Below, one piece after another: positions 1 to 64,000 of a stretch of 64,000 nucleotides of DNA. Position 1 is the first letter of the stretch. Each line of letters starts with the position of its first letter. The DNA comes from the human T2T-CHM13v2.0 reference genome, Homo sapiens: NCBI RefSeq assembly GCF_009914755.1, contig NC_060927.1, one strand, 5' to 3'. A model generated the notes under the pieces. It was not told the origin of the DNA and ran no database searches. It was given only the letters and a program-made list of their open reading frames with translations. The position numbers and the translations under genes are program-made.

Positions 1-329
1 CTACTTACCTATGGCAATAGTGTACCTTCTGTATCACCTTCCAGTCCCTCCCTAATCCACACAAACATCTTGAAAAAAATTGCATTGTGTTCCTTACAGC
101 CAAATACTCTTAATTAATTAATGTTTGAAAAAGAGAATACCTGGGAGAATCTCTTTGGTTTGACTGGAAAGAGCAATGTATCTTTTGGATAACTTGCCGT
201 TATATATAAGATGTTCTTGTTTGATTTATGGCTATGGACATTTAAGAACAACATTTTAAACTAGTGCATAGCAAACCTAAATATGCATATGTCACACCTA
301 AGGTTCCTGTGAAATTGCAAATTCCGGTT

Positions 330-500
330 CACTAGGTCTGGATTTGGGCTAAAAAGTCTTCATTTCTAGTAAGCTTTAATTGCATTGTCATTTACTTTTT
401 GTGTGACCTTGAGTAAATTACTTCGGTGTCCAAACCTAATTTTTTTCACCTGTAAAATTGATATTGTGCATATAAATGAGAACATGGATATAAGGGAAAC
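330..500 (+). mobile_element. MIR fragment
   Basis: gtgtgaccttgagtaaattactt...ttttcacctgtaaaattg resembles the MIR core. Confidence 0.55.
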
Positions 501-646
501 ACTGCTTTTTATGCTTTTCTATTACTGCAACTCAGATAACACCAACAAAGCAGCCCAGAAATGCAGGGACGAGCCACGGACAAATCACTCAATTAGCAGA
601 TCTCAAGAACTGGTAGAAAGGTCTTAGGCTCTCGTTCTTTATTTAA

Positions 647-981
<335 letters not shown>

Positions 982-999
982 ATCAACATAGTTCTTTAG

Positions 1000-3860
1000 A
1001 GGGACTGAGGCCCATAGCAGATGGAATTCCAGTTGTTCTCAGTGGTAACAAGCTTTCCTCTTTTCTTAGTTTACTTTCCCCACCCCTCTGCTTCTGTTTC
1101 TTGGATGCTTTCAAATAAACTACCTTTTCATAAGTCCTTTTCTCAAACTAGTTTGGCATCACAATTACTGATACTGTTACCTATTTTGAAATGTGATAAA
1201 AGGTAGAAAAGAGGGAAACATTGGCTTATGCAGTAGCTCTGATACTTGAACTTTGTGGGGGCAATGATAATTTAAAATATTGTAAAATTAGTTGACATTT
1301 AATTTGCATTGAAAACCTTGGAGAAACAGAATGACACTGGCCAGAAGACCTTCATGGAAGTTTTTAAAAGACTTTTATTTTCTATAGCTCTGGGTAGACT
1401 TTGCTGAAATTCAAGCCCAAGATTTAATAGTAAAGGTAACAAAACTGCAAAGGAGACAATGTTCAGCCTTAGTGCGTCTTTTAAGCTAAAATCATGGCCA
1501 AGATACAAAAGAAGTAAGAGACTGATATATCTGGGATAGGAATACCTGGGTTTCTGCATCCAAGGAGGCATGCATTATTGAAGAAAACACTAACGTTTTT
1601 GAGAAGTGCAGTATGGCTATCCTCTGCTGTACAGAATTGACAGAAGGAGACAGTTCCATGAGACAAAGGCCCCTAGTGTCAATGAAGCTGACAGAGTTCC
1701 GGAATAGCAGAAAACAAAGTGGTGGCGCTTAGCCATCAGAAGCAATACTAGAAGGCACAGACATATCTGTATGGCAAAAAAAGGGTTCCTTAACCTACAG
1801 AGAACTCTGGCAATGGTTAAAAGACTGTAGTGTATATCTGGAAGTGAAATAAATGTGCAGCCATCAAAGATGTTGCTTGACATGTATAAAACCAAGAAAA
1901 AACTCAAAAGGTAGTAGGCCAAGAGTTCTATCAGATTCTGCAGTAAAAATTTACTACTCCTGGCCCAGTTTTCAGATCTGAGATAGCCTCAGATAGGATC
2001 TATTGACCAAAATGAGGATAGATACTCCTGAGGAAAGACCCTTTTATGCCACCAAAAGCATATATCATAAATGTTATATCAGTCTGTCCTCAAAAGTACC
2101 TATGGTCTTGTACCAGAGTAACCGCACATTAAGGAAAACGCATAATCAAGCTCTTTCAAAGAGATGTTGAAAACTGAGTCTTATTTCATACTGAAATTAA
2201 AGTAACTCTAATTCCTTGTGTATTATGACCAGACGGTAAGTAGATTTCCGGCTTTAAATCTAGCTTATAATGAGTTTAATTTTTCCATGGAATCACCCTG
2301 TAGTTATTTCTCAAGACTCTGAATTTTAATCAAATTTAGGATCTGATAGAACCCTTACATTAGATTTCTGATTTGTAGAATAAGAGACATTAGGGTGAAA
2401 TACCAAGAACAAACCTGAGATTTCCCACCCACTCCCAGTCATGATAGTAAATCAAAAGTCATGCTATATCCAAGTTGAAAGTGTGTAATCACAAGATCAT
2501 AGACAATCTGATAGAATGTAAGAATGGCCTCATAAAGGTTCAGCCTAGTTGTCACTGTGGGGATGGCACCTTATTTGGTTAGGATACTGCCTTTTGTGAC
2601 GTGATGTTCATATTTAAGAAATAACTATTATATGATGCCTTGTTCCTAGTACTAGAATACACAGGTGAGAGAATGAAATGTTGAAAGAAGCATCGACCAC
2701 ACTCACCATCCCCCCGTCCCCACAAATGACCCACTGTGGAACTTGTGTTTCTCACTGCTGCACGTTTAGACTCTGTAGATTCTAGGTCTTAAACCCCAAT
2801 AGGGGAAATTTTGCTTCTAGGAAATGCAGTAAGGGTTTCTTCAAACCTGAACCTTTAGCTTTTGCTTAGTCATTTTGGACTCCTCATGCCTGTAGACCAG
2901 CACATAAATGATTTTTAAAAACAGTTACTAGATTGACAGGATGTTTAACCCTAGTTATCATGCATTTCTATGTTTGCTGCCATATAATGGAGGTGTGGAG
3001 GAGTGCACTGGGCACTGAGGGAAATCACTGTAGCCTCTCGTGGTGTTTCTATGCTCAGTGAAAAAAGAAAACAGGCATTTGCAGCAGCAACAATCTGATA
3101 AGGGGCAAGACAAAGAAGACTCAGACAACTAAGGGTTGAAGCTCTGTGCTTCTCTATCAGGCAAGCAGCTGTATGCCAGCTGTAAGGCTGGCCATGTGAA
3201 AGAAAGCTGTACAGTGGGTGGTAGAGAAGGAAGATAATGAATATCAGTTACAGCCTTGGGACTCAGACTGTAGCAGGAACTGTAGCTCGCTCTACTAAAC
3301 CTATTTTAAATTCATATTTAAAGAGGTTGTGACAAGGCACGACTTCAGAGTTGTTAAAAAGTTGAACTTAATATGGAGCAGTAGCATTTCTGAGCAGTGA
3401 AAAGGGATACTATAGCAGACAACTTGTGTGTTTTGTGTCAGAGTCCCTAAGCCAACTTGCAATTTTAGCTGCATTTATGGAAAGTTCCCAGGCACTCCAG
3501 CAGCATCCCACTTTTCTTCTTTGCTTTTCTTCTTTACATTTTGTGTGGACCCTCACTCCGCACACAGGGCAGCTTGGGAGTGGGAGATGATTAACTGCCC
3601 TGGGGCACAGCCCTCAACAGTAATGGACAAGGGTCATGGTAAAGGCCCAGTTTCCTGTTCTACAGAGAAACTATTCTCAGGGTCTCCAACAGGACTGAGC
3701 CCCAGTGGCTCACAGTCATAACCCACCCTTTAATGGCATCTCTTCCTTTCAACCCCACATTCCTGGATCCTCCGATATTGCTTTCTGGGATCACATACTA
3801 AGTAAGTTACCTAAAAAAAAAACAGTCACTCTTTCTGAGAAAATCTAAATTGTGAACAGA
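1000..3860 (+). mobile_element. Degraded ERVL-class provirus: LTR16-like remnant (~1000-1155), internal region, LTR16-like 3' LTR (~3410-3860)
   Basis: caaataaactacc...aagtcctt resembles an LTR16 3' end and is followed by ttggcatcac. Purine tract aaaagggatac precedes the second LTR-like block. Decayed, with no ORF. Confidence 0.5.
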
Positions 3861-4947
3861 TATAAAGTGCCCTACACCGTGCTTGATAAATAATCAGTAC
3901 CCAGTACATGTTCCTATCCTCCGATTTTTTTCTTTGCCATAAGATATTTATAGTTCTTTGGAGAAAATAACCAACTAAAAGATAGGTGTTATTTGTAAAT
4001 ATCATCATACTCTGCAAATGTACCTATAGCCAGAAATTAAGCCAGCATATTCCCATGTACAGAGGGCCAACTGATGTTTTTCATTCATATATGTCTGGAG
4101 CTTGAGCGGCAGAGTGTTGTATCACTACAATAGGAACCTGAAGAATTGGATTTTGACTCTGTTTCATTTACTTACTGGGATTTTATTTTATGTTTAAAAT
4201 ATTCACCAATATATTTAACGTTAGGTTCATTGTCTTCAAAATATTATAATTTCTTATAATTTCTCAGTTGAGATGAAGTCCGAGTAAGCTAATGGATACA
4301 AATATGTCTTGTAAAATGTAAGCTATCTTAATGTAAATGTACATGTCTCTACCACATGATGTCAAAGATGGTTGTTATTTGGCGAAGTGAGCCAAAATAG
4401 TATTTCCTGAAAAACGCTAAATGCATGCTAATATATGTTATTTTGTCTTTATTTTTAGGAAAAATAAAATCGGTCTTGGGGGGCTGATTCTATTTCTTGG
4501 AATTTTAGATAATTTGAAAGGTTTATGATGACAAAACTGCCTGTTAGCACATCTCAAATTTATGCACAGAATATAACCTACCTTGCTTGAGCTTAGAGCT
4601 GGTCTTAATAGTGCCTTTCTTTCTTTTGAAAACAGTTCTAAATGTTACCAAGATATTTGGCAGAAATTTTCAGCATCTAGACACAGACATGAAAGAAACA
4701 GATGAGGGATATAGCTTGTGTCTGAAAACTTATGGAGGCTCAGGAAATAAAGAACAGTTAAATTACAGTCACTTATCACTAATATCGCTGGCTGGTTATT
4801 TTTTTGGTAGTTGCAGCCCAATCATGTTGGTTTCAGTGGTAATTCACTGGTAATGAGTGAGTATATACCAAGCTCAATCTTATCTCTACATAAATATTTG
4901 AATTATCTTGTAAGAATTTTCCTAAAGATTTTACTTAATTTACTATT

Positions 4948-5338
4948 TGATATGGTTTGGCTCTGTGTCCCCACCCAAATCTCACCTTGAATTATAATTC
5001 CTAATGTTAGGGAGGGGTCTGGTTGGAGGCAATTGACTCATGGGGGCAGACATCTCCCTTTCTGTTCTTGTGATAGTGAGTGAGTTCTCATGAGATCTGG
5101 GTGTTTAAAGGTGTATAGCGCTTCCCCCTTTACTCTCTCTCTCTTCTGCTCTGCCATGGTAAGAGGTGCTTGCTTCCCCGTGGCCTTCTGTAATGACTGT
5201 AATTTTCCTGAGGCCTCCCAGCCATGCTTCCTGTACAGCCTACAGAACTGTGAGTCAATCAAAATCTCTTTTCCTCATAAATTACCAAGTCTCAGGTTGT
5301 TCTTTATAGCAGTATGAGAACGAGAATGGACTAATACA
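4948..5338 (+). mobile_element. MSTA/THE1-type MaLR solo LTR
   Basis: tgatatggtttggctctgtgtccccacccaaatctc...ggactaataca; TSD ctatt/ctact. Confidence 0.92.
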
Positions 5339-6577
5339 CTACTTGAACTATTTAGTTTACTTTTCAAGAGATTATGGAACAAAGTATACTTTTTACCATT
5401 TTTGATTCACTGGTAATGAGCTCACTCATAAACTCTAGAAAGGTAAACTAAACTGTTCAAATAGTAAAGTAGAAATATCTTTAGGAAAATTGTTATAAGA
5501 TAATCAAAATATTTATGTAGAGATAAGATTCCAGTTAGTATGGTGCTTCAATGATATATTGGAAAATAGGTTTGTTCAGTTATTTAGGGGAAGTGACTTT
5601 TTTTTTTCTCCTTTAAGTTTTATCTCCTTTTTAGGGAGGTTAATATAACTTGTGATATTTTTGATAACTACTCTTACTCTTCAATATAATATTCTTTATA
5701 AGCTTTCAGCCTATTAAATTTTTTAATTGAATGATAATTTGGATAGCAATCATTCAGAATATTTTTCTATTCATAAACATTTTTCCTCTTGGTTTTAAGT
5801 TTGCTTGGTTGTCAGTTACTTCTCAAGGCTGTCATAATTTGGAATGGAATAGAGATTGCTAACTCAATCTTAGCTGGCAATCCTCTTTTATATCAGTGAC
5901 ATGACAAAACAAAACTTTCAGCTTGCTTCATCAGACGGTTTTTCTTCTATCACTACTTCCCCAATAGTTATGTTAACAAACAGTTATATAAACAAACTTT
6001 ATCCATTTGTTGCTTCTTTTCAGGAATACTGGTAGTTGATGAAAACAATGAGAGAAATGCCTGCTTCTTTGCGTACACCATAATCTTTCCAAGAGCACCA
6101 AACTGAATGCTATGTGTTTTTGAATGTATCAGTCTAACAGTCAAACCTGGAATAAAACTTTTATTCGAGGTGAAGGCAGTTAAAGCTCAAACTTTGGGAA
6201 CTATAAAATTCCAAATTCAAGGTGACTTTTCTCTAATTGATTTCATTTAAAACAGAACCACTTATTTCAAGAAAATGAACTTGAATAAAATTATAAATAG
6301 GTGAGAGTATGAGTAGGCATGCTATGGTTAATCGATGAGAAACGTAGTCTTTTTATCAGACTAGACATGCTCAGTGAATAAATATGATGAATAGTTAGAA
6401 CCTTTCATAAAATTTCTGAAGAAATAATAGATATTTTAATATATTATTCCATATATATTAGTTTCAAAGACTCTAAGAAAAATCCTAAGATCATAGACTG
6501 TTAGAACAGAGGGTATTTTAGGGAGCATTCAATTCCATCCTCTGTCCTTAGATCCTCCTTCTTGCCCAGGAAAAGGA

Positions 6578-6790
6578 ATGTAGCATTAAGGTTAAACACG
6601 CAGAATCTGGAGCCAAACAACCTTAGTTTTAGTCTCGGCTGTGACCAAGTTACCTAATGTCTCCACCTCTCAGTTTCCCACCTGTGCAAGGAGAAGGATA
6701 ATAGGAGCACCTAATTACAGGGCTGTTGAAGAACTGAGTGGCTGAATACATGGTAGATATTAGAAGAAATTGACACACCCTAATAACAAT
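6578..6790 (+). mobile_element. MIR
   Basis: tctggagcca...ctcagtttcccacctgtgcaagg...ataataggagcacct. Confidence 0.75.
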
Positions 6791-6792
6791 AA

Positions 6793-6817
6793 GTGTGTGT
6801 GTGTGTGTGTGTGTGTG
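6793..6817. repeat. (TG)n microsatellite
   Basis: Direct reading. Confidence 0.95.
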
Positions 6818-7129
6818 TTTCTGCAGTGATGTTTTATTGAGAACCTCCTACATGCAATCATTGACCAGGTACTAGAAATGCAAAGAAAACTTCTCGTGTT
6901 TTCTGTCCTCAGGATGCTGAAAAACTTGAGGAGATGGACACCACAATGGTGTGAATGGGCAGATTTCCCTGAAACGATATTTACAGATGAGATGATATTT
7001 TATCCAGATCTTGAAGTTTAAGTAAAAGCTTGCTAATATGCCATTGCTGCTACTGCTGTTGTTGCCATTGATGATGATGATATTGATCATGACAATAAAT
7101 AATGAATTAATTATATAATTATTAGTTAA

Positions 7130-7420
7130 TTGCTAAAATTTATTGGACACTTACTATTGGCTAATTTCTAATAACAAAATGTGTTATTTTGTTTAATGCT
7201 GAGAAATATCCCATGAGTCAAGTTTCATTTTTATCTTTATTCTGGAAGACATGAAACTGAGGCCTTGAGAGATTATGCTACTCTTGAAGACATGAAACTG
7301 AGGCCTTGAGAGATTATGCTACTCTTGAAGACATGAAACTGAGGCCTTGAGAGATTATGAAATTTTCCCAAGGTTACTCAAGGAGTAGATGGAAGAGCTG
7401 GAAAGTAAGCACAGGCAGAA
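7130..7420 (-). mobile_element. MIR containing a tandem expansion
   Basis: atgaaactgaggccttgagaga...cccaaggttac antisense MIR core. Confidence 0.7.
7245..7359. repeat. Perfect 41-bp tandem repeat, 2.8 copies
   Basis: gaagacatgaaactgaggccttgagagattatgctactctt starts at 7245, 7286 and 7327. Confidence 0.95.
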
Positions 7421-7779
7421 ATCCATTTTAAGTAATGGGACAAGCACTGGAGAGCATACCTAAAAAATGATGCATTGTGATGAATGGAAAAAAATGTTCA
7501 AAGCAGCTCAAGCACTGAGTGTGCACAGGTGATGGCAGCTGATGATGAACAACCTTCAATACTCTGCTAAAAGGGTGAACATAATATAGTAGGACCTAAT
7601 GGAAAAGAGAAGCTTTTGAAAGAGAGAAATAAGAATGATTGCTACCATTCGTTAAGAATTTATATCTACTCATAATCTCAATTGCCTGTCCCAATAGCAT
7701 GTTCTACACATAATAGAATCCTTGGAAGTTTAGAGGTTAATCAGTTTCCTAGGAATTTTGAAAAGATTACTCGGGAGGC

Positions 7780-8200
7780 AGTATGCTTGAGAGTAATTTC
7801 TTAATTGAAGGGGAGGATGAAAGGGAAGAAATGATGAAGTCAAGAATGACTGTGGTTTCTGGAGTAGGGCATTATGGAATAAATTATAACAATAAATGAG
7901 ATTTATTGGAGAGTTTGAGAGGCAGTGGAGGAAATACAAAATTAAGATTTTGCACAAACACTTTTCACTGATTATTGGATTTCCTAGTGGTAGATGTTTT
8001 TAGATGAGCAGTTAATATATGCATCTGAACAGGAAAGAGAAGGTAGATAATAATGGCAATAATAGAAATGATTTGAAAAGCATTAAGGAATTTTCCTTTT
8101 ACCTTTCTGAGTATATAACCATTATGCTGGTTGATCTGAGGTCCAGTGATGTGGGAATCAGTGGTGGGTGAGAAGATGAAAATGTTTCAGAAGAAATGTA
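7780..8200 (-). mobile_element. L2 fragment
   Basis: Purine-rich; gtcaagaatgactg...ggtttctgg and gcagttaatatatgcatctg resemble antisense L2. Confidence 0.5.
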
Positions 8201-11200
8201 GAGAAAGAAGATGATAATAGTTATATCAATAATGATTTACAGCAAGACAGTGATTGTAAGTTCCAACATCACAGAGAAAAATAAAGATTACTTTAACATC
8301 TTTAATTCTCAGTTTATATATGAAGGGCTAAACTAGATGTTTCCCGAAAGTTAGAAAAGGCAACCATTCTCTGAGGTTAGAAGAGAAAGGAAAGTGATAA
8401 TGTGATACATAAAAACACTTCACACTGACTTGATGTTTGGTCAGAGAATGGAGTTGGGGAGAGAGGAAACTATTTGACTTATGTCTCAGTATTCCCACTC
8501 TGGATTTGACCTGAGGATGGGGAAAGTCTATCAGATAATTAGGGGAGAGTAGAAAGTTACAGGAACTTGTGACTTCAATTGAAATAATTTGGGAGGATCC
8601 ACTATGCACTGCGCCCTGCACTAACATGAGGCAGCCAGTTTAGTAGACAAGGTGGAGTGGCGTGGGAAAAGAGGAGCACAGTGGGCACCCTCTAGCTCCT
8701 GTCATTCTTTGATGGCAGGGAGACCATGGAGGAGGTCACCAGATCTGTGAGCAGCCTCCCGAAGTGGCATAAGTCACACTCTTGTCAAGGCCAGAGAGAT
8801 GAACGGAAGAGAACTGTATATCTTTGCCAGCTAAAACTTGGGTAAGCTGAGCTAACCAGGTGGGAGAGGGCTATGCTTCTGGAAGGACTTGATTACAGCC
8901 CTAAGTTTAAAACCTCAAACTTTAGTTTAGGAAGCATGTACGAGGCCCAACTACAAAGTGGACAAGAGTGACATTAAAAATATCAGCAAGTGCATATCCA
9001 GCAAAGAACCAAAGGTCGGAGGAGTCCTCCCCATTGTACCTCTCACGAAATTAAAATAATACAAAACTAACAGCCACCACAAAGACATGTGAACATTCCC
9101 TTTTCTCTGTCTGAAAAGCTTAACTTCATAGCAGGTGAAGTAGGAGGAGAATATCTGAACCTAAATACTGCTAAAAGAGACAGCTTATTTAGTTTCAAAT
9201 TAGATACAACTAAAAGTTAATACTTTTCTCCTTACCAAGGAGTGAAGATTTCTAGGAAGACAGGCATAGTTATGGATTGGATAAAAGAGGTTTTATTTCC
9301 TCTGTGACCAGAATGAGATTGGGAAAGAATAATGAGAGAGAATAGAGGTATTTCAAACTTAGAGATTCCTTTCCAGTTGTGGGAAGAGTTTCAGAAGAAA
9401 TCTGAAAAAGTTTAATTAATTTACCCAATGGTACAGCAAGTGAATGCGCTGAAATTTTTAGTTTGAGTTCATTTCTTGACTGTGCATCACCTCATGGCCA
9501 CTTCCCATGGGAGGAGCCTGAGGATGATACCAAGCACTTCCCATAGTGCTTATGAGGCTTTAAAGAAAAGAATTTCCCAGTTGGCTTCTGGAAGTACTGC
9601 GCTAGATGGGTGGAAGGAAAGCTCTGTAGAATGTTACGAAGCAAATGTTAACCCTCTCCATAAAAATGGTACCAAAAAACCCAACATAGTTTATTAGCAA
9701 AATCTGGATAGATAGAATCCTTTTTAAAAACCCAATTTTATTTTTTACTTGCCTAAAATCAAAAAGGTTTTATATAATAGTTTGGGGGTCATATTTACCA
9801 TTATTTTGCTTTCCAAAACAGGTTTGGATTTATCAGATGTGGTCTTTGCTGCTTTGGGATACAACATTTTCAAATTGTATTGTTTGGATTAAATCTAAAT
9901 GAATCACAAATATATATGTAAGGTAAAAATATCAAGATTCTGGTAACTAGTGTATCAACTGGTATATTGATATTAATAGCTCTCATATTAATAATTACTC
10001 TGACTTTTAGTAGCCATAAGGCTTACCAACAGTTGAAGTACTTCTGTGATGTTCTTGGACAGCCGTCAACATTACCAACTCATTCCCAACTCAATTGACA
10101 CAATGGAGAAAGTCAGACCCTACTTAGCCCCTACTTTTACCGATTCTTAGTACAGAACTAAATCTGTACCCTGTGCCACAAGAGTGTGTGTGAGACCAAC
10201 CTCATATTTTCTACTTATAAGCTCTTTCTTTTGCCTTTTGTCTACCTTTCCATTAGTGCCTCTTCTTTTTACTTTCAAAGTTGTAACGGTTAAACTACTT
10301 TCTTGTTCTAGCTCTGAGAACTGCATTGTATTTCACCCTTTTGTTGAAAAGGGAAATTGACTTTAAATGAAAGGCAAACAGATACTACTCAGTCATGATA
10401 AATGGTGAAAATTAAGCCCACAGAACTTTTATCTTTAAGCATATTTTTACCCTGACATCTTGAAAATATTATATGATGCAACTATTTCCACAAGTATTTT
10501 AAAACTGTTTTTCTGTTCCAAATAGGACCTCAAATTATTGCCATCATCATCTTTCCATGGACTCCTACTCTGCATAAGGTGCTCTAAAGACATTGTACCT
10601 ACTGAAAAGATATTGTACATGACTAAGATCAAAGGATCTTTCTCACTGAGAGGCTAAGAGTCTATTTAGGGAAATTGTAGAAGCACAGAAAAATTATAAT
10701 CCCAGGCAAGATTTATTTACCATGTGGGTTATAAGATCAGAAAGTAATGAATGCTATTCATAGAGTAGAAAATGGCTTTGAAGAGTCTTAAAAGATGAGT
10801 AAGATTGAGGCAAAGGAAGTCAGTGTATCACAGCACCTTCAACAGCAAGTGTGTGGTGCGTGCCTGTGTGGAGTTGGGAAGGCACATGGCAAGCCTGGGA
10901 AACAATAGTAGGTCATTTGGGCCACAGTGAGGAATTTTTATATAGAATAATTTTTCTCACTAGTAAAAACTAGAAAGAGTTCTGAAGGAAGAGAAAAGAA
11001 CTCCCAAGCATCAACAGAGATACAATATAAATAATGGCTGCGAGATGAATATTCTTGTAAACAAAGATTTTTGTATGTCTTTTTTTCCTCTTCCTTTTTA
11101 ATGGGGACTTAATGTTCCAAGAATCCACTTGACTTTGGCAAGCTCTACCAGACACCAAGTGATGGCATCTTTAATTTGTTTACATGAAACAGAAAAATAG

Positions 11201-13179
11201 AAAATAAAAATAAATAAATAAAACCTAGAATGATTTTCACTTGAAAAAGCCAGAAACTGAGAAGTGAGTGGGTGCTGTATCCACTGTGAAATTGATGCTG
11301 GTATCTCTAGAAGGATCCTATCTCTGCTGTACAGGTTAGTTTTGTCGTGTTTCATAAAATGTTCCAGTCCTGTGACATATTGGACTCTTTGTTCTTTTCT
11401 CCTTCCCTTCAAAGGTTAAAACAAGCAGGGGAGGTTGGGTGATGATCATAACAGAAAGAATGTGGGCGTAGGAGGTGTGAGGAAATCAGTGCCTGGGGCC
11501 TGAGTTGGTTCTTCCCTGAAATGATTGAAAAGCACAGTGTGGCTTGATGACCAGAATGAACAGCAAAGACTTTGAGTAGAATCTGCAGTCTGGGCCCATG
11601 GGAAGAGTGTTCTGCAGTGATGAGTCCAGCCATCACTCACTCACATTTGCCAAAACAACCAGCCGTAAGAAGGATGCCCATCTCCCCCCAGGCCCTGCTT
11701 GTAGCTTGGATGTAGTGTTGCCTGTTGCTAATGAACCACTAGGATTGCCTCAAACACACCCTGACAGCTGCAGAGTTTTCGGTAACAGCCCTAATTCCAC
11801 TTTCTCTTCCATCTGTCTACAGATGGTTTAAATTTGACCCCTTTAAAAAAAAAGTATCCTATTAAGAGGCAATTACTGTGCTTGTAGATTTCCCATAAAA
11901 AATGACAGAATTGTAATTTGCAAGAGAGTCTGGTAATTGTGGATTATGTTGAGAGTTTGATACTCATTCTGGACATGGAGGTTTTGACACTATTTGGGGC
12001 TGGATTGCTAATATTCTATTTGGAATAATTCTGTCAATCATAACGGCATAGATAATAGTCAGAAAGTTCAGCCATAAGCACAAAAAGAAGTCAGTCCTTT
12101 CAAAACCATTAGCACTGATTTTATTTTTATTTTTCAAAATATCTTTCAACTACAACAGGATGCTACAACACCAGAATGTTTCTGTTTATTTTGTGCCATC
12201 TGGGTTTCCATGATTAATTATACAATTCTTCTTTCTACAAGAACTTTCTTCTGAAAATTGCAAAGCAGTTTCAAGATAGTACTTCAATATTCATTATACT
12301 TTACGTATTATCTCAGTGTGAATGTCAGAACCAAGCTAATTTAGGAGAAATCAAAATGTAAATAGGTTTCTAGAATATTTCAAAGAATTACAAATCTTAG
12401 AATCTTTGCAGTCTTAAAGTTTGCTTGTCCAAATCTCTCCTTTGCTAGGGGCAGGGAGGATCACCTTGCCCTGAGTGACCAATTTTGCCTCCCAGTGAGC
12501 CAGAAGGAAATGCCAGTCCTACTGATGCCCAGTTTAGTACTATGCACTTTTGACACCTAAGTGAATAAATCTTTCTTCTAAAATGAGTCTGTGCTTTATA
12601 ATGACCGAATTTCTCTCTAAAGATTTCTGAAATAGAAGGATTTTCATTTTAACATATCAAACCAATACTTTAAAGCACGTGCTTTGTGCACTATGTTGCA
12701 GAGACTACAAAGAAAAGATACAGTCCCTGTCTCAAGATGCATATTATTGTCTTGGAAAATTACCTTGAGGAATCCAGGCCTTCGAATGTGAAAAGGTATT
12801 TAATATTGGGAGGTTGTGCATGACAGAAAGTGAATGGTACAGTTGATATGGAAGTGAGTAAGGCTTCTCCTTGACTTTCAGCAGGTGCTCTGCAAACACT
12901 TGTTGAGTTGCATTGAGCTGTATTCACTTGGAGAGCAGCTTCTCTATGGGAAAAACAATGGGTTTGATCAACAGTGTTAACTACTAATTTTTAGTAAAAA
13001 TTCTGTAGGTGGGGCTGAGTTGTGGATATTTATTTATATCTATTTCAATGTACAGTGTGACTAAAAAGTGCTACGCTATGTGTTTATTCTAAAAAATTAT
13101 GTTGAACATGATTATATTAATATGGGGGGAAATATTTTTTAAAATAATTTTCTAAGTCTTTACCAGTAGGTTTCTAATT

Positions 13180-13545
13180 TGTGACGGCTGATTTATGTGT
13201 TAATTTGGCTAGGCCATGGTACCCAGGTATTTGGTCAAACACCAGTCTAGATGTTTTTATGAAGTATTTATTTAGATAACATTAACATTTAAATCAGTAT
13301 TCGATGAGCAAAGCAAATTACTCTCACAATGCAGTTGGGCCTCATCCACTCAGTTGAAGGCCTTGAAAGAAAAAAAGGCTAATATCCCTTAAGGAAAAGG
13401 AAATTCTATTAGCAATCTGCCTTAGCACTCATATTGCAACATCAACTTTTCCACGGGTATCTAGCCTCTCTCCCTACTCTGAAGATTTTGGACTTACAGC
13501 CTCCATAATCACCTGAGCCAATTCCTTAAATCTCTCTTTTGTGAA
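13180..13545 (+). mobile_element. MLT2 (C/D-like) ERVL LTR, 3' end not visible
   Basis: tgtgacggctgatttatgtgttaatttggctaggccatggtacccag...gggcctcatccactcagttgaaggcctt...gagccaattccttaaa. Confidence 0.85.
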
Positions 13546-13649
13546 TGTGTGCATGTGTGTATCTTTAGAAATATAAAATCCCATAATACCATATATACAG
13601 CAGGTTCTTCAATAACATCCTTGCAAACATGCAAATGGACTGTGTGCTG

Positions 13650-16600
13650 CAGAAGAATTACAAACACACACCACGAACAACATGTGGTTGTAATGTATAT
13701 GTAGAGTTTATTGGGAAAACATGCATATATAGAGTTTACTGGAGAAAATTCAAACTAAAGAAGTAGTATAGCACACGCTGTCTTCCAAGCTCATTATTCT
13801 ACAACTTAAGCAGGGTATAGATGGTCTGAATGCACCCTGGCCATGGTTTCACCAGGAGGGGTCTGCCAGGATGAGAAGCTAGAAGAAAAACTAAGAACAT
13901 GCCAAGACAGTGAATAAGCCTGGAGCCTGCACTGCATTACATATTTTTTGGTTAACCTATGAGGGGCTAGGGAATACCTAGTTTCACAAAGTAACAAAAA
14001 ATATTTTAAGATATCTCTGAGCCCAGGTAGGATGATACAGAGAATGCATACAAATCAGGTGGGTCCGGAAAGCTATGCATGCTAGGAATGCAGACATCAA
14101 AGATCTTTTCTCTCTGTAGGCCATTACACCAAGTGAGCCAGCTCCCTGCCAAGATACCAATAAAGAGGAGAAAATGAGCCTCTAGAGCCATGTAGACTTG
14201 TTTCCCATCAGGGTCTTAAATATGAGTGACAAGAGTCACTTCCACTTTCTGACTTAGTTCCCATACTTGTATATTCTAACTATGGAAAAAATACAACTGC
14301 ATATTAGTTGCTATTTCGAAGCAAGTTATGCATCTTGTGTGACAGCAAATCCAACCTTGGAGGGTGTTGTCTCCTAGGTGGCCCCCAAACTGAATCTTCA
14401 GCCATTCCACTAGTCTACTAGATCAGCTAGTACATAGATATGAATTAATTGCCAATCTTTTATGTTTCTAGGTTAGAAGCAATGCTGTGTGGGATACCAT
14501 AACTTGTAAGTAAGGCATTCTATAATTGCTTGGATGATAGTACTAGAAGCTAGATGCATTGATAAGTCAAATCCAATTTTGAACATATATCTATTTATAT
14601 TAAAAAATTTTGCTCACCAAGACTTGTTTCTCCTTTTGAGTGAGATATTGTGCATATTGCAACACTTGTCTTTCACACTAAAAGGAATGCACCTATATGC
14701 CCTTAGAAACTTCTCTAAAGGCAGAAGCCTGAAATTTCATTTTATCTCTTACTCTGTACACACAAATGACTTCCTAATCATTTAGGATATTCTTTCTATT
14801 CCCCCTAACCAGATTCAATCAGCATCTAAGTCATGGACAAATGTGATGTTCTGTGAAAGGTACTAATCAAGGTCCTGAGTATGTATAAGCATATTACATA
14901 AGGTATGAACACTCCCATACCTTTTATAATATAGAAGCATATCATATACTGTGTTGATACCTCATATACTATGTTTATACATACAATACACTGATAGCTC
15001 TGACAAGAGAAAATGAGCTGCTCCTGGTCAACCTTTCAAATTGATATGGAGAAGAAGAAAAAAGCATTTTTCAAGCCAGATTAATAGATGTGTACCAAAA
15101 TCTAAAGCCTTGTTTGCTTTATTGTACTCAGAATACCTATGTGGAATAGCAGTTGCAATTGGAGTAACCACCTGAGTTTAAGACAGCCCTCAGTCATTCT
15201 TTATGACTCCTTATGCCTTTTTCCTGGAAGTAAACTTGTTGTGGCCCTCCAGGGATGAGGCTTTGCTTTTCATTTACTGTGTAAGTACAGATGGCACTTC
15301 CAGGTGCTAACGCTTGGGACTTCTTATCATAATGGACAATGCTGGGGTTCTGTTAGTTTCCTAATGTGCTTTACCCAACTATGCTATTAGGAGCTGGGAA
15401 AGTTTCCTAATGTGCTTTACCCAACTATGCTATTAGGAACTGGAAAAATACCCAAAGGAGAATCCTGGACCCAAAAGGACCATTTTCAGATAGACTTGGC
15501 CCAAAACTTTATTCATCAGCCAATTTCCATAAGTCCCAGAAGACTATAGTGGCACTTCAGGTGCTCAGGGATGAGTGTCAACTCAGAGCCCGTGTCTAGA
15601 ATTTTCCCTTTCTCCAGTGCGAAGTCATAGGTGAAATGGCCATCTACTCATTCAGGCTATGCTTAGAGGAAGATTTATAATCTGTATACATGAGGATGTT
15701 GCAAGACCTTCCCCAAGGGGGCCTGGTCTCTCCTTCAATTAAGCAATCCAGGTTTATAGACTAGTTTAGGTGGAGGAATTGGAGGAGACGCCATGACTTC
15801 TTACTGCAGTGACTCAAATAAGACCTGTGCTCCCTATATATAGTGATTCTCTATAATAAAAATCAAGTAATATTTTATGCCTATTTATTTTGTCCCTAGG
15901 TCCCGGTAATCAATTATCCATGACTCAGGTCCCTCAAGTTTAAAACATTCTGGATGGCAGTCCACCTTTACAACCAATCATGGTAATTGAGCCACCCTTA
16001 TCTCTGATGGTTAAGTACTGCCACCTGGCCTCTGTCACTCTGGAATCCCACAATTTCCATTAAAATCATGTAGACTACTTCACAAGTGGCAACTCCCATC
16101 ATCAACCCCTATTTCCAGTTGAAATTCAGAACCAAGTTTTCAAAAATGCTGGTATTTCCCTCATGAAGCACTTCTCAATGCCCTGGTGATATAAGTGTTT
16201 TTTTGTAACTTTCAGATAAAATTTTCAGAGGAAGAGAAGGCAAATTGTCCATAATTATTTTACTCTAAATTTATCATGTTTGTATATCTGTTGGACTCCT
16301 TGCTCTAAATAATTACAGGAAAGTTTTCGCATCTTGACCTCTTTAGACATAGTCCTTTGTGGAATCCATGCTTTAGGCAGTCAACTAAGTGAACTATTTC
16401 CAGATGATCAAGTTAATACATTAAATCATGAATCCAATAGATATAGCCAACCTAACTCTATATTTCATTTTCTTCCTTTCACATGCTTAGGATTCATTTA
16501 TATATGTGCTCTTTAAATTTCAATTAATCGATATGGGCAAGTTTTTGCAATTCCTGGTGGTCTATATGCTGTCTTCTTCCAAGATAACTATTGATTCTAC

Positions 16601-17325
16601 CCTGGTCTTACTGGAATCTGATTCCAGTTTTGGATCTATAAACAATGAAGTGTGATGTGTGTGAATTTCAAAAGAAGGCTAGTTTCCTCAGGAAAATGAA
16701 AAGAGGGAGAGGTGTTTCTACTGGGAAATCAGTTTTGATATTGAATTATGGAACTTATTTCATTGTGGAAGTCCAGTGTCCAGCTTTATCCGTGAACAAA
16801 CAGGTTTCTGTCCATTTCTAAGAGAATCATTGCTTTCTCACTAACCCCTGAATATTAACAGAAGAAATTTGGCAAAGTTATCTGACCAACTTGCTTCAAA
16901 ATTCTCCAAACTACACCACAAGACGTTAGTCTTGACTCTCAGCCATGCTGTCCTGTATGTATAATGGATAAAAATAATTCACTGAAAGCTGTCGTCAAGT
17001 ACTCTGGTTTTCTACCTGTGTTCGAGCTGAAACTTTAAAGTCTTGCATTGGCTTTCTTTTTTTGGAAACCTTGAAGTGTTGTCTCAAATACTTTATCAAG
17101 CTCTACAATACTTGTAATCATTGTTACTGCCATAGTGGCAGAGTACAGCAGATTACTTAATTTCTTAGAGCCTTGATAATCCAGGTAGTTGTGATGCCTC
17201 TGCATACCATGGATTACTAAAATTCTCTCTCTGCCTTCATGCGGCTCATTCCTACTTTCATGCTCTAACATAAAATCCTTTCTTGAGGATTTGTTTCCTG
17301 GGATCACTCTTTATGGACAAAATGG
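13650..17325 (-). mobile_element. Decayed ERVL-class internal region
   Basis: Minus strand at ~17270-17320 reads agagtgatcccaggaaacaaatcctcaagaaaggatttt, typical of an ERVL leader, directly next to an LTR. Left boundary uncertain. Confidence 0.5.
15355..15446. repeat. 46-bp tandem duplication (2 mismatches)
   Basis: agtttcctaatgtgctttacccaactatgctattagga(g/a)ctgg(g/a)aa at 15355 and 15401. Confidence 0.95.
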
Positions 17326-17715
17326 TATATGCCATATTTCAACCAGGTAAATAGAAACCACTCTGAGTTCTTAAACAGCAAATTTGAAGCAGGAAATTGG
17401 TTATGTAGTGATAGAAGAGCTATGGAGATGGTCAAACAAACTAGAGATTAGCAACATCAGGAAGCCGCTCCCACCCATAGGCGCAAAGAGGAGAAGCATT
17501 CTAAAAGGAGCCCAGACACTAGGGTACCCAGCAGTAGCTGGGAGTGTGTCAGCAGCTGAGGCCTTAGATGAGTCATAGTCACTGCAGGAGACACAGCTGC
17601 TGCCAGAGATGCTGTTCAAAGCAGAGTAGGAGACAGAGAAATATCCCGGCTTCTCCTTGTACGCGGTCTCACCCTGCAATCTCCTGCCAGGGCCAGAGCT
17701 CAATCCGCTGGTGAT
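17326..17715 (-). mobile_element. LTR33-like ERVL LTR
   Basis: aatagaaaccactctgag...caggaaattggtta...agcaacatcaggaagcc...gctgctgccagagatgc...caatctcctgccag. Confidence 0.65.
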
Positions 17716-19518
17716 ACTACATGGACACTGTACATGGTACATTGTACATGGGACAATCTACACGGGACATTGGAAAGTCTAGGAAGGGATCAGTCTTGGG
17801 AAAACAGTTTCAGTACCTGCAAGGAAACTAATGTTTCCCTTTTCAGAACAGAGTGGTTTATCAAGGAAGAGAAACTATGTCTTCCTCCACCTCGGAATGG
17901 ACTGCTCTGGCTGTAATTTGTATCCACCCTTGCGCAGTTAGGGGGCCTCGGGCTTGATGTGATCAATCTATTTACAGTAAAGCTATGATGAGGGTAAAAA
18001 CTGATGAAGTATGTGTTAGGGCATTTGCTGAGAAAGACGTACTCATGAGAAATGAGGCAAGTCAAATTGACTAATATGGAAACATTATTGATAGAAGAGA
18101 ATGTGATAGAGATCCATACACATGAAACAGTCAGATCAAGGAGGTTGAGGGTGTTTTTAGGGCACAGAGACTGTATTCATTTAACTTGCTTTGTCTACAT
18201 GCTGGATGGCATCATGAGCAGGTGGCAAATGCCTTCAAATTATCACGATAAACTGTTCTTACTAATGAAAGTGTGAATGACTGTAGGTAATTACATGAAA
18301 TTCAGTCATGAGATTAAGCCGTCAGCAAGTGCAGGAAAATTATATTGAAATTTAGTCATTTATTAGTGTCCCAGAAGAATCTATAGACGCCAACATGGAT
18401 CGTTGAAATTAAGCTGGACACATAACAAAGATTTTGTTTTGTAAAATGCAGCAGAGCTGATTGAGCTGGATAACCTGTTATGTCTTTAATGATATATGTC
18501 TGTAACTTTGTCTACTGTGCTGCCTGTAATTAGTAATAGGAATGCTGTGAATGTTTTTTCTTAATTCTACATTTCTATTTTCCACCACTGAATAATTCAA
18601 ACCAGCACATGAAACATATGGGATGAGCAAAAAGTCTAAATTGTGCACAGGTTTGCATATTGGCTCCTTGAAAGAAAAACTTAAAAACACAATTCCAGGA
18701 TGTCAAATTCCTAAGAGAATCATGTCTTTCTTGCTATTTCTTTTCTCTCTTTTTTTTAAAACTTCAGATTACATAAATGCCAATGGCATTTGTTGCCGAG
18801 ATTGTTTGGAATTTTTCTTTGTTCCACTCTGAACAACATTGTCATTATTGAATTTTTACAGCTCCAACTTCCATTAATATCTGAAGAAGTTGTTAAATAA
18901 TCTTTTCCAATTAGATTATTCTTTCCAAACTATTCTAGCTCCAGGAAAATATGAATGATGATGTCTAAATAAGGTACGGTGTCATATTTAAAGAAAATAC
19001 ATGTACAAAAACTTTTAGAACTAGAGGAAGCCTTAAAGATTGTCTAGTTGTATTGTTCCTATTTTATAGAGAAGAAAACACATCAAAGAAATTTAGTTAT
19101 TTTTTTTCTAGGAGCACACGGGTTGTTAGTGACAAAAGTAGGTCAGGAATAGATTGTTTTTCAGATAATCTACGAAAGCATTCTTTAGGTAACTCTTCAT
19201 TATTCAGTAAGATTCCATTACTTTAACATGTGATGTAGTTCTGGTTCATGATCATGCATTGTTGCAAACAACATATAGTTTTATTATTAAGAACAACAAG
19301 ACTGCTTTATCCAGAGGATAACTCATTCCTCATAATTCTCGGCATCAGGTTATTTGCACACAAATTCTTCAGTTCAGAGTCATCTTACAGACTTTTTCCT
19401 TGTTTGTCTGCTTAAAATTTTTTCCAAACATTTTTAACTTTCCCTTCTGTCTCTCTCAGTCAACCAGGTCTTGTTACATCTTAGTTATTCAGCATGTAAC
19501 TCTCTTATCATCTTACGG

Positions 19519-19825
19519 TTTTGTTTGTTTGTTTGAGGCAGGGTCTTGCCCTGTCACCTAGGCTGGAGTGCAGTGGTACGATCTCGGCTCACTTGGACCT
19601 CAGCCTCCCGAGCTCAAGTAATCCTTCCACTTCAGCCTCCCAAGTAGCTGGGGTTATAGGCATGCACCACCACACCTGGCTACTTTTTGTATTTTTTTGT
19701 AGAGATATAGAGACAAGGTTTCGTCATTTTGTCCAGGTTGGCCTCAAACTCCTGATCACAAGTGATCTGCCCGCCTTGGCCTCCCAGAGTGCTGGGATTA
19801 CAGGTGTGAGCCACCACACCCCACC
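19519..19825 (-). mobile_element. Alu (AluJ-like)
   Basis: Antisense two-arm Alu; TSD cttatcatctt/cttattatctt. Confidence 0.95.
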
Positions 19826-19961
19826 TTATTATCTTTGAATTTTCAGTTTAATGTACTGCAACAGATAGAAACCAGAAATTAAAAGTGCAAAGCCACAATC
19901 AAATGCCTTTCTAAATAGAACTTCCTTTTTTATCGTGGGAGACATGCTTAGGTGACATGTG

Positions 19962-20708
19962 CATAGGGGATTTGCCGTGAGGCTAACCAGCTAAAGCATC
20001 CAGGTCTCACTTGCACAGGCCCTTTCCCAGGTCTTGGGATGAATCTAGAGCTCATGTTGACATATGTTTTTGTAATTTTCTCAAAAATTAGCTGTTTTTA
20101 AGCACTATTGTTTAAGAACACTGTCTCCTTCACTCACATACACTGTCTTCTCCATCACATGTTCCTCTTATGGGATGGGAGGGATAAAGCTAAGACAAGG
20201 TTGGGTTGGTCAACACATACAACTGAGATTTAGTGGATATATTTATGCCATTTTCAAATACTTCTATGTACAATTAAGTAGTCATTCCCTGGTGTATAAA
20301 TGGCTTCTAGGAATCCTTCAACCCCATCCATTGCAATGTTTGAAATGGGCCTGAGATGACCTCTCTCTATGAACATATCCTATCAGTGTTCTATCAGCAA
20401 GCACAAGGGTTTAGTGAAAAAGATAAAAAACAGGTTTAAAATGTGCAGAGGATTAAAACTAGTCATTAGAAATGCAGTGCATCACATATGCATCTTTAAG
20501 CAAGTAATTAATGAAAATATACATTTTTTTCTGAATTTTGTGTTCTATGGCATTTATTTGCTTTTCAAAATTTGTCCATTGTGATTTCTCATTTTCAGTC
20601 TTCACTTATGTACATAACTTGGTATTCATTTTGTATTCTTTTTCTTAAAAGGTCATCCTCCCCCCAGCTTTCATAAGTCTCAGGCCCCACAAATCCTGGA
20701 TCCAGGTG
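19962..20708. mobile_element. Probable hAT-Tip100 DNA transposon relic (Arthur1/Zaphod-like)
   Basis: ctcacttgcacaggcccttt near the left end and aggccccacaaatcctggatcc at the right end resemble recalled hAT termini. Confidence 0.4.
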
Positions 20709-21274
20709 ATTAAGTTTCCAAAGCTAATCCTTTTAGACCTCAGAGGGAAAGCCTGTTCCTGGCTCGCTTTAGCAGCTGAAGTTTAGCAGGGCTGGGGTAA
20801 CAAAGACCTAGTAGAACAATCAAGAAATAAAAACAGGTAAAAATCTTTTCTGGGACATGCAATAAAAAGTTCCACATCAGAGAAGCTGAATTTTTTTTGA
20901 CAAGTCTAAGAGAATTGTCATGGTGCCAGGGAGCACGGGCAAGTTTGGAAGCCTCACGGGTCCAAAAGTACAGCAGAGAGCAAGGCGCAGTGGTTGCATC
21001 TAAAAATATTTCCATGAAAAAGCTGGCATTTCTGAGACTTGCTTTTTATGAATGTGCACTACCTGATCAGAGAGAGTGGGTTAGCCTATTACAAATAGTC
21101 AATACAGACACCATATTCACTGTCAACATTGACAAGGGAAATGGATGAAACATCCATATGAATTCAAATCAGGACTTCTAGGGATTGAAATCACTACTTT
21201 GTTTTACTTCTATTAGTATTTTTACCACGTATAGTTGACCCTATAGAAAGTCTAAATAAAGAGAAAAAAAAGAT

Positions 21275-21327
21275 ACACACACACTCACACATTCACACAC
21301 ACACACTCACACACACACACTCACACA
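21275..21327. repeat. Interrupted (CA)n microsatellite
   Basis: Direct reading. Confidence 0.9.
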
Positions 21328-21654
21328 AGTTCTGGGGGTAGGATGATTTCTCCTGCTTTATTTTCATGAGTTTAGAGAAAGAAGGAAATGGGGATTATAG
21401 TTCATAGCAATCTGAATTTTGATGCAGAAATTGGACTAGATTGTCCAATTACTTATCATGATGTGTCAGTCTCATAATGCAATTTTAAGAAAGTAAGACA
21501 GTAGTGCAGAGAGTACAGCTAGTTTGTGGTATAAGCGGTTTAAAAACCAGGCTTTCGGTTACCTGCAGTACGATCTCTAGACTTCTGCCTTACTTATATT
21601 TTGTATGTGAATGTGAGCAAACACTAGGCACTCAATATTAATCATATAGTAGAT

Positions 21655-22110
21655 TGAGATGGAGCTTGGTGTAGTGGAAAATACATGAGCTATGAAATTA
21701 CACAACTGGACTTTTAATCCTGATTCTGCTGTGTCATATTATTTAAAATCCCTGCAACTCAGTTTCTCATCTCTAATGTGAAAATAAGGAAACTCGCCTT
21801 GAAAAGTTGTTCTGAGGATTCCAAGAGGTGACTTTTGTAAAGTTCCTGGTTATAGATGCCTAGTAAATTTGAGCCAGTACTAATTGATGCATAAAATTCT
21901 AAGCTTCCTGGGAAGTCTAGTACTTGACAGGCACTTACACATTATCCCATCTAATCTGCATATCTATCCTATAATGTAGGTATTACCATCTCCTTTTTAC
22001 TAATGAGGAAGGGTACATTTCCCATGTCAAACAACTGGCAAGTGGGGAGTAGGAGGATGATAGAATCTTATAGCCTCTCAGCTTTCTGACACAGAAGCTG
22101 CAGATTAAGA
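21655..22110. mobile_element. Two MIRs in opposite orientation (+ ~21655-21870; - ~21920-22110)
   Basis: ctcagtttctcatctctaatgtg (+) and ccatctcctttttactaatgaggaa (-). Confidence 0.65.
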
Positions 22111-22723
22111 CAAGTGTTTTGAAATGATTTATTCTATTCATGTTTGTTAAAGTCTTGCCCAAACACATACTCTAAGTGTGAGAAATGAGGGTACTTCATT
22201 AAAAAAATTTTTCAGGACTAAAATGTAATTTTGATTTTTTTTCTAGCAGACAAAACAAGTGCTGAACACCTAAAGAGATTGGGGAGTTGACAGTTTCAGA
22301 TGAAAAATAAGATGTCAACATCAAGAAGCTATAATTCTTCCAATCCGGTATAAGATTTGAGGATAAGCTGAGTAAAGAAATAATTATATTCCTTGAGATC
22401 AGAAGTATATGTCAGATGAATTTATTCTGTATCCCCAAGTGGCAAATAATGTTCTACAATTCCAAAGTCTCTCATAGCTCTCATTCATGAAAGCCACATT
22501 ACTCTCCCTCACTCTTCCAAAGTATCCTATCCTTCCTGGCCATTTTTAGCTTCTCCTACTGTCTCTTTTTATCCCAGTTGGCTATGAGATTATAAAATCT
22601 TCTCACAGCAAATACATTCAGATGTGACAATAGCAAAAATTTGGGGGTGGTATGGAGTTCTGAGTTTCCTGTTTGGCTAAATCTGGGTTTGGATCCTGGC
22701 TCTGTCACTCACAGCTGGGTGCC

Positions 22724-22943
22724 TATATTAGTCAGAGTTATCTACAGGAGAAGAACTAATAGGAGATTTTATATATCTATATATCTATATCTATATCTAT
22801 ATCTATATATCTATATATATATATATATCCCAACACACAGACTCAAATGTTAATCTCCTTTGGCAACACCTCACAGACACACCCAGGATCAATACTTTGC
22901 ATTTTTCAATCCATTCAAGTTGACACTCAGTATTAACATCACA
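22724..22943 (-). mobile_element. MLT2A LTR (HERV-L 3' LTR), internally deleted, with (TATATC)n/(TA)n tract
   Basis: t(a)tattagtcagagtt...gaactaatagga at one end; ctcctttggcaacacc...caagttgacactcagtattaacatcaca at the other. Confidence 0.92.
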
Positions 22944-23398
22944 AGTCCACCCCTTGTCGAATTGAACCCATACACATCTCCTGAAATCATACATAACTTC
23001 AAATAAAGACAATAATAAGGTCATAATTACACCTAACATACTACAACTCTCCTTCATACAACCAGAAATGCAACAATCCCTAATCCAAATGCTATTACAT
23101 TAAGTTAACACACATAAATGCTGACATGAAGTCATTAAATCTTACGTCACATGATAAAGGAAAAAGGGAATAAAATGAAGATATTTTCTTAGTGCAAGTG
23201 TATACTTGCACAAACATATTTCTAACAAAAGGAGAAGGAAATACTCATGACAATTACAGTCCCCATTTCTGCAGCTGGTCACATGGTCGTAGCTGATATT
23301 GATGACTACCTTGTTCTGCTACCCATTCTGTATTCCCTTTGCCTTCAGCAAGCATCTTGGCAGGTCGTGGTTTTTTCCCCTGGTGGAGTTACCCAACC
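22944..23398 (-). mobile_element. HERV-L internal region, 3' end including polypurine tract
   Basis: Minus strand acaaggggtggact abuts the LTR tgtgatg; aataaagacaataataaggtcataatta is characteristic of the HERV-L 3' region. Confidence 0.88.
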
Positions 23399-24224
23399 GT
23401 CAGTTCTTGACTTCTGTGCACTCACAGGCTCAACATCATGTGGAAGCTGCCAAGGTTTAAGCCACAGCCCAGCCTCTATGTTGGGCCCTTTCAGCCACCA
23501 CTAGAGCAGCTGGGATGCACCAAGACCTTAGGCTGCACACAGCACAGGGACCCTGGGCCCAGCCCACAAAACCATGTTTTCCCCCTAAGCCTCCTGAGAT
23601 GGGAGGGACTGCCATGAAGACCTCTGATATGCCCTGGAGACATTTTCCCCATTGGCTTGGGGATTAACTTTCAGCTCCTTAGTATTTATGCAAATTTCTG
23701 CAGCCGGCTTGAATTTCGCCTCAGAAAATTGATTTTCCTTTTCTATCACATTGTCAGGCTGCAAATTTTCTGAACTTTTATGCTCTGCTTCCCTAATAAA
23801 ACGGAATGCCTTTAACAGCACACAAGTAACCTCTTGAATGCTTTGCTGCTTAGAAATTTATTCCACCAGATACTCTAAATCATCTCTCTCAAGGTCAAAG
23901 TTCCACAGATCTCTAGGGCAGGGCAAAATTCCTCGTCTTTTTGCTGAGACATAACAAGAGTCACCTTTGCTCCAGTACCCAACAAGTTCCTCCTCTCCAT
24001 CTGAGACCATCTCGTCTTGGATTTCATTGTCCATATCACTATCAGCCTTTTGATCAAAGCTAGTCAACAAATCTCTAGGAAGTTCCAAACTTTCCCATAT
24101 TTTCCTGTCTTCTTCTGACCCCTCCAAACTGTTCCAACCTCTGCCTGTTACCCATTTCCAAAGTTGCTTCCACATTATTGGGTATCTTTTCAGCAGTGCC
24201 CCCACTCTACTGGTACCAATTTAC
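23399..24224 (-). mobile_element. THE1 internal region, 5' ~830 bp
   Basis: gtaaattggtacca leader; decayed MaLR ORF (WNSLEGSEEDRKIWESLELPRDLL, SKGDSCY, CPRDLWNFDLERDDL, AEHKSSENLQPD). Confidence 0.93.
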
Positions 24225-24550
24225 TGTATTAGCCCATTTTCGTGCTGCTGATTTCATACCCGAGACTGGGCAATTTACAAAAGAAAGAGGTTTAATGAAC
24301 TTACAGTTCCACATGATTGGGGAGGCCTCACAATCATGGTGGAAGGCAAGGAAGAGCAAGTTACATATTACATGGATGGCAGCATACAAAGAGATAGCTT
24401 GTGCAAGGAAACTCCCCTTTGTAAAACTATCAGATCTTGTGAGACTCATTCACTATCACAAGAACAGCACTGGGTCCCTTCCACAATTCTTGGTAATTAT
24501 AGGAGCTACAAGATGAAATTTGAGTGGGTGCTCAGGGCCAAATTATATCA
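24225..24550 (-). mobile_element. THE1B-like LTR
   Basis: tgtattagcc...catacccgagactgggcaatttacaaaagaaagaggtttaat...gccaaattatatca. Confidence 0.93.
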
Positions 24551-24708
24551 GTGCCCTTCAGAATGAACTTAACTGATGATTTCCTCAATTACTGAAAAGT
24601 TAGATTAATTAAAGAGCAACAACAATATTTACTTAGTGATAAGTAAATTAAATACTTAATTCTAGTAACAACTCTGTGAAGTAGTTTCCTTTAATATCTT
24701 CATTTGAT

Positions 24709-25039
<331 letters not shown>

Positions 25040-26319
25040 TTAAAGAGGTGAAGAAAATTATCCAAAATATACAGCTTCTAAGTAGCATTGCTGAAACTCA
25101 ACCCCCATTTTTATATTGCTAACAGCTTCTCAAATAATGCTATCTGCATATTGCTATTTGTGAGAATCACTTGAGGTGAATTCATGTAATACTCATGATA
25201 GATCAATGACTTTCATTAAATATTGGTTCCTATTTCTTTGTATTTATATAGCACTTTATTTTTCCCAAATCAGTTTAGATTTATTTCACTTGATCTTCCT
25301 TGGACAGATAAACAGAAATATAAGATTAAATAATATCAACAAATCACCAGTGGAAATGGTCCTAGGATGTGGGCCTTCTCTCTTCATATTTGGTACCTTC
25401 TTTCCTTCAAACCTTCAATTCTTCAAGATACCATAAGAAGAAACTTTGAATTTTAACTTTTCTTGTGTCCTCCCTCCATTTTCGGGCTCTGAGGAAAGGC
25501 ATATGAAAATAGGGCATATGCTTATTTTCATAAAAGGATGAGTGCCTTGATGTTACAGAACCTGATAGCACACACTTAAAATGATTATTTTGCCATCTTT
25601 GGAATCATCATGGCTGGAGGGCCACTCACAACAGGACTTTTCCTCTTCTTGCAATGATAAGCCTTAATGGAATCTGGCCTGCAGAGTGTCTGGGCTGTGT
25701 GTGAGCCTGATGTCAGATCAAGTCCAAGCAAGTTCCCCGAAGCTCAGGCTTTACAACATCGTGTAACTCAGAAACATTCCATCAAGCCACCACCCACCTT
25801 TTCCAGTGGGAATCTACTAAAATGATTTTCTTGGAAGCAGTGTGGAAGTAGGGGGAAGGGTGTTAAATTTGTGCTTTTGGAGTGGATTGTAGATGGGTGA
25901 GTGGGTGGAGAAAAGAGCGGGGGGGGGGCGGGAATTAAAAGCAAAGATGGAAAAAATAACCACACTGCCACCAAAATATTCTGCTCAAGGATGAGGGAGT
26001 TTACCCTACAGCTGTTAGCGCTGTTCAGCATATTTTGCATATTTATATATACCAAGTATTTCCAAACAGCCTTGTGTTTGTTTTAAAATCCCACACGGAG
26101 ATGTCTGGTAAAGCTGTCACTGCAGAAACTTCATGGTGAAGTTTGTAAGACTACTTTCAAAATTCTTTATATGCATCATAAACTGAGCAGAAGAGCTATT
26201 GTCATTAACCACATTATAGAGAAATCTAAACTAATCTGCCTACCCATCAGACAACACTCAGAACAAAGCACCCATGTTCTAAGACAAAGAAAGAACCTCG
26301 TTGATTGAAGCCAATTTTT

Positions 26320-26325
26320 TTTATT
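26320..26325 (-). terminator. Distal polyadenylation signal AATAAA
   Basis: tttatt on + strand. About 20-40 nt downstream on the minus strand lies gaggttctttctttgtctt (U/GU-rich), with CA dinucleotides at ~26302-26307. Confidence 0.7.
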
Positions 26326-26471
26326 GTTGGTGTAATTTGTTTAACACAAAATGGCACATAGCATGATATCATGTCACCCATTGATCCTTGATTAGTCCTG
26401 AAGTTATCAAAGTATGATTTTTCTTTATTTCTGTTGACTCTAATCTTTGACTTAACGATATTTTCCCAGAC

Positions 26472-26590
26472 TTACTGAGTTATAATTGACACATAAAAGT
26501 TATATATATTTAAGGTATACGATATGATGATTTGATATAGGTAAACATTGTGTAATCATTATCACAATCAAATTAATTAATACAACCATA
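26472..26590 (-). mobile_element. L1MA-like 3'-end fragment
   Basis: ataattgaca...tatatatttaaggtatac...atgatgatttgatata...caaattaattaata. Confidence 0.7.
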
Positions 26591-27574
26591 ACTAGAAGTA
26601 TTTTTTGTAAGAAAAATGATAACACTGGACAGATTTTTCATGTAGCCATTTTCTTTTGGAAACATAAAATACCACAAAACCATACATAGCTCATTTGAAA
26701 AAGATTCTTAAGCTTTCAACAGAAGGAATAGGGGAGTTTAAAGCTATATTTTCCTTTTAGCAAGATCCACAAGAAAGGATAGAGTGTCATGCTTAAAGGG
26801 GAACAGATTTTGTATTTTTTGGCAAGATATTAAATCCTCTGTTGCTATATTTGGCTCTCTGCAAATAGTCTCTTGTACAAGTGCAAAGCAAAGATCAATG
26901 CTGATGTTCTTCATTCAGTCACAGCCAAACTTGGTATGGAAAGTAAAACAGTTGTGCTTGAGTGTTGTTTCGAACAAAGTCTTGCAGCTCATTTATTGAT
27001 CAGCAGCATTCCAGAGTATGGATACCTTCTTTACACATTAAATCTATCAAAACATGTTTGCTTTTCCATAACAGTTTTCCACTGCTTAACTGATAGCAGA
27101 TGGAGTGATTCAATCTGGACAAAAGTGTTAAAGCTTTACCACGTCAATGTGGTCATATTTAGCTATTTAGTCAAATGTGTATAAGCAGGTCAAATAAGAT
27201 GCTTGGAGACTTAGGACATCGCAAGATGGGTCTAAGTTCCCAAAAAAGGAAGCAAAACAATTAAATCCTACTTGGTTGTCCCCAGAGAAAACACACTTCA
27301 GCTAGGAAGAATCTGCACTAGATGACCTGTTCTCCACCCCCTAGACTGCTCATCTTACATAAGTAACACATAACCCTTTGGATTCTGAAGCACTATAATA
27401 ACTACATGAAACATTTGAAATAGTGACAGGAATTTTCTTTACATGCAATTATTTAATGAATGAAGATAAACCCCCACACAAATGCCAACGCAAACATTAT
27501 GACTTGCTACTCCCAGTGAAATAGTCCTTCTCGATTACAAGAGTGATAGAAAATGATGGAAGTCCAATACTAAT

Positions 27575-28350
<776 letters not shown>

Positions 28351-28982
28351 AAAAATCTCATTTTGACACCACATTCTAAATATGGTAGACAGTTAAAAAG
28401 CCTGCGCCAAATTATTTCATCTGTAATGCTGGAAAGTCTATTATTTAAATGCTGATTTTCAGACTTTAGTACTTTCACATTAAAGATACGTGTAATAAGA
28501 AAATTGAAGGCCCACTTAGAGAAACTCTAGCTTTCTTCAGAATACAAGGTCTTGGAATTCTCTTTTCAATGTTAATGAATCGTAGAAAAGTTTTTGTTTG
28601 TTTTTTCATACTACTTATGGCAGAGTCCCTGTCAACAAATGTAAAAACAATAAAATACACCTTGGTCAACCAATATCCTTAGAAGCATTGTATTATAAAA
28701 TTCTCAAGACTCTTGCTGTTATGTAATTAATATACCCCATTTCATTTTCTTTTCCATTATAAACATGTATTTTATAATCTATTCCTTGCTGTAACATATA
28801 GACTTCTTGGCCCTAGAAATTAACTTCTTAATTAATAACACCTAAGATGTTGTAATTTCCAAAATATTTATAAGATGCTTAATTGAATAAGGAGGAAACA
28901 AAAAGAGCTTTAAATTCTCAAGAAATGCAGACCAAATCCAAATGCTATGTTAAAATACAAACATTCAATTCACATTAAATTA

Positions 28983-28988
28983 TTTATT
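28983..28988 (-). terminator. Candidate alternative polyadenylation signal AATAAA (cluster with 29017-29022, 29186-29191, 29224-29229)
   Basis: tttatt hexamers on +. U-rich tract (tgtttgtatttt) downstream on the minus strand. Confidence 0.5.
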
Positions 28989-31328
28989 GAACAAATTGAA
29001 GATAATGACATATGTTTTTATTACAAAGTCTTCCATCATCTTATATCATTGACACATATTATGAGACCTGCATTTGAAGAGTGAATAGAAATAAGAAAAT
29101 GTTTTCCCAACCCCACAAAAACAGAAAAAAATATATAATTTTATAATTATCTTATAAAGCCAAAAGTTTTATGAATTATACTTTTTTTATTAGTTAAAAA
29201 TGACAGCATAACTAAGGTTAATTTTTATTTCTGGAAACACAAAATTAAGGTAGCACAACTTCTTGTAGAACTAACAAGTCTGAAAGTTCATGGTATTTCA
29301 ATGCAGTAAAATAATATTTCTATTGTTAGTTTTCAGTTTACCTAATCAAGTGACAAATATAAAATTCACTACACTGTATTTTTGTTGACAAAAGCATTTC
29401 ACCTTACCTAGATTTATATAATAAAAACAAATTGTATCCATCTTCCCTTTAAATATATGTACTTCAAAGTGATACAAAGAATTCACATGAAAACCTTTCC
29501 CTATGTTTTATCTCCTGAAAAAAAAAATGTATGGAATAGTATTTTTAAATCAGATATAATATCCAATATTATACATATCCTAAGAAATTAAATCAATTGT
29601 GTAAATAATCATTATTAACTTTTGCTCTAGCCACGGCATAGAAAGAAATGTACATCTCTATTAATATAAAGTGATATCAATAGGAAAGTTCACATCTTAT
29701 GCATATACCAAAAAAACTAATTAAAGTATGTTGCATTTTAAAAGAATTATTCTTATGCCAAATTTAGTAGTCTAGAAATTGTTTTTTTTTTTAAAAAAAC
29801 AAATTGATGATTACTTATCCTTTTCTAAAAGGTGTCTGTTTGCTTATACAATGGAATTGGTAAAAGTACACTTATTTATAATAGAATTTCTTGGAACTTA
29901 AAAAGGAGATTCAGAAAAACTTATTGGATCAAATTAAATTGACTAGAACTTCAAGAGAATACTACTTTGACCAATACTTTAAAACTATAAAAGTATTTTT
30001 AAACAAAAAAGCACAATAGACAATAAAAGAAATAGAAAAGTTGAGATACTTTAACAATAATGACGATTTCTGTAGGTTGTAAAAGTGTACATGGTGCAAT
30101 TCCCAGAGAGCACTACAAGATTCAAAAGAAAAAAAAAACCTGCTAAAAAATTCTAAATGTCTGTGCTGTGACCAATCTCCATGACCAAGTTACCATGAAA
30201 AGTAACATTTTGAAGTTATTGAGACTGAGGTTTCCTTATGGACTCCACCCATGCCCCCACTTGCCAGAGCCATTCACTTTTTTATAGGTTATATGTTTGT
30301 TTTCAACATTCGTTTTTGAATGGATGTTGAAAGTTAGGCTAAAATTTTTACCTAATTTTTCTATAATGATTTTAATAACAGTTTCAATGCTTTAATAATA
30401 GATTTAAAGGGCACTTTGGCCTTTAAATATTTTCAGAGAATAAACTGTAATTTCTCTCTCAAACAAGCCTTTCTTATTCTGAAAGATGTCTTTTATCTTA
30501 CAGGAAAGAAAAAAAATGAGTTTCTAGGAGCCTCTCCATTAAACTGGCAGGCTGATTTCATTTCTGATCCCATACAGTTTCTGCTGTCTTTCCCTTGGCT
30601 GCAAAGGTGATCAATCAGGAATCCAAACTGCCATCAATACCCCTTTGTAACTGCAATGGCTCAAGTGAACTCCTTCCGTCTTCAATAACTGACACAGTGT
30701 CAACATCTGCTTCCAATAAGATTGTTTCTTTTTTTCCTTGAGTAGAGTAAATCTGCTGACTGAGATCGTAAATGGTTGTGTTTTTCCCCCTTTTAATGCG
30801 GAAGATTTTTTCCACCATATTTTCCAACTTTCCTTCAAGTCAAGTAAAAATAAAAAAAAATTGGATAACTTCAAAAGAAATGTTCTTATCCTAGGTGCCA
30901 AGGAAGTTTGATATATAACTAAAAATATAAACTATGGTGAATGAATGACACTGTCCTCATAATTTTGGACACAGTAATTTAAATAAAATTTTGGAACATG
31001 TAGGAAAACTGAATTGGACCTACATGCCACTTTAAGGTTAATTTATTTTTCCTTCAGAAATGACATACTAAAAAGTCAGCTAATTAAGAAACGTACATTT
31101 ATCTCCTATACCAGGTAGAAGGAACAGTTAGTAGGAGAAAAAGATTCTCTTTGCAGTAATTTCTTACAGAAAAACAATCATGTATCTATTTGATTGCTGC
31201 AGAAACGGATATGGATGTGAAGAGAAGAGACCTTTGGGAGCTCAATTTAATGAACTACTTACTCAACTGATAGGCATCTGTAGTAGCTGTTATTTATTGA
31301 ACATCTAATATGAGCTACATGATTGATC

Positions 31329-31362
31329 GTGTGTGTGTGTGTCTGTGTGTGTGTGTGTGTGT
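31329..31362. repeat. (TG)n microsatellite within a MIR-like fragment in the 3' UTR
   Basis: Direct reading. Confidence 0.9.
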
Positions 31363-32577
31363 ATGTGATTTCCAACTTCCAGAGCCTGCCTGTTAGGTAT
31401 TATTCCATTTTACTCATGAGATAAATAAATGAAGCCCCAAACCACACATAAACTTTTGGCTAAACTAGAATTTAGAGAATGGCCTAACAGCCGAGTTCTT
31501 TTCCATTAATTCATTCTGCTTTCTATTTATCCCTCATTCAAAACTCTAACATATATACTTTCCTTTTTCCACCACTTAACGCCACTGCCCCCATCGGCTT
31601 AATTCAGCAAACACTATTTAAAGAAGGGACACTCAGTAAGGAATAGAATACAGGTTCTTGAAACAGTTTCTGATTTCCACTTTAAATTATAAATACAACA
31701 TTAAACCAGATAGCAAACTCAAAAGCTAGATAGGGTGACATATTCTGCAAATCTTAGAATAGGAATGGGCAAATACTTTTTGTATAATGAATAACAAGCT
31801 TCTCAAAGGCAACTTTCATGTCAGTGCTTAGAATTTGGGTTTTTTTTTTAAAGTCTTATAAAGTTAAAGAAATAAATCCCTCAATTATTTGCAATCCACT
31901 CCTCATTTTGCAAATTTTAGAGCAATCTTAGCCATTTTTGCTTAACAAAATAATATAAATACTCTTAAGAAGAAAGAAAAAGGAGAGCAAATAGAGGGGA
32001 AAGTTAAGAGAGGGTGCTTAACTTTCTTAAGAAGACACATTGATTTCTCAAAAGTTTAGAGGCTCTTTCAAATTAATAATGAGAGACAAAATAATCTGTT
32101 AGGTTCCTGATTTGTCAACATTATGTTGTTTCTTAGCTCCCGATGGTTTATTGGTGGAAGCATAGATTCTATTTAAAATAAACGAGACAATTTTCTAGGG
32201 TCTACTTCACAGATATTTAGAAAGCTTGAATAAAATCTGATTTGTAAAATCAGACAAAAGTCACCTTTGTCTAAAGGTGGAGTGGTTTTAATAAAATTGT
32301 GGAGGCAGATAGTAGCCCTCAATAAAACAGTTCGGAAGCCTCTAAGTCCAACAGCATCATTTTGATGTGAAAAAAGAAGAGCCAGAGAATGACAGGATTT
32401 TAAACTTGGAATGAATTCAGAATATTATGCTAAATTACAACCCATCCTCTTTTAGGACTTCTAACAGCAATATGGTCCTAGAAGACAATTATAGAGACAT
32501 GCTCATTCTCTTTCTATGTATATTTTTGATCCACTCCCTGGGTGGCAGTGTACCCCAAACACCTAGGTCCTGTTTTC

Positions 32578-32883
32578 TTTTTCCTTTTGAGACAGGATCT
32601 TGCTCTGTTGCCCAAGCTGGAGTACAGTGGTGCAATCACAGCTCACTGCAAGCTGCAAACTCAAACTCCCAGGCTCAAACGTTCCTCCGGACTCAGCCTC
32701 CAGAGTAGCTGGGACAACAGGTGTGCCCCACAATGCCCAGGTAATTTTTCAGAAATTTTTTGTAGGGATAGGGTCTCCCTATGTTGCCTAGGCTGATCTT
32801 GAACTCCTGGGCTCAAGCAATCCTCCCGAGCCTCTGCCTCCTATAATACTAGGATTACAGGCATGAGCTGCTGTGCCCAGCCT
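32578..32883 (-). mobile_element. AluJ
   Basis: Antisense Alu with ctcctgggctcaagcaatcctccc; TSD ggtcctgttttc. Confidence 0.93.
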
Positions 32884-34190
32884 GGGTCCTGTTTTCAAAG
32901 AGAGAGCTCACTTACAAATCTTTCCTGTGTACAGCAGAAACCAGGTTCCCAACATTTCTCAGTTCCTCGGAGCCAATAAACTTTTTGTCTGACAGTTACC
33001 GGGAGAACACAGAGCAAAGTCTAAATTCAGGGTGAAGACATCTAATTAATGCCCTTCAATTAAATTTGGTGGAAAATAAGAAATGGAGCTAGGAATAACT
33101 ACTTTCCTTTTCCTCTTCATTGGGAAAATCCAACTGAATGATCTGAATGAGTTTAACACTACTTTCAAATAAATTACAAAGGAAGTTAATGTATTCCGAA
33201 GGTGGATGTGGATGAGGCAAATAACCCTGTCAGTCATCACACAGGGACTGTTGAATACTTGCCTTTGAAAACTCAGAAGGACACAAGGCAAATCCAGATT
33301 TATAAATTCACTAAATTTTGTGCTCCATGTATTTGGGCAAATTATAAATGAAACAATCATATCAAATCAAATTATGGACCAAAGTATAGAAAATTTAACC
33401 TGGCTACTCCCAGGAAATATAAGTTCATATTATTAGTGAGTGGAAGGTATCTTAAATTTGGACCCCACAATGGTAAAAATGTGCATATTGTGTAAAAGAG
33501 AGTCTAGGTAAGAAACAGCAAAGTGCGGAGTGATGAGAGTACAAAAGAGTATATAGATCTGAAGCTCAAAAGACGGATAGGATATAAATGAATACATAAA
33601 TTACAGCCAAGGAAAATATTTGAAAATTATCTATGAGAACTCTGCCTAGCTGAACATGTCATGTTCATGTCTAAAAAGTTCGCATATATGATACGAACAA
33701 TTAAAGATAGAAAGTGGCATTTCACTGAACATACTATTTTATGTGGGTGGAGAGAAAAATGGGAGAAATTTGAAAAAACCTCTTTATAAAGCTAAAAAAC
33801 TTCTCTAATACACTAACTTTTTTACATGACATCTCTGGAAGCAGTTAATGGAAGAAATGAACTTTGCCTTTGAAGTCCAGCAGTATCAATAACTGTTACT
33901 TTCATAATCTTAATCTTCTCCTAGCAGTGTCTTAATGATAATTTAAACTTTATTTAGATCCTGAGAGCTATATCAAGTTAAATCCTCAAATTTTTAATTT
34001 TTAGCCCAATTTAAATTGTATATAACCTCTGGTTTTATTTTTAAATTGTGGCATAAATTTAAATCCTAATATACACTTTATTTTGCCCTAAATTTCTTTC
34101 TAAAAAGGAATTAAATCAAGTAAAGCCAGATTTAAACAAACAAAAAAAGAGACTTGTTAAGTTCTGTGTTGAAACTATTATATATAGAAC

Positions 34191-34219
34191 TGTTTGTTTG
34201 TTTGTTTGTTTGTTTGTTT
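34191..34219. repeat. (TTTG)n
   Basis: Direct reading. Confidence 0.9.
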
Positions 34220-35355
34220 AGCTTACAGGGATAGGTGGCATTATAAGAAAGAGCTCGGGCTTTGTAATTTCTCTAGTACCTTCCCAGATATTGTTCCTTC
34301 AAATGCCCTTCAGGAAAAACAAATCCCACTTAAAATATGACTTTTTAAATTGCCATGAATGAATAATTAAAAACAAGTAAAATAAGTCACTGGCACTCAT
34401 AGGTGGCATGGTTAAATGCATTTTTTTCCTTGTAGTTGTATATAACCTCTGGTTCCATTTATCAAATTTGGATGGGCTAGAAAGAGAATTAGTCTCCTCT
34501 AGGCAAACTCTTCATTTGATTGAAAGTTTATGCCAACTTTCTTATTAGTCAACCTCCAAGTTATTCTTTGGGAGAAATCAAAGCAATAAAATATCATTTC
34601 TTTAGCACAGTCATTAAAAAAAAACTTTTCAAGCTATACATATAATTCAAAACTAATTGAGCTAGCATGGAATTAAATCTTTACTGAGATTCAATGTAAA
34701 AACAATACTGCATTGGTTTGACTACGGTATAGCTACTTTTGTAAGAAGGAAAAAAACAAAACATTTGAGGTAACCTAGAAAGCACAGACAGAGCATATAA
34801 TAGACATCTTAGAGATAAGCATTTTAAACATTTTTGCCAGTGCTTCTCTGAGAGCAAGTTCTTTAAACAGAACTCAACAATTTTTACAATTTTAAAAAAA
34901 ATACATCCCTCAAAAATAGCCCATCAATGCTAAACCAAACTTTTTGTATTTCTACAAAAATAGATGCACATAGAGCTACAAACTTGTATTCCTGAAAGAA
35001 TGAACATTTTAATGTGTGGTTCATCCTTTCCTGACAAGGTGGTTGGCTAAAAAAAAAAATCAAAATGAAACAAAAACTTAGCTATATATTGATAAAAGCA
35101 AGATAACAAAAGGAGAGAGTTGCACAGTTGGCAAAGGCTCAGATGAGGAAATAAACAAATAAAAATGCTTTTCTTCAATGTCTGGGACCCACTTTGCTTT
35201 CTCAAGAAAGGCCGAAAACCAGTCAACTGCGTGACACTTTGTCTTCTCCTTCTATGCCTTTCGTGTCCTATTGCTGAATGGAAAAACCCGACAGTATCTT
35301 TTCCCAGTGGGCCCTTGGATTTATGCTGCAACTTAACTCACTAAGATTGTGTGTT

Positions 35356-35399
35356 TCAGTACCACGGTGATTCCTTACTCTTGTCTTGATGCTGTAGAC
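35356..35399 (-). CDS. VGLL3: VGLL3 terminal exon, coding part: (G)LQHQDKSKESPWY*
   Basis: Acceptor ttttttccccattgtcatttgttccAG (AG at 35400-35401), then GT CTA CAG CAT CAA GAC AAG AGT AAG GAA TCA CCG TGG TAC TGA. Phase matches the upstream exon and the peptide matches the VGLL3 C-terminus. Confidence 0.95.
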
Positions 35400-36284
35400 C
35401 TGGAACAAATGACAATGGGGAAAAAATAAAGAACATTAATACATATGGTACCAAAAATAAGCATAATCTGCAATACATTGGATATAGAAACCAAAATGAT
35501 AATCCAGGCAACTGTGAGTTCTGACCTGAAGACATCATGATCTCTAAGCAAATTCTGTGCTGGAGCTCACAATTTTCAAAAAATCAACTAACACAGTATG
35601 TGACAAAAACACAAGACTAGGACAGTGCTATTTATACAATACAAATTATTTGCTATATTTTTTATTTGCTTGGAGTATGAGTGAATAGTAAATAGCAAAA
35701 ACGAAACATTTGTAATTTCAAAAGGAGATGATATTGGGAGAAAAAAGACATAAATAATCTTTGGAGCATTTATGCAGTGCTTCAATTAATACTTTCAGTA
35801 ACAATCAAAATTATTCTTTTAGACTAATGTGATAAATAAATTCTGTTGTTATTTTGAAATGTACTCCACAATGGGATTACTATAAACTATGTGAGCAATT
35901 AGATGGCTAAAAACTGAGTCTACTATAGTCAGTAAAATAAACACAGTTGGTTCATAACTAACAGTCCAGACCTATATTCTATTTATTAATTTACTTATTT
36001 TATCTTATCTTCCTCCAAAAAGTATTTAAAGTGGATTTAAAAAATCATAACAGCAAAAATTAAAATTTAGAAGTTAATAATAGTGACAAAAGGAAGGTAT
36101 ACATTGATTAATAGGACATAGATTAATTCAAACTCAAAGCTAAAATCAGTAAGAAGTTTATCAAACAGAAAACGGGAAATGTGACTTTTATCTGTGTCTA
36201 ATACAGTTAATTGAATAATTTCTGATATGGGCAATTCACATAGCACCTTCAATTTGCACGTACTCGAAGTTACTTTTATTTTGT

Positions 36285-36430
36285 TTTTTTTTTCTTTCCA
36301 GCTTCATTGAAATATAATCGAAAATTAAAATTGTATATATTTAAGGTGTATAACGAGATACTTTGATGAACTTATATATTGTGAAATGATTACCTAAATA
36401 AAGTTAGTTAATACATCTGTCACCTGTTTT
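36285..36430 (-). mobile_element. L1MA/MB-like 3'-end fragment
   Basis: cagcttcattgaaatataat...ttgtatatatttaaggtgtataac...ttgtgaaatgattacc. Confidence 0.7.
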
Positions 36431-36850
36431 AGTTCTCTTTGTTTTTGTACCTGAAGTATAATTGTTTGGAAGAGTAAAAACACAGAATAATAGGTGCTTC
36501 TATGTTGTTTAAAACTAAATAACAAAACATGAAGCAAAACTCTTTAAACATGTGTGTAGAAATGCAGCAAAGTTGCTGTTGTGTGGGTGCAAGGATCTCA
36601 AGTTGTCTGCTTGACCTTTGATCTGAAACTGTTGTAAACCCAGGATGGATGTCAGAAATTTAATAGCTAAATGAGCCAATTTGGTTCAAAGTTTTTCTAT
36701 TATTAAACAACATTTCTTATCCCTCAACTAGTCACAGAATTTTGTAAAATATGGATTTCATTACAAAATAGGACACAATTAGTGTTTGGAGACATTAAGG
36801 CAATCTACAAAACGGACTACACAAAGGGCAAAAGAACAAATAGAAGGAGA

Positions 36851-36937
36851 TATACATATGTAACTAACCTGCACATTGTGCACATGTACCCTAAAACTTT
36901 AAGTATAATAATAATAAATTAATTAATTTTAAAAAAG
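36851..36937 (+). mobile_element. Severely 5'-truncated L1PA (3' terminus only)
   Basis: tatacatatgtaactaacctgcacattgtgcacatgtaccctaaaactttaagtataataataa closely matches the young L1 3' end. Confidence 0.9.
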
Positions 36938-37876
36938 CAGCATCTCATAAAATTACAAGTCGCAATCTCTGTACTGTGTAGCATTTGTGTACTGGGAACA
37001 AACAACACTTCCTGAATGCCAAAAGATTGGCTCCACCTTTTTCTTTTTACCACAAGCATACTGGTTTTATGCTTGATAAAGAAGCAATAGTTTTCCTTTC
37101 CCATTTCGAAAGAAGAGGAGGAGAAGGATAAAAGAGGACAATGAGAGGGAGAAAAAAAATAAAAGGATCTGGGGTATGTCAATCCACTCTAAGTTTGCTT
37201 TATTCATTTTCAAATGGTTTTCTGGTTAGAATAATTTGCAACCTGACATAGTCTCTGTTGGGTAACTCTTGTAATCTAAACCACCTTTACTGACAATCTG
37301 CTGACTATATAAATATTTTTTTAATTATTAAAACATCTCATCCTCTGTATGACTCAGGATTTCCACACTTGAAGACTGCATCAATCTACAGAATGTCAGC
37401 ACTGCAAGTCATGAATACTGTTGTAATCATCAAGTGGTTTGCCTGTCTTATTCTTGCTTTTAAACAAAGGCAATTTCTTATTTGCTTTGCAAAGACATAT
37501 GACTATTTCAAAATCACGTGAGACTTTTGCTGCAGACAAGTATTTCATTACTTAAGATCGCCCCAGATTTTCCAATCAGAATAACAGAAGTCATTCTCTC
37601 GTTATAAATTCATATATTCAATTTCTTGTTTCCATGTCTCTGCATTTCTACAATGCGAATCTTAAAAAGTCAATTCCTCTGTGGCCTAAAATGTATCAGA
37701 TATCTAATGGACCCTTGTGGTTAAACTTCTTCTTGGTGATGGAACATAAAAAATTTTGCTTTAATTACCAGGCATTCATATTTGTAAATCTCAAAATAGG
37801 CATATGTAAAGCACAAGAAAATGAGCAACTACAAACAAAAAACCCTACAAATAAGTTGCAAAAGAAAAGCAGGGCT

Positions 37877-38205
<329 letters not shown>

Positions 38206-38599
38206 CTACAATTTTTTCTTATTAAGACAACTGGTAATGGTAGATTGGAAAAATTAAGAGTCAACAAGTACATTTAGTTTTTCCCAGTGAGGGTGGAGGG
38301 GGGCAAAATTGTTAACCCATGAATCTTATGTGGTCTACATTTATTTGGGATTTCCCAAGACTTTTCTTGCCAGAACAAAATCCACTCTGCTACAGGTTCT
38401 GCTCCTATTCATACTTTTCTGCTTCCTCACTTACCCAAATCAAACCTACTTGAAATTAATTCATAACATATCCTGAGATTTCCCCACTGGCTGTCTGAAA
38501 TCACATCTGCTTGCCTTCTTTATAGTAGCCATTTTCTTTTAGTTCTGTTGTTCAGACTGTGAGATTTTTCAGTAGAAAGGAAAAAAAATCATAAAAATG

Positions 38600-38815
38600 A
38601 AGTGACCTAACATTTTCTTAGGGCCTTAATGATTATATTAAGCACAGTGCTAAGTGCTTTATATGAAACATCATACTTCATGCTCCTAATCATGCTAAAA
38701 TAATACTTATTTTACAAATGAAAAAATTTAAGTTAAGAGAATTTACGCAATCATTGAGAGAACTAGGATTTTAAAAGAGGTGGTCTGATGTCAGAGTCAA
38801 TGGTCTTAACCACAA
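38600..38815 (-). mobile_element. MIR
   Basis: gcacagtgctaagtgctttat...attttacaaatgaaaaaa...tcttaaccac. Confidence 0.7.
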
Positions 38816-39558
38816 TATACGTGTTCACATTATATGAGTTATACTGGCTGTAGCCTAAGTCAAAATTATCACAAAATCAATTCAAGGAAAACTTAACAGA
38901 TTATTATACTCCTTTTTGCACTGCTTAGAAACACCCTGATTTAACAGAACTGATATGAAGATTAACAAAACAGCCCTCAGGGATTTTTTAAAAATTCTCC
39001 ATTTGTCACATTTTTCCCAAGATGACATAAATGATGGCATAGTAGTAGGTTACACTTTTGATGAAGACCACTTCAGTGGTATGATAGGATGTGTCATATT
39101 TAACTGATGTGTCTCTCTATATGTATCTTTAAATTAACCACCACACCCCCTGCCGGACTTCTCCAGTGTGAACTTTAAAAACATAGGGTGGTCAATTGCC
39201 TCTTGAGGCGGTTGTCAGAAATGAACGAAGAAACAAAGATTTCAATTGTTTACTCCAGAGTTTGAGTTTGAAATTCAGTTAGGACAAAAGCCTGAAAGAA
39301 ACTGAGAGTCCTTAGACCCATTTCCTTACTTCAATGCCAACACCACTACTGCCTGACCACCAAAAGAAAAGGAAAAACAATATTCAGAGCCAGGATGAGA
39401 GTAAAGGAAATAAAAACATAAAAAAAAAGACACCCACCACAACAACAAAACAGAAAAACAACAGCAACAAAAAACCTTTGCATATGGGTAAGTGAGAAGT
39501 CTTGGTCAAGGAAGAGGATGAGAATATGATTTTCCTTAAAAACTTGAAGATTCTAAAC

Positions 39559-39876
39559 AGTCTTAGTTCGTTTGGGCTGCTATACCAAAATATCATAAAC
39601 TAGATAGCTTATCAATAACCAAATCTTATTTACCAGAGTTCTGAAGGCTGGGAAATCTAAGATCAAGTTTTCTGGTTCACAGAGAGTGCCTTCTACTGTG
39701 TGATCACCTGAGATCTCTCTCAGATCTCTTTTATAAGGGCATTGATTTACATTCATGAAAGCTCTGCCCTCATGACCTAATCACCTCCCAAAGGGCCAGC
39801 CTTCTAATACCAGTACCTGGGGGCTAAGATTTCAACATATGAATTTGGGAGAGATGTAGTGATTCAGATCATAGCA
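39559..39876 (-). mobile_element. MLT1A/MST-type MaLR LTR
   Basis: gtcttagttcgtttgggctgctata...ctcatgacctaatcacctcccaaagg...ttcaacatatgaatttggg...ttcagatcatagca. Confidence 0.88.
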
Positions 39877-41559
39877 CTGACTGTACATAAGAAGGCATTA
39901 TGACTCATTTTCTAACTGAGATTCAGGGAGGCAGCAGCTTCACAGATCTACCTCTTGTAAAATGCTATAGAAATAAGAAAATAGAAATGGCAACATGGTA
40001 GGTCTGAGCATGAACAGCCTAGAGACTCCCCCCTCTTTAGTTTACCTCAAACCCTGTTTTATCCCCCCCAAAAAATCTTAAAGCTCGCCTATGTTCCCCA
40101 TAATTGATATAGGAGACAGTTCAGTGAGAATTCTGGGGTCCTGTCAGTATTAGCTGTGATGTGGGTATCCCACAGCAGAAGAAATAGCATGGGCCACCCC
40201 AGATGAGCGTCTTGCAGGGATCACAAACACTGGGAACTGAATTCAAATAGGCCATGTTGAGTAGGCCATTATTAGAAAGAACATTAGAAAGAATATTGTA
40301 TAGAGAATGCCTGGAGAAACAGATTAGAGGAGGAGGGTATATTGGAAACAGCAGTCCAGGATAAGAATGAAAAGACAGAACCAAAAAGCAGACAACAACT
40401 TATCAACTGGACAGTTTTTAACTTGGACGTGAATAACTTTCTAGGAACAGAGGCAACCCCAAGGAAAAAAATGAGGAAAGAATCTGAGAAGACCTTTCAA
40501 CTCAAATGGGATTTTGTTTTAAACTGAGAATAACGGAGCTGCCAGTGGATTGAACTAAGAATAAACATAATTGATGAGGGTAAGTCTTCTACCATTAGAT
40601 AGAAATAATAAATAAACATTGGGTAACAAAAAACGTTACACTAATATACAGCTGAGTTTTAGGTACTGTTTGTTTGTCAGAGTCATAACCCACTAAATAA
40701 ACATGCTCTACTTCTGAGAAAGTATAGTCATTTAACAACACCACTGATCATGGCTCTTTTAAGTAAGTTGAATATGCTTTCAATTAATTTTATTGCGGGA
40801 GATAAAAGAGGTAACCATACAATGGGAAACATGCTGTTGATTAAAAAAAGAGAACATAAATAGGAACATAAAGCCTGAAAGTGTGTGTAGAAACTTTGAA
40901 GACCTAAAAGTAAAGATAGCATTTGTATGGGTAAGTGTAAACTTTTCATTTCATACATATTAAAAGTCAAGAAGCCATGTGGATTAGAATGCTTACTATT
41001 AGACTATAAGAACCTGGTAACATTTCTATATTTAAAAAATAGATCTCCCCTTTCATCCATCCTTTAATAAAGATAAGAAATACTTATTACAAAGTTAAAT
41101 ACATACAACACTGTGTCAGATGCTACATCAAAATATCCAAACTTCACCAGCAAATTGACAGCTAACACTGACACATTGACATATGATCACAAAAAGGTGC
41201 GAGAGACAGTCATACTATTTTCTATTACTTTATGAAATTATCACTGTTAATGATCATACAATTGCATTTGTTTGTCTGAGCCCTGAGGCAATCACTTTAA
41301 ATACTAGTGAAGAATTTCTAAATAAGATCTGTGTAGGGGTAGGACCTTAACACTTGCAAGAGAAAAATGTAAGAGAGAAGGCTACTCAATCTGAGAACTG
41401 TGATTTCATTTCAGGTGAATATCAAGATTAATATATAGGCGCTACATTTTAAAACATTTTTAAAACTCTTAAAACATCATGGAATTCTTGCTTAAAAATC
41501 AAGTTACATAGTGTTTAGAAAGTAAAAAGCCTACATAATATCACCTATCATCAGACAAT

Positions 41560-42230
41560 TTGCTAAGTGTACCCAATCTACATATATACACATACCACTT
41601 GCCTATTTCATCAGCAGTATTATCTTGGAAAACCATTCCAGGTCTGTATGTGTAGCTCGACCCCATCCTTTTGGAGGGCTGCACAATATTTATTCTATAG
41701 TATACTATTACCCAATTCTCTATAGATGTACATCTTTTAGATAGACACACACACACACACACACGGGTGTACAAAGTTGCTGTTACTTGTGTGAATATTT
41801 ACGAGTTACATTTCTTAGAAAAATATACATGTGTATAATTGCTGAATCCAAGCATATGAACATTTACATTTACATATTTAATTGTGGTGGCTAAATGTGT
41901 TTAGGAAGTTTGTACCCATATTTATATATTTTTCCTATTTATGATCAATATTATAGATTAAAAGTATCTAGTTGTTTCAATGTTAGTTTCTTTCACTGTT
42001 AGTGAGGCTGGATATTGTCCGATTATGGCATTTATTCCTCTGTGTTTTAACTCTGGCCACATGTTTATGCTTTTTAAAAAGTAATTTTCTAGTTGATTTT
42101 TAAATGCTTTTTGTATACTAGCATTTAGTATACTTTTAGGTATACTAGCATTTCTTCCCATGTATTACAAATACTTTTGCTAGTTTGATGACTTCTCTCC
42201 ATATTTAATATGCAAATTTTGAACAATAAT
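41560..42230 (-). mobile_element. Old L1M (L1ME-like) fragments with (CA)n at ~41746-41764
   Basis: aattgctgaatccaagcatatgaacattt; ttagtttctttcactgttagtgaggctgga. Confidence 0.55.
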
Positions 42231-43593
42231 TCTTTTTAAAGTAATCACAAATAAGGTGTATTTTCTTAAACCAGACCAAAGATTAAATTTATTATATTTT
42301 AAGTGCAATTATTCTCTTATAATTACAATTCTTGCACACTAAAATCATTACAAAAGATACCTAGCATGGCAGCATAATAATTTTCTGGCAAAGGAGGTTT
42401 TCTGTTTATAGAGGTATTTTCTCCAGGCACATTTAGAATTCACTTAAAATCTCCACGTAGTAGTATTGTCAGAAACAATGAGGTTAAAAACTGTCTGAAC
42501 TTGTCAAAATGTCTTTAAGCTCAGATTCAAAATAGGGCAGAAATGTAAAACCCACTGAAGCTGATGTTACTAGAAAACCATAATCCACTATGTTATTTTA
42601 AGAAGTACAGCACCTGCTCACCTGAGGGAAACATTGCAGGTGAGAAAAGTTCAGCCACCCAGGTGTTTCTACTTGCTGGTGTTTCCCAGACCCAGACAGC
42701 AAGCCACTTTATTCTGTTTGCTCTCTCAGTACCCACCTCCCTCCAAAAACCACAAACTCTCCTGTGCACAGAATCTCTAGCCTTTGCCTTTAGCGACATC
42801 CACTTCCTCAGACATGTGCATATTAAAATGCATAGCTGGAGGGTAAATTGGCAAGTACTTAAAGCATCAGGATATAAAGTTACAAATCTGAACCAGTTGT
42901 TTAAAAACTGACCTTGTGGACATATATAAAAAACATGAATCATAGAGTTAGGTAGTTTTTTTTATCATAGTGGCAATTTACCAGTCTCAAAATTTGAATG
43001 TCAAGGTGGCCAATAACCTCTTGGGTGATAGAAGCTGGGGACTATATGGAACGATATGGAATTTAGACACTGCTTACCAATTCGGTGACTTCAATTTCAA
43101 AAGCAGATATAAAGAAACTTTGAAGCCGGAGACAAAGAATAAAGGAAAGGAAGAAGGGAGTGGGGAAAATGAAATGGAATACTCTTTGTAATTTCTTCTA
43201 CAGGCTTTCTCCCAGAACTGGAGAGGAGCAAAACCAAAAAAAAAAAAGCTTGGATCACTTATTGTAACCAAAACCACAAGTTATAATAGTCTCAAGAGAT
43301 TCTAACTATCCAGACATCTGTTGGATAACAAATGTAGCCAAACATGCATCTTTAAAGAGGTTTCTAGGTTATGCAGTGACAGCTTTACAGTCCAGAAAAC
43401 AGATAATCCAATCAAAGAAAGAGCTAATCTGGATCCATTTCCTACCCAAAAAAAAAGTAATTAAGGACATAACACCAACATAGGAAACATGATACCTAGG
43501 AGTATGACTTATAACATTTACTACTCCAAAATTTTCAAAAGACGCTTAGAAACTGCTGAAATATACTTGCATTTTAATGCCTATTTGATATAA

Positions 43594-44039
<446 letters not shown>

Positions 44040-44837
44040 TGACATGAACAGAAGCTCGCTCTCTGACATTTTCCAAAAGAGACTGTCCAATTCAAGTAAA
44101 CATAAATAGGGCTTCAATGATTATGAAGATGCTAAGCATCACCTAATAGTGCTCAAGTAGACCAGGCATGAAAATAAACACTATAACACATACTTGTGTT
44201 AAAAAAATTATGAATTAAGTCCCCAGCATATCAGACTGTAACCCAAAAATAAAAAATACCTAGCATATTTTGCTTCTCATCAGTCCTTTTTGCCAAGAAA
44301 TTCAGAACATGTTGCCTGCAGACAACTGTTTGTGAAACCTTATATTACTGATAAAGAGAACAAGAAAAGAATAGTTAGGCAGCCTGAAAGGGAATAAACA
44401 GTATCTGTAAATTCCTCAGGCCATATAGAATTTTTCTATATAATCTTTGCAGACTGTTCGAAAACGGATATAAAATTGTCAGGGAACAAGTTCTGAAACA
44501 GATTTCTTCATTTGAGCTGTTCCTTTAGATGCACCCCTATATGACAGATGAGAAACAGCAAAGCTGAAAGTATTATTTGCTGATAAGAACCTGACCACTG
44601 AAACAGGCTTTCCAATGCTTTGTGTCGTTCTCTATTGAGAGTCATATCAGGACAACCTGCGAGTTATGGCTTCCTTCTATAGTGAGTGAGCACATCAGTT
44701 TCTTTTGGGAAGACAAGTTTTACTTTGAAAAAGTCTCCACCTTCCAACCGCAGCTAGTTGATGACAACTCCTTTAAGAAAACTCTCAAAAGATGATGGCA
44801 TTGCCTAATCTTGCTTGCAGTTTTTAAGAAAATACTT

Positions 44838-45226
<389 letters not shown>

Positions 45227-46399
45227 TCATAAAATTAATGCTAAGATTAAAAGAAACTGATTAGATTTGCAACTTTTAAGGATTAGCATTTATTATTGAA
45301 GTTTTGTTGAGCCTAATTCATAGTCTAACTTCCTTTTTTGTACTTAAAATTTTTTTTGTTTTATATGAGTGCCAGGGATGAATAAATATCTCAACAATAC
45401 GTAAGCATAATGGGATAGGTTTTTATTTTTAGTACCCTCTCATTCCACGTGGCAGGGTATTCTAGATAGGGAAAATGTTCAAATGTATAAAAATGTCTTG
45501 AAGATGTTAACCCCGCAATATTTTTATCTTCTTTTCCATTGTCTGCCCAATCAATACAAAAGCACCTAGTTTTCACTGCACGGCCAATATCAGCAAACAC
45601 TACTATCAGGAAACTTAACTGTAACAAGTATCACAGCTAATCTTCAAGAACAGGAAATAATTAAGTCAGACACAGACAAAATAAAAATGACAGATGCATT
45701 CACAGCTTGCACCTCAATTCTTCAGGATGCCTCAAACCTCCAATGTGAATTAATTTTTTGTCGTAATGAACCATATCTCAGATTCAGAACCATGAGAGTT
45801 TTCATTCTGTATCATGTATCACCGTCTAGAAAACACAAGCTCATTGGGTTCTCCCAGCTGTGTCAGGGGAGGAAGTGTCCTCTCCATTTTGCATCTAAGG
45901 AAGAGGAGGAGCTGAGGGGTTACAGGCTTACTCAACGTAATGCAGCTAATAAGTGGTGATATGTATGCAGAATCTGTGTTTCAGTCCCATTTTTCCCTAC
46001 ATATATCTGGACAGAATTTCTACATCTCTGCAAATATTAAAGATGCCTACATTGACCAGGATTTTTATGAGCCCCTAAGTGAATTTGGGAGGGGGTAATA
46101 AATTACTAATAAAATTAATATATCTCTTTTCTTTTTTTCCCTGTCTGCCTCTCTCTCTCTTTCAATGCATACATACAAATATGTACATAAATAAACATGT
46201 ATATATATTCTTCTTCTAAAGTCCTTCTCCTTCTTTCCTCCTCAAACTCCTATTAGTGACCTCAATACCTGCAGCCCCAAAAGAAAACACATTTTGACAA
46301 ACTAGTCTTCTCTGCTTTCATTGAATGATATGTACGTGCACATACGATACAGACAAATATGCACACTTTTTTGTTATTATTTTCCAAAAAAGACATATA

Positions 46400-46720
46400 T
46401 GTGCTTTTCTTGAGCTTTTCTTTTTCAGTCAGCAATACCATATGGAACACAATTCACTCATAGATCCCACCTCTTGATGGTAATCGCTCAATTCCATTTT
46501 TTTTTTGTTACTGCAAACATTGTCACAATAAACATTTTTGTACACATATCATATGCTGCTGCTTCTATTTATGGGAGGTAGACTCATAGGAGTAAGAATG
46601 CTCAGCCAAAGTTTATGAAAATTATTACTGTTACTACATTTTCCAGTCTACTTCTTTAAAATACTAAAACTCTAATTTTCTACCAGCAATATATGAGAAA
46701 TGGCAGTTTCTCTTACCAAG
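46400..46720 (-). mobile_element. Old L1ME-like fragment
   Basis: tttgttactgcaaacattgtcacaataaacatttttgtacac...taccagcaatatatgaga. Confidence 0.6.
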
Positions 46721-49262
46721 ACGTCTTTTACAATGATTCAAATTTACACCACGTAACTATTTGTATTATTATGCAAGCACATCCTAAAACATAACACCTT
46801 TACAAAGCTCCTGCACCTGTTCCACCAAGTAGGAGAAGAATCTGAGGCAAATCCCCATACTTTAGGCATTGTGACATTATGGCACCATTTTATGGAGGAA
46901 AGCCCACAGAAGCCCATGGGCATGATAGCTACATGGATCTCAGAGAGCAGGGGAATTTCATTAAGGTCCTGCAGCATCCAGGCTTGAATACTTGAAACTG
47001 ACAGCAATGCTCTGGAATGCATTTCTCCCCTCTTATTCATCATCCAGTTACTTTTCATGCAGATCTCACAGGCTGGGATCTCCTGGCATTTTGCATGCAT
47101 CTCAAAGATGGTTTCCATTACCCTTCTGGTCATGAAATTGTCATTCTGGACACGTGCCCTACACAACTAACACCAATCAAGAGTTTGTAAATATTTTAAC
47201 ATAACTCTGATGTTTTTTTCCTCAGTGGAAAATAGGCTTATGACATATGCCAGAGAAAAAGAAAAAGTTTTGTAGAAAGTGTGAAGCAATCGGGTGTTGA
47301 TTAGAAAAATTTTTATTGTTACCAAATCATCATAAACTCAATAATGACAACAAAGTCCAGAAAAAGTATTTCCATTATTCATAAACATTCTGCCTGGTAT
47401 TTTTAAAAACAATCTGCACCTATTGCTTTATGATGTTCTAACTATCCTAGCTGAGATAATGCCCTCAAGGTAGGTACACAAAATTCTATAAATCTTTCTT
47501 GAATCATAATAATGAGATGGAAAAAAATCATATAGTCCTAGGGCTGGCTTCCATATAGAACTGTCATTTTACCTGCCTACATACTGAGATCAAATGATTA
47601 TAAGTAAACTTTTATGCCTATTATATTTTTAATACCATTTTTAAACATCTTCATAACTTCCTAATCATTTATACAGATTACTAATATTGTCAGGAAAGGC
47701 TTCAATGAATCCCTAATGCCATAGCCCTCAGAATTCAGATGGCTAATGTATGCTCCCTGAGAAGAAGTGAAGTAGAAGGAAGTAAACTATTTTTAGTTGA
47801 GCATCTACAATATATGATATTTTGATGCCCTCTCATCTTTAGGGTGAAAAATATCACAGTGCTTTAATATTTTAACATAAATCAAACTATTCTGTTTATT
47901 ATTGAGGCTAATGATTCATCTCCATTTCATTGTAAAGCCTGGAATTGGAGCATTATTATATTTAGTAAATATTCAAGGGTCTTGAGTTGTAAATCTAGGT
48001 TTCCTTTAGTCCTTTTTGTAAATGTAACTGGGTATTGTAGATGTTACTGGGTATAAAGCTCCATAATTTTAATAACATTAGTACCCCAATGAAATTAACA
48101 TATCGTAACTAACTTTTAAAGTGTGTTATTTAGCAAGGTTATTTGTAGAACTTTCCTGCAACTAGTGATTTTTACCCAGGTGGGTTAGCACCAGACCACC
48201 TAAAAGAAATCATAGGTCTTGAGATGTGAGTTAAGTTTTGGCAAATTTACAGGTGGAATGGAAAAGTAAGAATTAAATAGATCTATCTCTCTTTCATGGA
48301 GAGAAACTGCCTCTCCATTTGCTTCTCTAGTATATTCGCTATTCTCACCCGGTTTTTTGTATTGCCTGTACCTAACAAAACCAAGATATTTATGTTTTTA
48401 ATTAATAGATTTCATTATAAAGCATCATTGTAGTGCCAACCGTCATAATCTTAAACACTAAGGTAGTTTAATTAGTATGTTCCAAAGTGAATAGTATATA
48501 ACAATTTTGAGAACTTAAACCCATTAAAATATAATTTTTGTCACTTGTGAATAATGTCCCTTTCACAGAATATTCAGATTAAATCAGAATGTTGTTTTTA
48601 AATATAGTTTACTGGCCTTAAACCATAAATAATTCGGAATACCACTTAATGTGATTCTGTTTTTATGATATCATCAGGCACAAGCTGTCCATGAAGAGAA
48701 AAGCATAGATTAGGACATTTATCTACTCCTGACTTCCTCTGTAGTACCCAGCTCTTCCTATCTAATATCAAAATGGAGACCCTCAAACAATTTTTTTCAG
48801 TTTTCTTAACAGATAAACTTCATTCACAGATTAGAGAGTAAAGTTTATTGCTATGAAAGTCTGTTCAGAGAGAATACTAGAAACAACTTCCTGTGCTTAT
48901 GGCAAACTTCTCAGTCTGTACTTTGCAAGTAATTTGTGGACTAGTAGCTATTGTAGTTTTGTTCCCTCTGTCTGGCAAATAACCATTGTCCCCGTCTGTG
49001 ACACACAGTCTTGATTTCACTTGTATCTAAAGGTATCTTGCTAAGTAAGAGATGAACCAGATAGTGTTTAATATCTGGATATAATCACAGTTTGGGGCCA
49101 GCTCATATAATGACTCACTCATAAAATCCACTATTAGGTGGCTACTTACGCAAATTAATGCCTAGTTTTTTTGAGAGGCAAAAGGTACATCAACATATGT
49201 TTACTCCCTCTAAGCTCTAGATTTCATGGACCTGCGAAATATTAGGTTATGCAAAAGTAATT

Positions 49263-49265
<3 letters not shown>

Positions 49266-49301
<36 letters not shown>
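49266..49301. repeat. (TA)n microsatellite
   Basis: Direct reading. Confidence 0.95.
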
Positions 49302-49304
<3 letters not shown>

Positions 49305-50642
49305 TATGATGTTGTTTTGTTTGTTTAATATTAGGTTACCTAAATATATTGTAGTAAAAAGTATATGAATACCTCAATTCTAAGTTGTTTATGTATACTG
49401 TATATTGCATTGTTGTGACATTCATCAAAGTAAAAATAGATATTTATAACAAAATTGTAGCTAAAATAACATGAGGGATCCCAAGAAAAATAAATCTGTG
49501 GATCTACAGATGAATACAATCTCATGCCATGAGCAGCTTGTGTTTATAAAGAAGTCACACCACAAAGCATGACTACTTTTGTTTTTGGTACATTTAAATA
49601 AAGTGGATGAAGTGGAAATTATGAAAGTCAAGTTTAAATTTCAGTAAAAAGCCCTTATTAACAAATCTTCACTTGAAAAATTAATTTAAACTTGGCTGGA
49701 ATGTACAAGATTGTATGTCTTACATTAGGTAAATTATTGGCAACAACAGGAAGTAAGAATGACAACATTTCACTAAAATGCCCGGAATGATTATGACCAC
49801 TAAAAGAGGACTACTATGTCAGAATTTACTTAATGTTATCACTAAAAAATCTGAGGAAGATAAGAGGAGACATATTCTTGCATTCACACGTGAATGCCTG
49901 GTAATATGTTGTACACGATCACAAATATTTCCACATTTAACTCTCTCCTTCCTTATACACAAAGGGGCCCAGTATAATACTCTGAGATAGCTGAAATCAG
50001 TCCTCCACATCCTGTGACCCTCCCTTATTCATTGTACTATTCTAGGTGTTATCTCTGGCCCCAACTACCCTTGTTAACCTAGGTTACACGCAGCTTAATG
50101 TAAGGTGAAAGTCATTCACAAAAGTTGAAAACTATGGCTTCTATTATGCAGAAGTGACAAAGCTAAATGAGAAGTTAATAAGTACACCCTCAAAAAATGT
50201 GTTCATCAGAAAAGCAGAGTGAAACAATCTCCTGCTAAACACAATTTAAAATGCTTTTTTACTGAAGAATATATAAAACATTTTATATGCTATAGGGAAC
50301 TGTGATCTCTAAGAGGTATATGGTAGGCAATGTAAATAAATTCATTTGATAATAGATCTTTTCTTTTTTCAATTAAGCCCTTATTATCACATTCTGAGTA
50401 TTTTTCCTATGGAACCCATGAAACTCAGTTTAAAGACTGATAAAGGAAAGGGAAAAAGCCTAATGTGAGATTTGTGATAACAGCCTCTTGGTAAAGATGA
50501 GCATTTTTCACGTGGAGGGCAAATACAAATGACTTATGATCATACCATACTGATCATTTCAAGGTACCTGTATGTAATACCTGTTCAACAGAGGGAGCAA
50601 AAAGTAAGAGTGAGCTCGCATGACAGCAAAGCAACACCAAGA

Positions 50643-50775
50643 CAGAGGTTAGAGGAATAAGGAGCCCTGGGTGCAAAATATGGGGTGGCATACACTTGCA
50701 CAGCCCTCACAGTATGGATCCTTTTAAATTTTGTGCCAGAGGCACCTCACTGTCCTCACCACCACTCAGCCCTTC
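50643..50775. mobile_element. MER91-like hAT MITE
   Basis: gccctgggtgcaaaat...ccttttaaattttgtgccagaggcacctcact...cagccct. Confidence 0.5.
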
Positions 50776-51162
50776 GGAAAAAATGGACCACCTTACTTCA
50801 TTCCTATGGCAGTTTTGCCTACCAAACCTCAAACTCTACTATAATATGTTGTAATGAATCTTAACAATTTAAATACTAAAAAAAAATTTAAAAAACAAAA
50901 ATTTAAATTTAAATATTTTAAAAATTGCATATATATGCTCTTTGAAAAAAATTCAAAAAATATAGAAATACATAAAATAAAAAGTGAGGTTCTCTTAACC
51001 CCACAGTTCTACTCCTAGATATATTTCCAAGAGAATTAAACACACATTTACTTAAAAATTTGTACATGAGGGCTGGACACAGTGGCTCACACCTGTAATC
51101 CCAGCACCTTGGGAGTCCGAGGCAGGTGGATCACGAGGTCAGGAGTTTGAGACCAGCCTGGC

Positions 51163-51254
51163 CAAAATAGGGAAGCCAGCCTTCACTATTCAAAATAGGG
51201 AAGCCAGCCTTCACTATTCAAAATAGGGAAGCCAGCCTTCACTATTCAAAATAG
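51163..51254. repeat. Perfect 28-bp tandem repeat, 3.3 copies
   Basis: caaaatagggaagccagccttcactatt starts at 51163, 51191 and 51219; partial copy at 51247. Confidence 0.95.
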
Positions 51255-51376
51255 TGACTATCTACTAAAAATACAAAAAATTAGCCGGGCGTGGTGGCAG
51301 ATGCCTGTAATTCCAGCTACTCAGGTGGCTGAGGCAGGACAATTGGTTGAACTCGGGAGGCAGAGGTTGCAGTGAG

Positions 51377-51402
51377 TCAAGATCTCGCCATTGCACTCCA
51401 GC
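51377..51402 (-). CDS. VGLL3: Alu-derived alternative terminal exon of VGLL3, coding part (G)WSAMARS*
   Basis: Antisense Alu right arm gives tttcactcttatctcccAG|GC TGG AGT GCA ATG GCG AGA TCT TGA, in phase with the exon-3 donor. I recall a shorter VGLL3 isoform with this tail (unverified). Confidence 0.65.
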
Positions 51403-51999
51403 CTGGGAGATAAGAGTGAAACTCTGTCTCAAAACAAAACAAAACAAAACCTTGCACATGAGTGTTCATCACAGTATTATTCCTATTAGCCGAAAAGTAG
51501 AAACAAATCAAATGTCCATATTCATTTGCTTATGCATCAAATGCATAAACAAAATGTGGTATTATCCACCCAATGAAATCGTACCTAGCCCCAAAAAAGA
51601 ATGACTTTATGATAGATGCTACAACACGCATGAAACTTGAAAACATTACACAAAGTGAAAAAAGACACAAAAAGCCACATATCATATAATTCCATTTGTA
51701 TGAAATTTCCAAAATAAGAAAATCCACAGAAGTAGAAAGTAGACTAATATTTGCCAGGCATAGCGGATAGGGAAAATTGGGAGTTATTCCTAAGAGGAAT
51801 AGGAGTTCTTGTTACAGTGATGGAATGTTCTCTAATTAGAAGGTTGCACAATATTGTGAATATATTATAAGACCAATCAGTTATACTTATTAAACTGGTG
51901 AAGCATATGCTATTGTGAAATATATCTAAATAATAAATTTTTAGAAGTTAAATAAAGTGTAAGTCTGTCCATCTTCTCTTACATAGCTAGAATTTACAG

Positions 52000-52215
52000 A
52001 GTACATGTTATATGCCTGGTATATTTGTAAATGCTTTACTGCATGAACTAATTTAATCTCAAAACAATCCTATTAGGCATTGTTTACAGATAAAGAAGTT
52101 GAAGTAGCAGGAGGGTAAAGTCATTGGTCCAAAGTCTGCTTCTTTTGTAAGTGGCAGAGCTGGGCTGACAAAATCAGGCAGTCTGGCTTCAAAGCTCATG
52201 CCGTCCACTAACTCT
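52000..52215 (-). mobile_element. MIR
   Basis: atttaatctcaaaacaatcctatt...tttacagataaagaa...taagtggcagagctggg...caggcagtctggcttc. Confidence 0.8.
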
Positions 52216-52337
52216 CCAGGAGTAACTACAATTAAAAGTTGGGATATACACTTCAAGATAATTTTCATTGAGGGAGTGCATGCACCCACCTGCATGAATG
52301 TGTGTAGAAGATAAAAATTATACACAGGGATGATACT

Positions 52338-52677
52338 GAGGGTCAGCAACTACCCACAGGCCAAATTCAGCATCACCTGTTTATGTATACCCATGAATTA
52401 AGAATGCAGGAGTGAATTTTTCAGTGGTTGGAAGAAAAGAAGAAAAAAAGCAGAGTAGCATTTGATGACACGTGAGAAATATATAAAACTCAAATTTCAG
52501 CACCAACCAATAAAGTTTTATTGGAACACAACTATCTTCATATAAGTTTTGTCTATAGCTGTTTCTGTACCACATGAGCAGAGTAGAATTAGGTAGTGGT
52601 AACAGAGACCTGTATGGCATGGCAAAGCATAAAATATTTTTATCTGTTTCTTTACAGAAAAATTTTGCTAACCCCTG
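52338..52677. mobile_element. MER58B-like hAT-Charlie MITE
   Basis: Terminal inverted repeats agggtcagcaa / ttgctaacccctg; aataaagttttattggaacaca; ctttacagaaaa. Confidence 0.85.
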
Positions 52678-52816
52678 GATTATGCCATACATGATATTAT
52701 AAAACTTTCGTTTGTCACTACACATTATATGACGTTCAACCTTCTAGATTTCAAGGTTTTCTTAATTTCTTCAAGTAGATACAGTGAAAAAATGAACCTA
52801 AAATTATTAAATTATT

Positions 52817-53178
52817 TGCAATGAATTGAATGTTTATGACTCCCCTCCAAATAAATTCAGATGTTGAAATCCTAACCCCCAAGGTGATGGTATAAGAAAG
52901 CGAGCCTTAGAAGGTAATTAGGTTATGAGGGTGGAGGCCTCATGAATGGCATTAGTGCCCTTATAAAAGAGATCCTGAAGATTACTTTGCCCGTTTCACC
53001 ACATGAAGTTACAATGAAAAGATGGGCATCTAGAAAACAGGCCCTTACCAGACATCAAATCTTTTAGAACCTTGATCTTGGATTTCCCAGCCTTCAAAAC
53101 TATGACAGTAAATTTCTGTTGTTTATAAGCTACACAGTGTATGGTATTTTATTATAACAGCTTGAAAGCACTAAGACA
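52817..53178 (+). mobile_element. MLT1A0-like solo LTR
   Basis: tg...gttgaaatcctaacccccaaggtgatggta...ccttgatcttggatttcccagcc...ctaagaca; TSD ttatt/tcatt. Confidence 0.9.
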
Positions 53179-53212
53179 TCATTTCTCTACTAATGAAAAT
53201 TTCATGTTTTTA

Positions 53213-53518
<306 letters not shown>

Positions 53519-53899
53519 AAATTTCATGTTTTTACCAACTTCTTCTCAAAATAGTTGGTTTAATGTATTTATCTTCTAATGGATGTGAAAATGACCTATA
53601 TTTTAATGGTCCCGGTCACCTGGACTTTGAGAAGTTTTATGACTGTATGAAGGTTCTTCTCTTGGCTGCTCAGTAGTCACCCAATATCGATGCTGAGTTT
53701 TCAGCTGAGTCACCGTTTCTGGCTGTATGTTCAGGCCAATGTGGCACAGGTTACACAGAGGGACCCAACTTTCACTGTTCTCAACTGCTCTGCTACCCCT
53801 TCCTAGCTTGGTCCTACTATGCAGAAACTTCTGTTCATTTAAAAGGAGTTGGAAAAGTGGTACAGTAGCTACTACCCCTTTGCTGTCCCTCTTTAGAGG

Positions 53900-54310
53900 A
53901 CAGTGTGGTGTGCAACCAGATCCCTCTCCCTTTAGGACCGAGGCATTTATTCTCTTGTTGCCGGCAATTCCTGACTCTCAGTTGCTTCTCTCTTTGGGAA
54001 TTGCCTTCAGCTGAACAAACCCACCTGGCCCAATATCATGTCCCCTTACCAGAGGCAGATCACAACTTCTAACTGGTCAATTCAGGAATGTAAAAGCCCA
54101 ACCCCCTTGACCCCAGGCAGAACAGTTATGAAGAACCATCTCACTCCAGAGCTCCTTGTAGAATCCAGGCCTCTATTGACTTCATCAGTGAGACTTCTGC
54201 CCAAATCTCTCATTCTCCAAAGATGTTGCCCTGAGAACATTACCCCATAAATTGTCTACAAGCAAATCTGAGTCTCAGAGTCTGTTTCCTAGAAAAATTG
54301 ACGTACAACA
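53900..54310 (+). mobile_element. LTR16A-like ERVL LTR
   Basis: ttgccttcagctga...ctccagagctcc...caaatctgagtctcagagtctgtttccta...acaaca. Confidence 0.7.
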
Positions 54311-55093
54311 CCCCTCTCTAACTCCTCCCAAAGATAGAGAGATGTAATATTTGTCATTATATCTGAGTTTAGCAGAATAAAATGACCACATATGGCTCAG
54401 CCCCTCCCACTGTCTCTTTTTCGGGCCAGCCTCGATGCATGATGGTGCATTGTCCTCCTGCTTGTGCCTTTTGTAGGGACACACACAAGGCTTAGGCCTT
54501 GGATTACGTTTTTCAGAGACAAATCTGAGCAATCATCAGTCTCTTCACAGTAACGGAGCTCTAAGCTGTATAACAAGGAAGGTGTCTACGGGAATCTTCT
54601 CTGAACTCTAGATTTTCCCCAGAACTGCATGTTCCAGAATCTAAATTTAGCTGAAGGCAGTAGGAGGTCTAACTGTGGCATTAAGTCTAACCTAGAATCT
54701 CCAATTCTGCCTGATCAATGATTATGCTAATAATTTTATCTTTATTTTCATGATTCCTTTGTTTTCTCAATTGGGTCAAAATTTATGAAACGAATCTTGA
54801 TTACTGTCCTAAACCCATGCTGACAAAGGGCAGCATGCCACACATGCAATAGGAAAACCTTCATCTTTCACTATTAACCATTTTAATAGTTGAATTCACC
54901 TAATTTTATCTGATTTACTTATACAAGGAGATGTTATCCCAGCAATCTCTCAGAGAGGGACACGTCTTAGTTCAAACTTCAGCTTGGACACATAACAATG
55001 TAATTTAAGCAAGTAGTTTTCTGAGCCTCAGGTTTCTTATTCATAAATGAAACTAACAAGGTCTATCTCAGATTTAGTTTAAGAACTTAAAGT

Positions 55094-55098
<5 letters not shown>

Positions 55099-55148
<50 letters not shown>
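55099..55148. repeat. (TG)n(TA)n compound microsatellite inside a MIR (~54960-55190)
   Basis: Direct reading; ctgagcctcaggtttcttattcataaatg MIR core upstream. Confidence 0.9.
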
Positions 55149-55152
<4 letters not shown>

Positions 55153-56912
55153 CCCAGGTAATGCCTTATATTGTGAGTAATAAATGCTCATTCATAGCTC
55201 TGTAAGTATGAAGAGTTATTATAAATGATATCCAACTGGGTCCTCTCAAGAATTTCCAGGGAACAAAAACCCTCTTGTCTATTTCCAAAAGGTGTGAGAA
55301 TGGCTTTTCATCTTGATGAGATTATTTCAAGCTGAAATTCTGTAACAAGTGAGTGAATCAAGCTCACACCAAAGTGAACAAGTACAAAAGTAGGCTCTCA
55401 AAATGAAAGAGCAATAATCACATCCATTTCCCCCCTTATTGGTAGAATTCATAGAGGGAAGAACACGCCCTTTGCCTGCTAAGAGCATTGTTGCTGTTGC
55501 CACATAAGTACCACATAAAACAGAGAAGAGCCTCCTGAGACCTGCTGTCCATGAAGGCAGCTGCCAAATTGGGAACTCTAATAAGATCTGGCCTCAGGCA
55601 TCAAATGACTCCCAAGTTGTCTTTATTTTGTTAGTATGTGGCAAAGAAAGAAGGGAAGCCTGTGCCTGCTGTGCCATCACACACGCATCTGCAGAGGGAT
55701 TACCAAGTCCCCTGATACTTTGTTTAGAAAAGCAGCTTGAACCCAGTCTCAATAGGAAGCTGAAATGTGTTAGATGGGGCAATGATCAACAATGGAAAGC
55801 TCAGTGGAGAAAAGTTAACCAAAATAAGAACGTTCCACTCATGTCACGGGAGAGGTAAAATAAAGCTGAGCATTTATGACTCTGGGGAATTATTTGTTGT
55901 GAACCAGCACATGATTAAGGGTTCTCCACACTACAGAAAAGCTAAGGAAGGAAAGAATTTCTTTAAGCTTTTGGAAAGAGAGTTCCAATGTGCCACAAAA
56001 TGTTCTAGCAAAAGAACCTGGGACCCACTACTTTGGACTCCAGGGATACAATGATCAATTTGTCGTTTTGGGCTCTGATGCCTATGATTTCATGAGCTCA
56101 GAACTATGAATACTATTAATATGACCAGTCTGGTCCAAAAATCAAGCTCAGACATTTGACACAGAACCTTCAGAACTATTGAATTCCAGACAGGAGATGA
56201 ATGCTCTGTGAAGAAATCATTTCCTTACTATTAGTTTCTAAATCTGTTGAATATAAATTTTATAGTAGTCTTTTAAGTCTTGTATTATTTAAATCAGAGA
56301 CAGGGAGAGAGGAGAGGAACAAAGGAGGAGGAATAAGAGAAAAGAAGGAAAGGCAAAGGAGGATAAAGTCAGGGAACGGAGGGCAGAGGAGGGGAGAGGA
56401 GGAAGAAAATGAAGAAAAAAATCATTCTTTTAAAATATGTTCCCTAATTCTTGTTCAAAAGGCTACACTATAGACTATATTTCAGAAACCAGTTTTTATA
56501 AGTCATACATAAGGCCTAACAAAAAAAGAAAGGAAAGAAAAATTACTGAAGTGCACCATTTCTGAATTCTGTTAGGCCTGACACATGGTATAATGCTCAG
56601 AGACATGGGAGATTTAAATAATGGGCTCATTTCTTTTTAAACAGAAGGTACCAGAGATTCCATTTCAAAGGAACAGACTACTAACCTAAGATATGAGAGA
56701 AAAGCTCTGAGACCTTTCTCAGGCTGGATTTCATGAGCTAGTCATACCAGTTTCTGCAGGAATGCAGAAATTATTGCAAAATGGCTAGGTTCCATAAACA
56801 TGTTGGTAAAGTTTAACTTTACAGATAAGAAAAAATAATTTCAAAACAAATTTCCACCCTTTCTTAAATTAACTTTATCTTGTTATAGGAAGAAAGAAAT
56901 CCAGCAGCTTAC

Positions 56913-57446
56913 CTGTATCGAATCCCACGCTGGGCACTATGTCTACTGTTCCATGAAAGGCTCCAGCCCATGCTGAGGTAGCAGAGGTGACTGTAGTTGG
57001 TTCTGTCTTTGTGATGTCACACTGGGGAGCAGGAATCCTGGCCGCATGCACTGAAGGCATCAGCAGAGGCCCATAGGATGGATCCAGGGCAGAGCCAGCA
57101 GGAGGGTGGTGATGGTGATGATGGTGGCGGTGGCGGTGGTGCATGTGGGCATGAGGGTGGTGGTGCCGCATGTACACGTCATGCATATGGCTGTAGGATG
57201 GGCTCACCTGAGATGTCAAAGGATAAGGCCAGGACTCAGACACAGCAGGGGGAGGGGCTGGGCCAGTCTGATGCAGGTTGTGTCCCGGCCAAGGACTGGG
57301 ATCAGCTGCAGAAAAGGTGCCAGGGGGTCCAGTGACCTGGAAGTCAGGATGAACTCCCCCCAAACAAGGTGCAGGTGGGGGCTGGTAAGAGCTGGTCCAA
57401 AAGGAAGTTGGGAAACTATTCCGCTGGCTTGAGAGAGCTGAGCTGT
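56913..57446 (-). CDS. VGLL3: VGLL3 penultimate coding exon (exon 3), 534 nt, phase 1/1, Pro/His-rich region
   Basis: Minus strand reads ttttctgtcttctcAG|AC AGC TCA GCT... = DSSALSSQRNSFPTSFWTSSYQPPPAPCLGGVHPDFQVTG...MRHHHPHAHMHHRHRHHHHHHHPPAGSALDPSYGPLLMPSV...SVGFDT G|GTAAG. Canonical acceptor (57447-57448) and donor (56911-56912). Peptide recognised as VGLL3. Confidence 0.97.
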
Positions 57447-57997
57447 CTGAGAAGACAGAAAATAAAAAACATTATTAACATAAGACTCAGTTTTGGGATA
57501 GACTTGCCTCTAATTGTCCACTCTAATTGTCCAATAATATTTTACAAGCAGTCAAATTAGCATGCACTCTTATTCTCCCCAAACAGGGGTGAATTGATAC
57601 CAGGTTGGCCTCTGGGCTCGCAAGCCAATGGGTCCATGTGCAAGATCCAAAGTGTTAAATGAGCCTCCCTCCATTTGCTTTGCTTGGCTTATGCCGTCAC
57701 AGTCTGTGCTAAGGTTTGCAATTTGGGGATTGAAAAATTTCATTTCCTTCTGAGTACCTTGCAGCCATTAGGCCTAAGAGGAGGTCATATCTACCCACTT
57801 CACTGGTAAAGAAATCTTATGCCATAAATGAGGTTTGTATAAGTTGGACATGATCATTTTTACCAACTTCTAAATGCAAATACAATTTTCATTTAAATGA
57901 AACATTTTAATGCCGAAGGTAACAATGGAAGTAAGATTACAATTACTTATACTCACTAACACTCATTTTCCATTAAGAAGAGTGTATTCCAACCTCA

Positions 57998-57999
57998 TT

Positions 58000-58042
<43 letters not shown>

Positions 58043-58046
58043 TTTT
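57998..58046. repeat. (TTTA)n
   Basis: Direct reading. Confidence 0.95.
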
Positions 58047-58312
58047 CTGTGGAGATCTGGGAGTCTCTAGACCGAGAATAAAAATGGTCAATATTTAATG
58101 ACAGTATCAAATGCCCAACATTTTTCCAGGGGCTTTTCATGGATAATCTCATAGGAGTTTCATTCCAGGCCTATGGGGTAGTTATTGTTATTATTCCCAT
58201 GATGAGAAAATCCCAGTAGAGAAGAAGCCTAAGGCTTAAGATGGCAAGAATGGGACTAGGCTTTGAAGCCAGGTGGCCTAAATGGCCAATGGCTGGGCCT
58301 CTTCATAAAGTG

Positions 58313-58326
58313 CCACAAGAGGGCGC
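58313..58326 (+). promoter_or_regulatory. CTCF core motif
   Basis: CCACAAGAGGGCGC matches CCASYAGRKGGCRS except at one position; CpG retained. Confidence 0.6.
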
Positions 58327-58519
58327 AATTGTAACTGTGAACCTCAACATCTCGAATTTGGTGAAGATCCTATGGAAATGATGAGTGGAGGAAATTCAAG
58401 TAGAAGTCATGGGTTTGAGGAAGTATTTTGGGGAGAGGGAAATATCAAAGAATAGCACTTAGAGACGAATAAGAAAGAAAACGATCCCCTAACTCTTCAT
58501 CAGTTCAATTTCCTACTCA

Positions 58520-58801
58520 ATCGTAATAACACATTTATACACGACCTACTATGTATCAAACATAGGCGTCAGGGATGACCAAATGGACATCATTTTTAGT
58601 CACAATCTGCAGAAGGATAGATAAGTAAAAACAGACATGTGCAAGGTGACACGGTAGGTATTCTCCCAACAGGAAGCACAGAGAGCCCCGACCCAGCTTA
58701 GAGAGTGATAAGTGGAAGCTGACAGACTGAGTGGGGGCTAGCCCTGGGAAGTAAGCTTTAGGCAAATGGATCAGCACATAAGAAAAGGCCATATATTACA
58801 C

Positions 58802-58855
<54 letters not shown>

Positions 58856-59070
58856 GACAGCAGCAGCATTTGAAAGACAAAAAGAGTTCCATAGGCAGAA
58901 GGTGGCAACAGAAAAATTGAGACTATTGAAATGAGGACCAAGATGGGTGTAGACTTGCTGGCCATGGTACTGAATGTAAATTCTATTCTGAGGTGGCAGG
59001 GTCTCAATGGGCTTTGAAGGGTTTTAATCTAGTAAGTGACACAGTCAAATCCGTTTGTGGAAAGATCAGT
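58520..59070 (-). mobile_element. L2 fragment containing (CA)n at ~58798-58852
   Basis: aacacatttatacacgacctactatgt (antisense L2 3' end); ttctattctgagg...gaagggttttaa...ggaaagatca. Confidence 0.7.
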
Positions 59071-62000
59071 GCCTCCACCTGTAGCCTGTTGCCTACAGTG
59101 TTGTATAACTAAACAAGCACTGGGCTGGGAGACCAAGGAGCCCAGCTCTGATCCTAGGTCTTACCCTATCTCATTTTATCACCCAATATGGACCCATTGA
59201 TCTTTCCATGGTTTACTTTCTTTCACTAAGAAAATGAAGTATTTGAACTCATTAATTCAAATTATCTACGGCTTAATACTGCTAACAGTCTGTGAAGTGC
59301 CCTATGGATTATTTTTATTTACAGAAGAAGACATTTTCTAAAGATGTTAGTCATGTGAGTTTAAGAGAGTATTTTTATACTGAGTTCCACATAAAAGAAC
59401 CTTGCTAGATCTTTCCATTGAATGAAGGGTATGAATGGAGGATATCTTAAGAAGTATTTTAAAATAAGAATATTCAAAACTCTGACATTATCTATGTTCT
59501 CTCTATAAATATCAGGCCATAGTTTTCTTGCCTCAGGGAAAGCTTAAAAAACTTCAGTCAACCACCACATATATCATTTGGTTAACATAATTCGGCATTA
59601 CTGTGGTGTGTGAACATTTCCTCTCCCCTAAAGGCTGTGGCAGCAGCACTGCAAGCTCTTCTATTCTCTCCCCTTCAGCTGGGCACCAGAGCTATGATCA
59701 TGACCATTCATCCCATTCATCCTGTGGTCACACAGCTATTCACAGTCAATTCCCTCTCTCACAACATCTCCATCGATCTCAAAACACTTGGGGAAATCTA
59801 GGAAATGGTGTTCTTCAAAAGGCAAAGAATGGAACTGCACACTTTAAGTCTTCAAACAACCTCAGGAAACTTTTAATTGAATGACTTTGTTAAAATCACA
59901 ATCTATCCAAAAATACCACCTATAATCAGCCTTACTGACATTGAGGTAACTATGTTTTCTTGAATTAACAATCGTCTCTTTGCAACATATGAAAAATACT
60001 ATTAATGACAAGAAGGAAAGTCGTGTAAGTTGTAAGAAGAAAATTCAATTTGCCTTAGGTGATGGTCATTTGTAAAATATTTCTGTCATACCCACAATGA
60101 AAGCCATCAATGTTTAAAGCTTAAAACCCATACACAGAGTTTAGAGAGGCTCCTTATTCTACATAGTTCATCCTTGCTACCACACATCTGCCACTTTGCT
60201 CTCACAACTCCCATCTTTGGGACCAAAGCCTTCATTCTGCTCCTAACTTCCATCTCCCGAGGGGCTAGAATCCTATTATGAAAACCGTTGAGCCCCAACC
60301 ACAAGTACGTGCCAGAGATATAGAATTCCCCTTATTAAAATCCACCATTAAGATGTCAAAAGTACGGAGAGTATATACCATTTCTCTGTATGCTTTTAGT
60401 CTCATTTATATGTACATGGAGCCAATCTTATTTTATAGATGCTTATGCAGTTTGAATATGCATGCGCAAATGGGAATAATGAATCAATTATTTATCAAAA
60501 ATATTATTGGTCTATTTATGAAGTACTGTACCATGATTAGTGAAGACATTATTATTGAAAGTAGAAATCTATTTTTGAAAATGCACTCCATAAAGATTGA
60601 ACAAAGTTTTAAAATGCTCCAGGGAAAAATAAAATTAAAAGGAACTTAATATTTTCCCAGTCAATATGTCTCTTGAGATGAATATAAAGTTTGCAAAGAT
60701 CTATGCAGCCCTTTAAAAAAAACCTGTTACATTTACAATTGAAACAATATTGAGTTGAAAATATGTTTATGAAGAAGTTTATACTTCAAAATCACTATTC
60801 GGTGTCTTGCTTGTTTAAGAAAAAAAAGTCTTGATGCAAAGGAAGAGATGATATGCTTTGTTTCATGCCTGAGAACCAGTGTGCTTATTTCATATGTATG
60901 TAAATTTTTTTCATTACATGATTCTTTGCTTATGAGTACTTAATCACAGCCACATTTGTTGGATGAAGAAGACATATGAAAAACTGCATGGGCTATTTCT
61001 ATGCAATATTACATTTCAGGTGAGTGAAGAAAATACAATACTTTATGCTATTAACACTATATGGTGAGTTTGGATTCAATATTACCTGGTATACAGGTGA
61101 TGTTAACCAATATTTGGATGATGTTGACACTGACAGTCTAACACATACAAAATGCCCAACTGTAATTTTGGTTCAATTTTCATTTGGGGTTAAAAATATT
61201 ACTCACACATACATACACACGAGTTTATTTCTAGACAAAAAAGAAAATGATAATATTGATACATTGTCTAATAAAATCCACTAAAAGCAAACCCAGTAAT
61301 CTCACTATCTGATTTAGACTGCAACATGGTATACCAGGTATTTCTTTCAATTTCACAATAGTGGGATACTTTTTACACTGATTGTAAATGTCTCTTAAAA
61401 AAAACACACACACACACACATTACCTCCAAAAAAATTTTTTAAAATCTCCGAGTAAAAAATTTAAGAAAGATAAGATTCAAAATTTAAAGAATGATACAG
61501 CTTATTAATTTTGAAAATAACAAAAACTAAATTAAAAGGAAAATGGGACAATGAAGTGTTATAGAAACTCTAAGTCATCTTAAAAATTTCCAGAAAACAC
61601 ATTAGAATCAATATTGATTAAAATATGATTATTAAATGCTAAAAGGTAACATTTTTACATTTTTTATTAATATCAGTTAAAAAACAAAATTCTACTCAAT
61701 TCTTAAGCTAAAGTGTTCTTGCTGTAATTTCATTGCCATTCTCTTGTTGTTCTTCCCATAAAAATAAATGGCTGGGTCAGAAGTGAAATGACATGTGTTC
61801 CAGTGTTTTCTGTCATTCAGTAATTATGCATTACCATTATGTCCAAAGATTGCCTTCTAGTTACTTTCTTCTAGAGTTGCTCAAAATGGGCCTTGTGACT
61901 CTACAATGAGAGTTTCAAGGGATGATGTCAGAGGCCGATACTCCTTGGAGGCAGCAGGGTGAGATTAGTCACGCCTCACTTTTTTCCCCATGTCTTGGTC

Positions 62001-62452
62001 CTATGGACATTCTGTTCATTTCCAGTATCAGCCAGCTCATCAGACAGGCCCTCCTTTTCCTTTCTCCATTTGACTATTTAGGTTTCGTATTTATTTTGAG
62101 AGCTTTTTCCCATGAGAATGAATTGCCCAAGCAGACCCTATGTACATCAATGAGCCAACAGATGATTTTCTTTGCAACTGCAATATCAGTAAGATTAGCA
62201 TTCTGTATGGTTTTAAGTCAGTGATTTACTCTGCTATGGCTTGACATAGCTCCTGCCCTTTTCTACAGATACACACAGACTCATTTCTGTAAAGATCAGT
62301 GCATAGGCATATTTGAAACCAATGTTTAGCGCTGTGCTAAATTAATCATATAGATTATTTTTAAAATCTTTATAATAACTCTAGGAGAAGGGTATCAATA
62401 AACATATATTTGTATGGAGATAAGGGACCAATCATATTCATTAGGTTTGTTA

Positions 62453-62750
<298 letters not shown>

Positions 62751-63314
62751 AGTTAGGTTTTCTTAATGGAAAGAAATGAAATTCTTTCAACCCTGTTAGA
62801 ATATATAGCAGGATTAGAGGTAACTGATAAGACATTGTGCCAAGTAAAATACATATACTTCCTATCATTGTTTGCCTTACAGCTGAAAAACACCTAAAAA
62901 AACTTACCTAGCTTCATGAAGGAGATATACATTCAAAGTATAACCATTCTTTCATTATTAGCTGACACACTATTCTTTGTCTAAAGATTTACCGTGTAAA
63001 TATATTCTTAGTCAAACACGATTCAGTTATTAAATTTGTTTGTAGCATGGTAGCACTTCTGTGGCACTGTAATAACTTTATGCTGTAAACTAGACCCTTT
63101 AATACTCGGTCAGCAGTTCCTTTCTAAGCATCATTGCCATGGCCACTAACATTATCATTAGCCTTTAGTATCTACTATTATCTAAGACTGTGTGTTTTGT
63201 ACCAAAAACACAAAGTTCCAGAAAACAATGTTCCTGGATAAAGGCTCAGGGTTTGTTTTCTATGTGTCAAATGAGTGGAAACTTACTTAAGGAAGAGAGA
63301 AAAGGCATCTGGCT

Positions 63315-63545
63315 TTCATTTAGCACCTTGAGTCAAGCTCTATGCTAAATTATTCATATACATTATTTAAAAATCTTTACAATAACTCTATGAGATGGGT
63401 ATCAATAAACACATATTACAGTTGAGGAAGTTGATGTAAGAGATTTCAATTTAGTAATCCAAGATCACATTGCAACCAGAAGGTAAAGGCTGGAACATGA
63501 ATCTAAAACAAATGGACTCCAAAGACTGTATTTTCCAATCCTGTG
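63315..63545 (-). mobile_element. MIR
   Basis: tttacaataactctatgagatgggtat...ttacagttgaggaa...ccaagatcaca. Confidence 0.7.
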
Positions 63546-64000
63546 TAGCTTTGCCAATTAATATTAAATTGTCACCAACTCTCTCATTTTATGAGAATAA
63601 AAATGTGAGTCTCATTTTATTGAACCTCTTCTTTAAGACATTTTCTATATTTTTAATTATCGTTTGTGGCTTTCCTATAAATCCTACACAAGTTTTATAT
63701 ATTTATCTAAATCTGTCTAATTCACAACTTAAGACAATTATGACAAAGATCTAAGAAAAGCAAATAATACCTTTGAAATTACAGAACTTTACAGAAGAAA
63801 ATATTTTTACCAATTATTTAATTTAACCCCCTTATTTTATAAATTAAAAAAAACTGTACCCAAAGAGTTCATATAACTTATTACCAAGAAATTTTCTATT
63901 AAAGACTCTTGTTTTCTAATTCCGGATACATGGTATGAAATTGGTTCATTTAATTCAGTCACTTAATCATTCAATGCATATCTATTTCAGATTTTCCACA

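What the first reader, a model, noticed from the sequence alone, without database searches (positions are those of the whole stretch)
22719..24555. Chimeric THE1/HERV-L retroelement with two different LTRs but one shared target-site duplication
Seen: on the minus strand the element runs THE1 LTR (24550-24225), THE1 leader and 5' internal region (to ~23399), abrupt switch to the HERV-L 3' internal region and PPT (to 22944), then MLT2A LTR (to 22724). GTGCC lies immediately outside both ends (22719-22723 and 24551-24555). Removing the element rejoins a MIR: ctggctctgtcactcacagctgggtgcc|cttcagaatgaacttaac...tttcctca. Known: ERVL/MaLR elements make 5-bp TSDs; reverse transcription normally yields identical LTRs; MaLRs lack pol and are thought to borrow ERV-L enzymes. 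Inference: a deletion between two neighbouring insertions would not leave matching TSDs and an intact target, and an RT template switch would give matching hybrid LTRs. The best fit is a HERV-L integrase complex inserting one THE1 cDNA end and one HERV-L cDNA end at a single site, with the inner ends later joined. That would be a physical fossil of MaLR trans-mobilisation. Alternatives are exact reuse of the same 5-bp site followed by deletion, or ectopic gene conversion.
Basis: partly seen in the sequence, partly recalled or inferred. Interest (0 to 1): 0.85.

Follow-up and report, generated by a model that had tools for sequence, protein, structure and literature searches.

The report
One-off THE1/HERV-L recombinant retroelement
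A single ancient insertion on human chromosome 3 carries the front half of a helper-dependent THE1 element and the tail of a HERV-L retrovirus, joined at a short stretch where the two look alike, which suggests that the two once shared the same replication machinery.

Summary
On the minus strand, a THE1-type LTR, PBS and about 820 nt of THE1 internal sequence run into about 450 nt of HERV-L 3' internal sequence, a PPT and an internally deleted MLT2A-type LTR. Canonical termini lie flush against GTGCC on both sides. The flanking dispersed repeat (MIR by recall) is continuous once the element and one GTGCC are removed.

The join is not abrupt. It lies inside a 29-33-nt patch that was the only ungapped 29-mer match of at least 22 among 7.29 million position pairs between one THE1 and one HERV-L internal region.

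Both halves show similar private divergence (0.073 and 0.060). No other genomic place scored holds both halves.

The best reading is a single integration of a recombinant cDNA made in a particle holding both RNAs. That needs one homology-guided minus-strand template switch and a second-strand transfer by the THE1 plus-strand strong-stop DNA. A published HIV-1 model predicts exactly such first-generation proviruses with LTRs of different parentage.

The wider claim, a fossil of THE1 and HERV-L sharing machinery, is partly supported. Orthologues and a genome-wide scan could not be run.

The parts
24551..24555 (.). Target-site duplication copy (GTGCC on +) abutting the THE1 LTR start
   Evidence: direct reading.
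24225..24550 (-). THE1-type MaLR LTR, 326 nt. It is complete from its first base (TGATAT...) to its last (...CTAATACA).
   Evidence: aligns end to end (query 1-326 and 1-323) to the two LTRs (353 and 364 nt) of L017; termini; contiguous with the internal part in other copies.
24199..24218 (-). PBS-like site TGGTACCAGTAGAGTGGGGG, 6 nt after the LTR. Its first 10 nt are identical to the site after the 5' LTR of the HERV-L comparator L029.
   Evidence: The assignment to tRNA-Leu is recalled; PMC3915180 (passages) states that MERVL has a leucine tRNA PBS.
23404..24224 (-). THE1 5' internal region (leader and about the first half of the roughly 1.6-kb internal sequence)
   Evidence: 39 non-self hits at 82-85% identity, all ending at query 766-846 of 925..
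23378..23410 (-). Junction patch where THE1-int and HERV-L-int copies resemble each other (22 of 29, 25 of 33 nt). THE1-type bases lie at 23407, 23402 and 23401. HERV-L-type bases lie at 23400, 23391 and 23389. The crossover lies between 23403 and 23391.
   Evidence: per-position tallies over 9 + 9 copies; patch uniqueness.
22944..23399 (-). HERV-L 3' non-coding internal tail, ending in a purine-rich PPT (AAGGGGTGGA at 22955-22946)
   Evidence: 39 non-self hits at 87-89% identity; contiguous with the LTR in 9 of 9 loci; in L029 this tail follows the dUTPase remnant.
22724..22943 (-). MLT2A-type LTR of HERV-L, with first and last parts present. About 270 nt of the middle are missing and a TA-rich microsatellite occupies 22772-22831.
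   Evidence: L003: window 22828-22724 aligns about 270 nt further on in the comparator; (family D1).
22719..22723 (.). Target-site duplication copy (GTGCC on +) abutting the MLT2A LTR end
22640..22718 (.). Left half of the interrupted old dispersed repeat (MIR by recall)
24556..24640 (.). Right half of the same interrupted repeat
   Evidence: 4 of 5 comparators continue without a gap. Identity over the 60 columns to the right: 21/52 to 27/55.

Best explanation
A THE1 RNA and a HERV-L RNA were present in one HERV-L-type particle, and reverse transcription started on both.

1. The minus strand that began on the HERV-L RNA copied its 3' LTR region, its PPT and about 450 nt of 3' tail.
2. At a 29-33-nt patch resembling THE1 it switched onto the THE1 RNA and ran to the THE1 PBS.
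3. The plus-strand strong-stop DNA made on the THE1 template, carrying a full THE1 U3-R-U5, made the second jump onto that PBS.
4. The finished linear DNA therefore had a THE1 LTR on the left and an MLT2A LTR on the right.
5. An ERV-L-type integrase accepted both ends and made one 5-bp duplication in a MIR.

The element could not replicate again, because the R regions of its two LTRs are unrelated. It therefore stayed single-copy.

Shown: the anatomy, the termini, the duplication, the intact target, the homology patch, the shared PBS type, the equal age of the two halves, and uniqueness among the places scored. Inferred: co-packaging, the order of strand transfers, and whose integrase acted.
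For: - Single integration. GTGCC lies flush at both canonical termini. Controls have 5-bp duplications: THE1 L017 CTTGG/CTTGG and HERV-L L029 CCTGG/CCTGG. The target repeat is continuous with one copy of the 5-mer in 4 of 5 comparators.
- Homology-guided join. The THE1 and HERV-L homologies overlap at 23410-23382. Among 7,289,574 position pairs between the L017 THE1-int and the L029 HERV-L-int, only 2 ungapped 29-mers reach 22 matches, and both are this patch.
- Position of the crossover. It lies near the 5' edge of the patch in plus sense. A minus strand that had just copied most of the patch from HERV-L would switch there (inference).
- Same PBS type in both families.
- Equal age of the halves. 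Private divergence is 0.073 against 0.060 by star least squares and 0.093 against 0.082 by ML.
- Comparator L029 carries RT, RNase H, integrase and dUTPase remnants. The 3' donor family is therefore the enzyme-bearing one.
- The published model predicts this outcome (PMC5651808).
- Precedent: unrelated retroelements recombining at microhomologies with duplications kept (recKoRV, PMC6112702, passages).
- Activity periods overlap. HERV-L was active until about 40-30 mya and THE1 in simians (PMC11359688, passage).
Against: - In cell culture the second-strand transfer is 'generally intramolecular', and initiation on the second RNA is less frequent (PMC5651808, abstract and Discussion). The pathway is therefore a minority one.
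- Nothing here shows co-packaging directly.
- The homology patch would equally serve annealing-based DNA repair.
- One base inside the HERV-L side (23390) is THE1-type in 8 of 9 THE1 copies and in 1 of 9 HERV-L copies. A clean copy-choice does not predict this mosaic, and it needs a later mutation or a source variant.
- In the other THE1 copy tested (L012), the patch does not reach 22 of 29. Shuffles gave a patch that good in 1 of 20 and 2 of 20 trials. The existence of the patch is therefore not itself remarkable.
- No second example was found, and no orthologue could be examined.
Confidence: 0.55

Rival explanations
1. One integrase complex joined the left end of a THE1 cDNA and the right end of a separate HERV-L cDNA to the two sides of one staggered cut. 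The dangling inner ends were then resected and joined by annealing at the similarity patch.
For: One 5-bp duplication with two unrelated LTRs. A microhomology or short-homology junction is what annealing-based end joining would use. Concerted integration of two separate donor molecules is routine in vitro (recalled, not checked here).
Against: About 1.1 kb of THE1 and more than 5 kb of HERV-L cDNA would have to be lost before the one good patch was found. No in vivo case is known to me, and none turned up in searches. The reason given for preferring this model over a reverse-transcriptase switch is wrong.
Confidence: 0.13
2. Two complete linear cDNAs, THE1 and HERV-L, were joined DNA to DNA before integration by single-strand annealing or end joining at the patch. 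The composite was then integrated normally by its two outer ends.
For: The same anatomy and duplication and a junction at the patch. Linear retroviral DNA is a known substrate of cellular end joining (recalled).
Against: Both cDNAs would have to be broken or resected to the patch while the outer ends stayed protected. There is no direct precedent in the papers read.
Confidence: 0.1
3. Two successive ordinary insertions used exactly the same 5-bp site, giving THE1 and a full HERV-L head to tail with a GTGCC between them. A deletion of about 6-7 kb between the two similarity patches then followed.
For: A microhomology-mediated deletion would end in the patch. If both elements used the same integrase, they would share any target preference (inference).
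Against: The second integration must reuse the identical staggered cut. Equal 5-mers alone have a chance of about 1 in 1024, and the target repeat shows no loss or gain. No trace of the intermediate remains.
Confidence: 0.1
4. A resident full-length THE1 suffered a break. It was repaired by copying from a HERV-L elsewhere, entering at the patch and re-annealing at the last roughly 10 nt (GACTAATACA), which THE1 and MLT2A LTRs share.
For: THE1 and MLT2A LTR ends share those terminal bases, and the patch offers the other anchor.
Against: No HERV-L copy stands out as a donor. The best hit is 89% identical against 87-88% for the other 38. The private branch of the HERV-L half (0.060) is longer than those of the comparators (0.034-0.049), so it is not a late copy. 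Two very short anchors are needed.
Confidence: 0.07

Closest known systems
First-generation recombinant provirus from an intermolecular second-strand transfer in heterozygous HIV-1 (model of Cappy et al. 2017, PMC5651808)
   Same: An internal template switch completes the minus strand on the other RNA, and the plus-strand strong-stop DNA of that other RNA makes the second jump. The 5' LTR and the sequence next to it then come from one parent, and the 3' LTR and its neighbour from the other.
   Different: In HIV-1 the parents are strains of one virus and the product replicates on, turning the difference into a U3/R breakpoint. Here the parents are two different element families with unrelated LTRs, the switch uses one short patch, and the product is a dead end preserved as a genomic fossil.
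recKoRV: koala retrovirus recombined with the old retroelement PhER (PMC6112702)
   Same: Recombination between unrelated retroelements at microhomologies. Target-site duplications are kept, which is read as recombination before integration, with co-packaging proposed.
   Different: From recall rather than the passages read, recKoRV1 keeps KoRV LTRs at both ends; the passages read say only that its LTRs are often identical to KoRV LTRs. It spread to many loci. The present element has LTRs of two families and is single-copy among the places scored.
Complex LTR retrotransposons of Triticeae made by template switching between co-packaged RNAs (Sabot and Schulman 2007, PMC1950507)
   Same: An unusual composite element flanked by one 5-bp duplication is taken as proof of a single integration of a cDNA built from two templates.
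   Different: There the outer LTRs are alike and the partners are close relatives (LTR-core-LTR-core-LTR). Here there are two LTRs of unrelated sequence and one internal junction.
Canonical THE1 (MaLR) and canonical HERV-L proviruses
   Same: The 5' half matches THE1 copies from the first LTR base to mid-internal. The 3' part matches HERV-L copies from the tail after the dUTPase to the last LTR base. The duplication is 5 bp as in both families, and the PBS type is shared.
   Different: Neither family's definition is met as a whole. The element has one LTR of each and no coding region.

Membership tests
Integrase-made LTR-retroelement insertion (single event) | Short direct duplication of target DNA flush with both element termini, of the family's usual length (5 bp) | tested here: met
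   GTGCC at 22719-22723 and 24551-24555. Controls: L017 CTTGG/CTTGG and L012 AGGCC/AGGTC matched or nearly matched, and L014 showed none at the predicted ends. L029 has CCTGG/CCTGG.
Integrase-made LTR-retroelement insertion (single event) | Target sequence continuous once the element and one duplication copy are removed | tested here: met
   4 of 5 genomic copies of the flanking repeat align across the rebuilt site without a gap. The fifth (L026) is unrelated on the right side.
Integrase-made LTR-retroelement insertion (single event) | PBS after the 5' LTR and a purine-rich tract before the 3' LTR | tested here: met
   PBS-like site at 24218-24199 and AAGGGGTGGA at 22955-22946.
Integrase-made LTR-retroelement insertion (single event) | Two LTRs identical at integration | tested here: not met
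   The 5' LTR aligns only to THE1 LTRs. The 3' LTR aligns only to LTRs of HERV-L loci. No direct repeat links the two.
THE1 / MaLR element | THE1 LTRs at both ends around a roughly 1.6-kb internal sequence without pol | tested here: not met
   Only the 5' LTR and internal positions up to about 845 of about 1,597 are present.
HERV-L provirus | MLT2A LTRs at both ends and gag, pol and dUTPase between them | tested here: not met
   Only the last about 450 nt of internal sequence and the 3' LTR are present. Comparator L029 shows RVT_1, RT_RNaseH, rve and dUTPase upstream of that tail.
Copy-choice recombinant between co-packaged RNAs | Colinear 5'-to-3' mosaic with the junction at a stretch of sequence similarity and no filler bases | tested here: met
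   The junction lies inside the only ungapped 29-mer pair with at least 22 matches among 7,289,574 position pairs. Diagnostic bases switch between 23403 and 23391.
Copy-choice recombinant between co-packaged RNAs | The two RNAs were in one particle | not testable with these tools
   Inferred only. Shared PBS type and shared LTR end bases fit a shared machinery.
Product of sequential insertion plus deletion | Intermediate state in some lineage, or unequal flanking 5-mers | not testable with these tools
   No primate orthologues are held. The 5-mers are equal.

The most novel reading that the evidence does not exclude
This locus is the first physical record that a MaLR (THE1) RNA was packaged, reverse-transcribed and integrated together with a HERV-L RNA in one particle. 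That would identify HERV-L as the helper of the pol-less THE1 family. It would also be a natural example of a provirus with LTRs of two unrelated families, made by an intermolecular second-strand transfer.
Probability: 0.5. Interest if true: 0.72.

Novelty: new variant of a known kind. Interest (0 to 1): 0.6.

Why it matters
MaLRs make up several per cent of the human genome and have no polymerase or integrase of their own. The reviews read here call them non-autonomous and related to ERV-L but cite no direct evidence for the helper (PMC6466679, PMC3769647, PMC11359688; passages only).

A cDNA built from both a THE1 and a HERV-L template and inserted in one step would be such evidence. It would also give a search image for more cases: mixed LTR pairs sharing one 5-bp duplication, in human and in mouse (MT or ORR1 with MERVL).

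Separately, it would be a natural instance of the intermolecular second-strand transfer that has so far been argued from HIV-1 sequence patterns.

It remains one locus, and the step from 'one integration' to 'one particle' is an inference.

Tried and rejected
- Finding copies of the flanking repeat by BLAST and nhmmer of the rebuilt empty site against the window and held loci gave nothing spanning the site. A whole-genome search with the 124-nt left flank found only itself. A 26-nt pattern with up to 3 mismatches worked.
- A search for extended THE1-int to HERV-L-int homology found only Alu and simple-repeat matches in the flanks within the listed part of the output. The output was cut at 6,000 characters and covered L012-L017. 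The exhaustive ungapped scan is.
- Other copies of the chimera: none spans the junction or holds both halves (40 scored of 7,478 candidates; 40 of 2,430; 40 of 14,979). Only the best candidates are scored, so this is not an exhaustive negative.
- A genome-wide scan for other mixed LTR pairs was not possible.
- Subfamily naming (THE1A-D, MLT2A1 or MLT2A2) could not be done, because no repeat library is held.
- Literature searches for a described THE1/HERV-L or MaLR/ERV-L recombinant returned reviews and expression studies. None of the listed titles or abstracts describes one. Subscription-journal papers, such as the original MaLR and HERV-L descriptions, are not in the library.
- Considered and rejected: L1-mediated or segmental copying of a pre-existing chimera (the 5-bp duplication flush with TG...A termini points to an integrase). 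Also rejected: a read-through chimeric RNA as the sole template (it would lack the THE1 U3 seen at the 5' end).
Full report
**What is there**

Read on the minus strand, the element starts at 24550 with TGATATAATTTGG and ends at 22724 with CTGACTAATATA. The five bases outside each end are the same: GGCAC on the minus strand, GTGCC on the plus strand, at 24551-24555 and 22719-22723.

The first 326 nt (24550-24225) align end to end with both LTRs of a comparator THE1 copy (L017, 353 and 364 nt). They stop with ...CTAATACA as THE1 LTRs do. Six bases later comes a PBS-like site, TGGTACCAGTAGAGTGGGGG. The four THE1 copies read at that point (L012, L013, L014 and L017) carry closely similar sites after their 5' LTR, with one to three substitutions each.

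LTR, PBS and internal sequence are contiguous in other genomic copies up to window 23379-23392 (39 non-self hits, 82-85% identity).

From 23410 (7 of 9 loci), or from 23396 or 23398 (2 of 9), the sequence instead matches HERV-L loci at 87-89%. That match runs unbroken through a purine-rich tract (AAGGGGTGGA, 22955-22946) into an LTR starting at 22943. The 5' LTR of the comparator provirus L029 starts the same way.

That LTR has its first roughly 115 nt and its last roughly 50 nt. About 270 nt of the middle are missing, and a TA-rich microsatellite sits there (22772-22831). Its last bases match the ends of HERV-L LTRs in L002, L003, L007 and L008.

No repeat library was available. What the tools show is family membership by alignment to genomic copies.

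The 3' donor family is the enzyme-bearing one. L029 has both LTRs, a CCTGG duplication on both sides, and remnants of reverse transcriptase, RNase H, integrase core and a dUTPase after the integrase. The part kept in the window is the non-coding tail after that dUTPase.

**Is it one insertion?**

Controls show that both families make 5-bp duplications flush with these termini:
- L017: CTTGG/CTTGG.
- L012: AGGCC/AGGTC.
- L014: none seen at the predicted ends.
- L029: CCTGG/CCTGG.

To test whether the target is intact, I looked for other copies of the flanking repeat. BLAST, nhmmer and a whole-genome search with the flank failed. A 26-nt pattern from the left flank with up to three mismatches found five other places, against none for the reversed control.

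Four of the five continue across the rebuilt empty site (one GTGCC kept) without a gap. Their identity over the next 60 columns is 21/52 to 27/55. The fifth is unrelated on that side, at 7/52. So the two flanks are neighbouring parts of one old repeat, with nothing lost or gained beyond the 5-bp copy. Together with the 1-in-1024 chance of equal 5-mers, this supports one integration.

**The junction is not abrupt**

The THE1 and HERV-L homologies overlap at 23410-23382. Per-position tallies over nine copies of each family show that the two families resemble each other here, at 22 of 29 positions, or 25 of 33 if extended.

- The window carries THE1-type bases at 23407, 23402 and 23401.
- It carries HERV-L-type bases at 23400, 23391 and 23389.
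- The crossover therefore lies between 23403 and 23391, around a run that is identical in both families.
- One base on the HERV-L side (23390) is THE1-type. Two bases (23399 and 23397) fit neither family.

In an exhaustive ungapped comparison of one THE1 internal region (L017, 1,597 nt) with one HERV-L internal region (L029, 4,674 nt), 7,289,574 position pairs were compared. Only two 29-mers reach 22 matches, and both are this patch. A patch that good appears in 1 of 20 shuffles, so its existence is not remarkable. In another THE1 copy (L012) it falls below the threshold. That the join sits exactly on it cannot be chance, so the join was guided by sequence similarity.

**Age and uniqueness**

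| Half | Private divergence, star-model least squares | Private divergence, ML terminal branch | Comparators, star model |
|---|---|---|---|
| THE1 half | 0.073 | 0.093 | 0.049-0.063 |
| HERV-L half | 0.060 | 0.082 | 0.034-0.049 |

The two halves are equal within my rough sampling-error estimate of about 0.01, and both are longer than the branches of their comparators, which were picked as best hits. The two halves have thus evolved alone for about the same time. The HERV-L half is not a late copy of a surviving donor, since no hit stands out: the best is 89% against 87-88% for the rest.

A review places the end of HERV-L activity in primates at about 40-30 mya and THE1 amplification in simians (PMC11359688, passage). 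The two families could therefore have met.

No other place among those scored spans the junction or holds both halves (40 scored of 7,478, 2,430 and 14,979 candidates). This is not an exhaustive negative.

**Mechanism**

The 5' LTR is a complete THE1 LTR including its U3. A single chimeric RNA cannot be the template, because U3 of the 5' LTR is copied from the 3' end of an RNA. Two templates, or two cDNAs, are needed.

That is not so if reverse transcription starts on both RNAs. Cappy et al. (PMC5651808; abstract, Discussion and Fig. 4 legend read) describe this case. The minus strand is completed on the other RNA after an internal switch. The plus-strand strong-stop DNA of that other RNA makes the second jump. 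The resulting provirus has discordant ends and would show a U3/R breakpoint only in the next generation.

Applied here, the sequence of events is:
1. The minus strand started on HERV-L RNA and copied its 3' LTR region, its PPT and 450 nt of tail.
2. It switched to THE1 RNA at the patch and ran to the THE1 PBS.
3. The THE1 strong-stop DNA supplied the 5' LTR.

The crossover lies near the 5' edge of the patch in plus sense. A minus strand that had just copied most of the patch would be expected to switch there (inference). Both families have the same PBS type, and their LTRs end in the same roughly 10 bases. This fits one primer and one integrase for both.

The product cannot make the first jump in a further cycle, because its two R regions are unrelated. 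That fits its being single-copy.

Precedents:
- recKoRV has microhomology junctions between unrelated elements, with duplications kept and co-packaging proposed (PMC6112702, passages).
- Plant composite elements use one 5-bp duplication as proof of a single integration of a two-template cDNA (PMC1950507, abstract and Results read).

**Against this reading**

- The second-strand transfer is generally intramolecular in culture, and initiation on the second RNA is less frequent.
- Co-packaging is not shown.
- The patch would serve annealing-based DNA repair just as well.

The remaining rivals rank lower for these reasons:
- Exact reuse of the 5-bp site followed by deletion needs an improbable coincidence.
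- Templated repair from an ectopic HERV-L, using the patch and the shared LTR end, lacks a visible donor.

I put about 0.55 on the reverse-transcription route and about 0.8 on any pre-integration origin.

**Comparison and novelty**

The element is not a member of THE1 or of HERV-L as defined. It has one LTR of each and no coding part. It works like a copy-choice recombinant, and like the first-generation product of an intermolecular second-strand transfer. It differs from every example read in having LTRs of two unrelated families.

Four literature searches listed no description of a MaLR/ERV-L recombinant. The library lacks most subscription-journal papers, including the original descriptions of both families.

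Reviews call MaLRs non-autonomous and related to ERV-L without citing direct evidence for the helper (passages only). If the pre-integration origin holds, this locus is such evidence, but it is a single locus. Primate orthologues and a genome-wide scan for mixed LTR pairs are the decisive checks, and neither could be run here.

Noticed in passing
window 24199-24218 (minus); L029 3250-3266; L012, L013, L014, L017: THE1 copies carry a PBS-like site right after the 5' LTR. Its first 10 nt (TGGTACCAG plus the preceding T) equal those of a HERV-L copy. One review read here states that MaLRs lack a PBS (PMC3769647, passage).
   Followed up: partly
window 22772-22831: A TA-rich microsatellite (TATATC-like units) replaces about 270 nt of the middle of the MLT2A-type LTR. 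Intact copies have a short TA run just before the LTR's last roughly 40 nt, so the array probably grew from it.
   Followed up: partly
window 22724-22735; L002, L003, L007, L008, L017: THE1 and MLT2A-type LTRs end in the same roughly 10 bases (GACTAATACA). In the window and in 2 of the 4 HERV-L comparators read, the last bases are ...ATA instead of ...ACA.
   Followed up: partly
window 23397-23403: Two bases at the crossover (23399 and 23397) fit neither family (0 of 9 and 1 of 9 copies in each). 23403 is a minority THE1 variant (2 of 9). This could be later mutation or errors made at the switch. The count is too small to judge.
   Followed up: no
window 24709-25000 (minus strand reading): An Alu-like dimeric repeat lies about 150 nt beyond the THE1 end of the element. 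It matches Alu-like stretches in the flanks of several fetched loci and is not part of the finding.
   Followed up: no
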